The notes under the pieces: generated by a model | Told to the model about the DNA's origin: nothing | Databases searched by the model: none | The model's input: the letters and a program-made list of their open reading frames with translations, nothing else | Made by a program: the position numbers and the translations under genes | Part shown: one piece after another, positions 1 to 64,000 of the stretch | How the letters are laid out: each line of letters opens with the position of its first letter | Position numbering within the stretch: position 1 is the stretch's first letter | Origin: Candidatus Marinacidobacterium sp. | GTDB taxonomy: Bacteria; Acidobacteriota; Vicinamibacteria; Marinacidobacterales; Marinacidobacteraceae | Length of the DNA: 64,000 nt | Assembly (NCBI GenBank): GCA_965220965.1 | Contig: OZ244852.1 | Span: forward strand, 2,304,001 to 2,368,000 | Reading direction: 5' to 3'

Positions 1-290
1 AGGCTGGCCGGGTCGGGAAGCCCCCGGATCTCGAGCCCGATCCGGTAGCGCCAGGAGCCGTCCCGCGTGACCGAGGCCCCGAAGGGGCTGGGATCCCAGC
101 GCAGCCGGGCCTCGCCTTCGGCGGGAGCGAGGTCCGGCGTCGGGTAGAGCGCGATCCGATGCAGCCCGGGGGCGCCGTCCGGGGGAACCTGGGGGGCCTG
201 AGCCTCAGCCTGAGGCCGGGCCCAGACCAGCGCGGCGGCGAGCACCGTCAGGGCGGCGGCAATCCCGAACGCCGGGAGCTGACGCATCAT
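1..290 (-). CDS. Partial exported protein, 3' end runs off the window; possibly the N-terminal region of a multicopper-oxidase-type protein
   Basis: Manual translation from ATG at 290/287: MMRQLPAFGIAAALTVLAAALVWARPQAEAQ...SPFGASVTRDGSWRYRIGLEIRGLPDPAS; signal peptide; open to window edge. The product guess is recollection only. Confidence 0.45.
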   Translation of the reverse strand, partial: MMRQLPAFGIAAALTVLAAALVWARPQAEAQAPQVPPDGAPGLHRIALYPTPDLAPAEGEARLRWDPSPFGASVTRDGSWRYRIGLEIRGLPDPAS

Positions 291-340
291 GGCCTCCGGC
301 GGCTCCGTGCGGTACGTTGCGCCGCCTGCGAGGTCGCGCC

Positions 341-607
341 ATGCTCGAATCGGCCGTCAACAGGAAAGGACAGATCACGCTGCCGAAGGCGGTGCGGGAG
401 GCGCTTGGCGTGCGGGCGGGTGACCGCGTGCGCTACGTCCTGACTGACGGACAAGCGCGCATCGTGCCCGTACGGCCGATCCACCGACTCTTCGGCGCCC
501 TCCAGCGCCAGGGCTCTCCGGTCACCCTCGAGGGGATGGACAGGGCCATCGCCGAAGGGGCCGCGGAAGCAGAGCCACCCCGCACGACTCCCTCGAGCGG
601 CTGCTAA
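341..607 (+). CDS. AbrB/MazE/SpoVT-family DNA-binding protein (antitoxin-like, no adjacent toxin)
   Basis: KGQITLPKAVREALGVRAGDRVRY is a typical AbrB-fold motif; ATG at 341 follows GAGG. Confidence 0.85.
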   Translation: MLESAVNRKGQITLPKAVREALGVRAGDRVRYVLTDGQARIVPVRPIHRLFGALQRQGSPVTLEGMDRAIAEGAAEAEPPRTTPSSGC

Positions 608-653
608 CCTTCGGCTCCGGCGCATCGTCGCCGGGAATTGTGTGACATCCCCG

Positions 654-911
654 ATGCGTCTGCTCGTCGCCCTGCTGGCGACGGCGCTGCTGGTCACCGC
701 GCCGGTCGTCGGACTGCTCCACGAGCATCCGGGCGGGTCGGACCTGGACTGCACCGCGTGCCAGTCCTGGGTGAGCCAGGCGCCGGAGACCGGCTCCGGA
801 GTCGGGCGCGAGACGCCGCGCGGCGCGGCCGCGGGCGCTGTCGGGGAACCTCTCCCGCTCCCGGCGGGCGCCCCGGCGGGTCCGGGGATCCCCCGGGCGC
901 CTCCCGCCTGA
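654..911 (+). CDS. Small secreted leader peptide with HxH, CxxC and C-terminal RAPP motif (DUF2946/CruR/CutF-like uORF)
   Basis: MRLLVALLATALLVTAPVVGLLHEHPGGSDLDCTACQ...GPGIPRAPPA*; ends 98 bp upstream of a TonB-dependent receptor. Confidence 0.85.
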   Translation: MRLLVALLATALLVTAPVVGLLHEHPGGSDLDCTACQSWVSQAPETGSGVGRETPRGAAAGAVGEPLPLPAGAPAGPGIPRAPPA

Positions 912-1006
912 ACGGCCGGCGAACCCAGGTTCGGACCGGGTCGGCTGTCCCGCCGGCAGCCTCTGGAAGACCGGGTCTCCCCGTTCGCACTTCGTGCGGG
1001 AGGCGC
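897..1006 (+). promoter_or_regulatory. Putative translational attenuator: anti-SD in the RAPP codons (897-907) pairs with the receptor SD region (996-1006)
   Basis: 897-907 GCGCCTCCCGC is the exact reverse complement of 996-1006 GCGGGAGGCGC, which ends 3 nt before ATG 1010. Confidence 0.65.
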
Positions 1007-1009
1007 GCC

Positions 1010-3502
1010 ATGCCAAGGCTCTTTCCCTCTCTCCTCTTCCTGCGGTCCCGCCTTGCGCCAGTGGCCGCCCTTGTCGCGGCGGGGGCGTTCTTCGCAGCGC
1101 CCGCGTCAGCCCACAACACGATCACCGGAACCGTCCTTGTCGAGGAAACCGGTGAGCCAGCCGTCGACGCCGAGGTCATCCTGCTGGAGACCGGCGACGC
1201 CACCCACACGGACGCGGAAGGACGTTTCTCGTTCGGAGAACTCGAGCACGGGATGGCCGTCGCCTCGCTCCATGTCGACTTCGGCTTCCTGACCGGATTC
1301 CACGCCGTCGCGATGGACCCGGACGCGGAGGACATCGAGGTCGTCCTTGACGAGCCCATCCTGGTGAACGAGCACCACCGGGCCCACGAGCAGGTCACGG
1401 TCACCGCCTCGGCGGGCCACGCCTCGCCGCTCGAGTCCTTCGGGCAGGTCCATTCAGTCGAGGGACTCGACCTGGCGAACGAGTCGGCGCGCAACATCGC
1501 GGAGCTCCTGGAAGGGACCCCGGGGGTCGCTATCCGGAGCTTCGGGCCGGGTTCGGCGCGGCCGGTCGTGCGGGGCTTCGACGGAGACCGGGTCCTGCTC
1601 ATGGAGGACGGCGTCCGGACGGGAGACCTGGGCAGCCAGTCCGCCGACCACGGCGTCCCGGTGGACCCGCTCCAGGCGGAGCGCGTCGAAGTGGTTCGCG
1701 GACCCGCGACCCTGCTCTACGGCTCGAACGCCATCGGGGGCGCGGTGAACGTCATCTCGATGGCCTCCCACCTCGCGCACAGCCCGCCGCCGGGCTTCCG
1801 CGGCCAGGCGAACGTCGACTGGTCCAGCGCTGACGAAGGCGTCCGCGGCGGCGTCCGGGCGCAGGCCGGCGGTTCCAACTGGTTCGCCTGGGGAGGCGGC
1901 AACTCGTACCGCTCCGGGGACTACCAGTCCCCGACCGGTCTCGTGGAGAACTCCGGGACGGAGATGAACCAGGGGGAGGTCGGCGTCGGGCTCTTCAATG
2001 ACCTGTTCTACTGGTCGACGAGCGCGCGCATCGACGACTCCCGCTACGGGGTCCCCTTCGCCGGGGAGCTCCACGGGGCGCACGGCGGTGAAGAGGAGGA
2101 AGTCCACGAAGGCGAAGAAGAAGAGCACGAAGGCGAAGAGGAAGGGGAAGAGGAACACGGCGAAGACGAGTTCGGCGTGGACATCGGCATGCAGCGGCGC
2201 CAGTTCCGCTCCGACCTCGGGCTCCGGGGACTGGCGGGGTTCGACTCAGCGGAGCTCACGGTCCGCTACAGCGACTACGCCCACCAGGAAATCGAAGTGC
2301 CCTTCAGTGGCGGGGAAGAAGAAATCGCGACCGAGTTCGACAACCGGTCTCTCGTGTTCCGCGGCGAACTGAAGCGGCAGCGCGGCCGCGTGGACAGCCG
2401 TATCGGCGGCTGGGCCCACCTCCGCGACTACTCGGTCGTGGGGGAGGAGGCCCTCGCGCCCCCGGTCACGCAGAACGCCTTCGCGGCCTTCGCCTACAAC
2501 GAAATCGCCGCCTCCGACCGGCTGAGCCTGCTGCTCGGCGCCCGCGTCGAACAGAACCGGTATGAGGCCGGCGAGAGGCCCGAGCCGGCGGGCCACGGCG
2601 AAGAGGAGCATGGCGCCGAGGAAGAGGAGCACGGCGAAGAGGAAGAGGGTGAGGAAGAGCACGAAGGAGAGGAAGAGGGCGAAGACCACGAAGGGGAAGA
2701 GGAAGAGGAGCACGCCGAGGACGAGTTCGAGGCCCCTGCGGTCCGCGACCGCGACTTCCTCGGAGTCTCGGGCAGCGCCGGGCTGCGTCTGGAGCTGAAC
2801 GGCTCGAACTCGCTCGTCGCAACGACGAGCCTCGCGACCCGCGCCCCGGCGCTCGAAGAGCTCTACAACTTCGGACTCCACGTCGGGAACCTGGCCTTCG
2901 AGATCGGGAATCCGGACCTCGAGACCGAGCGGTCCGTCGGTGTCGATCTGAGCTGGCGCACTTCGGGCTGGATGATCGGCAGCGTGAGCCTGTTCCGCTA
3001 CGACGTCTCGAACTTCATCTTCGGGTCGGCCACCGGCGACCTGGTGGACGACCTGCAGGTTCTGGAGTCGCGTCAGGGAGACGCGGTGTACCAGGGGCTC
3101 GAGGTCGAACTGCACCGTGACTTCGGGCCGTTCGGGCTGGACGCCACCGCCTCATGGGTCGAGGCGGAGCTCGACAACGGACAGCCGCTGCCGCGGATCC
3201 CGCCGCTTTCCGGCGATGTCCGGTTGCGGATCCCCTTCGGCGGCTTCCGCCTCCAGCCGCGGGTTCGCTGGGCGGCGAAGGCCGACCGCGTCTACATCGG
3301 GGAGACGCCGACCGACGGCTACACGCTCTTCGACACCACCCTTTCCTACGTCCGCGTGACCCCGACGATGACGCACAACATCTCGCTGCGCGGCTACAAC
3401 CTGTTCGATACCGAGTACCGCTACCACACGTCGCTCATCAAGGACCTGGCGCCCCAGATGGGCCGGGGCGTCCGGCTGAGCTACTCGCTCCGCTTCTTCT
3501 GA
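1010..3502 (+). CDS. TonB-dependent receptor, ZnuD-like metal uptake, with two His/Glu-rich insertions
   Basis: Signal peptide; plug motifs SFGPGSARPVVRGFDGDRV and ERVEVVRGPATLLYGSNAIGGAVNVI; RAPALEELY; C-terminal aromatic residue (LRFF). Confidence 0.92.
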   Translation: MPRLFPSLLFLRSRLAPVAALVAAGAFFAAPASAHNTITGTVLVEETGEPAVDAEVILLETGDATHTDAEGRFSFGELEHGMAVASLHVDFGFLTGFHAVAMDPDAEDIEVVLDEPILVNEHHRAHEQVTVTASAGHASPLESFGQVHSVEGLDLANESARNIAELLEGTPGVAIRSFGPGSARPVVRGFDGDRVLLMEDGVRTGDLGSQSADHGVPVDPLQAERVEVVRGPATLLYGSNAIGGAVNVISMASHLAHSPPPGFRGQANVDWSSADEGVRGGVRAQAGGSNWFAWGGGNSYRSGDYQSPTGLVENSGTEMNQGEVGVGLFNDLFYWSTSARIDDSRYGVPFAGELHGAHGGEEEEVHEGEEEEHEGEEEGEEEHGEDEFGVDIGMQRRQFRSDLGLRGLAGFDSAELTVRYSDYAHQEIEVPFSGGEEEIATEFDNRSLVFRGELKRQRGRVDSRIGGWAHLRDYSVVGEEALAPPVTQNAFAAFAYNEIAASDRLSLLLGARVEQNRYEAGERPEPAGHGEEEHGAEEEEHGEEEEGEEEHEGEEEGEDHEGEEEEEHAEDEFEAPAVRDRDFLGVSGSAGLRLELNGSNSLVATTSLATRAPALEELYNFGLHVGNLAFEIGNPDLETERSVGVDLSWRTSGWMIGSVSLFRYDVSNFIFGSATGDLVDDLQVLESRQGDAVYQGLEVELHRDFGPFGLDATASWVEAELDNGQPLPRIPPLSGDVRLRIPFGGFRLQPRVRWAAKADRVYIGETPTDGYTLFDTTLSYVRVTPTMTHNISLRGYNLFDTEYRYHTSLIKDLAPQMGRGVRLSYSLRFF
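2072..2173 (+). repeat. Coding low-complexity His/Glu/Gly tandem repeat, loop 1
   Basis: HGAHGGEEEEVHEGEEEEHEGEEEGEEEHGEDEF; degenerate gaagaggagcacg-type units. Confidence 0.85.
2594..2728 (+). repeat. Coding low-complexity His/Glu/Gly tandem repeat, loop 2
   Basis: HGEEEHGAEEEEHGEEEEGEEEHEGEEEGEDHEGEEEEEHAEDEF. Confidence 0.85.
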
Positions 3503-3510
3503 CGGAGCGT

Positions 3511-3536
3511 CGGGCGCCGCCTCCAGGCGGCGCCCG
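3511..3536 (+). terminator. GC-rich hairpin after the receptor (terminator-like, no U-tract)
   Basis: CGGGCGCCGCCT-CC-AGGCGGCGCCCG perfect inverted repeat 8 bp after the stop. Confidence 0.5.
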
Positions 3537-3607
3537 CCCCCGCGTGGCGGCCCCCCGGTAGAGTCAGCCGGGAGCGGCGGGCCTCGTCCGCCGCCGGGAG
3601 GAACAGG

Positions 3608-5287
3608 ATGAGCCGGCTCACGTCTTCGATTCGCGCTGCGGCGCGTAACCGGCCGCTCAGCGTCGCGGGGCTTGTTGGCGCGCTGCTGGTGACGGCGTGC
3701 GGCGCCCCGTCGCAGCCACCGGGCGGAGGCGCGGTGGACCTGGTCATCCGCGACGCCCGCGTGGTGGACGGCTCGGGGAGCCCCTGGTTCCGGGCGGACC
3801 TGGCGATCTCGGAGGACACCATCGTCTTCGTCGGCGCGGAGGCGCCGCCCGGGGCCATGGTCGTGGACGCGGACGGTCTGGTCGCCGCCCCGGGGTTCAT
3901 CGACATGCACGCCCACTCGGAGTACGGGCTGATCGTGGATCCCCGGGCCCTCAGCAAGGTGGCGCAGGGCGTCACGATCGAGGTGCTCGGCGAGCATCTC
4001 TCGGCGGGTCCGGTGCTCGGACCGGCGGTGGACGACCCGATGATGGTGGCCCCGCCGATCCAGCGGGACTGGACGACCCTCGGCGGCTACTTCGACCGGC
4101 TCGAGGAAGCGGGCGTGGGCCTGAACGTCCTCTCCTATGTGGGCTCCGGCCAGGTCCGCGCCTCGGTGATGGGCTACGAGGAGCGCGAAGCCACCGAGGC
4201 CGAGCTCGAGGCGATGGAGGCGATGGTCGCCCAGGCGATGGAGGAGGGAGCCTTCGCGGTGGCGAGCGGTCTCGCCTACATCCCGAACGCCTTCGCCAGC
4301 ACCGAGGAGCTCACCCGGCTGGCGCGGGTCGCCGCTTCCTACGGCGGCTTCTACGTGAGCCATCTCCGCGGCGGGATCGAGGGCCTCCTCGAGGGGATCG
4401 AAATCTCGCGCGCCTCCGGCGCTCCCCTCGAAATCCACCACCTGAACTCCACGTCGAGCGCGCGGATCGCCGAGTACGCCGAGGTGATCCGCGAGGCCCG
4501 CGCGTCAGGCGTGGACGTCACCGGCAACGTCTACCCCTACATCGCCGGCTGGACTTACCTTCGCTCGCTGCTCCCCCGGTGGGCCCAGGAGGGCGGGGTC
4601 CCCCGGATGCTCGAGCGGCTGACCGACCCGGCGGACCGCGAACGCCTCCTCGAGGAACTCGCCGCCGGCGAGGCCGAGCGGCCCCGCTGGGGACGCACCT
4701 TCGTGAGCTCGTTCCGCGACGAAGTGGACGGGCTCTCGATCACCGACCTCGGCGTCGCGCGCGGAGCTTCGCCCGAAGAGGCGCTCCTCGATCTGCTCAT
4801 CGAGCAGGAAGGCGAGGGGTTCCAGATCTCGTTCGGGAACACCGAGCCGAATCTGCGGCAGGCGCTGTCCCTGCCGTTCACCCACATCGGCTCCGACGGC
4901 AGCGCGCTCGCCGCCGGAATGCGAACGCCGATGGGAAAGCCCCACCCGCGCTCCTTCGGGACCCATCCCCGGGTCCTCGCGCGCTATGTCCGCGAGGAGG
5001 GGCTGCTGTCGCTCGAGGAGGCGATCCGCAAGATGACCTCGGCGCCGGCGAACCGGCTGGGGCTGACCGACCGGGGCCTGCTCCGGCCGGGAATGCGCGC
5101 CGACATCGTCCTCTTCGACCCGGAGCGGGTGCGGGACGAGGCCACCTTCGAGGAACCCGAGCAGTACCCCACCGGGATCGAATGGGTCTTCGTCAACGGA
5201 GTGGCGGTGATCGAAGCGGGCGAACCCACCGGGGCGCTTCCGGGCAGAGTCCTCCGGGGACCCGGCGCCCGGAGGCCCACGCCCTGA
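3608..5287 (+). CDS. N-acyl-D-amino-acid deacylase family amidohydrolase (lipoprotein)
   Basis: APGFIDMHAHSE, IGSDG, PHPRSFGTHPRVL, GLTDRGLLRPGMRADIVLFDP; lipobox-like LVTAC. Confidence 0.9.
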   Translation: MSRLTSSIRAAARNRPLSVAGLVGALLVTACGAPSQPPGGGAVDLVIRDARVVDGSGSPWFRADLAISEDTIVFVGAEAPPGAMVVDADGLVAAPGFIDMHAHSEYGLIVDPRALSKVAQGVTIEVLGEHLSAGPVLGPAVDDPMMVAPPIQRDWTTLGGYFDRLEEAGVGLNVLSYVGSGQVRASVMGYEEREATEAELEAMEAMVAQAMEEGAFAVASGLAYIPNAFASTEELTRLARVAASYGGFYVSHLRGGIEGLLEGIEISRASGAPLEIHHLNSTSSARIAEYAEVIREARASGVDVTGNVYPYIAGWTYLRSLLPRWAQEGGVPRMLERLTDPADRERLLEELAAGEAERPRWGRTFVSSFRDEVDGLSITDLGVARGASPEEALLDLLIEQEGEGFQISFGNTEPNLRQALSLPFTHIGSDGSALAAGMRTPMGKPHPRSFGTHPRVLARYVREEGLLSLEEAIRKMTSAPANRLGLTDRGLLRPGMRADIVLFDPERVRDEATFEEPEQYPTGIEWVFVNGVAVIEAGEPTGALPGRVLRGPGARRPTP

Positions 5288-5320
5288 GCCGGTAGCTGAA
5301 GCGGGCGAGGACGAGACACC

Positions 5321-6688
5321 TCAGTCCGGCGTGACGTCGGTCGCCCAGCCGTGGGCGCCCGCCGGATCGAGTCCAAGCGCCGCCGCGAGGCGGACGAGGC
5401 TGACGCTGAGATCGAAGCGGGCCGCGTACAGCAGCCGCACCGCGCGCTGGAACTCCCGCTGGGCGTCCAGGAAATCGAGGAGGCTCGCTTCCCCCACTTC
5501 GTAGGCGCTTCGGGTGAGGTCACGCGCCGGGGTGGCGCTCCTCGCCAGGCCGGCGGCGAGCAGGCGCGACCGGCGGGCGCTGGCCTCGACGGCGTCCGCG
5601 GCCTGCCGCACCTCGATCCGCGCGAGGTTCCAGGCGGCGGCCTCGAGGGCCGCCGTTCGGCGCCGATCGGCCGCCGCCCCCCGCACCGCGCCGGGATTCA
5701 GCGGGTTGAGAAGGGGAACCGGGACCGAGAACTGAACCCCGAGCGTCGCGTTCCCGGGCGCCCGCTCGTAGAGGAGTCCCGTCCCCAGGCCCGGGAACCG
5801 TCCGGCTCGCGCCAGGGCGACACCGGCGGCGGCGCGCTCGCGATCCAGCCGCGCCGCGCGGAGGTCCGGGCGGGTGGCGCGCGCGATGTCGCGCAAGTGC
5901 TCCCGGGAGACCGCCAGGCCGTCAGCCCCCGCCACCTCTTCCCCACTCGGAGCCCGAATCTCGATGGGCGCCAGCCCGTCGGCGGCGACGACGAACTCTC
6001 CCGCGTCCGGGACACCGAGGAGGCCGAGCAGCGCCGTTCGGGCCTCACGCCGCGCAAGTCGCGCCCCCAGCGTTTCGTCAACGATCCGGAGCTGCTCCAT
6101 TTCGAGCCGCCGCAGCTCGACGCCGGCGACCTCGTGGGCGCGAACCCGGGCCTCGGTGAGCTCGACGATACGGTCGAAGGCGGCGCGTCCCTGCTCCAGC
6201 GCGGCCAGCCGCGCTTCCATGTGCGCCAGATGGAAGTACGCCTCGCCGATCTCCCGCCAAAGCCGTCGCCGCGCATTCTGGATGGTCGACGCCGCGACGC
6301 TGCGCGCCGCGGTGGCGACGCGGAGCCGGTGGTGACGCCAGCCGGGCGATTCCAACGGCTGTCCGAGGTGGAAGATCAGGGTCCGCTCGCCGGAGACGGC
6401 CGCCTCCGGGGCCCCGGCGCCGGATCGTTCGAACGCGAGAGTCAAGGCCGGGTTCGGGCGGGCGCGGGCGCGTTCCCACTCGGCCCGCGCGAAGTCGCCG
6501 AGAGTCCCGAACGCTTCGAGCGCCGGGTTGCGGATCTCCGCGAGGCGCAGCGCTTCGGCGAGCGTCAGGCGCTCGGGGACAGCGGAAGGTTCCTGCGCCG
6601 AAGCCGCGCCTGCGCCGATGGCGGCGAAGCACAGCGGCGCGAGGAGCCCCCGGAGCGACAGCGTCCCCAGCCGTATCGGCCCACCCAT
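5321..6688 (-). CDS. TolC-family outer membrane efflux protein (CzcC-like)
   Basis: Signal peptide, LTLAEALRLA..NP, RPNPALTL, SVPVPLLN, AYEVGEASLLDFLDAQR. Confidence 0.85.
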   Translation of the reverse strand: MGGPIRLGTLSLRGLLAPLCFAAIGAGAASAQEPSAVPERLTLAEALRLAEIRNPALEAFGTLGDFARAEWERARARPNPALTLAFERSGAGAPEAAVSGERTLIFHLGQPLESPGWRHHRLRVATAARSVAASTIQNARRRLWREIGEAYFHLAHMEARLAALEQGRAAFDRIVELTEARVRAHEVAGVELRRLEMEQLRIVDETLGARLARREARTALLGLLGVPDAGEFVVAADGLAPIEIRAPSGEEVAGADGLAVSREHLRDIARATRPDLRAARLDRERAAAGVALARAGRFPGLGTGLLYERAPGNATLGVQFSVPVPLLNPLNPGAVRGAAADRRRTAALEAAAWNLARIEVRQAADAVEASARRSRLLAAGLARSATPARDLTRSAYEVGEASLLDFLDAQREFQRAVRLLYAARFDLSVSLVRLAAALGLDPAGAHGWATDVTPD

Positions 6689-6757
6689 GACCCAGACCCA
6701 TTGCAGACTAGCGCGACGAGCGGCCAGGGTCAGCGACGACCGGATCTAGAATGCCCG

Positions 6758-7801
6758 GTGGATTTCCTGCGGACCGGCGACGCCGCCAGGGCGGCGGGTC
6801 GCGAACCGGACTCGGGACGGGGCGGCGCGGCTCAGAAGGAGTCCGGTGGGGACTCGCGCCGACGGCATCGGCGGAGCCTGGTCGCGGCGCTCGTCCTGAC
6901 CGCCGGATTCACCGGCGTCGAGGTCGTCGGCGGCCTCCTTTCGGGGAGCCTGGCGCTGCTGGCCGACGCCGGCCACATGTTCGCGGACTCCGCCGCGCTC
7001 GCCCTCGCCCTGACGGCGATGCACTTCGCGCGCCGAGCCGCCTCGGCGCGTCGCACCTTCGGCCATCAGCGCCTCGAGATCCTCGCGGCGCTCGCGAATT
7101 CGGTGGCGCTGCTGGCGATCGCCGGCTGGGTCGTGGTCGAGGCCTTCGGCCGGATCCAGGCGCCACCGCCTGTCCGGGGCGGTCTCACGCTGCTCGTGGG
7201 AGTGGCCGGTCTCGCGGTGAACCTGGCGGCGGCGTGGATCCTGCGTCGATCCGCCGGAAGCAGCATGAACGTGGACGGAGCGTTCCGGCACGTGATCGCC
7301 GACCTTCTGGGCTCGGCGGGGGTGATCGTCTCGGCGGTCCTGGTCTGGGCTTTCGACTGGCGGCTCGCCGATCCTCTGGTGGGCATCGTCATCGCGGCGC
7401 TCATCGTGCTGAGCGCCGCCCCGCTGCTGTCCCGCGCCGTTCATGTGCTGCTCGAGGGGACTCCCGACCACATCGATGTCTACGCCGTCTGCGCCGAACT
7501 CGAGGAGGAAGAGGGCGTCACGCTGGTCCACGATGTCCACGTCTGGACGATCACCCAGGGCTACGACTCGCTCACCGCCCACGTGCTGATCGACCCGGCG
7601 TGGCCGGATGACCGACGCGACGAACTGCTCGGCCGGCTGCGGGATATCTGCGCCGAGCGGTTCGGCATCCGGCACGTAACGCTGCAACTCGAGCAGTCGG
7701 CGGCGGGATGTCCGGAAAACCACCACGTGTTCCACCTGGAACATCGCCGTCGGCCGGTGGACGCCGGGCCGCCTCCCGAGCCGTGGTCCCCCGGAAACTG
7801 A
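6758..7801 (+). CDS. Cation diffusion facilitator (CzcD/ZitB-like); start approximate
   Basis: SGSLALLADAGHMFAD, TFGHQRLEILAALAN, HVIADLLGS, VHDVHVWTIT; GTG at 6758 in the frame of ORF 5351..7801. Confidence 0.92.
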   Translation: MDFLRTGDAARAAGREPDSGRGGAAQKESGGDSRRRHRRSLVAALVLTAGFTGVEVVGGLLSGSLALLADAGHMFADSAALALALTAMHFARRAASARRTFGHQRLEILAALANSVALLAIAGWVVVEAFGRIQAPPPVRGGLTLLVGVAGLAVNLAAAWILRRSAGSSMNVDGAFRHVIADLLGSAGVIVSAVLVWAFDWRLADPLVGIVIAALIVLSAAPLLSRAVHVLLEGTPDHIDVYAVCAELEEEEGVTLVHDVHVWTITQGYDSLTAHVLIDPAWPDDRRDELLGRLRDICAERFGIRHVTLQLEQSAAGCPENHHVFHLEHRRRPVDAGPPPEPWSPGN

Positions 7802-7832
7802 CCGCAAACCCGACCGGACGCCGGAGTTCCTG

Positions 7833-8423
7833 ATGTTGCTGGCCGCCGCAATCGCCGCGCCGTTCCTCGGCGCCGCGCTCTACCGTTGGCTTCACGGACG
7901 CGCCGGAATCGCGCGGGCGGTGGACATCGTCCTCCTGTTCGGCGTGCCGATCATCGTGGGATGGCACGTCCTGGACCACCTGGTCGCGGAGTCGGGGTGG
8001 GCCGTCCTTCCCGCGCTGGCGGCCGGCGCCGGCCTGCCGTGGGGCATCGAGCGGTTGTGGCGCTCGATGGCGAGCCGGGTGGACGACATTTCCCTGCTCG
8101 CCGGACTTTCGGGACTCGCGCTTCATGTCGTCGTGGAAAGCACCGCGCTTTCCTCCGCCGGCGGGCTGGGACTCGCGGTCGTTCTCCACCGGGCGCCAGT
8201 GGGCTTCGTCATCTGGTGGATGATCCGGCCGCGCTACGGAACCGGCAAGGCGGTGGCCGCCCTGACCCTGATCGCGGTCGGCACCCTCACGGGCTACCTG
8301 GCTGCGGACGCCTTCGAGGGACACCTCGGCCTGGAGGGCGGCCTGTTCCAGGCATTCGTCGGTGGCTCGCTGCTCCACGTGCTGCTGCACCAGGTCCGCC
8401 GCGACCACCGCCACGAGGGGTGA
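7833..8423 (+). CDS. Membrane protein with ZIP-like metal-permease motifs
   Basis: Several hydrophobic helices; GLALHVVVES, AVVLHRAPVG, AFVGGSLLHVLLH; His-rich tail. Confidence 0.6.
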   Translation: MLLAAAIAAPFLGAALYRWLHGRAGIARAVDIVLLFGVPIIVGWHVLDHLVAESGWAVLPALAAGAGLPWGIERLWRSMASRVDDISLLAGLSGLALHVVVESTALSSAGGLGLAVVLHRAPVGFVIWWMIRPRYGTGKAVAALTLIAVGTLTGYLAADAFEGHLGLEGGLFQAFVGGSLLHVLLHQVRRDHRHEG

Positions 8424-8499
8424 CTGCGGGCCAGCAATCGGACCCTGCTTCGCCAGGTTCCGATGAACGGAACCTGGCGTGGCGCTCCCGCGGAGGCTG

Positions 8500-9621
8500 T
8501 CAGCCGGAGGCGGGAGTCCGCCGCAGGACGGCGCCTTCCTCGCCGGTCTGGTGGTAGGAGTCGCCGTAGTACTTGCTGGTGATCCGGGTGTGGAAGTCCT
8601 CGGCGCGGACCGGAGGATAAAGCGGCTCGCCCTGGCTCGGGAGGACTTCGAGGATCTCGTCCTCCCAGACATAGACCGCCATCGGGAATGAGGTGCGGGG
8701 GCGGGCGCGCGCCGCCGGGTCGCGGGGAGCGCTCACCCGGTGGGTCGTGGAAGGCAGCCGGTTGTTCGTGATCCGCTGCATGTAGTCGCCGGTGTTCAGG
8801 ACGATCGTCCCCGGGGGCGCGGCGACGCGGACCCACTTCATCGTCTGGCGATGGAGCAACTGGAGGCCCTCGGTCTCGGCCGCCGGAAGCAGCGTGAACA
8901 GATCCACGTCCTCGTGGCCCAGCATGCGTCCGGTGGTCTCTTCGGGCGCATCCGACATCGGCGGGTAGTAATTCAGCCGGAAGCCGAAGTTCGTCGCGGT
9001 GAGGCGGCGGTCGTAGAGATGCCGGTCCTCGCCCAGGTACTCGAGCACGGCCCGCATGACGGGAAGGATCAGCGCCTCGTTCGCCAGCACGACCCGCCGG
9101 AAGAAGGGCTCCCAGCCGGCCGACGGCCAGTACGCCCCCTCCCGCCACGCGGGGTCTCCGGCGAGATCGAACGCCCGCCGGCAGAAGACCCACCCCTCGA
9201 CCAGGTCGGGGTGGATCATCGTGGTTTCCCGCATCGGGAAGTACCCCTGGTTCACCGACCCCTGCCGCCGGGCGCGGAAGGAGAGCTTGCGCTCGAGCGG
9301 ATGGCTCTCGAAGAAGCGCCGCGTCCGGCGGTGCGCCTCGGCGTAGAGCGCCGGATCCACGCCGTGACCGGTGAGGATGGCGAAGCCGGTGTCCTCGAGC
9401 GACTCGCCGAGTTCGCGGACGCCGCGGGCGCGCTCGGAAGCCACCGGCGAGTCGAGCAGCGACAGATCGCAAGGTCGGAGGACGAAGTCCTCGTCGAACG
9501 CCTCTTCGGCGTCCTCGGCCAGCCGATAGCGCTGGAGCTTGTCGACCTGCTCGTAGGCGCGGAGCTCCTGGTTGAACCGCGCCGGGTCGAACCCTGCGGA
9601 CCCGGGAGCAGCGCTTCTCAC
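8500..9621 (-). CDS. Isopenicillin N synthase-family 2OG-Fe(II) oxygenase
   Basis: GFAILTGHGV, RLNYYPP, HxD (GHEDVDLFTLL), NTGDYMQRITN, STTHRV, RxS (RTSFP). Confidence 0.9.
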   Translation of the reverse strand: MRSAAPGSAGFDPARFNQELRAYEQVDKLQRYRLAEDAEEAFDEDFVLRPCDLSLLDSPVASERARGVRELGESLEDTGFAILTGHGVDPALYAEAHRRTRRFFESHPLERKLSFRARRQGSVNQGYFPMRETTMIHPDLVEGWVFCRRAFDLAGDPAWREGAYWPSAGWEPFFRRVVLANEALILPVMRAVLEYLGEDRHLYDRRLTATNFGFRLNYYPPMSDAPEETTGRMLGHEDVDLFTLLPAAETEGLQLLHRQTMKWVRVAAPPGTIVLNTGDYMQRITNNRLPSTTHRVSAPRDPAARARPRTSFPMAVYVWEDEILEVLPSQGEPLYPPVRAEDFHTRITSKYYGDSYHQTGEEGAVLRRTPASG

Positions 9622-10907
9622 GAACCGGCCGCCTGCATCTCCGCCGCGACCGCCTCCGCCTCCCGGAGGATGCGGAGGGTGTTGCCGCTCCAGAGCTGGC
9701 GGATCTGATCCTCGGTGTAGCCGCGCCGCACCAGCTCGACCGTCACGTTCAGGGTCTCGGAGGCGTCGTCCCAGCCGTCGACCCCGCCGCCGCCGTCGAA
9801 GTCGGACGAGATCCCCACGTGGTCGAGCCCCATGACCTCGACGGCGTGGTCGATGTGGTCCACGAAGTCCGACACGGTGACCGGGTAGCGGTCCGAGATC
9901 TCGCCGAGCCGGGCGCGCAGCGCCGCCTGGTCCTCCTCGGAGAGCGAGCCGAACCCGGCCCGCGACTCCAGCCCGAACTCCGCCAGCGCCGCCTCCGTCT
10001 CGGCCACCTTCTCGGGCGGATCCACCTTGACGAATCCCCGAAGCGCCACCGTCTGCATGACGCCGCCGTTCGCGGCGAGCGCCCGGAGCTGCTCGTCGTC
10101 CATGTTCCGGGTCACGTCGGCGAGCGCCTTCGTGCTCGAGTGGGAAGCGATCAGCGGGGCGCGGGACAACTCGGCCGCCTGCATCATCGTCTTCTTCGAG
10201 GTGTGGGAGACATCGACCAGCATTCCGAGCCGGTTCATTTCGGCGACGACCTCGCGGCCGAACTCGCTCAGCCCGCCGTGCTCCTCCTCCTCGTCCCCGA
10301 GGTCCGCCCGCGGGTTCGTGGAGTCGCCGATGTCGTTGTGGCCGTTGTGGGTGAGGGTGACGTAGCGGGCTCCGAGGTCCCGATACGTCTCGAGGAGCGA
10401 GAGATCCTTCCCGATCACGAATCCGTTCTCGATCCCGATCATCGCGACGAGCCGGCCCTCGGCGTGGATCGCCTCGAGCCCGTCCGCGGTGTCGGTGAAG
10501 CCGATCACGTCCGCGTGCCGTTCGGTGGCGCGGTGGATCGCCTCGAACTTCGTCATGGCCCCCTCTTTCGCCCGCTCATAGCCCTCCGGCGTGCGCTCGG
10601 TCTGGCCGTAGTAGACGATGAAGAATCCGGCGTCGAGGCCGCCTTCCTGCATCCGCGGGTAGTCCACCTGGAAGTCCTCGTTCACATTCCCGGGGTCCAC
10701 TTCCTCCGTCATGTAGTTGAAGGGGATGTCGATGTGGGTGCAGAGCGTCAGGACCGCATCGTGGATCCGCCGGGCCTCCTCGAGGATCTCCGCCTCGGTC
10801 GGCTCGGCGGGTTCTTCGGGCGCCGGGGCCCCGCATCCGGCGAGCAGGAGCGAGGTGGCGGCGAGGGCAACGCCCGACGTCAGGGCGATTCGATTCGAAA
10901 TGGACAT
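9618..10907 (-). CDS. Membrane dipeptidase (peptidase M19), lipoprotein
   Basis: THIDIP, IGIENG, TLTHNGHN, VDVSH, ASHSS, HVGISSDFDGGG; lipobox LLAGC. Confidence 0.92.
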   Translation of the reverse strand: MSISNRIALTSGVALAATSLLLAGCGAPAPEEPAEPTEAEILEEARRIHDAVLTLCTHIDIPFNYMTEEVDPGNVNEDFQVDYPRMQEGGLDAGFFIVYYGQTERTPEGYERAKEGAMTKFEAIHRATERHADVIGFTDTADGLEAIHAEGRLVAMIGIENGFVIGKDLSLLETYRDLGARYVTLTHNGHNDIGDSTNPRADLGDEEEEHGGLSEFGREVVAEMNRLGMLVDVSHTSKKTMMQAAELSRAPLIASHSSTKALADVTRNMDDEQLRALAANGGVMQTVALRGFVKVDPPEKVAETEAALAEFGLESRAGFGSLSEEDQAALRARLGEISDRYPVTVSDFVDHIDHAVEVMGLDHVGISSDFDGGGGVDGWDDASETLNVTVELVRRGYTEDQIRQLWSGNTLRILREAEAVAAEMQAAGS

Positions 10908-11009
10908 GGGACCTCGGAGACGGTCGTGCCGGCCTCCGGGATGGCGCCGGCGAACTCACGATGGTACCAATCGGAAGGCGCCCGCCCCGGAAGGCCGGGG
11001 TGCGAGACA

Positions 11010-12070
11010 ATGGGGCGGAGCGTGTTCCCCTGGACCTTCGCCGGGCGCGGCCCCGGCCGGATCCTCCTCGCGGGCCTCGCGCTGTCTCTCGGCGCGCCGG
11101 CCGCTTCGTCGGGCCAGACCCGCGGGGCCGCCGGGTATGAGGCGCGCGTTCAGCGCTACCGGAGCGGCGACTTCGTGGGGGCGATCCGGGACAGCATGGA
11201 GCTCTCCCAGGATGACCTCGAGGACGACGCCCGGGTCTACCTTCGCGGCTTCACCGGACGAAGCGCGAGCCAGGACCTGACGCTTCTGGCCGCCGCTCTC
11301 TTCCATCTCGACCTCGCCGGACCGGCGGGCGTCGATCCCGAAGACAACGAGGAGATCGCGCGGCGCTTCCTGGACCAGATCACCGAACCGCAGCGGGCCG
11401 AGTGGTTGCGGGAGACGCACCTGGGCCTTCTCGGATTCCATGCGACCCGTAGCCGGTGGCCGGACGCCGTCCGGGTGGCGATCGAGCTGGGCGAGCGGTT
11501 CGACGAGGACCGCACCGTCGCGCTGGCGGGCGCCTGGCTCGCCGAGGCGCTCGGGTGGGGCTACCACGACGAGCGCTTCCTCGACCAGGCGCAGTTCGTC
11601 TACGTCGGGCTGCTGACCCCGCCGGAAGGCGAGGCGCCGGCGCCGGACGACGAGGCGCCGGACCCGGTGGAGCTGCGGCTGCGCCTCGGGCACCTGACCC
11701 TGCGCGAGGGCAATCCGGAGAGCGCGCTGGAACTGCTCGAGGCGCCGGACGGCTATCCGAACGCCCTGTTCCGGTTCGTGGCGGGGGTCCTGCGGGGGGA
11801 GACGCTCCTCTGGCTCGGTCGGGCCCAGGAGGCGGAGCAGGCCTTCGCCGAAGCGCACGCCGTCCACTCCGGCTCGGTCTCGGCGGCGGCCGGACTGGCG
11901 GCCGCCCGCCAGATGCTCGGGGACAGCCCGGGCGCGGCGCAGACGGCCCGGCGCTTTCTCGCGGACACCGACGGCGAAGACGCCTGCGACGGTTCCTGCT
12001 CGGCGGCCTGACCGCACAGATGGAGCGGCTCGACCGGCTGCGGGCGCTCGTCCTGGTCCGAAGCCCATGA
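11010..12070 (+). pseudogene. TPR-like exported protein with an apparent 1-bp frameshift near 11986 (real pseudogene or sequencing error)
   Basis: Frame from ATG 11010 stops at 12011; adding one G at 11986 gives EDAWRRFLLGGLTAQMERLDRLRALV.. ending at 12070 with an ATGA overlap into the VWA gene. Confidence 0.6.
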
Positions 12071-13089
12071 TCCCGATCCTCGCGACGCTCGCCCTCGCCG
12101 CCGCCGCGCCCCCCCAGGTCCAGTTCCGGGTGACCACCCAGGAAGTCCTGGTCGACGTGGTCGTCACCCGGGACGGCCGCCCGGTGAGCGGGCTCACGGT
12201 GGAGGACTTCACGCTCCTCGACGACGGCGAGCAGCGGCCGGTGCGACTCGTGCCGCAGTCCGATCTGCCGCTCTCGATCCTGTTCCTCATGGACCAGAGC
12301 GCCAGCGTCACCGAGGAGCGGAGCCGGCTCCTCCGGGAAGCGGCCGCCCGGTTCGGGGCCCAGCTTGCGGAGCAGGACGAGTGCGCCCGCGCCCGCTTCG
12401 CCGAGAGCCTCGTCCTGGTCCGCGACTTCGGCGACTGCCGCACGCTCGACGAGGAGTCGCCTTCCGCCGAGGCGCTCAGCGGAGGCACGGCGCTGTGGGA
12501 CGCGCTGGTCATCGCCTCCGCCCTCGTCGAGGGCGAAACCGGACGGCCGGTGATCGTCGTCTTCACCGATGGGCAGGACACCGCGAGCTGGACGCCGGAG
12601 GGCCTCCTCGAGGACGCGCTCCGCGGGCTGAACGCGCTGGTCTACGGCGTGATCCCGCCGGGGACCACCGGGACGGCCCGGACCCCCTACCGCTACCAGC
12701 GGTTCGACCCGTCGCCCCCCTCGGTCCTGCGACGGCAGCGGATCGGCATGCGGCGCATGAACCCGGCGGAGGCGCCGGACGCGCTCGAGGCGCTCCTCGA
12801 AGGGCCCCGCCGCAACATCCGCCCCCGGAGCGGGGCGAGGCCGCCGTCGGAGCTCCAGCTCCTCCGCCACGCCGCCGAAGGAAGCGGCGGACGCCTGGTC
12901 CGCGCCCAGGACGAGCGCCGGCTCTCCGCCGCCTACGCCGGGATCCTCGAGGAGATGCAGGCGCGGTACGTGCTGGCCTTCGAGCCGGATCCCGGGGAGC
13001 CGCCCGGGTGGCGTCGTCTCGAAGTGACGGTGGGGATGTCGGGCGTCGTCGTCCGGGCGCGGGCCGGGTACGTGCACCGGGCCCGGTGA
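12067..13089 (+). CDS. VWA domain protein (acidobacterial VWFA-related type)
   Basis: FRVTTQEVLVDVVVTRDGRPVSGLTVEDF, MIDAS-like DQSASV, GGTALWDAL, VFTDGQDTAS, VRARAGY. Confidence 0.88.
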   Translation: MIPILATLALAAAAPPQVQFRVTTQEVLVDVVVTRDGRPVSGLTVEDFTLLDDGEQRPVRLVPQSDLPLSILFLMDQSASVTEERSRLLREAAARFGAQLAEQDECARARFAESLVLVRDFGDCRTLDEESPSAEALSGGTALWDALVIASALVEGETGRPVIVVFTDGQDTASWTPEGLLEDALRGLNALVYGVIPPGTTGTARTPYRYQRFDPSPPSVLRRQRIGMRRMNPAEAPDALEALLEGPRRNIRPRSGARPPSELQLLRHAAEGSGGRLVRAQDERRLSAAYAGILEEMQARYVLAFEPDPGEPPGWRRLEVTVGMSGVVVRARAGYVHRAR

Positions 13090-13199
13090 GCCGCGAAGCC
13101 GGCAGAACCTCGCGCCGGCGGCGGATCCGTCGGGAACCGGCCGGCGCCCGACGCCCGAGCCTCCCGGAGGGCCGGAGCGGCGCGCCCGGCGCCCTGCTC

Positions 13200-16100
13200 A
13201 TGGGCGCCCTCCTGCTGTCGGGTTTCGCCTCGCTCGTCTTCCAGATCGTCTGGGTCCGCCGGTTCGCCGTCGTGCTCGGAACGACGCATCTGGCGATCAC
13301 CGTGGTCCTCGCGATGTTCCTCGGGGGACTGGGGCTCGGCGCGCTGCTCGCCGGACGCTCGGGCGGGTCGCTCGGGGCGGGACGGCTGGCCCGACGATTC
13401 CTGCTGCTCGAGGCGGGGACCGCGGCCTGCGCGCTCGCGCTTCCCTTCTACCTGGAGGCCACGCCGCCCCTGCTCCGGGCGGTCTCCGCCGCAACCGGCG
13501 CTCCGGGATGGACGCTCGCCGCGAACGCGCTGCTGGCGGCGGGCTTCCTCTTCCCGGCCGCGACCTTGATGGGAGCGACCCTCCCGACGGTGACCGCGCT
13601 CGCGCGCCGCGCGTCGAGCGGCGGCGAGGGCTCGGGAGAGGGACGCGCGGCGGGCCGGCTCTACGCCGCGAACACCGCCGGGGCGCTTCTCGGCAGCGTG
13701 GCGGCGGCCCGCTTTCTCGTCCCGGGACTCGGCCTCGCGGCGACCACACTGTGCGCGGCGGGGGCCAACCTGCTCGCCGGGAGCGCGGTCTTCGCCCGCT
13801 TCCGGAGTCGCGGCGCCGCCGAAGAAGCGCCCGCAGCCTTCCCGGCGCGGCGCCGCCCGATGGGCGGACGCCGGTTCGCGGCCGTCGCGGCGCTCTCCGG
13901 GTTCGCGGCGCTCGCCTCCGAGGTCGGCTGGGCGCGGCTGGCCTCGCTGCTGTTCGGACCCACGACCTACACCTTCGCATGCGTCGTGGGCGCGGTGATC
14001 CTCGGGGTCGCGGCCGGAAGCGCCGCCGGAACCCGGTTGCTGCGGGCGGGTCGCGATCCGGGGGCCTGGCTCGCCGCCGTCCAGGTCTTCGCGGCCGCGG
14101 CCTCGGCGGGGGCGGCCTGGATCGGGAGCCGCGCCGTCCTGCCGGTGGGCGGGCTCATCGCGCGACACGCCGGGGACCCCTCCCGGCTGCTCGACCTCCA
14201 GGTCCTGGCCGCCGCCCTCGTCCTCCTCCTTCCGGCGGCGGCGATGGGGGCGTCCTTCCCGCTGGCGGTGGCGGGGGCCGCCGGCGGAGGCGCCCCCGGA
14301 CGCGCCACTGGCCGGATCTACGGGTGGACGGCGGCCGGCAACGTCGCCGGGGCGCTGGTCGCCGGGCTCGTCGTCGTTCCATGGCTGGGTCTCGAGGCGG
14401 CCCTCCTGACCGCGATGGGAGCGCACCTCGCGGCGGCGCTGACCGCCCGGCCGGCGAGTCGCGCCCTGCTCGCCGTCGCCGCCGCGGCGGGGATCGCCGT
14501 CTTCTCCGTCCGTTCGTGGGACTGGGAGGCGCTGTCCGGCGGCCTCTACAAGGCCGCGCCCCAGCTCGACGCGTCGCGCCACCGCGACTTCCTGCGGCGC
14601 GGTCGCCTCGTGTTCCTCGAGCAGGGCGCCGCCGCCACCGTCTCCGTCAAGGAAATCGCGGGAGAGCGTTCGCTCGCCATCGACGGGAAGGTCGACGCCA
14701 CCGATGGCGCGGACATGCTGACCCAGAAGATGCTGGCGCATCTCCCGCTACTCCTCGCGCCGGAGCCCCGCTCCGTGCTGATCGTGGGCCACGGGAGCGG
14801 CGTGACCGCGGGCTCGGCGCTGCGGCATCCGGTCCGGCGGGTGACCGCGCTCGAGATCTCGCCCGAAGTCGCGGAGGCGTCGCGCCTCTTCGCGGCCGCG
14901 AACGGGTTCCCATGGGAGGACGACCGCTTCGAACTCGTCGAGACGGACGCGAGGAACCATCTGATGCTGGAGGATCGCGCGTTCGACGTGGTCATCTCGG
15001 AGCCGTCGAACCCGTGGATGAGCGGCGTGTCGCCACTCTTCACGGTGGAGTTCTTCGAGCTTGTCCGGTCCCGGCTGTCGGAGGGAGGGCTCTTCTGCCA
15101 GTGGATCCACCTCTACAACCTGAGCGAGGAGAGCCTGCGGACCGTCGTCGGCTCGTTCACCGATGTGTTCCAAGAGGCGGCGCTCTTCGCGCTCCACGAC
15201 GGGGACGCGCTCCTGCTAGGGGCCCGGGGCCGAATGGAGGTCGCGTCACGGGCCGAGATCGGGGCCCGCATCGCTGCGCTCGACGGGGAACTCGACGCGT
15301 GGGGCATCCGCGACGCCGAGGCTTTCCGAGGTCTGCTGACCGCCGGGACGCCGGTGCTTTCGACCTGGGCGGCGGGCGCCGCGCGTCACACCGACGACCG
15401 TCCGGTGCTGGAGTTCGAGGCGCCGATGTCCATGCACGCCCTCACCGCGGCGGCGAACCGCCGGGCGCTCGAGGCGGTGGGGACCGGGACCATGGCGGGC
15501 GTCTTCGGGCCGCCTCCGCCGCCGGACCCGGCGCGGCTCACCGCCCGCGCCGAAGGGCTCCTGCTCGCCGCGAGCCCGGACTGGGCGTTCGAGCTGGCGG
15601 AGCGGGCGCTGGCGCTCGACCGGGGTTTCCGGGAGGCCGCGGAGACGCTCGTGCGGGCCGCCATCCGCAGCGGGCGCGCCGAGCCCGGGGAGGAGGCGCT
15701 GCTCCGGGCTCTTGCGGCGTCCAGCCCGCCGGACGCCGTCGGCCTGGCGGTCGAGCGGGCGCGCCTGCTCCACGCCGCCGGCGCCGCCGAGGGAGCGATC
15801 GCGGTCCTGGAGTCCGGGCCGGGAGAGCTCCGTCAGGACCGGGACGCGCTCCTGCTCGCCGCCGAAATCCAGATCGGGCGCGGGGAGCTCGACTCGGCCG
15901 AGGCGCTGATCCTCGCGGCGCTGGCCGCCGACCCGCTGGACGCGGTAGCCGCCGCCTGGCTCGCCGAGATCAGTCTCCGCCGGGGCGACCCGGAGCTCGC
16001 GGCTTCCCGCGCCGCGGCGATCCTCGGGGAACGCCCCGACACGGTCCGGGCGCTCCGGATCCGCGCGGTGGCGCTGGCGGAGGCCGGGGAAGTCACCCGG

Positions 16101-16358
16101 GCAAGGGCGGCGTTCGAGGAACTCCTGGAGCGCTCGCCGGAACCCGCGATCCACTGGGCGAACGCAGCCGCATTCGCCGCGGCCCAAGGCGATTCGCCGG
16201 AGGCCGTCCGGCTCTACCGGGAAGCGGTGGACCGCGACCCGGACAACCTGACGGCCTACCGCGGACTCGAGGCGGCCGCGACGCGCGCGGGCGACCGGGA
16301 GGCGCAGCGACGCGCTCGCGAGGTCCTGCGCGGGGCGGACTCCGCCGGCCGCCGGTAG
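13200..16358 (+). CDS. Fused membrane/MFS-like domain + spermidine-synthase-like methyltransferase with C-terminal TPRs; alternative start GTG 13086
   Basis: SGFASLVFQIVWVR, LYAANTAGA, LAIDGKVDA, VLIVGHGSGVTAG, FDVVISEPSNPW, HTDDRPVLEF. Confidence 0.85.
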   Translation: MGALLLSGFASLVFQIVWVRRFAVVLGTTHLAITVVLAMFLGGLGLGALLAGRSGGSLGAGRLARRFLLLEAGTAACALALPFYLEATPPLLRAVSAATGAPGWTLAANALLAAGFLFPAATLMGATLPTVTALARRASSGGEGSGEGRAAGRLYAANTAGALLGSVAAARFLVPGLGLAATTLCAAGANLLAGSAVFARFRSRGAAEEAPAAFPARRRPMGGRRFAAVAALSGFAALASEVGWARLASLLFGPTTYTFACVVGAVILGVAAGSAAGTRLLRAGRDPGAWLAAVQVFAAAASAGAAWIGSRAVLPVGGLIARHAGDPSRLLDLQVLAAALVLLLPAAAMGASFPLAVAGAAGGGAPGRATGRIYGWTAAGNVAGALVAGLVVVPWLGLEAALLTAMGAHLAAALTARPASRALLAVAAAAGIAVFSVRSWDWEALSGGLYKAAPQLDASRHRDFLRRGRLVFLEQGAAATVSVKEIAGERSLAIDGKVDATDGADMLTQKMLAHLPLLLAPEPRSVLIVGHGSGVTAGSALRHPVRRVTALEISPEVAEASRLFAAANGFPWEDDRFELVETDARNHLMLEDRAFDVVISEPSNPWMSGVSPLFTVEFFELVRSRLSEGGLFCQWIHLYNLSEESLRTVVGSFTDVFQEAALFALHDGDALLLGARGRMEVASRAEIGARIAALDGELDAWGIRDAEAFRGLLTAGTPVLSTWAAGAARHTDDRPVLEFEAPMSMHALTAAANRRALEAVGTGTMAGVFGPPPPPDPARLTARAEGLLLAASPDWAFELAERALALDRGFREAAETLVRAAIRSGRAEPGEEALLRALAASSPPDAVGLAVERARLLHAAGAAEGAIAVLESGPGELRQDRDALLLAAEIQIGRGELDSAEALILAALAADPLDAVAAAWLAEISLRRGDPELAASRAAAILGERPDTVRALRIRAVALAEAGEVTRARAAFEELLERSPEPAIHWANAAAFAAAQGDSPEAVRLYREAVDRDPDNLTAYRGLEAAATRAGDREAQRRAREVLRGADSAGRR

Positions 16359-16368
16359 CCGGTCCGGC

Positions 16369-16752
16369 CTAGTCCTCGGAGTAGAGCATCCCGGCGAGGT
16401 AGCCCGCCAGGCCCATCTCCACGAGCGTCCAGACGCCGCCCAGCATGCTGAAGTCCATCAGGCCCATGTTCGCCGCGCCGGCCATCGGGAGCAGCGTGTG
16501 GAGGATCCAGACGGTGACCCCGGCGCAGACCGCCGCCTTCGGGCCTGCTCCGAAGCGCGGGCGGCCGGCGGCATAGACCCAGGCGACCAGGATCCCCAGC
16601 ACGAACGCGTAGACGACCCAGAAGGCGATCGAGCCCCCAGCGTCGGCCTCCATCGGCATGACGATCATGTTGAGGACGTACTCGCTGACGTTGATCAGGA
16701 GGCCGGCCACCAGCCCGCCCTTGATCACGCCGCTCAGGTTGATTCCGGCCAT
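16369..16752 (-). CDS. Small hypothetical membrane protein (about 4 helices)
   Basis: ATG with AGGAGA RBS; GGLVAGLLIN, YAAGRPRFGAGPKAA. Confidence 0.75.
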   Translation of the reverse strand: MAGINLSGVIKGGLVAGLLINVSEYVLNMIVMPMEADAGGSIAFWVVYAFVLGILVAWVYAAGRPRFGAGPKAAVCAGVTVWILHTLLPMAGAANMGLMDFSMLGGVWTLVEMGLAGYLAGMLYSED

Positions 16753-16860
16753 CTGCGTGTCTCCTTGTCGCATGACCGTCCCGTCACCGGGACGATCCAC
16801 GGATGCCGGATGGTCTCACCACCCGCCGGTCGCCGGCAACCGGCGGCCGCCCGGACGGAG

Positions 16861-17607
16861 CTACCGCCCCGAGATGATCCGGAAGAGGTTCCGGACGGGG
16901 TCGTAGAACCGGTCCACGACCCTCTCCTTGAGCGGGATGATGGCGTTGTCGGTGATCGTGATGTGCTCGGGGCACACCTTGGTGCAGCACTTCGTGATGT
17001 TGCAGTAGCCGACGCCATGCGCCTTTCGCAGTTCGGGCACCCGGTCCTCGGTGTCGAGCGGATGCATCTCGAGGGCCGCGATGTGCGCGAAGAAGCGCGG
17101 ACCGACGAACTCGTCGTGCTTGTGGGAGTCGCGCAGAACGTGACAGACGTCCTGGCAGAGGAAGCACTCGATGCACTTCCGGAACTCCTGGACGCGGTCC
17201 ACGTCCCGCTGGTCCATCCGCCAGGTTCCGTCCTCGGCGTCCGGCGGCCGGGGCCTGAACTTCCGGATCGACTTCTTGACCTCGAAGTTCCAGCTCACAT
17301 CGGTCACGAGGTCGCGGAGCGGCGGGAAGGCGCGCATCGGCTCGATCGTGACCGGCTGGTCCTCGGGCAGGTCGTTCATCCGGGTCATGCACATGAGCCG
17401 GGGGTTCCCGTTGACCTCGGCGCTGCAGGAGCCGCACTTCCCCGCCTTGCAGTTCCAGCGGACCGCGAGATCCCCCGCCGATTCGGCCTGGATCTGATGC
17501 ACCGCGTCGAGGACGACCATCCCCTCGGTGATGTCGGTCGAGTACTCCTCGAACGAGCCCTCGCCGCCCGCTTCGGCGCGCCAGATGCGGAATGTCCTGC
17601 TCGCCAT
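16861..17607 (-). CDS. sdhB: Succinate dehydrogenase/fumarate reductase iron-sulfur subunit
   Basis: CKAGKCGSC..C, CIECFLCQDVC, CNITKCCTKVCP. Confidence 0.95.
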   Translation of the reverse strand: MASRTFRIWRAEAGGEGSFEEYSTDITEGMVVLDAVHQIQAESAGDLAVRWNCKAGKCGSCSAEVNGNPRLMCMTRMNDLPEDQPVTIEPMRAFPPLRDLVTDVSWNFEVKKSIRKFRPRPPDAEDGTWRMDQRDVDRVQEFRKCIECFLCQDVCHVLRDSHKHDEFVGPRFFAHIAALEMHPLDTEDRVPELRKAHGVGYCNITKCCTKVCPEHITITDNAIIPLKERVVDRFYDPVRNLFRIISGR

Positions 17608-19433
17608 CAGCGGTTCTCCTCGATGATCTGCTGCAGCTCGGCGCGAGGCTCGATCACCGCCTCCTCGCTGACCTCCATGCCGCCGTCGCCGCCCTTGCGA
17701 ACGACGAGCGTCCGCTTCCCCCACGCCTCGTCCTTGCCGGGATGGTCCTCGCGGAAGTGGGCGCCCCGGCTCTCCTTCCGCAGCGCCGCGGCGCGCGCCA
17801 CCGCCTCGGAAACGAGGAGCAGGTTCGGGAGGTCGAGCGCGGTGTGCCAGCCGGGGTTGTAGGCCCGGTTGCCGCCGACCGCAGTCCGTTCGGCGCGCTC
17901 GCGGAGCGCGAGCACTCCGGCGAGGCCCTCCTCGAGCTCGCCCTGGTTCCGGACGATCCCCACCTTCGCCTGCATGAGGTCCTGGAGCTCGCTCTGGATC
18001 TGGTAGGCCCCGACGCCGGCGCCCTCCTGCGACTCCTGCCGCTCGAGCGGGGCGAGCGCGTCCCGTTGGGCGGCGGCCGCCTGTTCGGTTTCCGCCGAAC
18101 CGGCATCGGGCCGCGGGTTCTCGCGGGCGAAGCGGGCGGCGTGCTCGCCGGCGCGCTTGCCGAACACGAGGAGGTCGGAGAGCGAGTTACCGCCGAGCCG
18201 GTTCGCGCCGTGGAGGCCCCCGGCGCACTCACCCGCCGCGAAGAGTCCCGGAACGCGGGACATCTGGGTCTCGCCATCAACGCGGACCCCGCCCATCACG
18301 TAGTGGGTCGTGGGGCCGACTTCCATCGGCTCCTTCGTGATGTCGATTCCCGCCAGCTCGCGGAACTGGTGGTGCATGCTGGGGAGCTTCCGGCGGATGT
18401 GGGCCTCGCTGTCCTTGAGCTTCTCGCGGATCCAGCCGATGTCGAGGAAGACGCCGCCGTGCGGGCTGCCGCGGCCCTCGCGGATCTCGCGGACGATGCA
18501 GCGCGCGACGTGGTCGCGGGTGAGGAGCTCGGGCGGGCGCCGCGCATCGCGGTCGCCCTGGGTGTAGCGCCAGCCTTCCTCTTCGTTGTCCGCCGTCTGC
18601 CCCTTGTAGAGGTCCGGGATGTCGTCGAACATGAACCGACGCCCCTCGCTGTTCCGCAGAACGCCGCCCTCGCCGCGGACCCCCTCGGTGACCAGGATGC
18701 CGCGGACGCTCGGCGGCCACACCATCCCGGTGGGGTGGAACTGGACGTACTCCATGTCGATCAGCTCGGCGCCGGCCTCGTAGCCGAGCGCGTGGCCATC
18801 ACCGGTGTACTCCCAACTGTTCGAGGTGATCCGGTAGGCGCGGCCGATCCCGCCGGTGGCGAGCACGACCGCCCCGGCGCGGAAGAGACGGAAGCGGCCC
18901 TGCTCGCGCTCGTAGCCGAACGCTCCGATGACCCGCCCGCCGTCGGTGAGGAGCCGGGTCACGGTGCACTCCATGTGGACATCGATGCCCAGGTGGACGC
19001 CGTGGTCCTGGAGCGTCCGGATCATCTCGAGCCCGGTCCGGTCTCCCACATGGGCGAGGCGGGGGTACTTGTGTCCGCCGAAGTTGCGCTGGAGGATGCG
19101 GCGATCGGGGGTCCGGTCGAACACCGCGCCCCAGGCCTCCAGCTCGCGCACCCGCTCCGGAGCTTCCTTCGCGTGGAGCTCGGCCATCGTCGGGTTGTTC
19201 CCGTACTGGCCGCCCCGCATCGTGTCGGCGAAGTGGGTCTTCCAGTCGTCGCGCTCGTCCACGTTGGAGAGCGCGGCGGCGATCCCGCCCTCGGCCATCA
19301 CGGTGTGCGCCTTGCCGAGGAGGGACTTCGTCACGAGCCCCACGGAAACCCCGGCGGCGGAGGCCTCGATCGCGGCGCGGAGGCCGGCGCCCCCCGCCCC
19401 GATCACGAGCACATCGTGCTCAACGGTCTGCAT
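17607..19433 (-). CDS. sdhA: Succinate dehydrogenase/fumarate reductase flavoprotein subunit
   Basis: IGAGGAGL, KAHTVMAEGG (FAD His), QFHPTG, HYVMGG, HGANRLGGNSL, ESRGAHFR. Confidence 0.95.
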   Translation of the reverse strand: MQTVEHDVLVIGAGGAGLRAAIEASAAGVSVGLVTKSLLGKAHTVMAEGGIAAALSNVDERDDWKTHFADTMRGGQYGNNPTMAELHAKEAPERVRELEAWGAVFDRTPDRRILQRNFGGHKYPRLAHVGDRTGLEMIRTLQDHGVHLGIDVHMECTVTRLLTDGGRVIGAFGYEREQGRFRLFRAGAVVLATGGIGRAYRITSNSWEYTGDGHALGYEAGAELIDMEYVQFHPTGMVWPPSVRGILVTEGVRGEGGVLRNSEGRRFMFDDIPDLYKGQTADNEEEGWRYTQGDRDARRPPELLTRDHVARCIVREIREGRGSPHGGVFLDIGWIREKLKDSEAHIRRKLPSMHHQFRELAGIDITKEPMEVGPTTHYVMGGVRVDGETQMSRVPGLFAAGECAGGLHGANRLGGNSLSDLLVFGKRAGEHAARFARENPRPDAGSAETEQAAAAQRDALAPLERQESQEGAGVGAYQIQSELQDLMQAKVGIVRNQGELEEGLAGVLALRERAERTAVGGNRAYNPGWHTALDLPNLLLVSEAVARAAALRKESRGAHFREDHPGKDEAWGKRTLVVRKGGDGGMEVSEEAVIEPRAELQQIIEENR

Positions 19434-19445
19434 GCCGGATCCGGA

Positions 19446-20252
19446 TCAGAGAATGCGCAGGTCGGTCCAGACGCCCATCGAGCAGAGCCGCACGTAGACA
19501 TCCGAGAAAGCCACCCAGACGAGGCTGCACCACGCCCAGTTCATGTGCCGGACGTTGAACCAGCTCACGCACTCGTAGGCGCAGCGCCGCGCCGGACGCG
19601 CCGCCATGCGGTCCAGCACGCCGCCGACCAGGTGGCGGAGCGAGTGGCAGCCCAGCGTGTAACCGCCCAGCAGCACCACGTTCAGGGTGAGAACGAGGGT
19701 GCCGACCCCGATGCCGAAGACCTCGTTGCCGGTCGCCGGGTCCACGAACCACATCGCCTTCCAGGCGTCCCAGGCGAGGATGCAGAGGAAGCCGAGCGCC
19801 AGGTAGAGGAAGTAGCGGTGGATGTTCTGGAGGATGAGCGGAAACCGCAGCTCGCCGCCGTAGCCCTTCCAGGGCTTGCCGACCGTGCACGACGCCGGGT
19901 TCGCCACGAAGGCCTTGTAGTAGGCGCCCCGGTAGTAGTAGCAGGTCAGCCGGAAACCGGCGGGGGCGCCGAGGATCACCAGCGCCGGCGAGAACGGGAG
20001 AAAGTCCGGCCAGAAACCCGGCTTCGGTCCGAACCAGGCGTGGTGCGAATCGCCCCAGATGACGGGCGAGTACATCGGCGAGAGGTAGTTGCCGAGTTCG
20101 AAGTGGGCGTTCTGGAACGCCGCCCAGGTCGAATAGACGAGGAACGCCGTCAGCGCCGAAAGGGTCGCGAGCGGCGTGACCCACCACCAGTCGCGGCGTC
20201 GCGTCGCGCCAAAGCCCTGCTGTTCCGGAAGGACGCCGGCGACGGTTGGCAC
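19446..20252 (-). CDS. Succinate dehydrogenase membrane anchor, mycobacterial Sdh1 (Rv0249c-like) type; start approximate
   Basis: YLSPMYSP, FRLTCYYYRGAYY, NIHRYF, GCHSLRHLVGG, HMNWAW; first gene of the sdhAB operon. Confidence 0.82.
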   Translation of the reverse strand: MPTVAGVLPEQQGFGATRRRDWWWVTPLATLSALTAFLVYSTWAAFQNAHFELGNYLSPMYSPVIWGDSHHAWFGPKPGFWPDFLPFSPALVILGAPAGFRLTCYYYRGAYYKAFVANPASCTVGKPWKGYGGELRFPLILQNIHRYFLYLALGFLCILAWDAWKAMWFVDPATGNEVFGIGVGTLVLTLNVVLLGGYTLGCHSLRHLVGGVLDRMAARPARRCAYECVSWFNVRHMNWAWCSLVWVAFSDVYVRLCSMGVWTDLRIL

Positions 20253-20268
20253 GGCGGTGGAGAATACA

Positions 20269-21072
20269 TCAGCGGTTGCTGGCGCACCGGAAGCCGGTGT
20301 GGTCCCAGGCGGAGTCGGCGGGGGCCCGGTTTTCCCAGGCGAGCCGGTAGCCCTGACAGGAGTTTTCGGCGCACAGGAAGGAGCCGCCGCGGAGTGGACG
20401 GCTGCCCGGAGATCCGCCGTCCACCCATTCCCAGGCGTTCCCGGCCATGTCGAAGAGCCCGTAGCCATTCGGGGGGAAGCGCCCCGGCGGGGCGAGACCG
20501 GGGTAGCCGTCCTGCGGCGCCCCGGGGAACGGAAAGCGGCCGTCGAAGAGGTTCGCGAGCGGCGCGCCGGCGAAGGGCGCGCGGTCGCCCCAGGGGTAGA
20601 CCGCGGCCTCGAGGCCGCCGCGGGCGGCGTGCTCCCACTCGCGCGCCGTCGGGAGGCGCCCTCCCGTTTCGGCGCAGAAGGCGGCGGCGTCGCTCCAGCT
20701 CACCTGGACCACCGGAGCCTCCGGCGGAGCGCCGGGCCCGCCCGTACCGCGCGGATGACGCCAATCGGCGCCGTCGCGCCGGATCCACCACGGCATGCCC
20801 GGGACCGACGCGGCGCTCTCAGAGCCGGCGCCCGGGGGCTGGAAGACGAGCGACCAGCCGATGCGCTCGGCGTCGGTGACCCATCCGGTCCGGTGGACGA
20901 AGCCGGCGAACCGGTCGGTCGTCACCTCGTGGCGGTCCAGCCGGAACGAGGCGATCCCGGGCCCGCCAGGAATGGGGACCGGATCCGGCCGGGAGCAGCC
21001 GGCGAGGAGGAGCGGCGCCGCGAGGACCACCAGGAGGGCGGGAGCAGCGGCGATGGGGCTGGAGGGGGACAT
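20269..21072 (-). CDS. Formylglycine-generating enzyme (SUMF1) family lipoprotein
   Basis: PVVQVSWSDAAAFC, RLPTAREWE, PNGYGLFDMAGNAWEW, RGGSFLCAENSCQGYR (CxxxxC). Confidence 0.88.
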   Translation of the reverse strand: MSPSSPIAAAPALLVVLAAPLLLAGCSRPDPVPIPGGPGIASFRLDRHEVTTDRFAGFVHRTGWVTDAERIGWSLVFQPPGAGSESAASVPGMPWWIRRDGADWRHPRGTGGPGAPPEAPVVQVSWSDAAAFCAETGGRLPTAREWEHAARGGLEAAVYPWGDRAPFAGAPLANLFDGRFPFPGAPQDGYPGLAPPGRFPPNGYGLFDMAGNAWEWVDGGSPGSRPLRGGSFLCAENSCQGYRLAWENRAPADSAWDHTGFRCASNR

Positions 21073-21138
21073 CACCCACGCGGGCGCCCGACGCGGCGGC
21101 GCTCCACGGGGCGGGTTTAGACTCCGGAAGCGGTTGGG

Positions 21139-21915
21139 ATGACGGGATCGGGGGGGATGCGGCGCATGCGACGAGGCTCGCCGGGAGGGGTCGCGACCGC
21201 GCTCCTGGCTCTCGCCGCGTGGACCCCGGCGGCGTGCAGCGGCGGCGCGCCGACCGGCGGGCACGACGACCCCTTCTTCGCCGCCCGGGAACTCATGGTG
21301 CGCAACGACATCGAAGGCCGCGGCCTCCGCGACCCCGAAGTCCTGGGGGCGATGCGGCGGGTCCCGCGGCATCTCTTCGTTTCCGAGTCGCTCCGGAGCC
21401 AGGCCTACAGCGACCGTCCGCTCCCGATCGGCGAGGGGCAGACGATCTCGCAGCCCTTCGTGGTGGCGCTCATGAGCTCGCTGGCCGGCATCGAGCCGGG
21501 GTTGCGGGTTCTGGAAATCGGGACCGGCTCCGGCTACCAGGCGGCGGTGCTCGCCGAGCTCGGGGCCGAGGTCTGGTCCATCGAACTGCTCCCGGCAATG
21601 GGAGCGCTCGCCGCCGCGAACCTGGCGGGCGCCGGATACGACGGCCTGCATCTCAGGGTGGGGGACGGCTATCTGGGCTGGCCGGAGGAGGCGCCGTTCG
21701 ACCGGATCGTGATCACCGCAGCGCCGCCGGAGATCCCGCCGGCTCTGATCGAGCAGCTCGGCCGCGGGGGACGGCTCGTGGCCCCGGTGGGGGACGACCC
21801 GCGGAACCAGCGACTCGTGGTGGCCACCCGGAACGAGGACGGCGAAGTCGAGACGACGGACCACGGCGGCGTGGCGTTCGTACCGATGGTCCCCGGCGAA
21901 GAACGCCCCGACTGA
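21139..21915 (+). CDS. pcm: Protein-L-isoaspartate O-methyltransferase
   Basis: VPRHLFV, AYSDRPLPIGEGQTISQP, VLEIGTGSGYQAAVL, GWPEEAPFDRI. Confidence 0.95.
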   Translation: MTGSGGMRRMRRGSPGGVATALLALAAWTPAACSGGAPTGGHDDPFFAARELMVRNDIEGRGLRDPEVLGAMRRVPRHLFVSESLRSQAYSDRPLPIGEGQTISQPFVVALMSSLAGIEPGLRVLEIGTGSGYQAAVLAELGAEVWSIELLPAMGALAAANLAGAGYDGLHLRVGDGYLGWPEEAPFDRIVITAAPPEIPPALIEQLGRGGRLVAPVGDDPRNQRLVVATRNEDGEVETTDHGGVAFVPMVPGEERPD

Positions 21916-21920
21916 ACCGC

Positions 21921-23030
21921 TCAGGTCGATCCGTTTCCGGTTCCCGGCTCGACCGCCAGGTTGGCGCCGAGCGAGACCGCCAGCCCCGCGACGCGGTGCG
22001 CGAGGTCCGGGTCGTCAGGGGCGAACTGGCGGAGCAGGGGCGCCAGCCCGGCGAGCTTCATGCGCAGGACGCGTTCCCGCAGCTCGACCGGCTTCACGAC
22101 CTCGATCCAGTCCCACCAGCCGATGACGTGGCGCGCCATGTCGTCAATGCCTCCCGCGGTGAAGCGGACCACGACGCTCCCGTCCTCCTCCCGGGTGAGC
22201 TCCTGGGAGGCGTGGAAGATCCACTTGTCCGCTCCGGGAGCGCTGGGATGGAAGCGCCACTCGACGTCCACCGGCGCCTCCTGGAACGTCCCGAAGAGCC
22301 GGGCCAGATAGCGGGAGAAATCGTCCTCGCCGAGCGAATGGGGTTCGTCGGAGAGCACCTCGAGGGTCCGGATCCGGTCCAGCCGGAACTGGAGAAAGTC
22401 GTCGCGTCCCTCCACCTCGGCCACCAGCCGGGGCGCGCCGCCGTAGAGGATCCCCACCGGGGACGCCGTGTGTTCCTTCGGCTCGTGGCCGGGACGCTGG
22501 TAGAGGAAGCGGACGCGGTGCTGGTGGAGGAGCGCGGCGCGCAAGTTCCGGTCGATGTCGAGGTCGATCCGGACGCGCGGGGTGGGGCGCGCTCCGATGC
22601 CCAGACTGAGCGCCAGCGCCTCGGCGTCGTTCATCAACCGCCCGCGAAGGTTCGCGTCGTTTCGCTGGGCGCCGCGTTCTTCCAGCGCTTCGCGCGCCAG
22701 GTCGTAGATGCGCTCCAGCCGTTCCGCGTCCCCGGTTCGCTGCTGGTCCTTCAGCAGGGTGATCGCCGACCGGACCGCGGCGAGCTCCTCGACGTTCGGT
22801 GGTCGACGCACGAAGCGTCGAAAGAAGCGGTCGCTCCGATCGATCCAGAACTCCAGCCGGCCCTCGCTGTTCCGCGCCTTGCGCAGATTGAGCACGCTGT
22901 CGAGCTCCCGGATCCAGCGGTGGGCGGTTCGCCGGGTGATCCCGTACCTGCTGGTCAGGTGTTCGTAGGTGACCCGGCGGGGCGAAAGGAACTCCTGGAA
23001 CAGCCGGGCGGCGCGGTCGAGACTCGTCAT
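21921..23030 (-). CDS. WYL-domain transcriptional regulator (wHTH-WYL-WCX)
   Basis: N-terminal HTH (LTSRYGITRRTAHRWI), LRAALLHQHRVRFLY, FRLDRI, WIFHASQ, IEVVKPVELRE. Confidence 0.85.
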   Translation of the reverse strand: MTSLDRAARLFQEFLSPRRVTYEHLTSRYGITRRTAHRWIRELDSVLNLRKARNSEGRLEFWIDRSDRFFRRFVRRPPNVEELAAVRSAITLLKDQQRTGDAERLERIYDLAREALEERGAQRNDANLRGRLMNDAEALALSLGIGARPTPRVRIDLDIDRNLRAALLHQHRVRFLYQRPGHEPKEHTASPVGILYGGAPRLVAEVEGRDDFLQFRLDRIRTLEVLSDEPHSLGEDDFSRYLARLFGTFQEAPVDVEWRFHPSAPGADKWIFHASQELTREEDGSVVVRFTAGGIDDMARHVIGWWDWIEVVKPVELRERVLRMKLAGLAPLLRQFAPDDPDLAHRVAGLAVSLGANLAVEPGTGNGST

Positions 23031-23061
23031 GCGGGGTCCTCCGGCCCGGAAGGGGCGCAGT

Positions 23062-23078
23062 CGGACACATTCTGACCG
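23062..23078. promoter_or_regulatory. Imperfect palindrome CGGACA-N5-TGACCG, candidate WYL-regulator operator
   Basis: Lies in the short divergent gap between the WYL and homoserine dehydrogenase-like genes; 1 mismatch. Confidence 0.4.
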
Positions 23079-23113
23079 CCGGGACGGGAACGCGGCAATG
23101 TGGGCGGCGTCAG

Positions 23114-24235
23114 GTGAGTAGCATCGTCCGGGTCCGGCGACGAGGAAGCCGACTCCCTCGAGACGTGATCCGCAACCATCCCCTGGTCCTGCTCGGCATG
23201 GGCGCCGTCCATCGGTCGCTGCTCCGCATCCTCGAGGAGAAGGAGGCGGGACTGACCGCCGCCGAGGGCTTCCGGTTCCCGATCGTCGCCTGCGCCGACC
23301 GGAGCGGCTTCTTTCGCGGTCCGGACGCGCCGGGAAGCCGGCTCACGCGGGAGGGGGCCCTCGCGGTGAAGGAGCGCGGCGGCCGGCTGGGGGAGCTCCC
23401 GGAGGCGGCGGCCGTCACGCTGGAGGAAGCGGTGGAGCTCGCGGGGCCCGACGGCATCCTGATGGACGCGGCCTCGATGGACATGGAGACCGGGGGCGCC
23501 GGCCTCGAAGCCGCCCGGGCGGCGCTCTCGCGGGGGGTCTCGGCGGTGTTCGCGAACAAGTCGGCGATGGCGCTGGCGTTCGACGAGTGCGAGGCTCTGG
23601 CCCGCCGGAGCGGGGCCGGTTTCGGCTGGAGCGCCACCGTCTGCGGCGGGTTGCCGGTGATCAACGCCGCCCGCCGGGAGCTGGTGGCGGCGCGCTTTCG
23701 CCGCGTTCAGGGTGTCTTCAACGCCACCAGCAACCTGGTGCTCGACACCGTCGCCGCCGGGCGGACGCTCGAGGAAGCCATCCAGGAGGCAAAGGACCGC
23801 GGCATCGCCGAGACCGACCCCACGAACGATCTGAACGGGACGGACACCGCCGCCAAGCTGGCGATCTTCACCCGGACGGTCCTCGGCCAGCCGGTCTCCT
23901 TCGGGGACATCCCCCGGGCCGGGGTGGAAGCGGCGGGCGAGCCTGCCGCCGGCGAGGTCATCCGCCTGCTCGGCGAAGCCACGCCCGACCCCGACGGGTC
24001 CTGGCGTCTCGAAGTCGCCCCCCGGGCCGTCCCGCGAGCCAGCTTCTTCGGTAGCATCGGCAGCCTCGACATGGCGGTCGAGTGGGAAACCGACCTCTTC
24101 GGCGTCCACCGGCTCGCCGCCACCGAGGGGGACGCCACCCCGACCGCCGCCGCGATGCTGCGCGACGCGGTCCACATCGCCCGCGGAATCCCCGCCGGGC
24201 CAACGCTCCGCACCGGAGCCGGGGAGAATCGATGA
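23114..24235 (+). CDS. Homoserine dehydrogenase-like protein (start could be GTG 23166)
   Basis: LGMGAV, ANK, ATVCGGLPVI, GVFNATSN, GIAETDPTNDLNGTDTAAKL. Confidence 0.85.
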   Translation: MSSIVRVRRRGSRLPRDVIRNHPLVLLGMGAVHRSLLRILEEKEAGLTAAEGFRFPIVACADRSGFFRGPDAPGSRLTREGALAVKERGGRLGELPEAAAVTLEEAVELAGPDGILMDAASMDMETGGAGLEAARAALSRGVSAVFANKSAMALAFDECEALARRSGAGFGWSATVCGGLPVINAARRELVAARFRRVQGVFNATSNLVLDTVAAGRTLEEAIQEAKDRGIAETDPTNDLNGTDTAAKLAIFTRTVLGQPVSFGDIPRAGVEAAGEPAAGEVIRLLGEATPDPDGSWRLEVAPRAVPRASFFGSIGSLDMAVEWETDLFGVHRLAATEGDATPTAAAMLRDAVHIARGIPAGPTLRTGAGENR

Positions 24236-25512
24236 GCCAGGACGAGGTTTCGCGCCGCGAGGCGCTCACCGCCGGACTCGCCGGCGTCGGACTGGCCGCA
24301 GCCGGATCGGTGCTGGGAGCGGCCTGCGCCCCCGAAGGCGAGGCCCCCTCGGACGCCGCCGCGCCGGCCGGGGCCGGAACCCAGACCGGGCCCCGCGTCG
24401 TCGTGATCGGCGCCGGCGCCTTCGGCGGCTGGACCGCGCTCTGGCTCCAGCGGGGCGGCGCGCGGGTCACGCTGGTGGACGCGTGGGGGCCGGGGAACTC
24501 GCGCGCCAGTTCCGGCGGCGAGAGCCGGGTGATCCGGGCCAACTACGGGGCCAACGGGATCTACACCGACCTCGTCATCCGGTCGCTGGCTCTGTGGCGA
24601 GAGCACCAGGAGGAATGGGGGGACCGGATCTACACCCAGAACGGGATGATCTGGATGACCGGCGAACAGACCGAGCGCGCCCGGAGCGCCGTCCAGGTCT
24701 TCGAGGAGCGGGGCGTCGCGTTCGAGGAGATGGACGGACCGGAAGTCGCGCGCCGCTTCCCGGCGATCCGCCCCGACGGGATCGGCTACGCGCTCTACGA
24801 GGAGGATGCCGGCTTCCTGCTCGCGCGCCGGGGTTGCCAGCGGGTGCTCGAGACTTTCCTCGCCGCGGGCGGCGTCTACCGCCAGGCGCACGCAACGCCG
24901 GGGGCGATGGACGGCGGTGCGATGGGCGAGGTGCGGCTCGCCGACGGGGACCGTCTCGAGGCGGACCTCTTCGTGTTCGCCGGCGGGCCGTGGCTCGCCG
25001 AGCTCTTCCCCGGGTTCGACCCGCCGCTGGTGGCCCCGACGCGGCAGGAAGTCCTCTACTTCGGGACGCCCCCGGGGCGTTCCGACCTGACCGACGCCGA
25101 GCTCCCGGCGTGGATCCAGTCCGGTTCGGGCTTCTACGGGATCCCCGGGAACGAACACCGGGGGTTCAAGATCGCCGACGATCGTCGGGGGGCGTCCTTC
25201 GATCCGACGAACGGGGACCGGACCCCCTCGGAGAAGGCGATCCGCGAGGCGCGGGAGTTCGTGGAACACCGCTTCCCGGCGCTGGCGGGAGCGCCGCTCG
25301 TCGAGGCGCGCGTCTGCCAGTACGAGCAGAGCGCCGACGGGAACGTGATCGCGGACACCCATCCGGACGCGGACAACGCGTGGATTCTCGGCGGCGGCTC
25401 CGGCCACGGCTTCAAGTTCGGGCCGGCGCTCGGGGAGATGGTCGCCGCCCAGGTCCTGGGTCAGCGGGAGAAGGAGCCCTTCTTCTCGCTGGCGAGGTTC
25501 GCCACGGCCTGA
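24232..25512 (+). CDS. FAD-dependent amine oxidase (monomeric sarcosine oxidase/MTOX family) with Tat signal
   Basis: SRREAL Tat motif, VIGAGAFG, SSGGESRVIR, VCQY, GGSGHGFKFGPALG. Confidence 0.88.
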   Translation: MSQDEVSRREALTAGLAGVGLAAAGSVLGAACAPEGEAPSDAAAPAGAGTQTGPRVVVIGAGAFGGWTALWLQRGGARVTLVDAWGPGNSRASSGGESRVIRANYGANGIYTDLVIRSLALWREHQEEWGDRIYTQNGMIWMTGEQTERARSAVQVFEERGVAFEEMDGPEVARRFPAIRPDGIGYALYEEDAGFLLARRGCQRVLETFLAAGGVYRQAHATPGAMDGGAMGEVRLADGDRLEADLFVFAGGPWLAELFPGFDPPLVAPTRQEVLYFGTPPGRSDLTDAELPAWIQSGSGFYGIPGNEHRGFKIADDRRGASFDPTNGDRTPSEKAIREAREFVEHRFPALAGAPLVEARVCQYEQSADGNVIADTHPDADNAWILGGGSGHGFKFGPALGEMVAAQVLGQREKEPFFSLARFATA

Positions 25513-25562
25513 CCGGGGGGCCGGGTCCAACTCCGTCGGGAGAGCCGGACCCGGTGCGGGTC

Positions 25563-25592
25563 GGGGTGGCGGCGGCGCGCCGCCGCCACCCC
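25563..25592. terminator. Perfect 30-bp palindrome between convergent genes (bidirectional terminator-like)
   Basis: GGGGTGGCGGCGGCG|CGCCGCCGCCACCCC; a second hairpin (CCGGGTCC...GGACCCGG) lies just upstream. Confidence 0.6.
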
Positions 25593-25604
25593 TGGATCAG
25601 AGGA

Positions 25605-28493
25605 TCAGAACTCGATCCGGACGCCGAGGCGGAAGACCCTCGGGTCGAGGATCGCCACGATCTCGTTGTAGCGGGAGCCCGAGATCGTGCGGTAGTTGAG
25701 CACCGTGGAGCTGTTCGTCAGGTTGAAGCCGTCGAACAGCACGGCCAGGTTGGCGCCCTGCGGCAAGCTGAACGACTTTTCGGCCCGCATGTCGAAGATC
25801 CCCACGTTCGGGGCGCGATCGGGATACCCGTTCGCCATGACGCGCTCGGTCCCGGCGTTCGGGAGCCGGACGCTGATCCGGCGACCGGTCTGGTAGCCGC
25901 TCTGGAGCTTGTAGGACGCGCTGACCCCGATGTCGTAGGGGAAGATGTAGCGGCCCACCAGCTTGTAGTTCCAGTAGGTCGTATCGATCGGCCCGAGGCG
26001 GAGCGACTGGTTGGCCCGCCACTCGTAGGTCGTGCCCTCGACGAAGTCGAACCGCGCGGCTGCGCGGACGCTCGTCGAGGAAGTCGTCCGCATATAGGCG
26101 TTCGCCCAGGTGTGCAGGAACGAGGTCAGGAACATCCAGCGGTCGGCGAAGCGGCGGTTCAGCGCGACCTCCACCGTGTGGTAGTTCCCGTCCGGATCCG
26201 GCAGACCGTAGGCGCCCGGGTTCACGTACATCCGGTTCTCCTCGACGCCCGGCTGCCGATCCATGAGCTGGATCAACTGGTCGTCGGAGGTCCCGGCGAC
26301 GTTGTCCGGGCCTGAGTCCTCATAGGTGTAGGGGACGCTGTAGGCGAAGGCCCGGTTCAGGTCCACGATCCCGTAGCCGTTCCTCGAGTTCTTGTGGACG
26401 TAGGAGCCGCGGAACGAGAAGTTGTCGGCGAGCTGCTGCTCGAAGTGCGCCGACATCTCGTGTCCGTAGGCGTTCGTGAGGTTCGGGTCGACGGTCACGA
26501 AGCCGGCGCCGCCGAGCGTGCTCAGCTTGTCGCCCAGCTCCGGCGAGTCGGCGAGCCCACCGCTCGGACCGGGATCGACCAGCCCGTTCCCGTTCAGGTC
26601 GTTGAAGTCGTAGCGGAACGCCGCCTGGCCCACCGGGTTCTCGTCGTCCACGATCGTCGTGCTCGGGTTCCAGTAGAAGCGCCCGTAGAACAGCTTGAGC
26701 ACCGTCTGGCCTTCACCGGTCAGATCGAAGGCGGCGCCGAGGCGGGGCCCGATGTTCGACATCGTGAGGACGTCGCGCTGCGAGACCTGGAGCGCCGGGA
26801 AGATGTCCGAGTGGGTGGGTGACATCTCCTGGTCCGGCCAGCCCATGACGTAGCGGTCGAAGCGGGCGCCGAGGTTCAGCGTCAGGCGGTTGTTGATCGT
26901 CCACGAGTCCTGGATGTAGGCCGCCGTCAGCAGGATGTCGTTCACCCCGGTGTTCGGGGTGTTGTAGATGTCCACTTCGGAGGGAACGCCCTCGCGATCC
27001 CGGTAGAAGATGTCCCCCGGCTGCATCCGCAGGAAGCTGCGGCGCTCCCGGTAGATCTCTGTCCCCAGCTTGATCGTGTGCTGGCCGCCCCAGTCGTCGG
27101 CGAACCAGGTCAGGTTGCCGGAGAGCTGTGGCTTCGTGACTCGCCGCAGGTGGTAGTAGTTGTTGGCGTTCGTCAGGTCGCCGGTGGTGAGCTCGGTCCT
27201 TCCGGCGGGAAGTCCCTCCACGCTCTCGGTCTGGGTCAACTGGTGGAAGAGCGGGAACTGGTTGATCCAGTGGCTGAGCTGCAGGTTCAGGAAGACCTGA
27301 TCGGTGACTACGTTGGTGTACTCGAGCTTCATCGGCTTGTTGACCGAACTCTGGTACCAGGAAGCATCGAGCGGCACCGACGGCCCGAGGTTGCGTTCCG
27401 CCTGGAGCTTCGTCCGGCGGTTGAAGAAGCCGATGAGCTGGCTCGAGTCGGTGAGCTGGTAGGTCGCCTTCGCCGTCCAGTTCCCGAGCTGGGTCGTCGC
27501 CGGATCCGGGTTGCCGATCGTCAGCTTCTCCTGGTGATTCAGGCGGTAGCCGCCGTAGAACCAGGCCTTGCCGGGATAGATCGGACCTCCGATCCCGATG
27601 TTGATGTCGCTCTGGAGGGTGATCGGGTTGCCCGCCTCGAGGCCGCTCCCTCCGGCCTTGTAGGGCCCCTGGGTCCCGCCGCCGGTCCGGAGCGCGTCCG
27701 GCACGTTGTCGCCGACGGTGGCGTCGTTCTCGAAGTCGACGTAGATGTCGCCGGTGAAGCGGTCGCCGCCGGACTTGACCGTGAGGTTGAAGAACGCCCC
27801 GAGCCCGTGGGTCTCGCCCATGTTCCCCGAGCCGCCGAGCTGGAAGTCCTCGAAGCTGCCGTAGTCGAAGTAACCGGCGTTCCCCGAGGTCGTCTCGGTG
27901 ACGTTGATGCCCTCGAGGAGCGTCCGGTGCTGGTCACCGAAGCCGAACGCCTGGAAACCGGTCTGGGTGCCGGTGTGAGAACCGCCAACGTCGTACCCCT
28001 CCATCTGGAAGCCGGGCGCCTGCGCCATCGCGGCCCAGATGTCCCGCGCGTTCGGGATGTCCTCGAGGAGCTCCTCGGTGAAGTTCACGCCGGTGGCGGT
28101 CGTCTTGACATCCACCACCGGGGCCTCGCCGGTGATCGTGATGACCTCCTCGAGTCCGCCGACCTCGAGGGTGGCGTTCACCGTGAGCGTCGTGTTCAGC
28201 GTCATCCGGATGTCCTCGCGGACCACCGAGCGGAAGCCCGAGAGCGCGAACGTCACGGTGTAGACGCCGGTGGGGAGCGCCGGAAACGCGTAGGTCCCCT
28301 GGCTCCCGGTCACGACCGTCTGGTCCTGGATCAGCGCGGTGCTCGACGCCGTCACCGACGCTCCGGGAATGACCGCCCCGGTTGCGTCGCTCACCGTGCC
28401 GACGAGCCGGCCCCGCAACTCCTGCGCGCCGGCGGGCGCGGCAAGCGCCACCGCAATCCCGAGGATCGCGAGCCTGGTAAATCGTCTGCGCAT
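25605..28493 (-). CDS. TonB-dependent receptor with N-terminal carboxypeptidase-regulatory-like domain (Oar-like, acidobacterial)
   Basis: GTVSDATGAVIPGASVT, VKSGGDRFTG, QDSWTINNRLTLNLGARFD, PRLGAAFDLTG, C-terminal PRVFRLGVRIEF. Confidence 0.92.
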   Translation of the reverse strand: MRRRFTRLAILGIAVALAAPAGAQELRGRLVGTVSDATGAVIPGASVTASSTALIQDQTVVTGSQGTYAFPALPTGVYTVTFALSGFRSVVREDIRMTLNTTLTVNATLEVGGLEEVITITGEAPVVDVKTTATGVNFTEELLEDIPNARDIWAAMAQAPGFQMEGYDVGGSHTGTQTGFQAFGFGDQHRTLLEGINVTETTSGNAGYFDYGSFEDFQLGGSGNMGETHGLGAFFNLTVKSGGDRFTGDIYVDFENDATVGDNVPDALRTGGGTQGPYKAGGSGLEAGNPITLQSDINIGIGGPIYPGKAWFYGGYRLNHQEKLTIGNPDPATTQLGNWTAKATYQLTDSSQLIGFFNRRTKLQAERNLGPSVPLDASWYQSSVNKPMKLEYTNVVTDQVFLNLQLSHWINQFPLFHQLTQTESVEGLPAGRTELTTGDLTNANNYYHLRRVTKPQLSGNLTWFADDWGGQHTIKLGTEIYRERRSFLRMQPGDIFYRDREGVPSEVDIYNTPNTGVNDILLTAAYIQDSWTINNRLTLNLGARFDRYVMGWPDQEMSPTHSDIFPALQVSQRDVLTMSNIGPRLGAAFDLTGEGQTVLKLFYGRFYWNPSTTIVDDENPVGQAAFRYDFNDLNGNGLVDPGPSGGLADSPELGDKLSTLGGAGFVTVDPNLTNAYGHEMSAHFEQQLADNFSFRGSYVHKNSRNGYGIVDLNRAFAYSVPYTYEDSGPDNVAGTSDDQLIQLMDRQPGVEENRMYVNPGAYGLPDPDGNYHTVEVALNRRFADRWMFLTSFLHTWANAYMRTTSSTSVRAAARFDFVEGTTYEWRANQSLRLGPIDTTYWNYKLVGRYIFPYDIGVSASYKLQSGYQTGRRISVRLPNAGTERVMANGYPDRAPNVGIFDMRAEKSFSLPQGANLAVLFDGFNLTNSSTVLNYRTISGSRYNEIVAILDPRVFRLGVRIEF

Positions 28494-28643
28494 CAGTCAC
28501 CTCCCGGGGACACGAAGAAAACCGAGTATAGGGACCCGCCGGAAGGGCATTCAAACGCGGCCCGGCCGGGCGCGACCCCCGGGTTCCGGGCTGCCCGCCG
28601 ACCCACCATCGGGGCGCCGGACGCGTGCTACGTTCGCTTCGCC

Positions 28644-29717
28644 GTGAGCCACCTGCAGAGCTTCCGCGTGATCCACTACCGGGGTCTCGACGGGCTGGGG
28701 CTCCCGCGCATGGCGCCGCGCGTCAACCTGATCACCGGCCGGAACGGCGCGGGCAAGACCGCGTTGCTTGAAGCGCTCTGGCTCTTCCACGGAAGGTTCA
28801 ACCCGGCTCTCGTCTGGAATCAGAATGTTCGGAGGAGCCCCGAAGTTCCTCTCGACCCGGTGAAGGCGCTGGCCGCGAACGGGATCGAACTCGAGGGCGA
28901 AGAGGGTGGGCAGCTCTGCAGCTACCGCCTCGAGTTCGTTCCGTCCAGGAGCGCGGAAGCCCGGGATCACGGCTCACCGCAGAACGGCGCCCCGGCCGGA
29001 AACGGATCGGAAGAGGCTGCGACCAGTGTCCAGGGGCGGCTCCGGGTCTGGCGCGACGGTGAGGAACTCGGCGTACAGCAGGGGTTCGAGGTCCAGCCGA
29101 CTCTCGGGGGGCCGGTAATGCACCCCGCCGCCTCCTCGCGGGCCGGAAGGGCTCCGGGCGTGATCGAAGGGGGACTGCAGAATCCCCTCTCGCTGAGCGA
29201 CGAACTCCTGAAGCGCTACTCCGAGGTCGTCCGTTCGCGGCGCAAGGCGGAACTCCTCGATGTCCTTTCGGCGCTGGATGCCGACCTCGTGGAGATCGAG
29301 ATCCTCAAGGACGAGGCGGGGGACCGCGTGTGGGCGACAACGGCCGATGGGAGCTTCAGGCCGCTGAACGACCTGGGTGGCGGGATGGTCCGACTGTTCC
29401 GGCTCGCCGCGAGCATCGCGGGCGCGCGCGGCGGCGTCCTCGTGGTGGACGAGATCGAGAATGGCCTCCACTACTCGGTCCTCACCGGGTTCTGGCGGCG
29501 GCTGCAGCGGATGGCGAGCGCGGCTGACGTGCAGGTGTTCGCCGCGACCCACAGCCACGAATGCATCGACGCGGCCATCACCTCGTTCGGTGAGGAGTCC
29601 GAGGACCTCGCGGTTCATGGGCTCTATCGCGAGCACGGCGCCGGGCCGGTCGCCGCCACGTTCCACACCGGCTCGAACCTGGCGGCGGCGCGCGACCTGG
29701 ATTTCGAGCTGCGGTAG
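28644..29717 (+). CDS. AAA_21/AAA_15-type (ABC-like) ATPase, copy 1, no partner gene
   Basis: Walker A GRNGAGKT, LGGGM, Walker B VVDEIENGLH, ATHS; GTG 28644. Confidence 0.85.
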   Translation: MSHLQSFRVIHYRGLDGLGLPRMAPRVNLITGRNGAGKTALLEALWLFHGRFNPALVWNQNVRRSPEVPLDPVKALAANGIELEGEEGGQLCSYRLEFVPSRSAEARDHGSPQNGAPAGNGSEEAATSVQGRLRVWRDGEELGVQQGFEVQPTLGGPVMHPAASSRAGRAPGVIEGGLQNPLSLSDELLKRYSEVVRSRRKAELLDVLSALDADLVEIEILKDEAGDRVWATTADGSFRPLNDLGGGMVRLFRLAASIAGARGGVLVVDEIENGLHYSVLTGFWRRLQRMASAADVQVFAATHSHECIDAAITSFGEESEDLAVHGLYREHGAGPVAATFHTGSNLAAARDLDFELR

Positions 29718-29838
29718 CTCGTGACGGGACCCCGGGAACGCATCGGGGTTCGGCAAAACCGGGTGCGGTGGAGGCGGCGGCAAGCGCCATCCGAAAGGAC
29801 AGGCGCCGTGGCCTCGCAACAGAGCCGCCCTGTTCGTT

Positions 29839-30059
29839 TATTTCAACTTTACCCTCCTGATTGAAATAGCGACATCCGTTATTTCAACAATCGCCCCACG
29901 CAGCAAGGCCGACGGACCCGTCTCTCCGGCGTATCGTCAGTATTCCAATATCGGCTATATTTCTGAAATAACGGCTTCCCTTATTTCAATGCTTACCCTT
30001 CTGGCTCGACGTATTTCAGAGTCACCCCGGAATTGACATAAGCCGAAGCGCTATTTCAA
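29839..30059. repeat. Three copies of a tripartite AT-rich motif TATTTCAA-N13/14-TTGAAATA-N11-TATTTCAA upstream of the Fic gene
   Basis: Units at 29839-29887, 29941-29989 and 30012-30059; boxes and spacing conserved, spacer sequences unrelated. Confidence 0.85.
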
Positions 30060-30082
30060 ACCCCGACGCAGGATCGCGACGC

Positions 30083-31255
30083 ATGCGACGAACGACCGGC
30101 GCCTACCGGGTCATCTCCACGATCGGGGAAGAAGTCCGCGCCTTTGTCCCGGCGCCCTTGCCCCCTCGACCGCCGCTCAGCCTGGACGGCCCGCTCCTGC
30201 GGACGCTCGAGAGCGCGAACCTTGCCCTCGGACGCCTGGACGGCATCTCGGCGCTTCTCCCGGATCCGGCCCTCCTGTACGCCTACGTACGCCGGGAAGC
30301 CGTCCTCTCGTCACAGATCGAGGGGATCCAGTCCTCGTTGTCCAACCTCCTCCTCTTCGAACTGGAGGAGGCGCCGGGAGCGCCCCTCGACGATGTTCGC
30401 GAGGTCTCGAACCACGTAGCGGCCCTCGAACACGGCCTCCGGCGCCTGGGGGAGGGTTTTCCCCTCTCGAACCGCCTGATCCGGGAAATCCACGGTGTCC
30501 TGCTTGCGGATGGCCGGGGCGGCGACAAGAACCCCGGCGAATTTCGCCGCTCGCAGAACTGGATCGGTGGGACGCGACCCGGCAACGCCCACTTCGTCCC
30601 GCCGCCGCCGGAGGACATGCCCGACTGCCTGACGGCGTGGGAACGGTTCCTTCACGACGAGGCGGATGGGCTGCCGATCCTGGTTCGCGCCGGTCTCGCC
30701 CACGCGCAGTTCGAGACGATCCACCCGTTCCTGGACGGGAACGGCAGGGTTGGTCGGCTGCTCGTCACGCTCCTTCTGTGTCAGGCCGGCGTCCTCCGGC
30801 AGCCCCTTCTCTATCTCAGCCTCTACCTCAAGGAGCATCGCGCGACCTACTACGAACAGCTCGACGACATCCGGCGGATCGGCGACTGGGAGGCGTGGAT
30901 CCTGTTCTTCCTGGAGGGTGTGCATCAGGTCGCAGAACACGCCGTCGCCACCGCGGACCGCCTCTCCGGGATGTTCCAGCGCGACCGGGACCGGCTGTCA
31001 CGGTTGGCGGGCCGCCGGGCAGGTTCGGCGATTCGCCTTCACGAGGCGCTGAAGGAGCGTCCGATCCTCTCCGTCAGGGCCGCGCGCGCGAGGACCCGCC
31101 TGTCCTACGGGACGGCGAACTCGGCGATGAGCACTCTCGTGCGGCACGGGATCGCCCGCGAGGTCACGGGCCAGCGCCGGAACCGCCTGTTCGTCTACGA
31201 CGCCTACCTCGCCGAGCTCGACGAGGGAGCCGGGAGGTCGACCCGGACGGCGTAG
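30083..31255 (+). CDS. Fic family protein with N-terminal inhibitory motif and C-terminal HTH-like region
   Basis: Canonical HPFLDGNGRVGR; EAVLSSQIEG ((S/T)xxxE(G/N)); EVTGQRRNRLF. Confidence 0.93.
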   Translation: MRRTTGAYRVISTIGEEVRAFVPAPLPPRPPLSLDGPLLRTLESANLALGRLDGISALLPDPALLYAYVRREAVLSSQIEGIQSSLSNLLLFELEEAPGAPLDDVREVSNHVAALEHGLRRLGEGFPLSNRLIREIHGVLLADGRGGDKNPGEFRRSQNWIGGTRPGNAHFVPPPPEDMPDCLTAWERFLHDEADGLPILVRAGLAHAQFETIHPFLDGNGRVGRLLVTLLLCQAGVLRQPLLYLSLYLKEHRATYYEQLDDIRRIGDWEAWILFFLEGVHQVAEHAVATADRLSGMFQRDRDRLSRLAGRRAGSAIRLHEALKERPILSVRAARARTRLSYGTANSAMSTLVRHGIAREVTGQRRNRLFVYDAYLAELDEGAGRSTRTA

Positions 31256-31479
31256 CGATCGGAGTCCGGGACCAGCGCACCGCTCCCCCAACCGCCTCCC
31301 GGCCCGTGCGGAAGGTTCAGGTTCGACGGCGCCGGCCACAGGAAGCCAACCGCCCCGGCCCACCTCCGCTTCTTGCGCTCGGTCAATGAGAGATCCGGCT
31401 CGGGCGACCAAGGATCCGGAGCCCTCGCGTAGCGACCGACCGGGGTTGGCGCGAGCACTCCCGCGACCGCCGTTCTGCT

Positions 31480-31701
31480 TCACAGGTACTTCCGCGAGAG
31501 CGCCCGAAAGCGACCGTCGTCCCGCTGGGCCGGCCGGAAGCGGCCTCGCCAGCGGGTCGCGAACGAGACGGTCGGCTCGTTCACGATCTCTCGGAGAGCC
31601 GCTTCCACCAGGGAGGACAGGGACAGCCCGCGAACGCGGGCGGATCGCCTGGCGCGGTGAAGGAGATCGGCGTCGAGGGTGAGCGTCAGTTTCGCCTTCA
31701 T
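31480..31701 (-). CDS. Ribbon-helix-helix antitoxin-like protein (DUF6364-like), no adjacent toxin
   Basis: MKAKLTLTLDADLLHRARRSARVRGLSLSSLVEAAL...KYL*. Confidence 0.75.
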   Translation of the reverse strand: MKAKLTLTLDADLLHRARRSARVRGLSLSSLVEAALREIVNEPTVSFATRWRGRFRPAQRDDGRFRALSRKYL

Positions 31702-31757
31702 CGCGGAGACCCGGGAGGGTAGGTCGTAGCCCCGAAGTGATCCAGCACCTCCGAGGG

Positions 31758-31797
31758 CGTGGCGCCCGGGACGACTGATTCCCGCCCGGGGCGCCAC
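31758..31797. terminator. GC-rich inverted repeat downstream of the amidohydrolase gene
   Basis: GTGGCGCCCGGG...CCCGGGGCGCCAC. Confidence 0.35.
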
Positions 31798-31823
31798 ATG
31801 GCCGCGCTGGCCCCGGCGCCGCG

Positions 31824-33098
31824 CTACGGCGTCTTGACGATCCGGCCGGCGCGCATCACGAACCTCACGTCCTCCATGACGCGGATGTCCTCAAGCGGAT
31901 TCCCTTCCACCGCGATCACGTCGGCCGCGAATCCGTCGGTGATCCGGCCAATCTCGTCCTCGAGACCGAGCGTCCTCGCCGCGACGGTCATGGCCGAACG
32001 CAGCGCGTCCGTCGGGCTCAGCCCGATCCCCACCATGACGGCGAATTCCCGCGCCGCCGTCCCATGCGGGAAGATCGTGTCCGAGCCGAACGCCACCGGG
32101 ACACCCGCGGAGAATGCGGCCCCGATCCGCCGGTCGCGCTCCTCGATCAGCTCCCGCGCCTTCTGGATGCTCTCGCGGGGGAAGCCGATCGCCTCGCCCT
32201 CCTCGAGAATGTAGTTCATGACGTAGAGGGTGGGCACCATCGGGACGCCGCGCTCGATGAAGAGCCGGATCCCTTCCTCGTCCACCAGGGTGGCGTGCTC
32301 CACCGAGTCCACGCCCGCCCGGAGCGCGGTGTTGATCCCGGCGGCCCCGTGGGCGTGAACGGTGATCTTCTTCTGATGGCGGTGGACCTCCTCCACCGCG
32401 GCGCGCACCTCCTCCTCGGTGTAGGTGCTGACGTTCGGGTTGTCGCCGGCGGACATCACCCCGCCGGTCATCATGAGCTTGATCCAGTCTGCGCCGAATT
32501 TGAACTCCCGCCGGATCTCGAGTCGCAGGCCCTCGGGGCCGTCGGCGATCCGCGTCGGCGTCTCGATATGGAGGTCGGACATCAGGTTGTTGAAGTCCCC
32601 GTGCCCCCCGGTCGCCGAGATCGCGTGCGGCGCGACGAGCAGCCGGGGACCGATGTGGTCGCCGCGGGCGATCGCGTTCCGGAGGTCGACAGTGGCGTAA
32701 TAGCCGTCGAATTCCCCCGGGCTGCGGAGCGTCGTGAACCCCGCCTGGAGCATCTCCTGCGCGTTCTTCAGGGCGTCGAGCGCCCGGGCGGCGCTCGAAC
32801 GGTTCATGTCGAGGGCAGTCAGCGTGTCGGGGTTGATCGTGAGGTGGGCGTGGAGGTCGATGAGCCCGGGTAGACAGGTCAGACCGGAGAGGTCCACGAC
32901 CTCCCCGCCGGACCCGCCCGCAGGTTCCACCGCGGTGATCCGGCCGCCCGCCACCACCACATCCGCGGCGCCCCCGGCGCTTTCGCCGTCGAAGAGCGCG
33001 CCGCACCGGAGGCGCGTCTCCTGCGCCGCCGCCGGGGCTGCGACGAGCGCCGCCGCCGCCGCGAGGATCGCCGGAAAGGGAACGGGGATGCGTTTCAT
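31824..33098 (-). CDS. Metal-dependent amidohydrolase (Xaa-Pro dipeptidase-like), exported
   Basis: LPGLIDLHAHL, AGFTTLR, GADWIK, VHAHG, SVEHA, AFGSD; ATGA overlap with the GGT-like gene. Confidence 0.9.
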   Translation of the reverse strand: MKRIPVPFPAILAAAAALVAAPAAAQETRLRCGALFDGESAGGAADVVVAGGRITAVEPAGGSGGEVVDLSGLTCLPGLIDLHAHLTINPDTLTALDMNRSSAARALDALKNAQEMLQAGFTTLRSPGEFDGYYATVDLRNAIARGDHIGPRLLVAPHAISATGGHGDFNNLMSDLHIETPTRIADGPEGLRLEIRREFKFGADWIKLMMTGGVMSAGDNPNVSTYTEEEVRAAVEEVHRHQKKITVHAHGAAGINTALRAGVDSVEHATLVDEEGIRLFIERGVPMVPTLYVMNYILEEGEAIGFPRESIQKARELIEERDRRIGAAFSAGVPVAFGSDTIFPHGTAAREFAVMVGIGLSPTDALRSAMTVAARTLGLEDEIGRITDGFAADVIAVEGNPLEDIRVMEDVRFVMRAGRIVKTP

Positions 33099-34795
33099 TC
33101 CGCCTCCGCCATGCTGCAGCGGCGGGGGTCGCCGCAGCCGCGACGGTCGCCGTCCGCATCGAGGTGGATCCCCTCGAAGGATCCGTGATGCCAGTTCCAG
33201 GGGTTCACGACGTCGAAGCGGATCCCGCGGGCCGCCACCGCCTCGCGGACCGCCTCCGGGAAGTCGGCCTCGATCAGCACGGCCCCGGGAGTCGTGAGGG
33301 ATGGCCCTCCGAAGCGGGGCCGGTTCACCGATTCGCCCACCGGAACCCCGAATTGCAGAACGTTCAGGCTGTTCTGCAGGCAGTTCTGGAGCAGGCTCAC
33401 GCTCGGCGAGCCGGAGGCCATGACCGGGCGGTCGTCGCGGAAGATGATGTTGGGCGCGACGTAGGCCGAGATCCGGTGGCCGGGACGCGGCATGACGCGG
33501 AGGAAGTGGGCCCCCGCGGCGCAGATGCTGACCCCTTCGGCGAACAGGCCGTTGCTCCAGGGATAGGACATGCAGGAGTGGAGGATGGTGGCCACGTTCC
33601 CGTCGGCGTCGACCACGGTGACGTGGTTGCTTCCGGCGGGAGGCGGCGGCTCGCCCGCCGGCGCCACCGGATGGCCCATCTGGAGGAGGTCGAACCGCAT
33701 CCGCGCGTAGTCCTTCGAGAGGATCGTCTCGAGCGGCAGCGGGTGGCTCTCCGGATCGTTCTGGCGACCCCCCTCGGAATAGACGAGGTGGCTCACCCGG
33801 ACCATCTGGAGCAGGCTCTCGGCCGACTCCGTCGGAGGGCCGAGCCGTTCCAGATCGAGGAACTCCAGCATGTGGAGCATCTCGATCAGGTGCGTGCCCC
33901 CATTGTCGGGGGGCGGCGACCCGGCGATCTTCAGGCCGCGGTAGTCGCCCCACGCCGGCTCCTGCCAGCGAGGTTCCCAGCGGGCGAAGTCGTCGGGGGT
34001 CAGGACGCCTCCGGCGGCCTGGACCACATCGCACACCCGGCGCGCGAAGTCGCCCCGGTAGAAGTAGTCGTTCCCCTCTTCGGCGAGCCGCTCGAGCGTG
34101 TCGGCGGCCCGCTTCTGGTAGAGCATCGCGCCGGGACGCGGCACGGCGCCCCCGTCGAAGAAGATCTCCCGGCCGGCGGCGGTCCTCCCGATCTTCTCCG
34201 ACTGGATGAAGATCTCGCCCCACAGGAAGGGGTGGGTCTCGAACCCGTCGCGGGCGTAGGCGATCGCTCCGGCCATCAGATCCTTGCGGGGAAGGCTCCC
34301 GTGGCGATCGTGCGCCGCCTCGAAGCCGCCCCACCAGCCCGGGACCGCCACCCCGCGTCCGGTGGCGAGGTCGTGCGCCCCGAAACCGGGCAGCGGCGCC
34401 ATCGGGGTGTTCACGTTCCCGTTGACGTAGGTCGTCTCGCCGGTTGCGGCGTCGTGGTAGAGCTGCGACAGGCACCCGGTGATCGTCGTCATGTGCGGCT
34501 CGACCACCGTCTGGGTGATCGAGGCGGCGAGCGCCGCGTCGCAGGCGTTTCCGCCGCGGCGGAGCACCTCGACCGCCTCGCGGGTGGCGAGCGGGTGCGA
34601 GGTGATCGCCATCCCGCCCCGACCTTCGGCGGGAGACTTCCGGCCGAAGTGGGCCAGATCGATCAGACGGCGCCGCTCGGCGGCGTCGGGGAGCGTCGCG
34701 GCCCCGGCGGCGGTCCGCGGCGTGGCGAAGGCCGCCCCGGCGAGACCGGCGCCGGCGCTCTGGAGAAAGCGGCGGCGGGTGGGAGACGTTGCCAT
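33095..34795 (-). CDS. Gamma-glutamyltransferase-family Ntn hydrolase with Tat signal; non-canonical nucleophile site
   Basis: TRRRFL, HPLATREAVEVLRRGGNACDAA, AVPG, PPPDNGG, GSNHVTVVDADGN. Confidence 0.85.
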   Translation of the reverse strand: MATSPTRRRFLQSAGAGLAGAAFATPRTAAGAATLPDAAERRRLIDLAHFGRKSPAEGRGGMAITSHPLATREAVEVLRRGGNACDAALAASITQTVVEPHMTTITGCLSQLYHDAATGETTYVNGNVNTPMAPLPGFGAHDLATGRGVAVPGWWGGFEAAHDRHGSLPRKDLMAGAIAYARDGFETHPFLWGEIFIQSEKIGRTAAGREIFFDGGAVPRPGAMLYQKRAADTLERLAEEGNDYFYRGDFARRVCDVVQAAGGVLTPDDFARWEPRWQEPAWGDYRGLKIAGSPPPDNGGTHLIEMLHMLEFLDLERLGPPTESAESLLQMVRVSHLVYSEGGRQNDPESHPLPLETILSKDYARMRFDLLQMGHPVAPAGEPPPPAGSNHVTVVDADGNVATILHSCMSYPWSNGLFAEGVSICAAGAHFLRVMPRPGHRISAYVAPNIIFRDDRPVMASGSPSVSLLQNCLQNSLNVLQFGVPVGESVNRPRFGGPSLTTPGAVLIEADFPEAVREAVAARGIRFDVVNPWNWHHGSFEGIHLDADGDRRGCGDPRRCSMAEAE

Positions 34796-34902
34796 CGGGG
34801 AACCTCCGGGGAAGCGAAGCTACCAGACGGTCGCGGATCCGGGCGCCGGGATGCGGCTGCGCCCGTCGGTAGACTGCCCACCGCCCGAAAGGCGGCCCCC
34901 CC

Positions 34903-37218
34903 TTGACGATCAACACCCAGAGCATCGGAGACCGGGTCCGAAGGCGCGAGGACCCCCGGCTGGTCACCGGAGCGGCGCACTACACCGCGGACATCGATCT
35001 TCCCGGAGCGCTCCATCTGGCGCTGGTGCGCAGTCCCTATCCCCACGCCGAAATCGTCGGGATCGAAACCGCGGACGCGGCGGCCATGCCGGGCGTGCGC
35101 GGGGTCTTCACCGGCGCCGACATCCTCCCGACGCTGAAGTCACCGTTCCCGGTCGCGAGATCGCCGCAGGGCGGGGCGTTCGAGTGGCTGCACCTGCCCG
35201 GCTCGGGCCCGATCGCCGAGGACCGGGTGCGGATGGTCGGGGACCCGGTGGCCGTCGTGGTGGCGGAGACCGCGCGGCAGGCGGTCGATGCCGCGGCCGC
35301 CGTGTGGGTCGACTACAACGCGCGGACCGGCGCGGGAGACTGCGAGGCGGCGCTCGCCGCCGACGCGGAACGCCTCTTCGCCGGCGTCCCCGGCAACCGG
35401 GCCTTTCGCTGGGAGCTGCCCCCGGCGCGCGAGCCGGACCCGGCGCCGGTCGAGGTCGTCCAGGACTTCCGGATCCAGCGGCTCATTCCGATGGCGATGG
35501 AGCCCCGGGCGGTGGCGGCTCAGCCCGACGGAGAACGGGTCACGCTCTGGACCTCGACGCAGTCGGCGCACCGGGTCAAGGCGAGCGTGGCGAAGATCCT
35601 CGGGATCGACGCGGAGCGGATCCGGTGCGTCGCACCCGAGGTCGGGGGCGGCTTCGGCGCGAAGGCCAACCTCTATCCGGAGGAGGTCCTCGTCCCCTGG
35701 GTCGCGCTGCGGTTCGGCGTCCCGGCTCGCTGGACGGCGACCCGCACCGAGGACTTCCAGACCACCAGCCACGGGCGGAACCTCTTCGCCCGCGTTGCGG
35801 TGCGCGCCGGAGAGGACGGCCGCATCCGCCACTGCGATGTGGACATGCGCTTCGACTGCGGCGCGTGGTTCAGCCGCCCGGGGCCGACGACCCCCTCGCT
35901 GACCGGGGCCATGATCGTCGGCCCCTACGACATCGCCACCGCGTCCGCCCGCGCCGACGGCGCATTCACCACCACCGCGCCGAACGAGCCCTACCGGGGC
36001 TCCGGACGCCCGGAGGCAACCTACCTGATCGAGCGCACGCTCGACGTCCTCGCCGGACGGCTGGGGCTCGACCCGGCGGAGATCCGCCGCCGGAACCTGA
36101 TCCCGGAAGACCGGTTCCCCTACCAGACGGCCACCGGGCTCACCTACGACACCGGCGCCTACCACCGGGCGCTCGACCTCGCGCTGGAGGCGGGGGACTA
36201 CGCCGGTCTGCGCGCCGAGCAGGCGCGCCGCCTCAAAGAAGGCGGCCCGCCGCTCGGGATCGGACTCGCCTGCTACGTGGAGATCTGCGGGTTCGGTCCC
36301 TGGGAGGCCGGAGGAGTCACCGTGGAGGCTGATGGATCGGTCACGGTCCGCAGCGGCACGTCACCCCACGGACAGGGTCACGAAACCGCGTGGGCGCAGA
36401 TCGTGGCCGACCAGTTGGGGGTCTCCGCCGAAGACGTCACCGTGCTCCACGGGGACACCGACGAGTGCCCGCGCGGGATCGGCACCTTCGGGAGCCGGAG
36501 CGCCCCGGTGGGCGGCTCGGCGGTGTTCGCGAACGCCGCCACGGTGCGCGAACGGGCCCGCGAGCTCGCGGCGCAACTGCTCGAGGCCGCGCCCGAGGAC
36601 CTCCGGTTCGAGGCTGGGCGTTACTTCGTCGCCGGCTCCCCGGCCCGCGCTGTGGGCTGGGAGGAACTCGCCGCCTACGCCGCTTCGGACGACTCCCCGG
36701 AGGATGCGGCCGACGCGCTCACCGCGGACACCGACTTCCGCCCGCCGTCCGACACGTTCCCCTTCGGCTCCCACCTGTGCGCCGTCGAGCTCGACCCGGA
36801 CACCGGCGCCATCCGGATCCTCCGCTACATCTCGGTGGACGACTGCGGCCGGGTGATCAACCCGCTGCTCGCCGAGGGGCAGGTCCACGGGGGGCTCGCC
36901 CAGGGCATCTCGCAGGCGCTCTTCGAGGACGCGGTCTACGACGCGGAGGGCAACCTGCTCACCGGGAGCCTTCTCGAATACGCCGTTCCCCGCGCCGACA
37001 TGCTGCCCGGCTATGAGCTCCACCGCACGGTCACCCCGACGCCGGTGAACCCTCTGGGCGCGAAGGGCATCGGGGAAGCGGCGACGATCGGGTCCACCCC
37101 CGCGGTCACGAACGCGGTCCTCGACGCGCTGCGCCCCTTCGGGGTCGAGCATCTCGACACCCCGCTCACGCCGGAGAAGATCTGGCGCACGATGCGCGAG
37201 GGGCCTGGCCAGTCCTGA
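34903..37218 (+). CDS. Xanthine dehydrogenase/CoxL-family molybdenum hydroxylase large subunit
   Basis: RRREDPRLVTG, VGGGFGAK, PYRGSGRPE, HGQGHET, GTFGSRS, GQVHGG, GAKGIGE; TTG start. Confidence 0.92.
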   Translation: MTINTQSIGDRVRRREDPRLVTGAAHYTADIDLPGALHLALVRSPYPHAEIVGIETADAAAMPGVRGVFTGADILPTLKSPFPVARSPQGGAFEWLHLPGSGPIAEDRVRMVGDPVAVVVAETARQAVDAAAAVWVDYNARTGAGDCEAALAADAERLFAGVPGNRAFRWELPPAREPDPAPVEVVQDFRIQRLIPMAMEPRAVAAQPDGERVTLWTSTQSAHRVKASVAKILGIDAERIRCVAPEVGGGFGAKANLYPEEVLVPWVALRFGVPARWTATRTEDFQTTSHGRNLFARVAVRAGEDGRIRHCDVDMRFDCGAWFSRPGPTTPSLTGAMIVGPYDIATASARADGAFTTTAPNEPYRGSGRPEATYLIERTLDVLAGRLGLDPAEIRRRNLIPEDRFPYQTATGLTYDTGAYHRALDLALEAGDYAGLRAEQARRLKEGGPPLGIGLACYVEICGFGPWEAGGVTVEADGSVTVRSGTSPHGQGHETAWAQIVADQLGVSAEDVTVLHGDTDECPRGIGTFGSRSAPVGGSAVFANAATVRERARELAAQLLEAAPEDLRFEAGRYFVAGSPARAVGWEELAAYAASDDSPEDAADALTADTDFRPPSDTFPFGSHLCAVELDPDTGAIRILRYISVDDCGRVINPLLAEGQVHGGLAQGISQALFEDAVYDAEGNLLTGSLLEYAVPRADMLPGYELHRTVTPTPVNPLGAKGIGEAATIGSTPAVTNAVLDALRPFGVEHLDTPLTPEKIWRTMREGPGQS

Positions 37219-37256
37219 CAGCGGCGCCGCACAATGGGCGCGATGGAGGTTCTTCC

Positions 37257-37781
37257 ATGACCTGTTCTTCCTCCCGGGCCCGGCGCGTGTCCGTCATCGC
37301 GGCCGCGGCGTCGGTCGTGATCTGGGCCGCAGCGGCCCGCTCTTCCACCTCGGGAACGCCTCCCGATGTCGCCTCGCTCCAGACCACCTTCGAGTCCTCG
37401 GTCGCGGCGCTGAACTCGGGGAACCTCGACGCATTCCTCGACACGGTCCACGAGGAAGCGCTCTCGTTCTACGCCTGCGGGCCGACCTCCGGCAAGCAGG
37501 GACGGGAGGCCTGCGCCATCGACTGGGGCCTCTTCTTCAACAACACGACCGGCGCCGAGTTCCGGACGAGCAACGAGCAGTACCGGATCATCGGGGGAAC
37601 CGGGATCGCCTATGGCGAGTACGAGCTCTCCGTCCTTTACGACGGGAAGGAGCGGATGACCGTCCACGAGGGCCGCTACACGATGACCTACATCCACTCC
37701 GGCGACCGCTGGCGGATCATCATGCAGCACAACACCCCGGCGGGAGACGACCCGCAGCCGGTGCGGAACCTGCGGAGGTAG
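37257..37781 (+). CDS. NTF2/SnoaL-like (DUF4440-type) exported protein
   Basis: GGAGG RBS; AALNSGNLDAF...GRYTMTY..GDRWRIIMQH. Confidence 0.7.
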   Translation: MTCSSSRARRVSVIAAAASVVIWAAAARSSTSGTPPDVASLQTTFESSVAALNSGNLDAFLDTVHEEALSFYACGPTSGKQGREACAIDWGLFFNNTTGAEFRTSNEQYRIIGGTGIAYGEYELSVLYDGKERMTVHEGRYTMTYIHSGDRWRIIMQHNTPAGDDPQPVRNLRR

Positions 37782-37794
37782 CCCGGGCGGAGAA

Positions 37795-39084
37795 TCAGCC
37801 CGTCGGCTCGCGTGGCGGGTGAACCCGCCCGTCGCGCACCACCAGCCGGACCTCCCCGAGGGCCCGGACATCCTGGCCGGGATCTCCGCCAACGACGACC
37901 AGATCGGCGGCGTACCCGGGGGCGAGCGTCCCGATCTCGTCGGACATTCCGAGCGATTCCGCCGCCAGCGAGGTGAGGGCCACGATCAGGTCCTCCGGCG
38001 GCTGGCCCCCCTGCTCCACCCGGGCGAACGCCTCGCGGATGTTCTGGCCGTGGGCGCCCGCGACCGCGTCCGTCCCGAAGACGACCCGCAGCCCCGGGGT
38101 GGCGAGGGCCTTCCGGAAGACCTCCATCCGTCCCTCGATGTTCGACTCCATCAGCGCGAATCCCTCCTCGGTGTAGTTGCCGATCCCGAGGTAGCGCTCC
38201 TTCTGTTCGAGGTAGTTCGCGACGATCAGGTAGGTGTTCGGGTCGAAGAACAGGCCCTTCCCGGCGAGCAGGTCGAGAGTGGCCTGGTCGAGCAGCGAAC
38301 CGTGCTCGATCGTGGTGCAGCCGGCCTCCGCCGCCCGGCTCGCGCTCACCGGCCCGTGGGCGTGCACGAGCGTCCGGAGGCCGAGCTCGCTCGCCGCGCC
38401 GCAGGCGGCGTCGAGCTGTTCCTGGGTCAGCGTCGGAGCGCCCCCGTCGCGGCTGCTGGCGGAGGCGAAGATCTTGATCGCGTCGGCCCCCGCCTCCGCC
38501 ATCCGGCGAACCTCGGCGTCCATCGCCTCCGGGCCTCCGGTGCGATCCGAGAGCGAGCCGAGCGAGGTGATGATCCGGGGGCCGGGAACGACGCCGCGCG
38601 CCACCGCGTCGCGCACCGGCCCGTCGACCGGGCTCCCGAGGCTCTGGACCGTGGTGAACCCGGCCTCCAGCATCCGAACGCCGTTCTCGACCGCGTGGAG
38701 CGCGCTCTCTTCCGGGGGCGCGCCCCGCGCGAGGCGTCCGTCCTCCCCGAAGTGCCAGTCGAGGTGGATGTGGGTGTCGATGAAGCCCGGCAGGATCGAA
38801 GCGCCGGGGAAGTCGAGTCGTCGGCCGCCGGTCGGAAGGTCCTTCGCTGGCGCCACCGCTTCGATCCGGCCGTCGCGCACCGCGACGCCGTAGCCCTCGA
38901 AGACCTCGCCACGACCGTCGAACACCCGGTCCGCGGTGATGACGAGAACGTCGGGGCCCGCTTCGGTCGCTTCCTGCGGAGCCTCCGGCGACACGCCTCC
39001 GCAGCCGGCGGACCAGACCGCGAGCGCCGCTCCCGCCAGGCGGAGCCCCGCGGTCTCCGCTCTTCGCCTCGCGCCGATCGTCAT
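37795..39084 (-). CDS. Metal-dependent amidohydrolase, lipoprotein
   Basis: LPGFIDTHIHL, AGFTTVQ, GADAIKIF, VHAHG, TIEHG, FGTDA. Confidence 0.9.
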   Translation of the reverse strand: MTIGARRRAETAGLRLAGAALAVWSAGCGGVSPEAPQEATEAGPDVLVITADRVFDGRGEVFEGYGVAVRDGRIEAVAPAKDLPTGGRRLDFPGASILPGFIDTHIHLDWHFGEDGRLARGAPPEESALHAVENGVRMLEAGFTTVQSLGSPVDGPVRDAVARGVVPGPRIITSLGSLSDRTGGPEAMDAEVRRMAEAGADAIKIFASASSRDGGAPTLTQEQLDAACGAASELGLRTLVHAHGPVSASRAAEAGCTTIEHGSLLDQATLDLLAGKGLFFDPNTYLIVANYLEQKERYLGIGNYTEEGFALMESNIEGRMEVFRKALATPGLRVVFGTDAVAGAHGQNIREAFARVEQGGQPPEDLIVALTSLAAESLGMSDEIGTLAPGYAADLVVVGGDPGQDVRALGEVRLVVRDGRVHPPREPTG

Positions 39085-39142
39085 GCGCGGAGTATCCCGC
39101 TTCGGGCGGAGTCCGTGGATTCCTGCGTTGTAATCGTGTGAT

Positions 39143-39163
39143 TCCTACGATGCTATCGTAGGA
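39143..39163. promoter_or_regulatory. Perfect palindrome TCCTACGAT-GCT-ATCGTAGGA ending 8 bp before the ATPase start codon
   Basis: Read directly; lies in a locally AT-rich divergent gap. Confidence 0.6.
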
Positions 39164-39171
39164 TTTGACCA

Positions 39172-40341
39172 ATGTGGATTCCGCGGCGGATCGAACCGCT
39201 GCTTCGGGAACGGGTGGCCACCCGCCCGGTGGTCCTGCTGACCGGAGCGCGACAGACCGGCAAGACCAGCCTGGTGCGGCGGCTGTTCCCCGACCACGAC
39301 TTCGTCACGCTGGACCTGCCGAGCGAGGCGGAACAGGCGGAGCGGGACCCGGCCAGCTTCCTGGCGCGGCGCCCGCCGCCGCTCATCGTGGACGAGGTCC
39401 AGTACGCCCCCGGGCTGTTCCGTCATCTCAAGGTCGCGGTGGACCGGGACCGGTCGAGTTGCGGTCGCTTCATCCTCACCGGGTCGCAACCGCTGCGGCT
39501 CATGGCGTCAGGCGCCGACGCGCTCGCCGGCCGGGTGGACATCGTGGAGCTGGAGCCGCTCTCGTTCGCCGAGGCGAAGGCCGCCCGGCCCGAACTCACG
39601 CCCGAGGACTTCCTCGTGCGCGGCGGCTTTCCCGAGCTCCATGCCAACCCCCGGATCGAGTCGCGCGGTTTCCTGCAGTCGTACGTCGCGACCTACCTGG
39701 AGCGGGATCTGCGGCAGCTCCTCCGGGTCGCGCGGCTACGGGACCACGAGCGTTTCCTGCGGGCGCTCGCACTGCGCTCGGCCCAGCTTCTGAACCGGGC
39801 CGACCTGGCGCGCGACGTGGGGATCAGCGGTTCGACCGCCGGGGCGTGGCTGTCGGTTCTCGAGGCGTCCCACCAGACCGCGCTTCTCGAGCCGTGGTTC
39901 GGCAACCCGACGAGTTCGCTGGTGAAGCGGGCGAAGATCTTCCTTCGCGATGCCGGGCTGACCGCGTTCCTTTGCGGGATCCACACCGTCGATGCGCTGA
40001 CGGCGTCGCCGCTGGCGGGCGCCCTCTGGGAGACCCTGGTGTGCTCGGAGATCCGACGCGGCCAACTGAACCGGAGCGGGGGGTGGAACCTCCACTTCTA
40101 CCGGGACCGGGCGGGAGAAGCGGACTTCCTCGTCCACCAGGCGGGCCGCTTCCATCTCGGGGACGCGAAGTGGACCGAACTCCCCGGACCCCGGGACGCC
40201 CGCGCCCTGCGGAAGGTGGCGGCGCGACTTCCCGAGGGGAGCGTCGCGAGTCAGACGCTGTTCTGCCGCGCCCCGAATGCGTTTCCCATTGACGAACACG
40301 TGGCGGTGGTTCCGCTCGGGGAGATCGCCTTCCCGCCCTGA
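39172..40341 (+). CDS. ATP-binding protein, AAA_14 + DUF4143, copy 1
   Basis: GARQTGKT, VDEVQYAP, FILTGS, GGFPE, YLERDL, KIFLRDAGL, FYRDRAGEADF..DAK. Confidence 0.9.
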   Translation: MWIPRRIEPLLRERVATRPVVLLTGARQTGKTSLVRRLFPDHDFVTLDLPSEAEQAERDPASFLARRPPPLIVDEVQYAPGLFRHLKVAVDRDRSSCGRFILTGSQPLRLMASGADALAGRVDIVELEPLSFAEAKAARPELTPEDFLVRGGFPELHANPRIESRGFLQSYVATYLERDLRQLLRVARLRDHERFLRALALRSAQLLNRADLARDVGISGSTAGAWLSVLEASHQTALLEPWFGNPTSSLVKRAKIFLRDAGLTAFLCGIHTVDALTASPLAGALWETLVCSEIRRGQLNRSGGWNLHFYRDRAGEADFLVHQAGRFHLGDAKWTELPGPRDARALRKVAARLPEGSVASQTLFCRAPNAFPIDEHVAVVPLGEIAFPP

Positions 40342-40381
40342 GTCAGACCTCGCGGAAACGCGGCTCAGCCGGGCGGCGCGG

Positions 40382-40957
40382 TCAGGTCGGCGCCCCGGCT
40401 TCGAGCCCCCAGCGCTCCCAGCCGGGGGCCGGGCCGCGGGCGAAGAGCTCGATGCGGGGCTGGTGCGGGAACATCGCCTCGATCCGGCGGCGGACCTCCT
40501 CCGGTTTCGTGGAGTGGGGGCCGCGTCCCTCACGCACCAGTTGGCGCACGTTCCTCGCGCCGCGGGGCGTCGGGATCCGCCCCCGGCGGAAGACGAGGCA
40601 GAGCTCGCACTGGCTCAGCGTGTAGTGGCCGGGGTTCACCCGGCCCTTGTCCCAGACGAAGGCGACCGTGGCCCACGCGAAACCCCAGGCCTTTCCGAGC
40701 CGGATCGCCTGATCGAGGTGGGGGCTGGTGGCCCAGAGGAACAGGAGGCAGTCCGGGGCGGCGATGCGTTGGACGGGCAGCGCTTCGAGCGCGCCCAGCG
40801 GGACCGTCGGGTAGTGGCGGACCGCGCCGCCGGTGTCCTGGCTCCCGGGTCCGGCGTGCTGAAGCTGGCCGCGGTAGTCCCAGGGGGGGTCGGCGTAGAT
40901 GACCCCGAAGCGCCGGTCGGGGAGCGGCGGGAACGGAGCGCCGGAGTCCGCCGTCAC
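40382..40957 (-). CDS. MT-A70 family adenine-N6 methyltransferase
   Basis: VIYADPPWDY, HYPT, LFLWATSP, FVWDK, HSTKP, IELFAR. Confidence 0.9.
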   Translation of the reverse strand: MTADSGAPFPPLPDRRFGVIYADPPWDYRGQLQHAGPGSQDTGGAVRHYPTVPLGALEALPVQRIAAPDCLLFLWATSPHLDQAIRLGKAWGFAWATVAFVWDKGRVNPGHYTLSQCELCLVFRRGRIPTPRGARNVRQLVREGRGPHSTKPEEVRRRIEAMFPHQPRIELFARGPAPGWERWGLEAGAPT

Positions 40958-40977
40958 GGGCGCAGCGGCGGCGCGGC

Positions 40978-42153
40978 TCAGCCGGAGGCGGCGGCGAGCG
41001 CCCGCGAGAAGTCGGCGACCAGGTCCTCCGCCGACTCAACTCCGGTCGAAAAGCGCATGAGTCCCTCGCCGATCCCCTGCCCGGCGCGCTCCTCGGCGGA
41101 GAGACCGCTGTGGATCGCCGCCGCCGGCCGCACGATGAGCGACTCCACGCCGCCGAGGCTCGCCGCGACGACCGGGAGTTCGAGCGCCGCGGCGAACCGC
41201 TCCGCCGGCTCGGCGCCGCCCTTCATCACGAAGGCGATCATCCCGCCGAAGCCGCCGTCGAGGAGGCGGGCGGCGCGGTCGTGCTGCGGGTGGGAGGCGA
41301 GTCCCGGGTAATGGACGCGCTCCACTTCGGCGCGGGACTCGAGGAACCGCGCGAGCGCGAGCGCGTTCGCCGACTGGCGCCGCACCCGCAGGCCGATCGT
41401 CTTGAGGCCGCGCTCGAGCAGAACGCAGGCGTGCGGATCGAGCGAACCCCCGAGGTGATCGAGCATCAGCTTGATGCGCCGCACCCGCTCGGCGCTTCCT
41501 GAGATCGAGCCGGCGACGAGGTCGTTGTGCCCGTTCATGTACTTGGTGGCGCTCTCCATTACGAGGTCGAAGCCGCGTTCGGCGGGCCGGAAGAGCACCG
41601 GGCTCGCGAAGGTGTTGTCGATGAACGAGACGAGGCCGTGTCGCCGCGCGAAGGCCGGGACCGCTTCGAGGTCAGCCATCTGGACGAGCGGGTTCGTGAG
41701 CGTCTCGACGTAGATCATCCGCGTCTTCGGCGTGAGGGCGGCTGCCCAGGAGTCCGGATCCTGCGGGTCGATCCGGGTGTGGGTGATCCCGAACCGGGGC
41801 AGGTCATGCGCGAGGAAGTTGGCGGTTCCCCCGTAGACGACATCCTGGACGAGCAGGTGGTCGCCGGCGCTCAGGAAGGTGAGGATGGCCCCCGAGATGG
41901 CGGCCATCCCGCTGCCGGTGACGAGCGAGGCCTCGGCGCCCTCGAGCGAGGCGATCCGTTCGTGGAGGACGACGTGGTTCGGGCTGTTCGACAGCCGGAG
42001 GTATCCGACATCGTGGTACTCCTCGCCGTGGTACTCGAAGTTTGCCGTGGCGAAGACCGGCGTCGAGACCGCGCCGAGCGGCCGCGGCTTGAGCGCGCCC
42101 TGGTGGACGGCGCGGGTGTCAAGGGAGGATGGGTTCGAATCGGATGGGGGCAT
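40978..42153 (-). CDS. PLP-dependent trans-sulfuration enzyme (cystathionine gamma-lyase/synthase or methionine gamma-lyase)
   Basis: SGMAAI, VYGGT, ETLTNP, DNTFASP, SATKYMNGHNDL, SLGGVESL. Confidence 0.92.
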   Translation of the reverse strand: MPPSDSNPSSLDTRAVHQGALKPRPLGAVSTPVFATANFEYHGEEYHDVGYLRLSNSPNHVVLHERIASLEGAEASLVTGSGMAAISGAILTFLSAGDHLLVQDVVYGGTANFLAHDLPRFGITHTRIDPQDPDSWAAALTPKTRMIYVETLTNPLVQMADLEAVPAFARRHGLVSFIDNTFASPVLFRPAERGFDLVMESATKYMNGHNDLVAGSISGSAERVRRIKLMLDHLGGSLDPHACVLLERGLKTIGLRVRRQSANALALARFLESRAEVERVHYPGLASHPQHDRAARLLDGGFGGMIAFVMKGGAEPAERFAAALELPVVAASLGGVESLIVRPAAAIHSGLSAEERAGQGIGEGLMRFSTGVESAEDLVADFSRALAAASG

Positions 42154-42164
42154 GCGGTGGCCTG

Positions 42165-42578
42165 TCAGTCAGGAGAGTTCGGCCGGGTTTCGTTTGCTTC
42201 GGGAACCGGAGCCTCGTAGGCGGCCGCCATCCTCGGATTCTCGACGAGCTCTACCCGGACGACGCCCCGGAACGACGGCGGCAGGCCGCGAGCGATGCTC
42301 CGGTGGATGTGGCGGGCGAGGAACTCGGTCGTGGTGTTCTCGCCGGGGAAGATCCCGTCGAGGTCGGCGAAGCGGAGCGGCGCGAGGACCTCGCCGAGCG
42401 CGCGCTCCGCCCAGTTCAGGTCGAGAAGCACGTTGTTCTCGTCGAGCGACGGGCCCCGGATTTCCACGATGACCTCGTACGTGGCCCCGTGATGGCCCTC
42501 GGCGGGACCGAACAGCGAGCCCCGCAGCGTGTGCGCGCACATGAAGTGGTCCCGGATCCGGATGCTGTAGTGGGCCAC
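42165..42578 (-). CDS. 6-pyruvoyl-tetrahydropterin synthase/QueD-like T-fold protein
   Basis: HFMCAH, FGPAEGHHGATY, NTTTEFLA, VELVE. Confidence 0.8.
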   Translation of the reverse strand: MAHYSIRIRDHFMCAHTLRGSLFGPAEGHHGATYEVIVEIRGPSLDENNVLLDLNWAERALGEVLAPLRFADLDGIFPGENTTTEFLARHIHRSIARGLPPSFRGVVRVELVENPRMAAAYEAPVPEANETRPNSPD

Positions 42579-42647
42579 GGCGGAGCCGGAGAATAACCGG
42601 GCGTGCGGCGCCCCGGACGCCGGGAACGCCCGCGTAGACTCCGCCCC

Positions 42648-43463
42648 ATGACGGAACGCTCCTGGGACCCCGAAGCGATCGCCGATGAGGTCGAGGCCGC
42701 CCGGCGCGCGGGCGGCCGGCTTGTCCCGTTCACCGACCGGTTTCCTGACTTCGACCTCGAGGCCGCCTACCAGGTCTCGGGGATCCTCGCCTGCCGCCGG
42801 GCGGCGACCTCACGGCTCGTGGGCCGCAAGATCGGGTTCACGAACAAGGCGACCTGGGAAGGGGCCGGACTCGCCCAGCCGGTCTGGGCGACGCTCTTCG
42901 CGGACACGGTGTTCCGGACCGGAGTGGACGCCTTCCCGGATGTCTCGATGGCCGGGACGGTGGAACCGAAGATCGAGTGCGAGGTCGTACTCACGCTCCG
43001 GTCGACGCCCGCTCCCGGCGCCCGCGGAGCGGAGGCCGCCCGCTCCGTCGCGGAGGTCGGCCTCGGCTTCGAGGTCGCGGACGCCCCCTTCCCGGGCTGG
43101 AAGATGCATCCCGCCGACGCGGTGGCGACCGGCGGCATCCACCACGCCCTCGCCGTGGGGCCGATGGTCCCGGCGGGGGACCCGGAACGGTTGTCGGAGA
43201 CCCTCGCCGCGCTCACCATCGTGATGACCTGCAACTTCGACCACGCGGCCGACGGCGCCGGACGGCTGGTCATGGGGAACCCGCTCGATGCGCTCGGAGC
43301 GCTGGCCGACATGGCGGCAGCCCGGGGGGCCCCGCTCCAGCCTGGGGAGATCGTCACCACCGGGACGCTCACGCCGCCGCTCGACTGCGCCGCCACCGAG
43401 TTCTACCGGAGCGAAGCAGCGGACGAGGTCCTCCCGGCCGCGGGCATCTCGCTCGTCGCCTAG
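42648..43463 (+). CDS. 2-keto-4-pentenoate hydratase-like (FAH superfamily)
   Basis: AYQV, GRKIGFTN, EPKIECEV, FEVAD, MGNPLDAL, GEIVTTGT. Confidence 0.85.
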   Translation: MTERSWDPEAIADEVEAARRAGGRLVPFTDRFPDFDLEAAYQVSGILACRRAATSRLVGRKIGFTNKATWEGAGLAQPVWATLFADTVFRTGVDAFPDVSMAGTVEPKIECEVVLTLRSTPAPGARGAEAARSVAEVGLGFEVADAPFPGWKMHPADAVATGGIHHALAVGPMVPAGDPERLSETLAALTIVMTCNFDHAADGAGRLVMGNPLDALGALADMAAARGAPLQPGEIVTTGTLTPPLDCAATEFYRSEAADEVLPAAGISLVA

Positions 43464-43645
43464 CAGCCCGTTGACAAGGTCCCGCGGCGTTCGAGCGGCG
43501 ATGCATCCCGCCCGAACCGCGCCCCTTCGGGGCGCTCGTCGTTGCGTTTCGGTCGGAATATTCCCGATATTCCTCCCTCACGCGCCTTGTCGGCCGGGCG
43601 CCTCACCGCTCTCGGCGCTGCACGCGACCTTATCAACGGACTGCT
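43462..43645. mobile_element. MITE-like non-coding element (184 bp) with 20-bp terminal inverted repeats
   Basis: Left end AGCAGCCCGTTGACAAGGTC vs reverse complement of right end AGCAGTCCGTTGATAAGGTC (18/20); overlaps the upstream TAG stop; internal hairpins. Confidence 0.65.
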
Positions 43646-43675
43646 CGCCGCCACCCCCGGGGGAGGTGGGCCCGC

Positions 43676-44425
43676 TCACCGGCTGCGGGGTGGGGGGTTC
43701 TTCGACGGTGGACGGCTCGGCCGCAGTTCGATCCGGCTGGCGAGCGCCTGACCGCGGGTCGAGAAGACCGCAAGGACGGCCTCCGCAACATCCTCCGCGG
43801 AGAGCTTCCAGTCCTCTCCATCGCCGGGGGTGCGGCCCGCGAAGCCGGTCGCCACGCTCCCCGGCATGACCGTGGAGACGCGGACGCCGCGGTCGCGCAG
43901 GTCCAGCATGAGCGCTTCGGTCATCCCCAGCAGCCCGAACTTGGACGCGTTGTAGGCGGCTCCACCGCGGAACGGATGGCGGCCGGCGAGGCTGCCGATG
44001 TTCACGATGGTCCCGCCCGCGGCCTCGAGAAGCGGCAGGCAGGCGTGGATCACCGCGAAGGCGCCGATCAGGTTCGCCTCCACGACGGTGCGGAACTCGG
44101 CAAGCGTGAGTTCCGGGGCGGGCCGGTAGATCCCGATCCCGGCGTTGTTCACCAGCAGATCGAGCCCGCCCGCCCGCTCCCCGACGAAATCGGCGAGCGC
44201 GGCGACGGATTGCTCGTCCCGGACATCGCAGCCGGTTCCGAACGCCCGCCCGGGGCCGGAGGCGGTCATTTCCGCCGCCAGGTCTTCGGCGTCCGTCCGC
44301 CGCGTCCCGGTCAGGAAGACACTTGCCCCCCGCGCCACCAGCGCGGCGGCCACCGCCCGCCCGATCCCCCGGGTCCCGCCGGTGACGAGAGCGACCTTGC
44401 CATCAAGGGTCTGGCGCCGGGTCAC
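43676..44425 (-). CDS. Short-chain dehydrogenase/reductase
   Basis: TGGTRGIG, NNAG, YNASK (YxxxK). Confidence 0.93.
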   Translation of the reverse strand: MTRRQTLDGKVALVTGGTRGIGRAVAAALVARGASVFLTGTRRTDAEDLAAEMTASGPGRAFGTGCDVRDEQSVAALADFVGERAGGLDLLVNNAGIGIYRPAPELTLAEFRTVVEANLIGAFAVIHACLPLLEAAGGTIVNIGSLAGRHPFRGGAAYNASKFGLLGMTEALMLDLRDRGVRVSTVMPGSVATGFAGRTPGDGEDWKLSAEDVAEAVLAVFSTRGQALASRIELRPSRPPSKNPPPRSR

Positions 44426-44505
44426 GAGCCGCCATCGTAACGACGAAGGGGAAGGGCCAGTAACAGGTCATCTTGACCGAATCCGCTAAAGTGCGGCTTT
44501 CCGAG

Positions 44506-45651
44506 ATGCGCGCCGAGGTCAGGGCCTACCCGGAGGCGGTTCGAGCGAACCTCGTCCACCTCCGGAAGGACCGCGGCCTCTCCCAGGCGGCGCTGGCCGA
44601 GCGCGCCGGACTGGCGCGTAGCGCCATCGGCCGGATCGAGCGGGGACAGGCCGGGCCGCGCGGCCGCACGCTCTCGTCGCTGGCGACGGCTCTCGGCGTT
44701 CCGGTGACCGATCTCCTGCGTCAAAGACGCACGCTTCACGCGGTGCGTTTCCGCTCCCGCAAGCGACTCCCCGGCCGCGCCGCCATCCTGGACGCGGTCG
44801 CCACGTGGCTCGACGACTACCTGGAGCTCGAACCGGATCCGCCGCCATGCTCGTTGCTGGAGGCCCTTGCCGGCCTCGCCCTGGACGAGCCCGAACAGGC
44901 CGCGGCGGCCGCCCGGAGGGAGATGGGTCTGGACGACCGCTCCCCGATACGCGACATCTGCGGCCTGTTCGAGACGCAGGGCCTCAAGGTCCTCGTGCTC
45001 CGGCGACAGAGCGACGCGTTCTTCGGGCTCTCGGTCGGCGAGGCGGACGGGGGACCAGCAGTGGTCGTGAACGCCTGGGAGCGAATTGCGGTCGAGCGCT
45101 GGATCTTCAGCGCGGCGCACGAGTTGGGCCACCTCCTGCTTCATCCGGCGGATTTCGACGGAGACCAGGACGCCGAATCGGGCCAGACCGAACGCGAGGC
45201 CGACGCCTTCGCCGCGGCGTTTCTCATGCCGGAGCCGGCGTTCGCCGCAGCCTGGGACCGCACCCGCGGGCATGACCTCATCACCAGGGTCCTCAAGGTG
45301 AAGCGCCTCTTCCGAGTGAGCTACCGGACGGTCCTCCACCGCCTGGTGTCGACGGAGCGAGCTTCGGGGGACATCTGGCCGAGGTTCCAGTCGATCTACC
45401 GGGCCCGTACCGGCGGAACCCTCCGGAAGGCGGACGAACCGGAGCCTCTCCACCGGTCGGAATTCGCCTGGAGCTGGAGCCGCTCGGGGGAACCCGGCGG
45501 CCTCGAGCCTTACGACTTCGTGGAGGACCGGCTGGCGGGGCTCGTGCGGTCCGCCGTCGAAGACGGAAGAATCACTCTCTCCCGCGCCGCCGCGATGCTG
45601 AACCTTGACCTGACCGAGATGCGAGACCGGGCCCGGGCCTGGACCACCTGA
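44506..45651 (+). CDS. XRE-HTH fused to ImmA/IrrE metallopeptidase
   Basis: LRKDRGLSQAALAERAGLARSAIGRIERG; FSAAHELGHLLLH (HExxH); EREADAFAAAFLMP. Confidence 0.9.
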   Translation: MRAEVRAYPEAVRANLVHLRKDRGLSQAALAERAGLARSAIGRIERGQAGPRGRTLSSLATALGVPVTDLLRQRRTLHAVRFRSRKRLPGRAAILDAVATWLDDYLELEPDPPPCSLLEALAGLALDEPEQAAAAARREMGLDDRSPIRDICGLFETQGLKVLVLRRQSDAFFGLSVGEADGGPAVVVNAWERIAVERWIFSAAHELGHLLLHPADFDGDQDAESGQTEREADAFAAAFLMPEPAFAAAWDRTRGHDLITRVLKVKRLFRVSYRTVLHRLVSTERASGDIWPRFQSIYRARTGGTLRKADEPEPLHRSEFAWSWSRSGEPGGLEPYDFVEDRLAGLVRSAVEDGRITLSRAAAMLNLDLTEMRDRARAWTT

Positions 45652-45664
45652 CCCGGTAACCCCC

Positions 45665-46168
45665 GTGGCCGGCCTCGTGCTGGACGCGAATGTCCTGATC
45701 GACTACGAGGAGGCCGACCGGGAGATCCTCCGGCGCGCCAGCGCGCACTGGGGCCGCCTCGTCGTTACGGAAGCGGTCCTTCGCGAGGTTCGCCGACTCG
45801 ACCAGGGAGCGTGCGTCGAACTGGGGATCGAAGTCCTGACGCTGACCGACGAACAGGCGATTCGCGCGGCCCGCATGGCCGGTCAGGCTCGAGCGATATC
45901 GGACTCCGATGCGACATGCCTTCTCGCCGCTCTGGACCTGGGCCTTACGTGCGTGACGAACGACAAGCCGCTGCGCGTCCAGTGCGAGGAACACGGCGCG
46001 CCCGTCCTGTGGGGTCTGGAACTGGCGCTCAAGCTGGTCCGCGCCGGCGAGATCCGGGGAGTTCGCGCGGAGGAGGCGGGGCGGCGCATCCACCAGTCCA
46101 ATCCGCACATCACCGAGGAACTGCTGCTGCGCTACCTGAATCGTCTCCGGAACCTGGGCCCCGGTTGA
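45665..46168 (+). CDS. PIN-like domain protein
   Basis: LVLDANVLID, VLREV, SDSDATCL, TNDKPLR; 13 bp after the XRE-ImmA gene. Confidence 0.7.
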   Translation: MAGLVLDANVLIDYEEADREILRRASAHWGRLVVTEAVLREVRRLDQGACVELGIEVLTLTDEQAIRAARMAGQARAISDSDATCLLAALDLGLTCVTNDKPLRVQCEEHGAPVLWGLELALKLVRAGEIRGVRAEEAGRRIHQSNPHITEELLLRYLNRLRNLGPG

Positions 46169-46181
46169 GCGCGCCGACCCA

Positions 46182-49100
46182 TCACCGACGCGGCGGAGTC
46201 GTCCCCCGCGTCCGGATCGGGTCCGCCGGGCGGGGCGGGAGCGGGCGGGGATCCTCCTCCATCCGCCGCAGGACCTCCTCGATGGCCCGGTCGAGCTGGG
46301 GGTCGCCTCCTTCGATGACCGACTTCGGGTCGTTGTCGACCTCGATGTCGGGGTCCACGCCGTAGCCCTCGATGACCCACTCGCCCTCGGCGGAGGCGAA
46401 GCCGAACTCGGGGACGTTCACCGTGCCGCCATCGAGCAGCGTTCCCCGGTTCGTGATCCCGATGACCCCTCCCCAGCTCCGCTTGCCGATCAGCGGGCCG
46501 AGGCCCGCCTGCCGGAACATCGCCGGGAAGATGTCCCCGTCGGAGCCCGAGTTTTCGTCCAGCAGGCAGACGAGGTGCGGCGGGGGGACGACCCCGGGAT
46601 AGGTGCTCGCCGCCTCGCTGGTCCGCGAGTAGCCGAGCGCCAGCACCTCGCGCCGGAAGCGCTCGATGAGCATCTGGGAGATGTTCCCGCCGCCGTTCCC
46701 GCGAACGTCCACGATCATGCCCTCGCGGCGGACCTGGCTGTAGTACCACTTGATGAACTCGCGGATCCCGTTCGCGCCCATGTCCGGGATGTGGAGGTAG
46801 CCGACCCGGCCGCCGGTGGCTTCCTCGACCCGGCGGCGGCGCTCCTCGATCTGGTTCAGGTAGATCAGCGGGTCCTCGTCGCCGACCGGCTGGAAGCGCG
46901 CGCGGCGCGCGCCCTCGAGGGTTGGCTCGGCGTTGACGGTGAACTCGATCGGGCGGTCCGCCTTGTGGAGGAGCTGCCGGTAGGGGCTCTCGTCCCGCTG
47001 CAGCGGGACGCCGTCGATCGCGAGCAGGAAGTCGCCTTCCGAGACGTTCACGCCGACCTCGGTCAGCGGGGCGCGGTAGCGGGACTCCTCGTTGTGGCCC
47101 CGGAAGATCCGGGTGATCCGGTAGGCCCCGGCGTCGTCGTCCCAGCGGAACCGGGCGCCCGGGAACGCGGCGCCGGGCCGGTCGGGGACCTCGAAGTCCC
47201 CCCCGGCGATGTAGGCGTGGGAGACGTTCAGCTCACCGATCATCTCGCTGATCAGGTAGTTCAGGTCGGACCGGTGCTCGACGTGCGGCAGAAGCGCCCG
47301 GTAGCGGACGCGGAGGTCGTCCCAGTCGTGGCCGTGGAGGTTCTCCACGTAGAAGAAATCCCGGAACCGCCGCCACACGGCGTCGAAGATCTGCGCCCAC
47401 TCGGCCTTCGGGTCGCGGTCCGTCTCGAGGCTGGCGGTGGAGACCGCCTTGCCCGAGCCCGAGGCGCCGGTCCCGATGGGGTAGAGCTGGAAGCCGCTCC
47501 CCTGCCGGACGAGAACCTGCTTCCCGTCCTGGCTGGTCGCGTAGCCGGAGATGCCGGTGGCGAGCGTTCCCTCTTCGCGCTCGTTCAGGTCGAAGACGCG
47601 GAGCTCGGGGGGACGCGCCGGTCCCCGGCCGTAGAAGAAGGCCGCGGTGCGGGCGTAGAGCAGGAAGCCGTCGACCGCGCTGAGCCCGGCGTAGTTGTCC
47701 TCGCCGACCGGGACGCGCATGACGCGGTCCTGGAGGCCGTCGAAGTCGATGACGAGCGCGTCCGCGTCGGAGTCCTCATCCGGCTCCGCTTCCCCGGCGG
47801 CGTCTTCGCCAGCGGGCGCCGGCTCCTCGTCGCTCTCGGGCGGAAACAGGTGCGGGACATCGGGACGGAGCGCCACCGCATAGAGGCCGCTTTCCCGGTC
47901 GAGCGCGTAGTTCCACTCGAACTCGGCGATCTGCGGCTGGAACATGCGGTCGCTCAGGTAGAACAGGTAGTTCCCGTCGGCGCCCCAGGCGGGCGAGAAC
48001 TCGTTGAAGTAGGGACCGGTGACGCGGCGGAACTCGCCGTCTCCGGCCGACCAGATCCAGATCGAGGAGAACCCGCCCTCATCCTGGAGGCTCATCGCCA
48101 GGTGGCCGCCGCGCGGCGACCAGACGTAGTCGTTCACCTGACCGTGTCGTTCGTCAGCGGCCTCGACGACCGTCCGGTCGGCCACCGTGACCACGAAGAC
48201 CCGACCTTCCTTGTCGCTGAACGCGATCTTCTCGCTGTCGGGCGACCAGACCGGGCGGTAGCGCATCGCGAAGCCGCGCTCGGTGAGCTGGACCGGCTCG
48301 CCGCCCTCCTGCGGGATCCAGTAGAGCTCCTCCTCCCCGGTGGCGTCCGAGAGATAGGCGATCTTCGTTCCGTCCGGCGACCAGGCCGGCCACTTTTCGT
48401 GCGCGTCGGGCGAGGGCTGGAGCGTCCGCGTCACGCCGTTCTCCACCGGAACCGAGAACAGCTCCCCGCGGGCGGCCACCACGACCCGCTTCCCGGTGGG
48501 CGAGAGGTCGTACTGCTCGATGTTCCGGGCGGCGGAAACCCGCGACGGACGGCTGTGGAGACCGTCGGTGGGCACGGTGATCGGGATCTCGCGGGGAGCA
48601 GCCTCCGAGCCGGTGTCCAGAAGGTGCAGGACGCCGGCCTGCTCGAAGACGATGCGGCCGTCGGGGGCGGCCCCCGGCCAGCGGACATCCCAGGTGTCGG
48701 AACCGGTCCTGGCGCGGGTCTCGCCGGTCGCCGGGTCGAACGCATAGAGGTTGTTCGTCCCGCTGCGGTCCGAGGTGAAGAAGATCGTGTCCCCGATCCA
48801 CATCGGGTCCCGGTCGGAGTGCGGGTCGTCGGTGACCCGGGTCAGCTCGCGGCTGGCCAGGTCGAAGATGTAGAGATCCTGCGCCCAGCCCCCGGCGTAG
48901 CGCTTCCAGGCGCGGAAGTCCCGGAAGAGCGGCGAGTAGAGGATCCGCCCGCCATCGGGCGACCACGCTCCGGCCCCGGCGCGCGGCATCGGGAGCGGGG
49001 TCGGGAGGCCGCCCTCCCGCGAAACCTGGAACAGACGGCCCTCGGCGACGCCGACGCCGTCACGCAGCGAACGGAAGAGGATGCGGGCGCCGTCGGGCGA

Positions 49101-49466
49101 CCAGTCGTAGACGATGTTGTCGTAGCCCCAGCGGGTGGGCAGCGGGCCGGTGGCCGGGTAGAAGGTGAGCTGCTTCGGCGCGCCGCCGCCCGCCGGGATG
49201 ACGTAGACCTGCTCGTCGCCGTCGTACTGGCCCGTGAAGGCGATTTCGCTCCCGTCGGGAGAGAACCGGGGAAACAGCTCGAGACCCGGGTGCGAGGTCA
49301 GCCGCACCGCGGTCCCGCCGGACGCGGAGGCGGTCCAGAGGTCGCCGGCGTAGGTGAAGACGACCCGGTCGCCGTGGAGATCGGGGAAGCGCAGCAGCCG
49401 GGTCTGCGACGCGGCGGAAGCCGCCGTCAGCAGCGCGGCGAGGAGGACGAGGAGGCGAAAGCGCAT
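46182..49466 (-). CDS. Tricorn protease homologue (peptidase S41)
   Basis: LLRFPDLHGDRVVFTYAGDLW, PD40-type repeats (FSPDG, WSPDG), LNVSHAY, DVRGNGGGN, SGSDGDIF, GKRSWGG, IEGYGVDPD. Confidence 0.95.
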   Translation of the reverse strand: MRFRLLVLLAALLTAASAASQTRLLRFPDLHGDRVVFTYAGDLWTASASGGTAVRLTSHPGLELFPRFSPDGSEIAFTGQYDGDEQVYVIPAGGGAPKQLTFYPATGPLPTRWGYDNIVYDWSPDGARILFRSLRDGVGVAEGRLFQVSREGGLPTPLPMPRAGAGAWSPDGGRILYSPLFRDFRAWKRYAGGWAQDLYIFDLASRELTRVTDDPHSDRDPMWIGDTIFFTSDRSGTNNLYAFDPATGETRARTGSDTWDVRWPGAAPDGRIVFEQAGVLHLLDTGSEAAPREIPITVPTDGLHSRPSRVSAARNIEQYDLSPTGKRVVVAARGELFSVPVENGVTRTLQPSPDAHEKWPAWSPDGTKIAYLSDATGEEELYWIPQEGGEPVQLTERGFAMRYRPVWSPDSEKIAFSDKEGRVFVVTVADRTVVEAADERHGQVNDYVWSPRGGHLAMSLQDEGGFSSIWIWSAGDGEFRRVTGPYFNEFSPAWGADGNYLFYLSDRMFQPQIAEFEWNYALDRESGLYAVALRPDVPHLFPPESDEEPAPAGEDAAGEAEPDEDSDADALVIDFDGLQDRVMRVPVGEDNYAGLSAVDGFLLYARTAAFFYGRGPARPPELRVFDLNEREEGTLATGISGYATSQDGKQVLVRQGSGFQLYPIGTGASGSGKAVSTASLETDRDPKAEWAQIFDAVWRRFRDFFYVENLHGHDWDDLRVRYRALLPHVEHRSDLNYLISEMIGELNVSHAYIAGGDFEVPDRPGAAFPGARFRWDDDAGAYRITRIFRGHNEESRYRAPLTEVGVNVSEGDFLLAIDGVPLQRDESPYRQLLHKADRPIEFTVNAEPTLEGARRARFQPVGDEDPLIYLNQIEERRRRVEEATGGRVGYLHIPDMGANGIREFIKWYYSQVRREGMIVDVRGNGGGNISQMLIERFRREVLALGYSRTSEAASTYPGVVPPPHLVCLLDENSGSDGDIFPAMFRQAGLGPLIGKRSWGGVIGITNRGTLLDGGTVNVPEFGFASAEGEWVIEGYGVDPDIEVDNDPKSVIEGGDPQLDRAIEEVLRRMEEDPRPLPPRPADPIRTRGTTPPRR

Positions 49467-49686
49467 TGGGGGATCCGAAGGAGACTGGAGAAGAAGGGAA
49501 GGAAGAAGGAAACGTGGGGGTCGCGGCGGTGTTCCGCGAAGGCGGGGCGCAGGCCGGAGGATACGGGCGGCCGAAGGTGAGTCGGGCGTAGGCTGCGCGA
49601 GCGCCCGTTGGTCCGATGGAATCCTCGCCGCTCGCGCAGTGGAGGGGCCGTGCTGATGAGGGGCGCGTGATCGACCCGGTCCCGTC

Positions 49687-49992
49687 ATGAACTCCAGGAT
49701 CCCCGTCCCCCACGACCGGATCGCGACGTTCTGCCGGGCCAACGGCATCCGGCGGTTCTCTCTGTTCGGGTCCGTCCTGCGAGAGGACTTCGGCGCTGAC
49801 AGCGATGTCGATGTCCTTGTGGAGTTCGCTCCCGGGGTGCGCTTCGGACTGCTGGGACTCGCCCGAATGGAGCGCGAGCTCGGTGACATTCTGGGGCGCA
49901 AGGCGGATCTTCACGCGCCCGGTTGGCTGAAGGAATGGATGCGGCGCGAGGTGCTGAACACGGCGGAGCTGATCCATGAATCGCCGGAATGA
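49687..49992 (+). CDS. Minimal nucleotidyltransferase (MntA-type antitoxin), HEPN partner absent
   Basis: LFGSVLREDFGADSDVDVLVEF (GSx10DxD), LGRKADL. Confidence 0.88.
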   Translation: MNSRIPVPHDRIATFCRANGIRRFSLFGSVLREDFGADSDVDVLVEFAPGVRFGLLGLARMERELGDILGRKADLHAPGWLKEWMRREVLNTAELIHESPE

Positions 49993-50139
49993 CCGGGCGT
50001 CGCCAGTAACCGAGCTTCAGTGAGCCGGGAGTCTCCGGCGAACGCCCGCATCCGGGCCGCTGCGGCGCGCTGGCATGGGCGTATGCTCGGGGAGCGCCCC
50101 GGCCGCGGTTGAGTCCGGGAGGACTGGAGGTCAGAGACG

Positions 50140-51273
50140 ATGTTGCGACGGTCGTTCCTCGGATTGCTCGCCGGGTCCGGCGGGCTGCTGACGACGCGCG
50201 GAGGGCTCGGCGCGCCCGCGCCCGACGCCGGTCCGTTCGAAGCGTCCCCGTCCGGGCAAACCGCCGCGGCGCCGCGCGACCCGGCGATCACCGAGCTCTA
50301 CCGCCGCTCCGTCGTCATCGACTCGCTGGCGGTGGGCTACGAGTGGGACGACGTCGAGTACGACGCGGTCGACCGGTCCGGATACACCGGGATCCAGACG
50401 ACGCTGCCCAGCTCGAACTTCCCGGTCGCCGTCCGGGCGCTCGCCGAGTGGCGCCAGCGGATCCGGGAGAACCCCGACAAGCTGGTCCAGGCGACGAAGG
50501 CGCAGCACATCCGCGACGCCAAGGCCTCCGGCCGGATGGCGGTCGTCTTCGGGTTCCAGAACGCCACGATGCTCGAGGGCGTCCTCGCGAACCTGGACCC
50601 GCTCTACGAGCTCGGAACCCGCTGCATCCAGTTGACCTACAACTCGCAGAACCGGCTGGGCAGCGGGTGCACCGAGCGGGTCGACGGGGGGCTCTCCGAT
50701 TTCGGGGTGGAGGTCGTGGAACGGATGAACGAACTCGGGATCGTGGTGGATCTGTCGCACTGCGGGCGCCAGACCTCGATGGACGGGATCGTCGTCTCGA
50801 ACCGCCCGGCGGCGTTCACCCACACCTTCTGCGAGACGCTCTATCCCGATCACCCGCGCGCCAAGACGGACGCCCAGATCCGGGCCATGTCGGAGAAGGG
50901 CGGCGTCACCGGGATCGCGAGTCTCGGCTACTTCGTCGGACCCGACCCGGACACCTCGATCGACGACTACGTCGACCACATTCTCCACGCAGTGAACGTC
51001 GGCGGCATCGAACATGTCGGCATCTGCACCGACCACGCGATCCGCGGGCTGCGGTCCTGGGCGACCCGGGAGAACTGGTACGAGCCGCGCCTGAGGAGCT
51101 TCAAGCCGAGCTACCGGGTCCGCTGGCCTCCCTTCATCGAGGGCCTCGACGAGCCCGAGCGGTTCCTCAACGTGGCGCACGTTCTCCACCAGCGGGGCAT
51201 GGCGGAAGCGGACATCACCCGCATCCTGGGAGAGAACTGGCTCCGCTATTTCGGGGAGATTTTCGGGGGGTAG
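50140..51273 (+). CDS. Membrane dipeptidase (peptidase M19) with Tat signal
   Basis: RRSFLG, GFQNA, QLTYN, VDLSHCG, FTH, HVGICTD, ILGENW. Confidence 0.88.
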   Translation: MLRRSFLGLLAGSGGLLTTRGGLGAPAPDAGPFEASPSGQTAAAPRDPAITELYRRSVVIDSLAVGYEWDDVEYDAVDRSGYTGIQTTLPSSNFPVAVRALAEWRQRIRENPDKLVQATKAQHIRDAKASGRMAVVFGFQNATMLEGVLANLDPLYELGTRCIQLTYNSQNRLGSGCTERVDGGLSDFGVEVVERMNELGIVVDLSHCGRQTSMDGIVVSNRPAAFTHTFCETLYPDHPRAKTDAQIRAMSEKGGVTGIASLGYFVGPDPDTSIDDYVDHILHAVNVGGIEHVGICTDHAIRGLRSWATRENWYEPRLRSFKPSYRVRWPPFIEGLDEPERFLNVAHVLHQRGMAEADITRILGENWLRYFGEIFGG

Positions 51274-51310
51274 ACGGGGAGCGGGCGGTTACCGCCACGG
51301 ATCCGGCGCC

Positions 51311-52372
51311 ATGGCGCACATCACTGCCTTCCACGCCCACCGCTATCGCGGCATCAGCGGGCTCCGGGTGGACGACATCGCCCGGTTCAACGTCCTGACC
51401 GGGCCGAACGGAGTCGGCAAGACAGCGCTGCTGGAGGCGATCTGGCTCTTTCACGGCCGACGCGACCCAACGAGACTGTGGTCGCCGACGGTTCAGCGAT
51501 CCGCGAAGCCAGTCATCGACCCGGTCGCGACGCTGGCGAAGCCCCCGCTCCACCTCTCGGGCGCCGAGGCGAACGAAACCCATGAGTGGCAGGTGTCCTT
51601 CGAGGCGACTCCAATCGCGCCGTCTCCGGGATTCGAGAAGCCGCCTGCCACGAACGGCGCGGACTCCGTGGAGCCGTCGTTCCTGCAGAGGCCGCCCCGG
51701 GGCTCGCTCCGATGTGTCCTGGACGAGTCTGAGACCAACGGAGATCGCGCGCTCATGGAGGTGCGCAACGACTTCATATCGATCCCCCGGCCGCAGCCTG
51801 ATGGGCGACGTGCGTGGCTTCAGACCGCGGCCACCTACCACGACGTTGAGAAATCCGCCGTGGACAGGTTCTCCAGGTTGCTTGAACTCGGGCGCGAGCC
51901 AGAGCTGATGGGCGCGCTCCGGATGATCCTTCCTATCGTTGACGACCTGGCAATCGTCACGGCGCGGAATCGAGATCCCTACATCCTGGCAACGACGACC
52001 CACGGGGAACGGTTGCCGCTTCAGGCGCTCGGCCAGGGAATGATGCTCCTCTTCCGCACCCTCATCGCGATGCATGAGGCAGCCGGTGGCCTGCTCCTGA
52101 TTGACGAGATCGAGGGCGGGATCCATCACGAGACCCTGGAGCGTCTGTGGCGGCGACTGCGAGTCCTCGGCGGCGAGAGAGATGTCCAGGTGTTCGCCGC
52201 GACCCACAGCCTCGAATGCGTGGACGCGGCGATCCGCGCCTTTGAGGACGCCCCGGAGGATCTGGCCGTCCATTCGATCCGTCCGCCATCCGCGTCAAAG
52301 CCCCTGCGCGTTGTGACCCAGCGCGGCGAGGGTCTTCTGGCCGCCCGCGAACTGAACCTGGAACTGAGGTGA
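51311..52372 (+). CDS. AAA_21/AAA_15-type (ABC-like) ATPase, copy 2, no partner gene
   Basis: GPNGVGKT, LGQGM, LIDEIEGGIH, ATHS; paralogue of 28644..29717. Confidence 0.85.
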   Translation: MAHITAFHAHRYRGISGLRVDDIARFNVLTGPNGVGKTALLEAIWLFHGRRDPTRLWSPTVQRSAKPVIDPVATLAKPPLHLSGAEANETHEWQVSFEATPIAPSPGFEKPPATNGADSVEPSFLQRPPRGSLRCVLDESETNGDRALMEVRNDFISIPRPQPDGRRAWLQTAATYHDVEKSAVDRFSRLLELGREPELMGALRMILPIVDDLAIVTARNRDPYILATTTHGERLPLQALGQGMMLLFRTLIAMHEAAGGLLLIDEIEGGIHHETLERLWRRLRVLGGERDVQVFAATHSLECVDAAIRAFEDAPEDLAVHSIRPPSASKPLRVVTQRGEGLLAARELNLELR

Positions 52373-52415
52373 GGCGCCAGCAGGACCCGCCTGCGGCTGT
52401 CTCCCGATCCTGCGG

Positions 52416-53372
52416 GTGTTCCGTCGCCCGACCGGCCCGAAAGCTCAGAACGACGGACAGCGACTCGCCGTGATCCTCGACGGGGGGCTCGCCACCGAGC
52501 TGGAGGCGGACGGGTTCGACCTGAACCATCCGCTGTGGTCTGGCAGGCTGCTGCTCGAGGCGCCGGAGGCCATCGAGGCGGCGCACCACCGCTTCCTCGA
52601 GGCGGGCGCGGACTGCGTGATCTCGGCGTCCTACCAGGTGAGCTTCGAGGGGTTCCTGCGTCTGGGCCGGTCCCTTAACGAGGCGGAGCGGGCGCTCGTC
52701 CGCTCCGTCCGGCTGGCGCGGGCGGCGCGCGACCGGTTCTGGGCGGATCCGACGGTTCGAGCGGGTCGGCGTCGGCCGCTGGTGGCGGCGAGCGTCGGGC
52801 CCTACGGCGCGTTCCTGGCTGACGGATCCGAGTACCGCGGCGATTACGGCGTAGAGGACGACAAACTCGCCGACTTCCACCGGCGGCGGCTCGCCGTGCT
52901 CGCCGGCGCCGGCCCGGACCTGCTCGCGGTCGAGACGATCCCGTCGGCCGGGGAGGCGCGGGTGCTCGCTCGCCTGCTCGAGGAGGCGCCCGAGGGCCCG
53001 CCCGCCTGGATGGCGTTCTCCTGCCGGGATGGCGGCCGCCTCGCCGACGGGACCCCGGTGGAGGACATCGCGGCCGACGTCGCGACCAGCCCGAGGATCC
53101 GCTGGGTGGGCGTCAACTGCACCCCGCCGCGATTCCTGGCGGACCTGATCCCGAAGTTCCGCAGCGCGAGCGGGAAGCCGGTCGTCGCCTACCCCAACGG
53201 AGACGGGCGCTGGGATCCGGTCTCGAAGACGTGGGAGACACCGCCCCGGACCACGAACCTCGCGGCGCTCGCCCGGGAGTGGCGGCGGCTGGGCGCGGCT
53301 GTGGTCGGCGGCTGCTGCCGGGTCGGCCCGGCGGACATCCGGGCGATGCGCGCGGCCGTGGCCCGGATGTAG
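52416..53372 (+). CDS. mmuM: Homocysteine S-methyltransferase
   Basis: LDGGLATELE, LWS, SVGPYGAFLADGSEYRGDY, ETIP, GVNC, YPN, GGCC. Confidence 0.9.
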   Translation: MFRRPTGPKAQNDGQRLAVILDGGLATELEADGFDLNHPLWSGRLLLEAPEAIEAAHHRFLEAGADCVISASYQVSFEGFLRLGRSLNEAERALVRSVRLARAARDRFWADPTVRAGRRRPLVAASVGPYGAFLADGSEYRGDYGVEDDKLADFHRRRLAVLAGAGPDLLAVETIPSAGEARVLARLLEEAPEGPPAWMAFSCRDGGRLADGTPVEDIAADVATSPRIRWVGVNCTPPRFLADLIPKFRSASGKPVVAYPNGDGRWDPVSKTWETPPRTTNLAALAREWRRLGAAVVGGCCRVGPADIRAMRAAVARM

Positions 53373-53424
53373 AGTCGGATCGGCTCGGAAACCTCGAGGG
53401 ACCAACGGACCCGAGGACGCGGGG

Positions 53425-53652
53425 ATGCTGATCAGGACGCTGTTCGCACGACTCTGGGGGAGCTTCGCCCGCCGCGCTCCCAAGGATGAATCCGTCCGCC
53501 GCCTGGCGCACGCAAAGCGTCTCCGGGCCGGGCGTCGCCCCAAGCCATCGGCAGCGTTCGCCCGCTACTTCGGGGCGAAGCATGGCATCGAGCTTCCCCG
53601 GGCCCGCTACCGCTTCCGGCCACTGACATTCTCCGACGACCCGGAACGCTGA
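53425..53652 (+). CDS. Small basic hypothetical protein, C-terminus reminiscent of FitA-type antitoxins
   Basis: Fills the intergenic gap; ends FGAKHGIELP..RP..FSDD; weak resemblance only. Confidence 0.35.
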   Translation: MLIRTLFARLWGSFARRAPKDESVRRLAHAKRLRAGRRPKPSAAFARYFGAKHGIELPRARYRFRPLTFSDDPER

Positions 53653-53694
53653 CCGGCGGTGGCGCCGTCGAGCCGGCCACGAGCGCGACGCGGT

Positions 53695-53750
53695 GGCGAT
53701 ATATCCTTGTCAAACACGAGATGTGATGTGGTTTTTCAAGGTACATCGCC
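53695..53750. promoter_or_regulatory. Imperfect AT-rich inverted repeat at the 5' end of the second AAA_14/DUF4143 gene
   Basis: GGCGATATATCCTTGTCAAAC...GTTTTTCAAGGTACATCGCC. Confidence 0.5.
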
Positions 53751-53754
53751 CGGT

Positions 53755-54891
53755 CTGATTCCGCGGGCCGCGGTCACCCAGGTTCGGCGGGCGCTTCAGC
53801 GGAGCCCCGTCGCCCTGCTGATCGGGCCGCGGCAGTGCGGCAAGACAACGCTCGCGCGTCAGCTCGTGGTCCCGGACTCGGCGAACTACTTCGACCTCGA
53901 GGACCCGTTGAGCCTCGCCCGGCTGGACCAGCCGATGACCGCGCTGGAGCGTCTCGAGGGGCTCGTGGTCCTCGATGAGATCCAGCGCCGGCCGGAGCTC
54001 TTCCCCATCCTGCGGGTCCTCGTGGACCGGGAAGGCGCGCCGACGCCGTTTCTGGTGCTGGGAAGCGCCGGCCCCGAGCTGCTCCGACAGAGTTCCGAGT
54101 CACTCGCCGGGCGGATCGAGATCATTGAGCTTTCTGGCCTTCAGATCGCGGAGGTCGGCCCGGAGCGGCTCGACTCGCTCTGGCTGCGGGGCGGATTCCC
54201 CCGGTCGTTCCTGGCGGAGAGCGACGAGGACAGCCTGGCCTGGCGGCGGTCCTACCTTCGCGCCTTCGTCGAGCGCGACCTCCCGGCGTTCGGGGTGCGG
54301 ACGCCGCCCACGACGCTTCACCGGCTGCTGCTCATGCTGACGGCCTATCACGGGCAGATCGTGAACCTCGCGGCGATCTCCGGAGCCATCGGGATACCGG
54401 AATCGACGATCCGTCGCACCCTGGATCTGCTGGAGCACCTCTTCCTGATCCGGCAGTTGCGGCCCTGGCGCGAGAACCTGCGAAAGCGCCAGGTGAAGCG
54501 GCCGAAGCTCTACATCCGCGACCCGGGCGTACTCCACCACCTTCTGGGACTCGCCACCATGGACCGGCTCCTTGCGGATCCCCGGCTGGGGGCCTCGTGG
54601 GAGGGCTTCCTCCTGGAGAAGGTGCTGGCCGAAGCGGCGCCCAACCAGGCGTACTTCTGGGGCACGCACGCCGGCGCCGAACTGGACCTGCTGCTCCTGA
54701 CGCGGGGCCGCCGGGTCGGGGTCGAGATCAAGTGGGCCGATGCGCCTCGTCGCACCCGGTCGATGACCACCGCGCTGGCCGACCTGCGCCTCGATCATCT
54801 CTTCGTCGTCTACCCCGGTGAGCGTCGCTACCAGATCAGTGACCGCGTTACCGCCCTTCCGGCGCGGGAGCCATTCCCGACCACCGAATGA
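53755..54891 (+). CDS. ATP-binding protein, AAA_14 + DUF4143, copy 2 (start uncertain: 53659/53728/53755)
   Basis: GPRQCGKT, LDEIQRRPELF, LGS, RGGFP, KRPKLYIRDPG, ELDLL..GVEIK. Confidence 0.88.
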   Translation: MIPRAAVTQVRRALQRSPVALLIGPRQCGKTTLARQLVVPDSANYFDLEDPLSLARLDQPMTALERLEGLVVLDEIQRRPELFPILRVLVDREGAPTPFLVLGSAGPELLRQSSESLAGRIEIIELSGLQIAEVGPERLDSLWLRGGFPRSFLAESDEDSLAWRRSYLRAFVERDLPAFGVRTPPTTLHRLLLMLTAYHGQIVNLAAISGAIGIPESTIRRTLDLLEHLFLIRQLRPWRENLRKRQVKRPKLYIRDPGVLHHLLGLATMDRLLADPRLGASWEGFLLEKVLAEAAPNQAYFWGTHAGAELDLLLLTRGRRVGVEIKWADAPRRTRSMTTALADLRLDHLFVVYPGERRYQISDRVTALPAREPFPTTE

Positions 54892-56039
54892 CTGAGCTCC
54901 TGAACCCGGAAGGGCGCGCCTCGTCCGCTTCCGTCGGCATGGCGATTCTGGTGTTGCTCTCAGCGACGCCGGCCCCCGCGCAAATGCGCTTCCTGGGAAC
55001 GCCCCTCGAGGAGGAGGGGGCGACGAGCGCCGGGGTGAGCCTCGGTGATCTGGACGGCGACGGCGACCTCGACATCGTGCTCGCGAAGGGGCGGCACTGG
55101 CCGCTCGAGAACCTCGTCCTGGTGAACGACGGATCGGGGAGGTTCGATGAGCGCCATCCGGTGGGCGGGGGCCCTGACCGGACCTACACCGCGGCGCTCG
55201 CCGACCTCGACGGGGACGGGAACCTCGACCTGGTCGTCGGCAACGACCAGCCGGACGGCAAACGGATCCATCGGGGCGACGGAAACGCGAGGTTCCGGCT
55301 CGCCGGAACGTTTGGCGACCCGGCCTGGCCCACCCGGAACCTCACCGTCAGCGACCTCGACGGCGATGGGCGGCCGGATCTGGTCGTCGCGAACCGGGGC
55401 GGACCGGAGCGCTCGGCGAACGCCGTCTGTCCAAGCGACGGAAGCGGGAGCTTCCCTGGCTGCATCGAGCTCTCCGGGGAGTCGGCGACGACGATCGCGG
55501 CGGGCGACCTGACCGGCGACGGGTTCCCCGACCTGTTCGTCCCGCACCGCGACGGTGGCCAGAGCTTCCTGTTCCCGAACGACGGGTCCGGGAACTTCAC
55601 CGAACGCCGCCCGGTGGGGCCGGAGCAATCGGCGACGCGGGCGGTGACGGTCGGAGACTTCGACGGGGATGGCTGGCTCGACCTCGCGGCCGGCGACGAG
55701 ACCCACGGCGGACTGCGGATCTTCCGGAACCGGGGCGGCGGGGCGTTCGACGACGGCCGGCCGGTCGGGGATCCCGGGGACCGGGTCTACTCGCTCGCCG
55801 CCGCCGACCTCGACCGGGACGGGGACCTCGAGCTGATCGTCGGCAACCGGGACACCCCCGGCGCGGTCCTCTGGAACGACGAGGCGGGCGCCAAGTGGAC
55901 GCTCACCCGCTTCGGCGACGCCGCCGGGGCGATCTACGGGCTGGCCACCGGCGATCTCGATGGAGACGGCCTCCGCGAGATCGCTGCCGCGCGCTCCGGC
56001 GCGCCGAACATGGTCTACCGGATCCGCGGAATCCGCTGA
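54888..56039 (+). CDS. FG-GAP/VCBS-repeat beta-propeller protein
   Basis: Seven DxDGDGxxD-type repeats (GDLDGDGDLD, ADLDGDGNLD etc.); signal-like N-terminus. Confidence 0.88.
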   Translation: MTELLNPEGRASSASVGMAILVLLSATPAPAQMRFLGTPLEEEGATSAGVSLGDLDGDGDLDIVLAKGRHWPLENLVLVNDGSGRFDERHPVGGGPDRTYTAALADLDGDGNLDLVVGNDQPDGKRIHRGDGNARFRLAGTFGDPAWPTRNLTVSDLDGDGRPDLVVANRGGPERSANAVCPSDGSGSFPGCIELSGESATTIAAGDLTGDGFPDLFVPHRDGGQSFLFPNDGSGNFTERRPVGPEQSATRAVTVGDFDGDGWLDLAAGDETHGGLRIFRNRGGGAFDDGRPVGDPGDRVYSLAAADLDRDGDLELIVGNRDTPGAVLWNDEAGAKWTLTRFGDAAGAIYGLATGDLDGDGLREIAAARSGAPNMVYRIRGIR

Positions 56040-56158
56040 CGGTCCCGGCAGGTCAAGCGATCAATCCGGTCGCCATGCGCGGCGGGGCGCAGATGTGGGC
56101 GAGACACGCCGAGACTAGGCCAGGAAACCGGCCTCGACGAGGGATTGGCTCGGATCGA

Positions 56159-58123
56159 TTACCGCTCGCGCGATTCCCAGGCTTCCGCGCCGAAGAACGT
56201 GATCCCGTCGACCTCGAACCAGAACGGTCCGAGCTCGTCCTCCCCCCGGCGCGACAGGTAGAAGCCGCCGCAGGCCTCGCCGGACCAGGCGTCGGCGTCC
56301 GGCGCCCCGATCGGCCCAAGCCGGTCGGACCCAAGCTCCACCGGGCGCCAGGCCTCGGTCACGTCGATCTCGCTTCCGTACTCGACCCCGCCGCAGCGGA
56401 TCGTGAGCTGGAACGGGCGGCTGCCACGGGCGTGGAGCCGGACTCCGCCGAGGTCTGCGAGGCGCACCGGGGCCGCCCCGCGGTCGAAGGGCTGGTACAT
56501 CTGCGCCAGCGGACCACGCTCGGCCCCGGCGATGAGCTCTCCCTCGACCCGGACCGCGGTCGCGCTCCCCGCCGCGCCGCCCTCGACCAGGCTCAGCCCG
56601 ACCCGGGACACGCCGTTCGTGAACGTCTGCCACCGGACCCCGGTGTTGCTGAAGAGGTCGCCGTCCTCGAAGTCGTCCAGCTCGAGCGCGGCGCCTGGCC
56701 CGAGCGCCTCCGGGAACGGGTCCGTCCCGCTTCCCGCCAGCGGCCCCGCAGCCGTCCCGGCCGCGCCCTCGACCGCCGCCACCAGCCGGTCGGTCGTCCG
56801 GATCAGGAACTGGCCATCGGAGATCGCCGGCGTGGAGAGCGTCACCCCGCCCATCGGGTTCTGCGCGAGGAGCTCGTACTCCCGGCCCGCCCGCACCACG
56901 AAAATGTCCCCGTCCTCGCTGGCGAGATAGATCCGGCCATCGGCGGCGACCGGGGAGGCGGTGTAGGCCCCGCCCCGACGGGCGATCCGCTGGCGGTAGA
57001 CCCGCTCGCCGGTGTCCGCCTCGAACGCGGTCAGCACCCCGCCGGTGGAGACCACGTAGAGCAGCCCGCGGTAGGCCAGCGGGGAGGACATGTAGGGCCC
57101 GTAGCGCGGCGAACTCCAGGCGACGTGGGCGTTCGAGGTCGTCCCCTCGGCGAGCGAGATGTCTCCCTCCGCGTCGGCCCGGATCGCGAAGATCGGCCGG
57201 AAGCGGTACCCGCTCGTCAGATAGATGAGTCCGTCGCTGACGATCGGCGTCGGCGTCGTGTTGAACGAACTGCCCGACATCCGCCAGAGCTCGGCGCCGG
57301 TCCGGACGTCGTAGCCGTGCATCGTCCCGGCGCCGTTCGTGATGACCTGCGTCCGGCCCGCTTCCGAGTGGACCGTCGGCGTCCCGAACGAGGAGATCAG
57401 GTCGCGTTCGACCCGCCACGCCTCCTCACCGGTCGCCTTGTCGAAGGCCGCCAGGAACGAACCCTCCTGCTGGTCGGCGAGCACCAGGACGAGGTCCTCC
57501 CAGAGCACCGGCGAGCTGGCGGCGGCCCATTCGTAGCTGTCGTCGTAGCTCGCCCCGGCGTTGATCGGGCCGAGCTCGACCTCCCACTGGAGGTTGCCGT
57601 CGATGTCGAAGGCGGACAGTCCACCGGTCGCGACGAGCACGACGACGACCTCGCCGTCGGTCGCCGGCGTCGCCGAGGCATAGCTGTTCTTGGGATGGCG
57701 CTGGATCACCGGGACTCCGGCGGTGACCTCCCGCGACCAGAGGAACGCCCCGGCGTCGCGGTCCACCGCGTGGACGAACCAGCGGTTCCGCTCCCGGTCG
57801 GTCCGGCGATCGATCCGCCCGTCGGTCCCGTAGCGGAAAACCGGGTCCGGGTCGTCGCTCACCGCCGAGGTCACGAAGATCCGGTTCCCCCAGACGACCG
57901 GACTCGAGTGCCCGAGGCCCGGGACCTCGACGCTCCAGGCGATGTTGTGGCCGGTCTCGGCGTTCCACTCGGTGGGGGCCCGTTCGCCGTCGGCGACGCC
58001 GGAGGCGGCGGGACCGCGGAAGGACGGCCAGGGCGAGCGGGCCGGGCCGGCGTCCTGCCCGAGGGCGGCGGAAGCCGCAACCAGCCCGGCGAGGCACAGG
58101 AAGAAGACGGGGAACCGGCGCAT
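56159..58123 (-). CDS. PQQ-like beta-propeller protein with C-terminal CIA30/CBM-like domain
   Basis: WPSFRGP, PGLGHSSPVVWG, SYASATPATDG, ASPVAADGRIY; C-terminal LDDFEDG...FWFEVDGITF. Confidence 0.85.
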   Translation of the reverse strand: MRRFPVFFLCLAGLVAASAALGQDAGPARSPWPSFRGPAASGVADGERAPTEWNAETGHNIAWSVEVPGLGHSSPVVWGNRIFVTSAVSDDPDPVFRYGTDGRIDRRTDRERNRWFVHAVDRDAGAFLWSREVTAGVPVIQRHPKNSYASATPATDGEVVVVLVATGGLSAFDIDGNLQWEVELGPINAGASYDDSYEWAAASSPVLWEDLVLVLADQQEGSFLAAFDKATGEEAWRVERDLISSFGTPTVHSEAGRTQVITNGAGTMHGYDVRTGAELWRMSGSSFNTTPTPIVSDGLIYLTSGYRFRPIFAIRADAEGDISLAEGTTSNAHVAWSSPRYGPYMSSPLAYRGLLYVVSTGGVLTAFEADTGERVYRQRIARRGGAYTASPVAADGRIYLASEDGDIFVVRAGREYELLAQNPMGGVTLSTPAISDGQFLIRTTDRLVAAVEGAAGTAAGPLAGSGTDPFPEALGPGAALELDDFEDGDLFSNTGVRWQTFTNGVSRVGLSLVEGGAAGSATAVRVEGELIAGAERGPLAQMYQPFDRGAAPVRLADLGGVRLHARGSRPFQLTIRCGGVEYGSEIDVTEAWRPVELGSDRLGPIGAPDADAWSGEACGGFYLSRRGEDELGPFWFEVDGITFFGAEAWESRER

Positions 58124-58277
58124 GGCGGGCGGACGAACCGCCGGAGCAATCGTATCGGTCTCGCCGCGCCGCGCTTTGACAGCGGCGGGCGCGCCCGCGT
58201 ATCGTCGAATCGTTGCGACCGACGCCGGCGGCGGCGCTTCAGAGGCCCTCGCCGGCCCCTGTCCGAAGGAGACCGCC

Positions 58278-59942
58278 ATGACCCGCCTTTCCCGGCTTCC
58301 GGGCCTCATCGCCCTGTTCGCCCTCGCGCTCACCGCCTTCGCCTGTGGCGGAGGGGCCGACATGGAGGCGGACCCCGCGCCGCTCTCCGCCGAACTCGGC
58401 ATCCGCGCCTCGGGGGACACCGAGCTGAGCCCCGACATGGAGCGGATCCCCGATGAGCTCCGGCAGGTCTTCGACTACATCGACGCGAACGTGGACGACC
58501 ACGTGATGAACCTGCGCCGCTGGATCCAGCAGCCCAGCATCTCGAACTCCGGCGAGGGCATCCAGGAGTCGGCGCAGATGGTGAAGGGCTTCTTCGACCA
58601 GCTCGGCTGCCAGGTCTCCGAGGTCCACGACATCCCGATGACCGAGTGGGGCCAGCCGGGCAACCCGGTCGTCTACGCGAACTGCGACTACGGGAAGGAG
58701 CAGACGCTGCTCATCTACTGGATGTACGACACGATGCCGATCACCCAGCCGGAGGCCTGGGTCTACCCGCCGTTCGACGGGGAACTGACCGAGTTCGGTC
58801 CGTTCCAGAAGGTGATGATCGGGCGCGGGGCCACGAACTCGAAGGGGCCCCAGATGGTCATGTGGAACGCGATGCACTCGATCTACGAAGTCACCGGCTC
58901 CATGCCGGTGAACCTGATCTTCATCGCCGAGGGCGACGAGGAGCGCATGTCGATCGGCCTCCGCCAGTTCGTCCGCGAGAACCCCGAGCTCTTCCGGGCC
59001 GCGGATGCGATGTACCGCACCGGACGGCAGGCGCGCTCCGGCGCGGCCGGGTTCTCGGGCGGCTCCGAGGGGTGCGTCTACATCGAGCTGACCACCAGCG
59101 GGGCGAGCTGGGGCCGGGGGCCGGTGGCCTCGAACATCCACGGCGCGCACAAGCGGTCCACCGACGCTCCGGCGCTGCGGCACATCAAGATGCTGTCCAG
59201 CCTCATCTCGGATGACGGGAACACCGTGCTCGTGCCTGGCTTCTACGAGGGCGCCGACCCGCTCAGCGAGGCCGAGGAGGCGATGTTCCTCCGCGCCGCC
59301 GAGAACCTCGACCTGACGATCGCCGCCGAGAACATCGGCGTCGCCCGCTTCATGACGGACGATCCGCTCCAGCACCTCAAGAACGCGCGCTACGGAATCT
59401 CCTTCAACATGGACGGCGTGTGGGCCGGGAACATGTATCCCGGCGGGGCGGGGGCGATCCTGCCGAACCGGATCACCTCGAAGCACAACATGCGCTACGT
59501 CCCGGGCATGGACGGGCTCGAACTCGTCCAGAAGATCCGCGACTACCTCGACGCGCAGGGCTACGAGGACGTCGAGCTGACGATCATCGGGGATGTCCCC
59601 TGGTCGAAGAGCAGCTACGACAACGAGCTCGCCGAGGCGGTGACCCGGATGTTCGACGTGTTCGGGGTCCGCTACCGCGAGCCGATCCAGGAGGAGTCCA
59701 TCCTCGGCGGCTACTGGCCCGCCTACCTGTTCAGCGGCCGGGACAACGAACTCCCCGGCGGCACCGACCTCGCGATGCCGATCGTCGGCGGCGCGATGGG
59801 CCACGGCGGAGGCGCCCACGCCGCGAACGAGTTCTGGGTCATCGAGGGCGCCGGCCGGGTCTACGGGATGGCGGGGGCCGAGAAGTCGGTCGCCACCGTC
59901 CTCTACTCCTACGCCGGCCACCTGCTCGACCCGGCCGAGTAG
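58278..59942 (+). CDS. M20/M25/M40 metallo-hydrolase, lipoprotein
   Basis: AAGGAG RBS; AFAC lipobox; MYDTMP, GRGATNSKGP, EGDEE, AHAANE. Confidence 0.88.
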   Translation: MTRLSRLPGLIALFALALTAFACGGGADMEADPAPLSAELGIRASGDTELSPDMERIPDELRQVFDYIDANVDDHVMNLRRWIQQPSISNSGEGIQESAQMVKGFFDQLGCQVSEVHDIPMTEWGQPGNPVVYANCDYGKEQTLLIYWMYDTMPITQPEAWVYPPFDGELTEFGPFQKVMIGRGATNSKGPQMVMWNAMHSIYEVTGSMPVNLIFIAEGDEERMSIGLRQFVRENPELFRAADAMYRTGRQARSGAAGFSGGSEGCVYIELTTSGASWGRGPVASNIHGAHKRSTDAPALRHIKMLSSLISDDGNTVLVPGFYEGADPLSEAEEAMFLRAAENLDLTIAAENIGVARFMTDDPLQHLKNARYGISFNMDGVWAGNMYPGGAGAILPNRITSKHNMRYVPGMDGLELVQKIRDYLDAQGYEDVELTIIGDVPWSKSSYDNELAEAVTRMFDVFGVRYREPIQEESILGGYWPAYLFSGRDNELPGGTDLAMPIVGGAMGHGGGAHAANEFWVIEGAGRVYGMAGAEKSVATVLYSYAGHLLDPAE

Positions 59943-59962
59943 ACCCCGGTTCGAGCCGCGCC

Positions 59963-61657
59963 ATGGACTCTTCCGAACGGAGCGCCCGCTCCCGGCGCAA
60001 CTTCCTCGCCTGGTGCTCCGGCGCCGGGCTCGGCGGGACGCTGTTCCCCGGCGCGCTGTGGGGCTGCATGCAGCGGGAGGGCGCGGAGCGCGTCAACCCC
60101 CGGATGATGCGGGAGGCCGCCGCCCTCGCCGGGCTCGAGTTCACCGACGAGGAATACGAGCTCATGGTGGACGAGGCGAACAAGAACTTCGACCACTACG
60201 AGGAGATGCGCCAGATCCCGCTCGACAACGCGGTCCCGCCGCCGCTCTATTTCAACCCGGTCGTCCCGGGGATGACCTTCGACCGGGAGGCCCGCGAGCT
60301 CCGGCGGAGCGCGGCGCCCGACGTGTCCCGGCCCGACGACCTCGAGGAGGCGGCCTTCTGGCCGCTGACCCACCTCGCGCGGCTCGTCGAGACCCGGCAG
60401 GTCACCGCGCTCGAGCTCACCGAGATGTACCTGGCGCGGCTCGAACGGCTGAACCCGGTCCTGAACTGCGTGGTGACGCTCACGGCGGAACGGGCGCGCG
60501 AGCAGGCGCGCGAAGCCGACGAGGAGATCGCCGCCGGGGACTACCGTGGTCCGCTCCACGGGATCCCGTGGGGCGCGAAGGACATCATCGCGGTCCGCGG
60601 CTACCGGACCACGTGGGGCGCCGGGCCGTTCGAGAACCAGGTGCTTGACCTCGACGCCGCCGTCGTCGAGCGCCTCGACGCCGCCGGGGCGATCCTCGTC
60701 GCCAAGCTCACCACCGGCGAGCTGGCCTTCGGGGACCGCTGGTTCGGAGGCCGCACGAACAACCCCTGGAACCCGGAGGAGGGCTCGAGCGGGTCCTCGG
60801 CGGGGTCGGGCTCGGCGGCCGGCGGCGGTCTCGTCGGGTTCGCCATCGGGACCGACACCGGCGGCTCGATCCTCTCGCCCTCGGTGCGCTGCGGCGTGGT
60901 CGGCCTCCGCCCCACGTTCGGCCGGGTGAGCCGCCACGGGGTCATGGCCGCCGGCTACTCGCTCGACAAGATCGGGCCGATGACCCGGACCGCGGAAGAC
61001 AACGCGCTCGTTCTCCACGCGATCGCCGGCCCGGACGACCGCGATCTCGCGGTGGTCCGGGACGTCCCGTTCTCCTGGGACGGGACCGCTTCGGGACGCG
61101 ATCTCCGGATCGGCTACGTCGAGTCCGCGTTCGACGACCCCGAGTCGCCGGAGGACGAGGAGACGCTCGCCCACGCCCGGCGGACGCTTGAGACGCTGCG
61201 CGGACTCGGCTACGACCTGACCCCGGTCGAGCTTCCGGCGAACCGGCTGACCTACTTCATCGAGTATGTCGAGCGGTCGGCCGGCTTCGATCAGTTCGCC
61301 CGTGAGCGGCGCGACCAGGACCTCGTCCGGCAGCGGCACCGCGGCGAGCTGCGGGCCTCGCATCTGGTCCCGGCGGTCGAGTACCTCCAGGCGAACCGCA
61401 TCCGACGGCTCAACATGGAGGAAGTCGCCGTCGCGCTCGCCGACCTCGACGCCGTCGTCTCCCCGTGGCGGGCGATCAACGCGGTGACGAGCATGACCGG
61501 GCACCCGGTCGTGACCGTGCCGAACGGGTTCGCCGAGGACGGGACGCCCACCGGGATCGCGCTCCTGGGGCAGATCTACGGCGAGGAGCGTCTCCTGCTC
61601 GCCGCGAAGATCCTGCAGGACGCGACGGACTTCCACCTCCGCCACCCGGATCTCTGA
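59963..61657 (+). CDS. Amidase signature family protein with Tat signal
   Basis: SRRNFL, GPLHGIPWGAKD, GSSGSSAGS, IGTDTGGSI..PS. Confidence 0.92.
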   Translation: MDSSERSARSRRNFLAWCSGAGLGGTLFPGALWGCMQREGAERVNPRMMREAAALAGLEFTDEEYELMVDEANKNFDHYEEMRQIPLDNAVPPPLYFNPVVPGMTFDREARELRRSAAPDVSRPDDLEEAAFWPLTHLARLVETRQVTALELTEMYLARLERLNPVLNCVVTLTAERAREQAREADEEIAAGDYRGPLHGIPWGAKDIIAVRGYRTTWGAGPFENQVLDLDAAVVERLDAAGAILVAKLTTGELAFGDRWFGGRTNNPWNPEEGSSGSSAGSGSAAGGGLVGFAIGTDTGGSILSPSVRCGVVGLRPTFGRVSRHGVMAAGYSLDKIGPMTRTAEDNALVLHAIAGPDDRDLAVVRDVPFSWDGTASGRDLRIGYVESAFDDPESPEDEETLAHARRTLETLRGLGYDLTPVELPANRLTYFIEYVERSAGFDQFARERRDQDLVRQRHRGELRASHLVPAVEYLQANRIRRLNMEEVAVALADLDAVVSPWRAINAVTSMTGHPVVTVPNGFAEDGTPTGIALLGQIYGEERLLLAAKILQDATDFHLRHPDL

Positions 61658-61698
61658 GGGCGGGCCGCATCGGTCGCTACGCCTCCCAGGCGCAGGCG

Positions 61699-62751
61699 TC
61701 AGGTCGTGCGAGTCGGTCCAGGCAGCTCCAGTCTGGAGTGCGAGAACTTGTAGACCCCTCTGTCTCGCTTTCCCTCTGGCGGATGACATCGGAGGCTCCA
61801 GGCCTCCTGGAGCGACTTCACCTGTCTCGGTAGGCGCACCTCTCCAACGAGATTCTGCTGCGCCATCGCCTTGATCCTGTTCCCGATTCCGGAAGTGTGC
61901 CTCTCATGCCACCGCTCAAACACGGACTCGTGCCAGGTCCACGGTTGCTGCGACAGCGTCACGAGCCCCCTGATGATCCGTGCGAAGACGCGGGTTCCGA
62001 TCCGCACGCGCGGACGGCCGGACTCGCGGTCGCGAGCCGTATACCGCAACCATGACATGTTGCGGCGCTGTCCCTTGGGTAGGTCGCTGGGGTAGTAGAC
62101 AGAATCCGCTTTCTTCAGGAAATCAGGAAACGTCTTCCACGGCATTTTGGAAAACGCGATCGGTTGGCTTGAGGCCGGCTTGTGTTCGCCAACGTGATCT
62201 TGGGTCAACTCGGCTCCATCCTGGATGAACGTGTGCGTCTCCTCCCGGAATGGCGTGTCGGATGGCGAGAGCACGGAACCGATCGTCTGCTTTCCCTGGA
62301 CAATATCGATCACGCCTCCATGTAGGGACTCCAGATAGAGGTCTTCGAGCGCATCCTCCATCTGCGGCTTGTCCGCCTCCCGAAGCAGTCTTTTGTGGAG
62401 GTGCGTCAGGTTGTGGCTCTGGCGGTCGTTCGCCAGGTCCTCGCGTGAGACCCCCGGATACTCCCGACCGGGGATCCGATCGACGCTTTGCGCGTAAACG
62501 AGCTGCAGGGCCAGTTCGAGGGCGCGACCACCGTGGTACGCGCTGAGGTCTTCGCACTCGTGCCGCTGAGCAAGCAGGCGAATCGTGTCTTCGCCACCGG
62601 CGCCGGGCGCGGCGCGGCCTACTCCGTAGGCCAAGGTCCATGACTTGGCCTCCAGAAGGAACATCTGTTCCAGTTGGGCCTGCACGCTCTCCTCAAGCGC
62701 CAGGAGCTGATCGGAGCCAGCCTTTCCTGGGGGGGTCGCCCAGAACTTCAT
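61699..62751 (-). CDS. Hypothetical protein with visibly lower GC and HEPN-like motifs
   Basis: 350-codon ORF filling the gap; ALELALQLVY and RQSHNLTHL segments. Confidence 0.6.
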   Translation of the reverse strand: MKFWATPPGKAGSDQLLALEESVQAQLEQMFLLEAKSWTLAYGVGRAAPGAGGEDTIRLLAQRHECEDLSAYHGGRALELALQLVYAQSVDRIPGREYPGVSREDLANDRQSHNLTHLHKRLLREADKPQMEDALEDLYLESLHGGVIDIVQGKQTIGSVLSPSDTPFREETHTFIQDGAELTQDHVGEHKPASSQPIAFSKMPWKTFPDFLKKADSVYYPSDLPKGQRRNMSWLRYTARDRESGRPRVRIGTRVFARIIRGLVTLSQQPWTWHESVFERWHERHTSGIGNRIKAMAQQNLVGEVRLPRQVKSLQEAWSLRCHPPEGKRDRGVYKFSHSRLELPGPTRTT

Positions 62752-62809
62752 TCAGAACCTCACCGCGCGGCGCGGTTGGTTGCCTCCTGACACATCGAGG
62801 CGCGGTCGG

Positions 62810-64000
62810 TCAGGGAAGCTCCGCCAGCGCCCCCTCGGCGGCGTTCCGCAGCACGTTCCGGGGCGACGCCATCCCGGCGGCTTCCTCGAGGACGCTTCGC
62901 ACGGCCGGATCTCCGGTCGCCCCGAGCGCGGTGAGCGCCGCCGCCCGCGCGCGGTAGCTGGTGTCCTCCCGGAAACGCGCGATCAGGAACTCCGGGTCGG
63001 CCGCGCCGCCGAGACGCGCCACCGCCTCGGTGCGCACATCGGACTTCGCGTCGCCGGTGGCGGCCTGGCGCAAAACAGCGTGGTCCGCCGGGTCTTCCGG
63101 GTCGAGCCCGGCGACCGCCGCCTGCCGCACTGACCAGAACGGATCCCCGGCGGCGACCTCGCGCAGGACCGCCCGCGCCTCGCCGTCGCCGAGCGCTCCC
63201 AGCGCCTCGGCGGCGCGGCGCCGTCCGACGGAGTCGTCATCCAGGATCTGGGCCGCCCACTCCTCGAAGCTCTTGGCGAAGCGGATCTCGCCGGGCAGCA
63301 CGTCGTCGGCGTCGAACCGCACGTAGAGGGGCCGGGAGGCGGCCGGATAGCGGACCGTCGCTTCCCGCTCCTCGAGCAGGAAGGGGTGGGTCTCTTCCCC
63401 CTCCCCGGTCACGACCCGGACGGTCAGCGGGGCCCGGTAGGCGAGGGGAACGGTCCCGAGACTCGCCGCCTCGGTCTGGACCTGCCGCACGCTCAGTTCG
63501 ACGCTCCCATCGGACCACTCGCTCTCCAGTTCGAGGATCGGGTGCCCCGGGCGGCGGAGCCACATGTCCACGAACCAGCGGATGTCCCCGCCGCCGGCCT
63601 CGGCGAAGGCGGCGATGAAGTCCTCAGTGTCCACCGGCTGGAACGCGTGCTTCTCGAGGAAATGCTCGATCGAGTCGTGGAAGGCCTCGGGGCCGGTGAT
63701 GTGGCGCAGCAGGTGGATCAGCGCGGCGCCCTTGGGATAGGTGTGGGAGTCGAAGTTGTCGTTCGGGCGGATCCAGCGGTTCGAGACGACCGGGCGAAGG
63801 ACGGTGCGCGCCTGCCGGAAATAGGACTGGCGCTTCCGGCGCATGTTCTCGGCCGCCTCGTCGGGACCCAGTTCCTCCGCGTGCCAGCGGTACTCGGACC
63901 AGGTCGCGAAGCTCTCGCTGAGCCAGGTCTCACCCCAGTCGCGGTAGGAGACCAGGTTCCCCCACCAGTGGTGCGCGGCCTCATGCGCCACCAGCCCGTG
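62810..64000 (-). CDS. M1 family aminopeptidase with C-terminal HEAT repeats (5' part outside window)
   Basis: HEAAHHWWGNLV..W..LSESFA (HExxH-x18-E), YPKGA, HEAT-like VRxxAxxAL repeats. Confidence 0.92.
   Translation of the reverse strand, partial: HGLVAHEAAHHWWGNLVSYRDWGETWLSESFATWSEYRWHAEELGPDEAAENMRRKRQSYFRQARTVLRPVVSNRWIRPNDNFDSHTYPKGAALIHLLRHITGPEAFHDSIEHFLEKHAFQPVDTEDFIAAFAEAGGGDIRWFVDMWLRRPGHPILELESEWSDGSVELSVRQVQTEAASLGTVPLAYRAPLTVRVVTGEGEETHPFLLEEREATVRYPAASRPLYVRFDADDVLPGEIRFAKSFEEWAAQILDDDSVGRRRAAEALGALGDGEARAVLREVAAGDPFWSVRQAAVAGLDPEDPADHAVLRQAATGDAKSDVRTEAVARLGGAADPEFLIARFREDTSYRARAAALTALGATGDPAVRSVLEEAAGMASPRNVLRNAAEGALAELP

Follow-up and report, generated by a model that had tools for sequence, protein, structure and literature searches.

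A candidate metal-responsive arrest-peptide leader of the CruR/CutF class upstream of a ZnuD-like TonB receptor gene in an acidobacterium

Introduction

That an arrest peptide with a metal site can precede a TonB receptor gene, and that the stalled ribosome can relieve masking of a Shine-Dalgarno (SD) sequence, is a principle already published in work on CruR (2022), on CutF (2023/2025) and in a survey of RAPP peptides (2025). CruR (Bp2923, DUF2946/PF11162) of Bordetella pertussis is described as the leader of cruR-bfrG-bp2921, with a CxxC-RAPP spacing of 45 that is conserved to ±1-2 residues among leaders of this type and with a mechanism that is transcriptional, via Rho (PMC9426467); its arrest occurs on two Pro codons and requires RAPP (PMC12992588; PMC9426467). 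ApdA/ApdP are reported to arrest with two Pro codons in the P and A sites (PMC10951233). For CutF of Rhodobacter capsulatus (cutFOG), stalling is reported to open an SD-masking stem-loop (PMC9973294; 10.1101/2025.02.05.636593), and both the CruR and the CutF proteins are described as undetectable or rapidly degraded (PMC9426467; PMC9973294). The 2025 survey places RAPP/RGPP upstream open reading frames (uORFs) before TonB receptors across Gram-negative phyla (PMC12992588).

Here we compare these systems with a locus in a 64,000-nucleotide stretch of acidobacterial DNA (the window), where a small uORF precedes a TonB-dependent receptor gene. SecM, MifM and VemP, in which arrest takes place close to the 3' end of the leader ORF and the stalled ribosome prevents an SD-hiding helix, as is proposed for the window, sense protein export force, not metal, and their targets are Sec/YidC components. 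In the CutF literature SecM-secA, MifM-yidC2 and VemP-secDF2 are named as monitoring substrates (PMC9973294).

Results

Parts of the leader uORF

The features of the locus are collected in Table 1. The uORF translates as MRLLVALLATALLVTAPVVGLLHEHPGGSDLDCTACQ...GIPRAPPA (85 aa), an alternative GTG start being read at 642, and its coordinates and codons bear out the HEH, CTAC and terminal RAPPA that the sequence-only reading had described; by reading, its N-terminus is a predicted signal peptide or membrane anchor. Comparison was made with 32 look-alikes aligned with the window's uORF (A1, 33 sequences) and with 7 family relatives (A2). Both H23 and H25 are kept in at least 90% of the A1 sequences, with H25 invariant in A2, and the CxxC shows at least 90% conservation in A1 and is invariant in A2. 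The R, P and P of the RAPP motif are invariant in A1, and in 33 of 33 sequences R-[AG]-P-P sits 1-7 residues from the stop; the preceding 44 residues vary. From CxxC to RAPP the spacing is 44 in the window's uORF and 41-46 in 30 of the 32 related uORFs; the two outliers have no CxxC at the usual place. In the window RAPPA occupies codons 81-85 (894-908, CGG GCG CCT CCC GCC), with a single residue between RAPP and the stop, and by analogy the stalled ribosome is expected to have CCT (900-902) in its P site and CCC (903-905) in its A site.

Table 1. Features of the uORF-receptor locus, in window coordinates
Feature	Position	Strand	Basis or remark
Leader gene (uORF), 85 codons + TGA	654..911	+	ATG 654, TGA 909-911
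uORF N-terminal Arg and hydrophobic stretch, codons 1-22	654..719	+	translation; also in A1 and A2 rows
H23-E-H25, His pair, codons 23-25	720..728	+	A1, A2 alignments
C33-T-A-C36, CxxC candidate metal site, codons 33-36	750..761	+	A1, A2 alignments
Variable Pro/Gly/Ala-rich spacer of 44 codons, CxxC to RAPP	762..893	+	spacing comparison
R81-A-P-P84 arrest motif, CGG GCG CCT CCC	894..905	+	A1 alignment; analogy with CruR, ApdA/ApdP
Anti-RBS strand: stall codons, last codon, stop	895..911	+	predicted fold; pairs with 992-1009
Structured leader between uORF and receptor gene, 98 nt	912..1009	+	conserved in bacterial family
Internal leader helix, 933-942 with 969-978, capped by hairpin 943-949 with 955-961	933..978	+	predicted fold
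Intergenic back-up anti-SD (CGGGTCTCCC)	972..981	+	takes SD when uORF tail is blocked
Small hairpin CGCAC-TTC-GTGCG	986..998	+	sequence
Receptor RBS: SD core GGGAGG (998-1003), ATG (1010-1012)	996..1012	+	sequence, fold
TonB-dependent receptor gene, 830 aa, ZnuD-like	1010..3502	+	family and structure matches
First His/Glu-rich low-complexity stretch of receptor, aa 355-387	2072..2170	+	translation
Second His/Glu-rich low-complexity stretch of receptor, aa 527-572	2588..2725	+	translation

Class membership and spread

No Pfam or NCBIfam model matched the window's uORF, even at E<=1. In a six-frame search of the window's own genome with PF11162 (DUF2946; gathering score 23.7 bits) only the paralogue L079 was matched, at 18.3 bits, and the same model was touched at E<=1 by 10 of the 33 aligned uORFs (best 8e-5). 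Among 111 profile matches, 7 carried PF11162 and most had neither name nor domain. A homologue from Shewanella, P0019, carries the NCBI name 'ABC-type zinc uptake system zinc chaperone'. One to six uORF copies occur in each of 27 of the 28 genomes of the bacterial family, with three copies in the window's genome, and look-alikes lie upstream of 32 of 78 related receptors, across phyla, 7 of the 78 loci being not properly scorable with upstream flanks that are short or shifted. This leader arrangement is thus widespread; the window's tail:SD helix is not family-conserved (see below).

[quoted passage not shown] This upholds the earlier assignment to CruR/CutF-like leaders; its CxxC-RAPP spacing is 44, against the published 45±1-2. 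Uninterrupted by any terminator-like site that we could find on the + strand, uORF and receptor gene share one strand across a 98-nt spacer and form a putative operon with the uORF first. The window differs from the described CruR locus in its shorter peptide (85 vs 145 aa), which falls below the Pfam model, in its shorter spacer (98 vs 162 nt), in its ZnuD-like receptor followed by an amidohydrolase gene and no PepSY gene, and in stall codons that are predicted to pair with the SD, whereas CruR acts through Rho. With CutF it shares a putatively exported DUF2946-type leader and, in the predicted fold, an mRNA structure that hides the downstream gene's SD and that stalling would open; CutF, unlike the window, has a CxxxC and a PPP-type, EF-P-dependent end, keeps its anti-SD in an intergenic stem-loop and precedes a multicopper oxidase gene, and copper is reported to induce its stalling, a polarity opposite to that proposed here (PMC9973294; 10.1101/2025.02.05.636593). 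ApdA/ApdP have the RAPP motif in common with the window's leader, but as described they lie upstream of protein-localisation genes and are without a His/Cys sensor (PMC10951233). With an R-A/G-P-P core close to its C-terminus and a putative localisation signal, the small uORF also belongs by its features with the RAPP-type arrest peptides, including the small signal-peptide proteins (predicted here) with C-terminal RAPP/RGPP before TonB receptors of the 2025 survey. The belief that no description existed in this lineage has to be narrowed, since that survey covers Gram-negative phyla broadly; it holds for mRNA structure and zinc, in that SD masking, secondary structure, zinc and ZnuD are absent from the passages searched (PMC12992588).

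The receptor and its neighbours

The receptor, composed of a plug, a barrel and, at its N-terminus, a CarboxypepD_reg-like domain, was correctly taken for ZnuD-like: NF038289 (ZnuD) is its best NCBIfam match (208 bits, top of 31 families, far below the equivalog cut-off of 950 bits), and ZnuD of Neisseria meningitidis (4rdr) is its best solved relative (E 3e-27; next 1e-13). Judged by sequence it is ZnuD-like, not ZnuD; it has His-rich acidic stretches, and the N-terminal domain is an addition relative to ZnuD. Of the CDF/ZIP/CzcC-like neighbours that had been named, a ZitB-like CDF gene and an OEP-family gene stand near the receptor, but the supposed ZIP gene (7833-8420) matches no family. 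This context suggests that the leader may sense Zn, Ni or Co; by it zinc, or a divalent metal like it, is at least as well favoured as copper.

Pairing of the uORF tail with the receptor RBS

As first noticed, 897-907 (GCGCCTCCCGC) is the exact reverse complement of 996-1006 (GCGGGAGGCGC), which holds the receptor SD, and this match dominates the predicted fold. With flanking pairs the duplex extends to 16 bp (895-911 with 992-1009; -31.9 to -33.3 kcal/mol) and belongs to the minimum-energy folds of both 860-1030 and 654-1060, in which the predicted probability that the SD is paired with 899-905 is ~1.0; among 86 sliding windows the uORF tail ranks first as SD partner. The fold energy of 860-1030 overall is not unusual (z = -1.58). 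An earlier caution that an 11-nt match might be a chance product of such DNA was put to the test with 6000 random pairs of 24/23-nt segments, equally spaced and drawn from the 72% G+C window. Such matches proved rare: an exact complement of at least 11 nt appeared once and an equally or more stable duplex in 0.22%, with the reservation that six of the 11 exact pairs (CCUCCC with GGGAGG) arise because Pro-Pro codons face a strong SD. The small hairpin at 986-998 is present as reported and is predicted only in the tail-blocked fold, as 987-990 with 994-997.

The proposal that blocking the tail frees the SD did not hold in silico. When 885-915 or 890-920 was held single-stranded, the SD re-paired with 972-981 or with 1022-1031, and its probability of being unpaired was 0.001-0.14. 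The cost of opening the RBS fell from 21-23 to 16-19 kcal/mol, the gain ranging from 1.2 to 6.6 kcal/mol with the folded context. Seven of the 25 family loci gained more than 2 kcal/mol from the tail block, against 1/25 and 0/25 for control blocks, and the mean family gain was 0.8 kcal/mol, the window's own being 1.2 in that wider context. An RBS opening cost of 22-25 kcal/mol is unexceptional, a cost of at least 22.5 being found at 4 of 14 control gene starts.

Conservation of the pairing and of the intergenic leader

Among the compared loci, which are kin and not independent and for which the receptor start codons of relatives were chosen heuristically, the tail:RBS helix is found in one of two same-genus genomes: in G002 it is kept despite differing flanking letters, and in G001 the SD pairs elsewhere, not with the tail. 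In 7 of 25 family loci the SD pairs mainly with the uORF tail, and at 10 of 31 distant loci the tail lies within the top 10% of SD-partner windows. CCT, a locally rare codon, encodes the first Pro in 16 of 33 loci (6.7 expected); among family uORFs only 6 of 27 use it, and the paralogue L079 keeps CCT CCC yet has no extended SD pairing. Across the 25 family sequences the window's helix is not conserved, with 57.9% of cells pairing and the key U in 4 of 25, and the covariation of the tail:SD pairing, proposed earlier as a test, is no better than in shuffles (258/500). Taken together, these results make an SD switch wired through the uORF tail plausible, with partial support only.

The intergenic leader is family-conserved, with 69% mean column identity over 25 aligned sequences (A3) and a uORF-receptor spacer of 82-108 nt in 25 loci. 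The family counterpart of the 933-978 helix, AGGAACC:GGTTCCT, shows 90% pairing, and in 2 of its pairs both bases have changed; 5 of 500 shuffles reach that level of pairing. In 23 of 25 family loci the start codon is preceded, at a distance of 31-36 nt, by an anti-SD-like motif; on A3 the CCUCC:GGAGG helix reaches 78.9% pairing, and 12 of 25 loci have the intergenic element as their main SD partner. A helix immediately following the stop codon (columns 31-36 with 83-88) is also predicted by RNAalifold, and it crosses the AGGAACC 'on' helix. Covariation evidence for these conserved intergenic helices is thin because they hardly vary.

Discussion

The best explanation that we can offer, to which we give slightly less than an even chance, is that the window's uORF is an unannotated, divergent metal-sensing arrest leader of the CruR/CutF class that controls the ZnuD-like TonB receptor gene behind it; its features and recurrence come from sequence comparison and its mechanism is inferred. 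A ribosome translating the leader would arrest when Pro83 (CCU) occupies the P site and Pro84 the A site, and would cover 895-911. Left free, this strand pairs with the receptor SD and the bases up to the start codon and so closes a long rod-like hairpin (897-1006). With 895-911 occupied, the RBS would be held only by the weaker 972-981 hairpin, and receptor translation would therefore rise; the translated receptor message might also be shielded from Rho. Binding of metal to the His/Cys site of the nascent chain would release the arrest, the ribosome would terminate at 909-911, and the tail:RBS helix would re-form, lowering receptor synthesis. The receptor is thus expected to be on with an arrested ribosome and off with metal, as for CruR (PMC9426467), which is the expected logic for an uptake receptor.

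If this is true, metal control by nascent-chain arrest does not stop at the copper genes of Proteobacteria but reaches zinc-type uptake receptors in poorly studied soil and marine phyla, and the locus would be a compact natural case in which the same nucleotides encode an arrest motif and mask the RBS of the next gene. Most such leaders are unannotated and missed by Pfam. Because the principle has been published, the gain lies in breadth and wiring detail, not in kind. A bolder proposal, which we regard as tentative and on balance doubtful, is that these leaders form a branch of arrest-peptide sensors tuned to zinc, or to divalent metals more broadly, rather than to copper, in which a His2/Cys2 site on the nascent chain (HxH + CxxC) would sense metal and set the translation of zinc uptake. 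The targets would be ZnuD-like receptors in many phyla and a ZnuA-family ABC importer in Shewanella, the acidobacterial paralogues would each be wired to a different TonB receptor class, and two competing anti-SD strands, one of stall and stop codons and one intergenic, would make a three-state switch, in contrast to the simple on/off of CruR or CutF.

Transcriptional control of the CruR type is an unlikely alternative. Here the arrested ribosome would protect the nascent transcript from Rho, metal-triggered release would lead to Rho termination before or inside the receptor gene, and the tail:SD complementarity would be secondary or incidental. Of the characterised relatives the closest, in which a uORF, a long structured G+C-rich spacer and a TonB receptor are arranged as here, has been shown to use this route (PMC9426467), and the route is also favoured by the missing family conservation of the tail:SD helix and by a C-rich, G-poor stretch (C/G up to 1.89) at 976-1080 that would be usable once the receptor RBS is idle. 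The 3' part of the uORF and the spacer, however, have a C/G of only 0.97-1.15 and would be poor Rho loading sites because they lack C excess and are tightly structured in prediction, and the spacer, with its SD-facing anti-SD motif in 23 of the 25 loci, points to control at the RBS.

That same motif also speaks for a family-wide intergenic toggle, an improbable reading in which GGTTCCTCC would have two alternative partners, the SD (off) and the upstream AGGAACC (on), a relay from ribosomes occupying the end of the uORF would decide between them, and the direct match of RAPP codons to the SD in the genus would be a by-product of Pro-Pro codons and G+C-rich flanks. The prevalence of the intergenic element as SD partner, the pairing levels of its two competing helices and the RNAalifold helix crossing the 'on' helix all argue for it. 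Against it, the tail fully outcompetes the intergenic element in the window and in G002 (P ~1.0), an exact match of this length at the window's spacing came up once in 6000 controls, the relay brings no consistent energy gain, and covariation evidence is thin.

We consider it quite improbable that the polarity is that of CutF, with metal binding to the exported nascent chain causing or prolonging arrest and switching the receptor on. This is the model proposed for CutF, in which signal peptide, Cys motif, Pro-rich end and SD-masking stem-loop likewise come together (PMC9973294; 10.1101/2025.02.05.636593), but metal induction makes little sense because the downstream gene encodes an uptake-type receptor, and motif and spacing in the window fit CruR (CxxC, RAPP, 44-45), not CutF (CxxxC, PPP). 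Finally, a uORF product serving mainly as a periplasmic or membrane metal-binding helper (chaperone) of the receptor, with a RAPP end of no regulatory role, is very improbable: the conserved His pair and CxxC and the zinc-chaperone name of P0019 are in its favour, but the invariant terminal R-[AG]-P-P after a variable spacer fits an arrest module, not a folded domain, and the CruR and CutF proteins do not accumulate in the published accounts (PMC9426467; PMC9973294).

Leader ORF and receptor

When positions 400-1300 were re-read together with the ORF list, every sequence element of the sequence-only reading was found to be present, among them the 85-codon leader ORF (uORF) that precedes the TonB receptor gene. 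The uORF peptide begins with MR followed by a hydrophobic stretch of 20 residues. The uORF had no match in Pfam or NCBIfam, even at E<=1, and a homology search with the single sequence returned only itself, with no word-sharing homologue.

Feature coordinates for the leader, its receptor and related loci (positions are those of the window unless a contig or locus is named)
Feature	Coordinates	Strand	Details
Antitoxin-like gene	317-607	+	96 aa, MazE/AbrB type, PF04014, E 1e-11
GTG upstream of leader ATG	642		in frame with uORF
uORF	654-911	+	85 codons; ATG 654, TGA 909-911
Metal-ligand candidates in uORF peptide		+	H23-E-H25; C33-T-A-C36 (translation)
uORF C-terminal part		+	Pro/Gly/Ala-rich spacer, 44 residues, then R81-A-P-P84-A85 (translation)
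uORF tail	895-911		exact complement 897-907, GCGCCTCCCGC
Spacer	912-1009		98 nt
Receptor Shine-Dalgarno (SD)	998-1003		GGGAGG
Receptor gene	1010-3502	+	starts ATG 1010
Amidohydrolase-family gene	3608-5287	+	PF07969, E 1e-25
Hydrophobic ORF	7833-8423	+	196 aa
Second leader copy, own genome	G000:C1:116572-116823 (L079:1420-1704; L131)		ends RAPPA-stop; before siderophore-type TonB receptor
Third leader copy, own genome	G000:C1:444513-444767 (L130:648-971)		ends RGPPA-stop; before heme/B12-like receptor
Shewanella sairae operon	L132:3992-7401		after leader: 408-aa protein; ZnuA-family binding protein (PF01297, 128 bits); AztB/ZnuB-like permease

Leaders of this kind already have precedents in CruR (2022; PMC9426467), CutF (2023/2025; PMC9973294) and a RAPP survey (2025; PMC12992588). 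PMC9426467 defines DUF2946 leaders by a CxxC, a C-terminal RAPP, placement as the first gene ahead of TonB receptors across a long spacer, and a CxxC-RAPP spacing of 45 residues that is kept to within 1-2. All four defining features are present in the window uORF, whose own spacing is 44. The 2025 survey describes signal-peptide RAPP/RGPP uORFs upstream of TonB receptors throughout Gram-negative phyla and places CruR arrest in vitro on both Pro codons (PMC12992588). We take the uORF to represent a divergent branch within the CruR/CutF class, most of it unannotated.

The receptor is TonB-dependent, with a CarboxypepD_reg-like N-terminus, plug and barrel, and carries two long His/Glu-rich stretches. 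Its proposed likeness to ZnuD held up: ZnuD is the best NCBIfam match, albeit with a score of 208 bits where the cut-off is 950, and also the best solved relative (4rdr, E 3e-27; next 1e-13). The metal-transport neighbours proposed alongside it were borne out in part, with a ZitB-like CDF gene and an OEP-family gene nearby, but the ORF taken for a ZIP transporter (7833-8423) matched no Pfam or NCBIfam family; this ORF adjoins the ZitB-like CDF gene. The place after the receptor, held by a PepSY protein in the Bordetella operon, is taken here by the amidohydrolase-family gene, which lies on the same strand and has an N-terminal signal-like segment. The antitoxin-like gene, also on the same strand, ends 35-47 nt upstream of the leader. 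A promoter scan of 1-1100 gave no sigma-70-like site, and reading of 1-653 found no palindrome that is rich in A+T and looks like an operator for Zur or Fur.

Distribution of the leader type

The expectation that the uORF recurs in relatives was confirmed by 32 of the 78 receptor loci fetched, which have an upstream ORF bearing CxxC plus R-[AG]-P-P within the last 12 residues (for 7 of the 78, proper scoring was prevented by an upstream flank that was short or shifted). By label the carriers belong to Acidobacteriota, Gemmatimonadota, Alpha- and Gammaproteobacteria (SAR86 included), Opitutales and Bacteroidota, among others, and the nearest named record by receptor is an Acidobacteriota MAG at 60% identity, which makes that phylum the probable source of the window. 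CxxC and RAPP lie 41-46 residues apart in all but 2 of the 32. Across the alignment of these with the window uORF (33 sequences), R, P and P never vary and H23, H25, C33 and C36 are at least 90% conserved, while the segment between CxxC and RAPP varies freely; PF11162 was touched at E<=1 by 10 of the 33. A profile search returned 111 proteins, mostly unnamed, with PF11162 on 7. Such a Pfam-invisible leader branch in Acidobacteriota and other phyla is new.

A profile built from 8 family uORFs gave 1-6 matches each in 27 of the 28 genomes of the family, a multi-copy spread within one bacterial family that is likewise new; none of the claims made here depends on the unpublished genome G036. The window's own genome holds three copies, the window's included; the receptor after the second matches TIGR01783 at 240 bits, above the cut-off. 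The extended tail:SD match is absent at both other copies.

Pairing of the leader tail with the receptor SD

As the sequence-only reading had stated, the 11 nucleotides at 897-907 are the exact reverse complement of 996-1006, the segment with the SD. With its flanks the predicted duplex comprises 16 pairs (895-911 with 992-1009; -31.9 to -33.3 kcal/mol) and closes a rod-like hairpin across the whole spacer. Whether 860-1030 or 654-1060 was folded, the SD paired with 899-905 at a probability of ~1.0 in the predicted ensemble, and when 24-nt windows were slid along uORF and spacer, the one at RAPP was its best partner out of 86. Among 6000 random segment pairs taken from the window at the same spacing, an exact complement of at least 11 nt occurred once, and a duplex as stable as tail:SD in 0.22%; 6 of the 11 exact pairs follow from CCU CCC facing GGGAGG. 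A permutation test of the tail against its own SD was significant, but G+C content confounds it and we give it no weight; nor does the fold energy of the region as a whole stand out (z = -1.58). In Rfam, the sole match (912-976) was below threshold and attributed to chance.

The claim that a stalled ribosome would free the SD stood only in part, since opening of the ribosome-binding site (RBS) becomes cheaper with the tail blocked but the SD is predicted to stay paired. Forcing either 885-915 or 890-920 to remain single-stranded is predicted to move the SD to intergenic 972-981, or in part to the first, pyrimidine-rich bases of the receptor ORF, leaving a probability of 0.001-0.14 that it is unpaired. 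The RBS opening cost, 21-23 kcal/mol with the tail free, is 16-19 with it blocked; the gain is 3.7-6.6, or 1.2 kcal/mol in a wider folding context. Fourteen other SD-bearing gene starts of the window cost 17.9 ± 5.4 kcal/mol to open (at least 22.5 in 4 of them), so that by comparison the free state belongs to the third of starts that is masked more strongly and the stalled one is about average. The same equilibrium test across 25 family loci gave a mean gain of only 0.8 kcal/mol, exceeding 2 kcal/mol in 7, against 1 and 0 of 25 for control blocks 45 and 75 nt upstream. In these models tail occupancy acts at equilibrium as a modest rather than a clean switch, and kinetic effects, such as 933-942:969-978 having formed by the time the SD emerges, could make it sharper.

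Taken as a whole, the mechanism that we favour, if tentatively, is a CruR-like metal-sensing arrest leader whose tail strand is the strongest mask of the RBS. The sequence comparisons show the anatomy of the locus, its family features, and the predicted pairing with its partial recurrence. We infer the arrest, its release by metal, the metal concerned and the direction of control as follows: arrest at Pro83/Pro84 would hold 895-911 inside the ribosome and so remove that mask, and upon metal-dependent release the ribosome would terminate and the mask re-form. This SD-masking logic is that of SecM, MifM and VemP. Rho polarity on the untranslated receptor message may contribute; the only C-rich, G-poor tract lies at 976-1080 (C/G up to 1.9). 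Pure Rho control, as in CruR, is somewhat unlikely as the full account; a rut-like C-rich tract was sought in the uORF and spacer and none was found.

The first receptor codons (1019-1045) form a conserved pyrimidine-rich tract, found in the same place in four comparison loci (L081, L082, L084, L088), which pairs with the SD in some constrained folds and could act as a third anti-SD or a Rho loading site.

Conservation of the pairing and the spacer RNA

Over the family, leader tails often lie opposite the RBS, but the tail:SD helix is conserved only partly and is genus-specific in this lineage. Genome G002, of the same genus, again has its SD and the nucleotides ahead of the start codon paired, in the minimum-energy fold, with the codons for Arg-Ala-Pro-Pro and the stop region, the probability of tail pairing being 1.00 although the flanking letters differ from those of the window; in G001, also of the genus, the SD pairs elsewhere. 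The Pro codons of other genera are mostly CCG, CCA or CCC, with CCT in 6 of 27. The covariation expected for tail:SD was not borne out, the family alignment scoring no better than shuffles (258/500); of its cells, 57.9% form the 16 pairs seen in the window. In 10 of 31 more distant loci (~3 expected) the tail belonged to the top 10% of SD partners, and in 4 it ranked first. Of 33 sequences, 16 have CCT as their first Pro codon against 6.7 expected from local usage, an excess whose P value overstates the case because the loci are kin.

The spacer of the 25 family uORF-receptor pairs measures 82-108 nt with a mean column identity of 69%, and the peptide middle varies far more. In 23 of the 25, an anti-SD-like CU-rich motif precedes the start codon by 31-36 nt; its pairing with the SD is formed in 78.9% of cells with invariant letters, and its alternative pairing with an upstream AGGAACC in 90%, a level reached by 5/500 shuffles, with 2 pairs changed on both sides. 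A conserved spacer RNA with two competing anti-SD strands is new. Of the 25 loci, 12 have an intergenic element as main SD partner and 7 the tail; the partner is mixed in 3, a uORF segment further upstream in 2 and downstream sequence in 1. An intergenic relay with an incidental tail:SD match, to which the 12 loci and the conserved motif would point, is rather unlikely in our judgement; CutF-type polarity we consider quite improbable.

RNAalifold also reported a conserved helix between columns 31-36 and 83-88 of the family alignment (window about 915-920 with 952-957). It begins directly 3' of the leader stop codon, crossing the AGGAACC:GGTTCCT helix, and would be covered by a ribosome that terminates but not in full by one arrested two codons earlier.

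Metal specificity

Context speaks for zinc or a similar metal at least as much as for copper, with a ZnuD-like, His/Glu-bearing receptor and a ZitB-like CDF gene nearby, and the conserved His pair and CxxC, as four potential ligands, may be counted for zinc as well. Against a single metal specificity, the three copies in the window's genome precede three different receptor classes. To our knowledge the characterised relatives all sense copper, which also counts against a single specificity. No zinc-responsive arrest leader was found in the main texts of the literature searched; supplements (Table S1 of PMC9426467; appendix of PMC12992588) may list branch members. The zinc-type context of an arrest leader is, within those main texts, new.

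Homologous uORFs occur in 17 Shewanella loci (L132 and 16 similar, L133-L148). In L132, the one inspected, the RAPP leader (codons CGC GCC CCT CCA) heads an operon whose context also counts for zinc or a similar metal. The 408-aa protein matched nothing in Pfam, NCBIfam or PDB sequences, so that an AztD-like zinc chaperone in Shewanella was not confirmed. A chaperone role of the leader peptide itself is hardly credible, even with one homologous Shewanella uORF named a zinc-uptake chaperone by NCBI, a name that also counts for zinc. The partner of the leader type in L132 is an ABC importer, not a TonB receptor.
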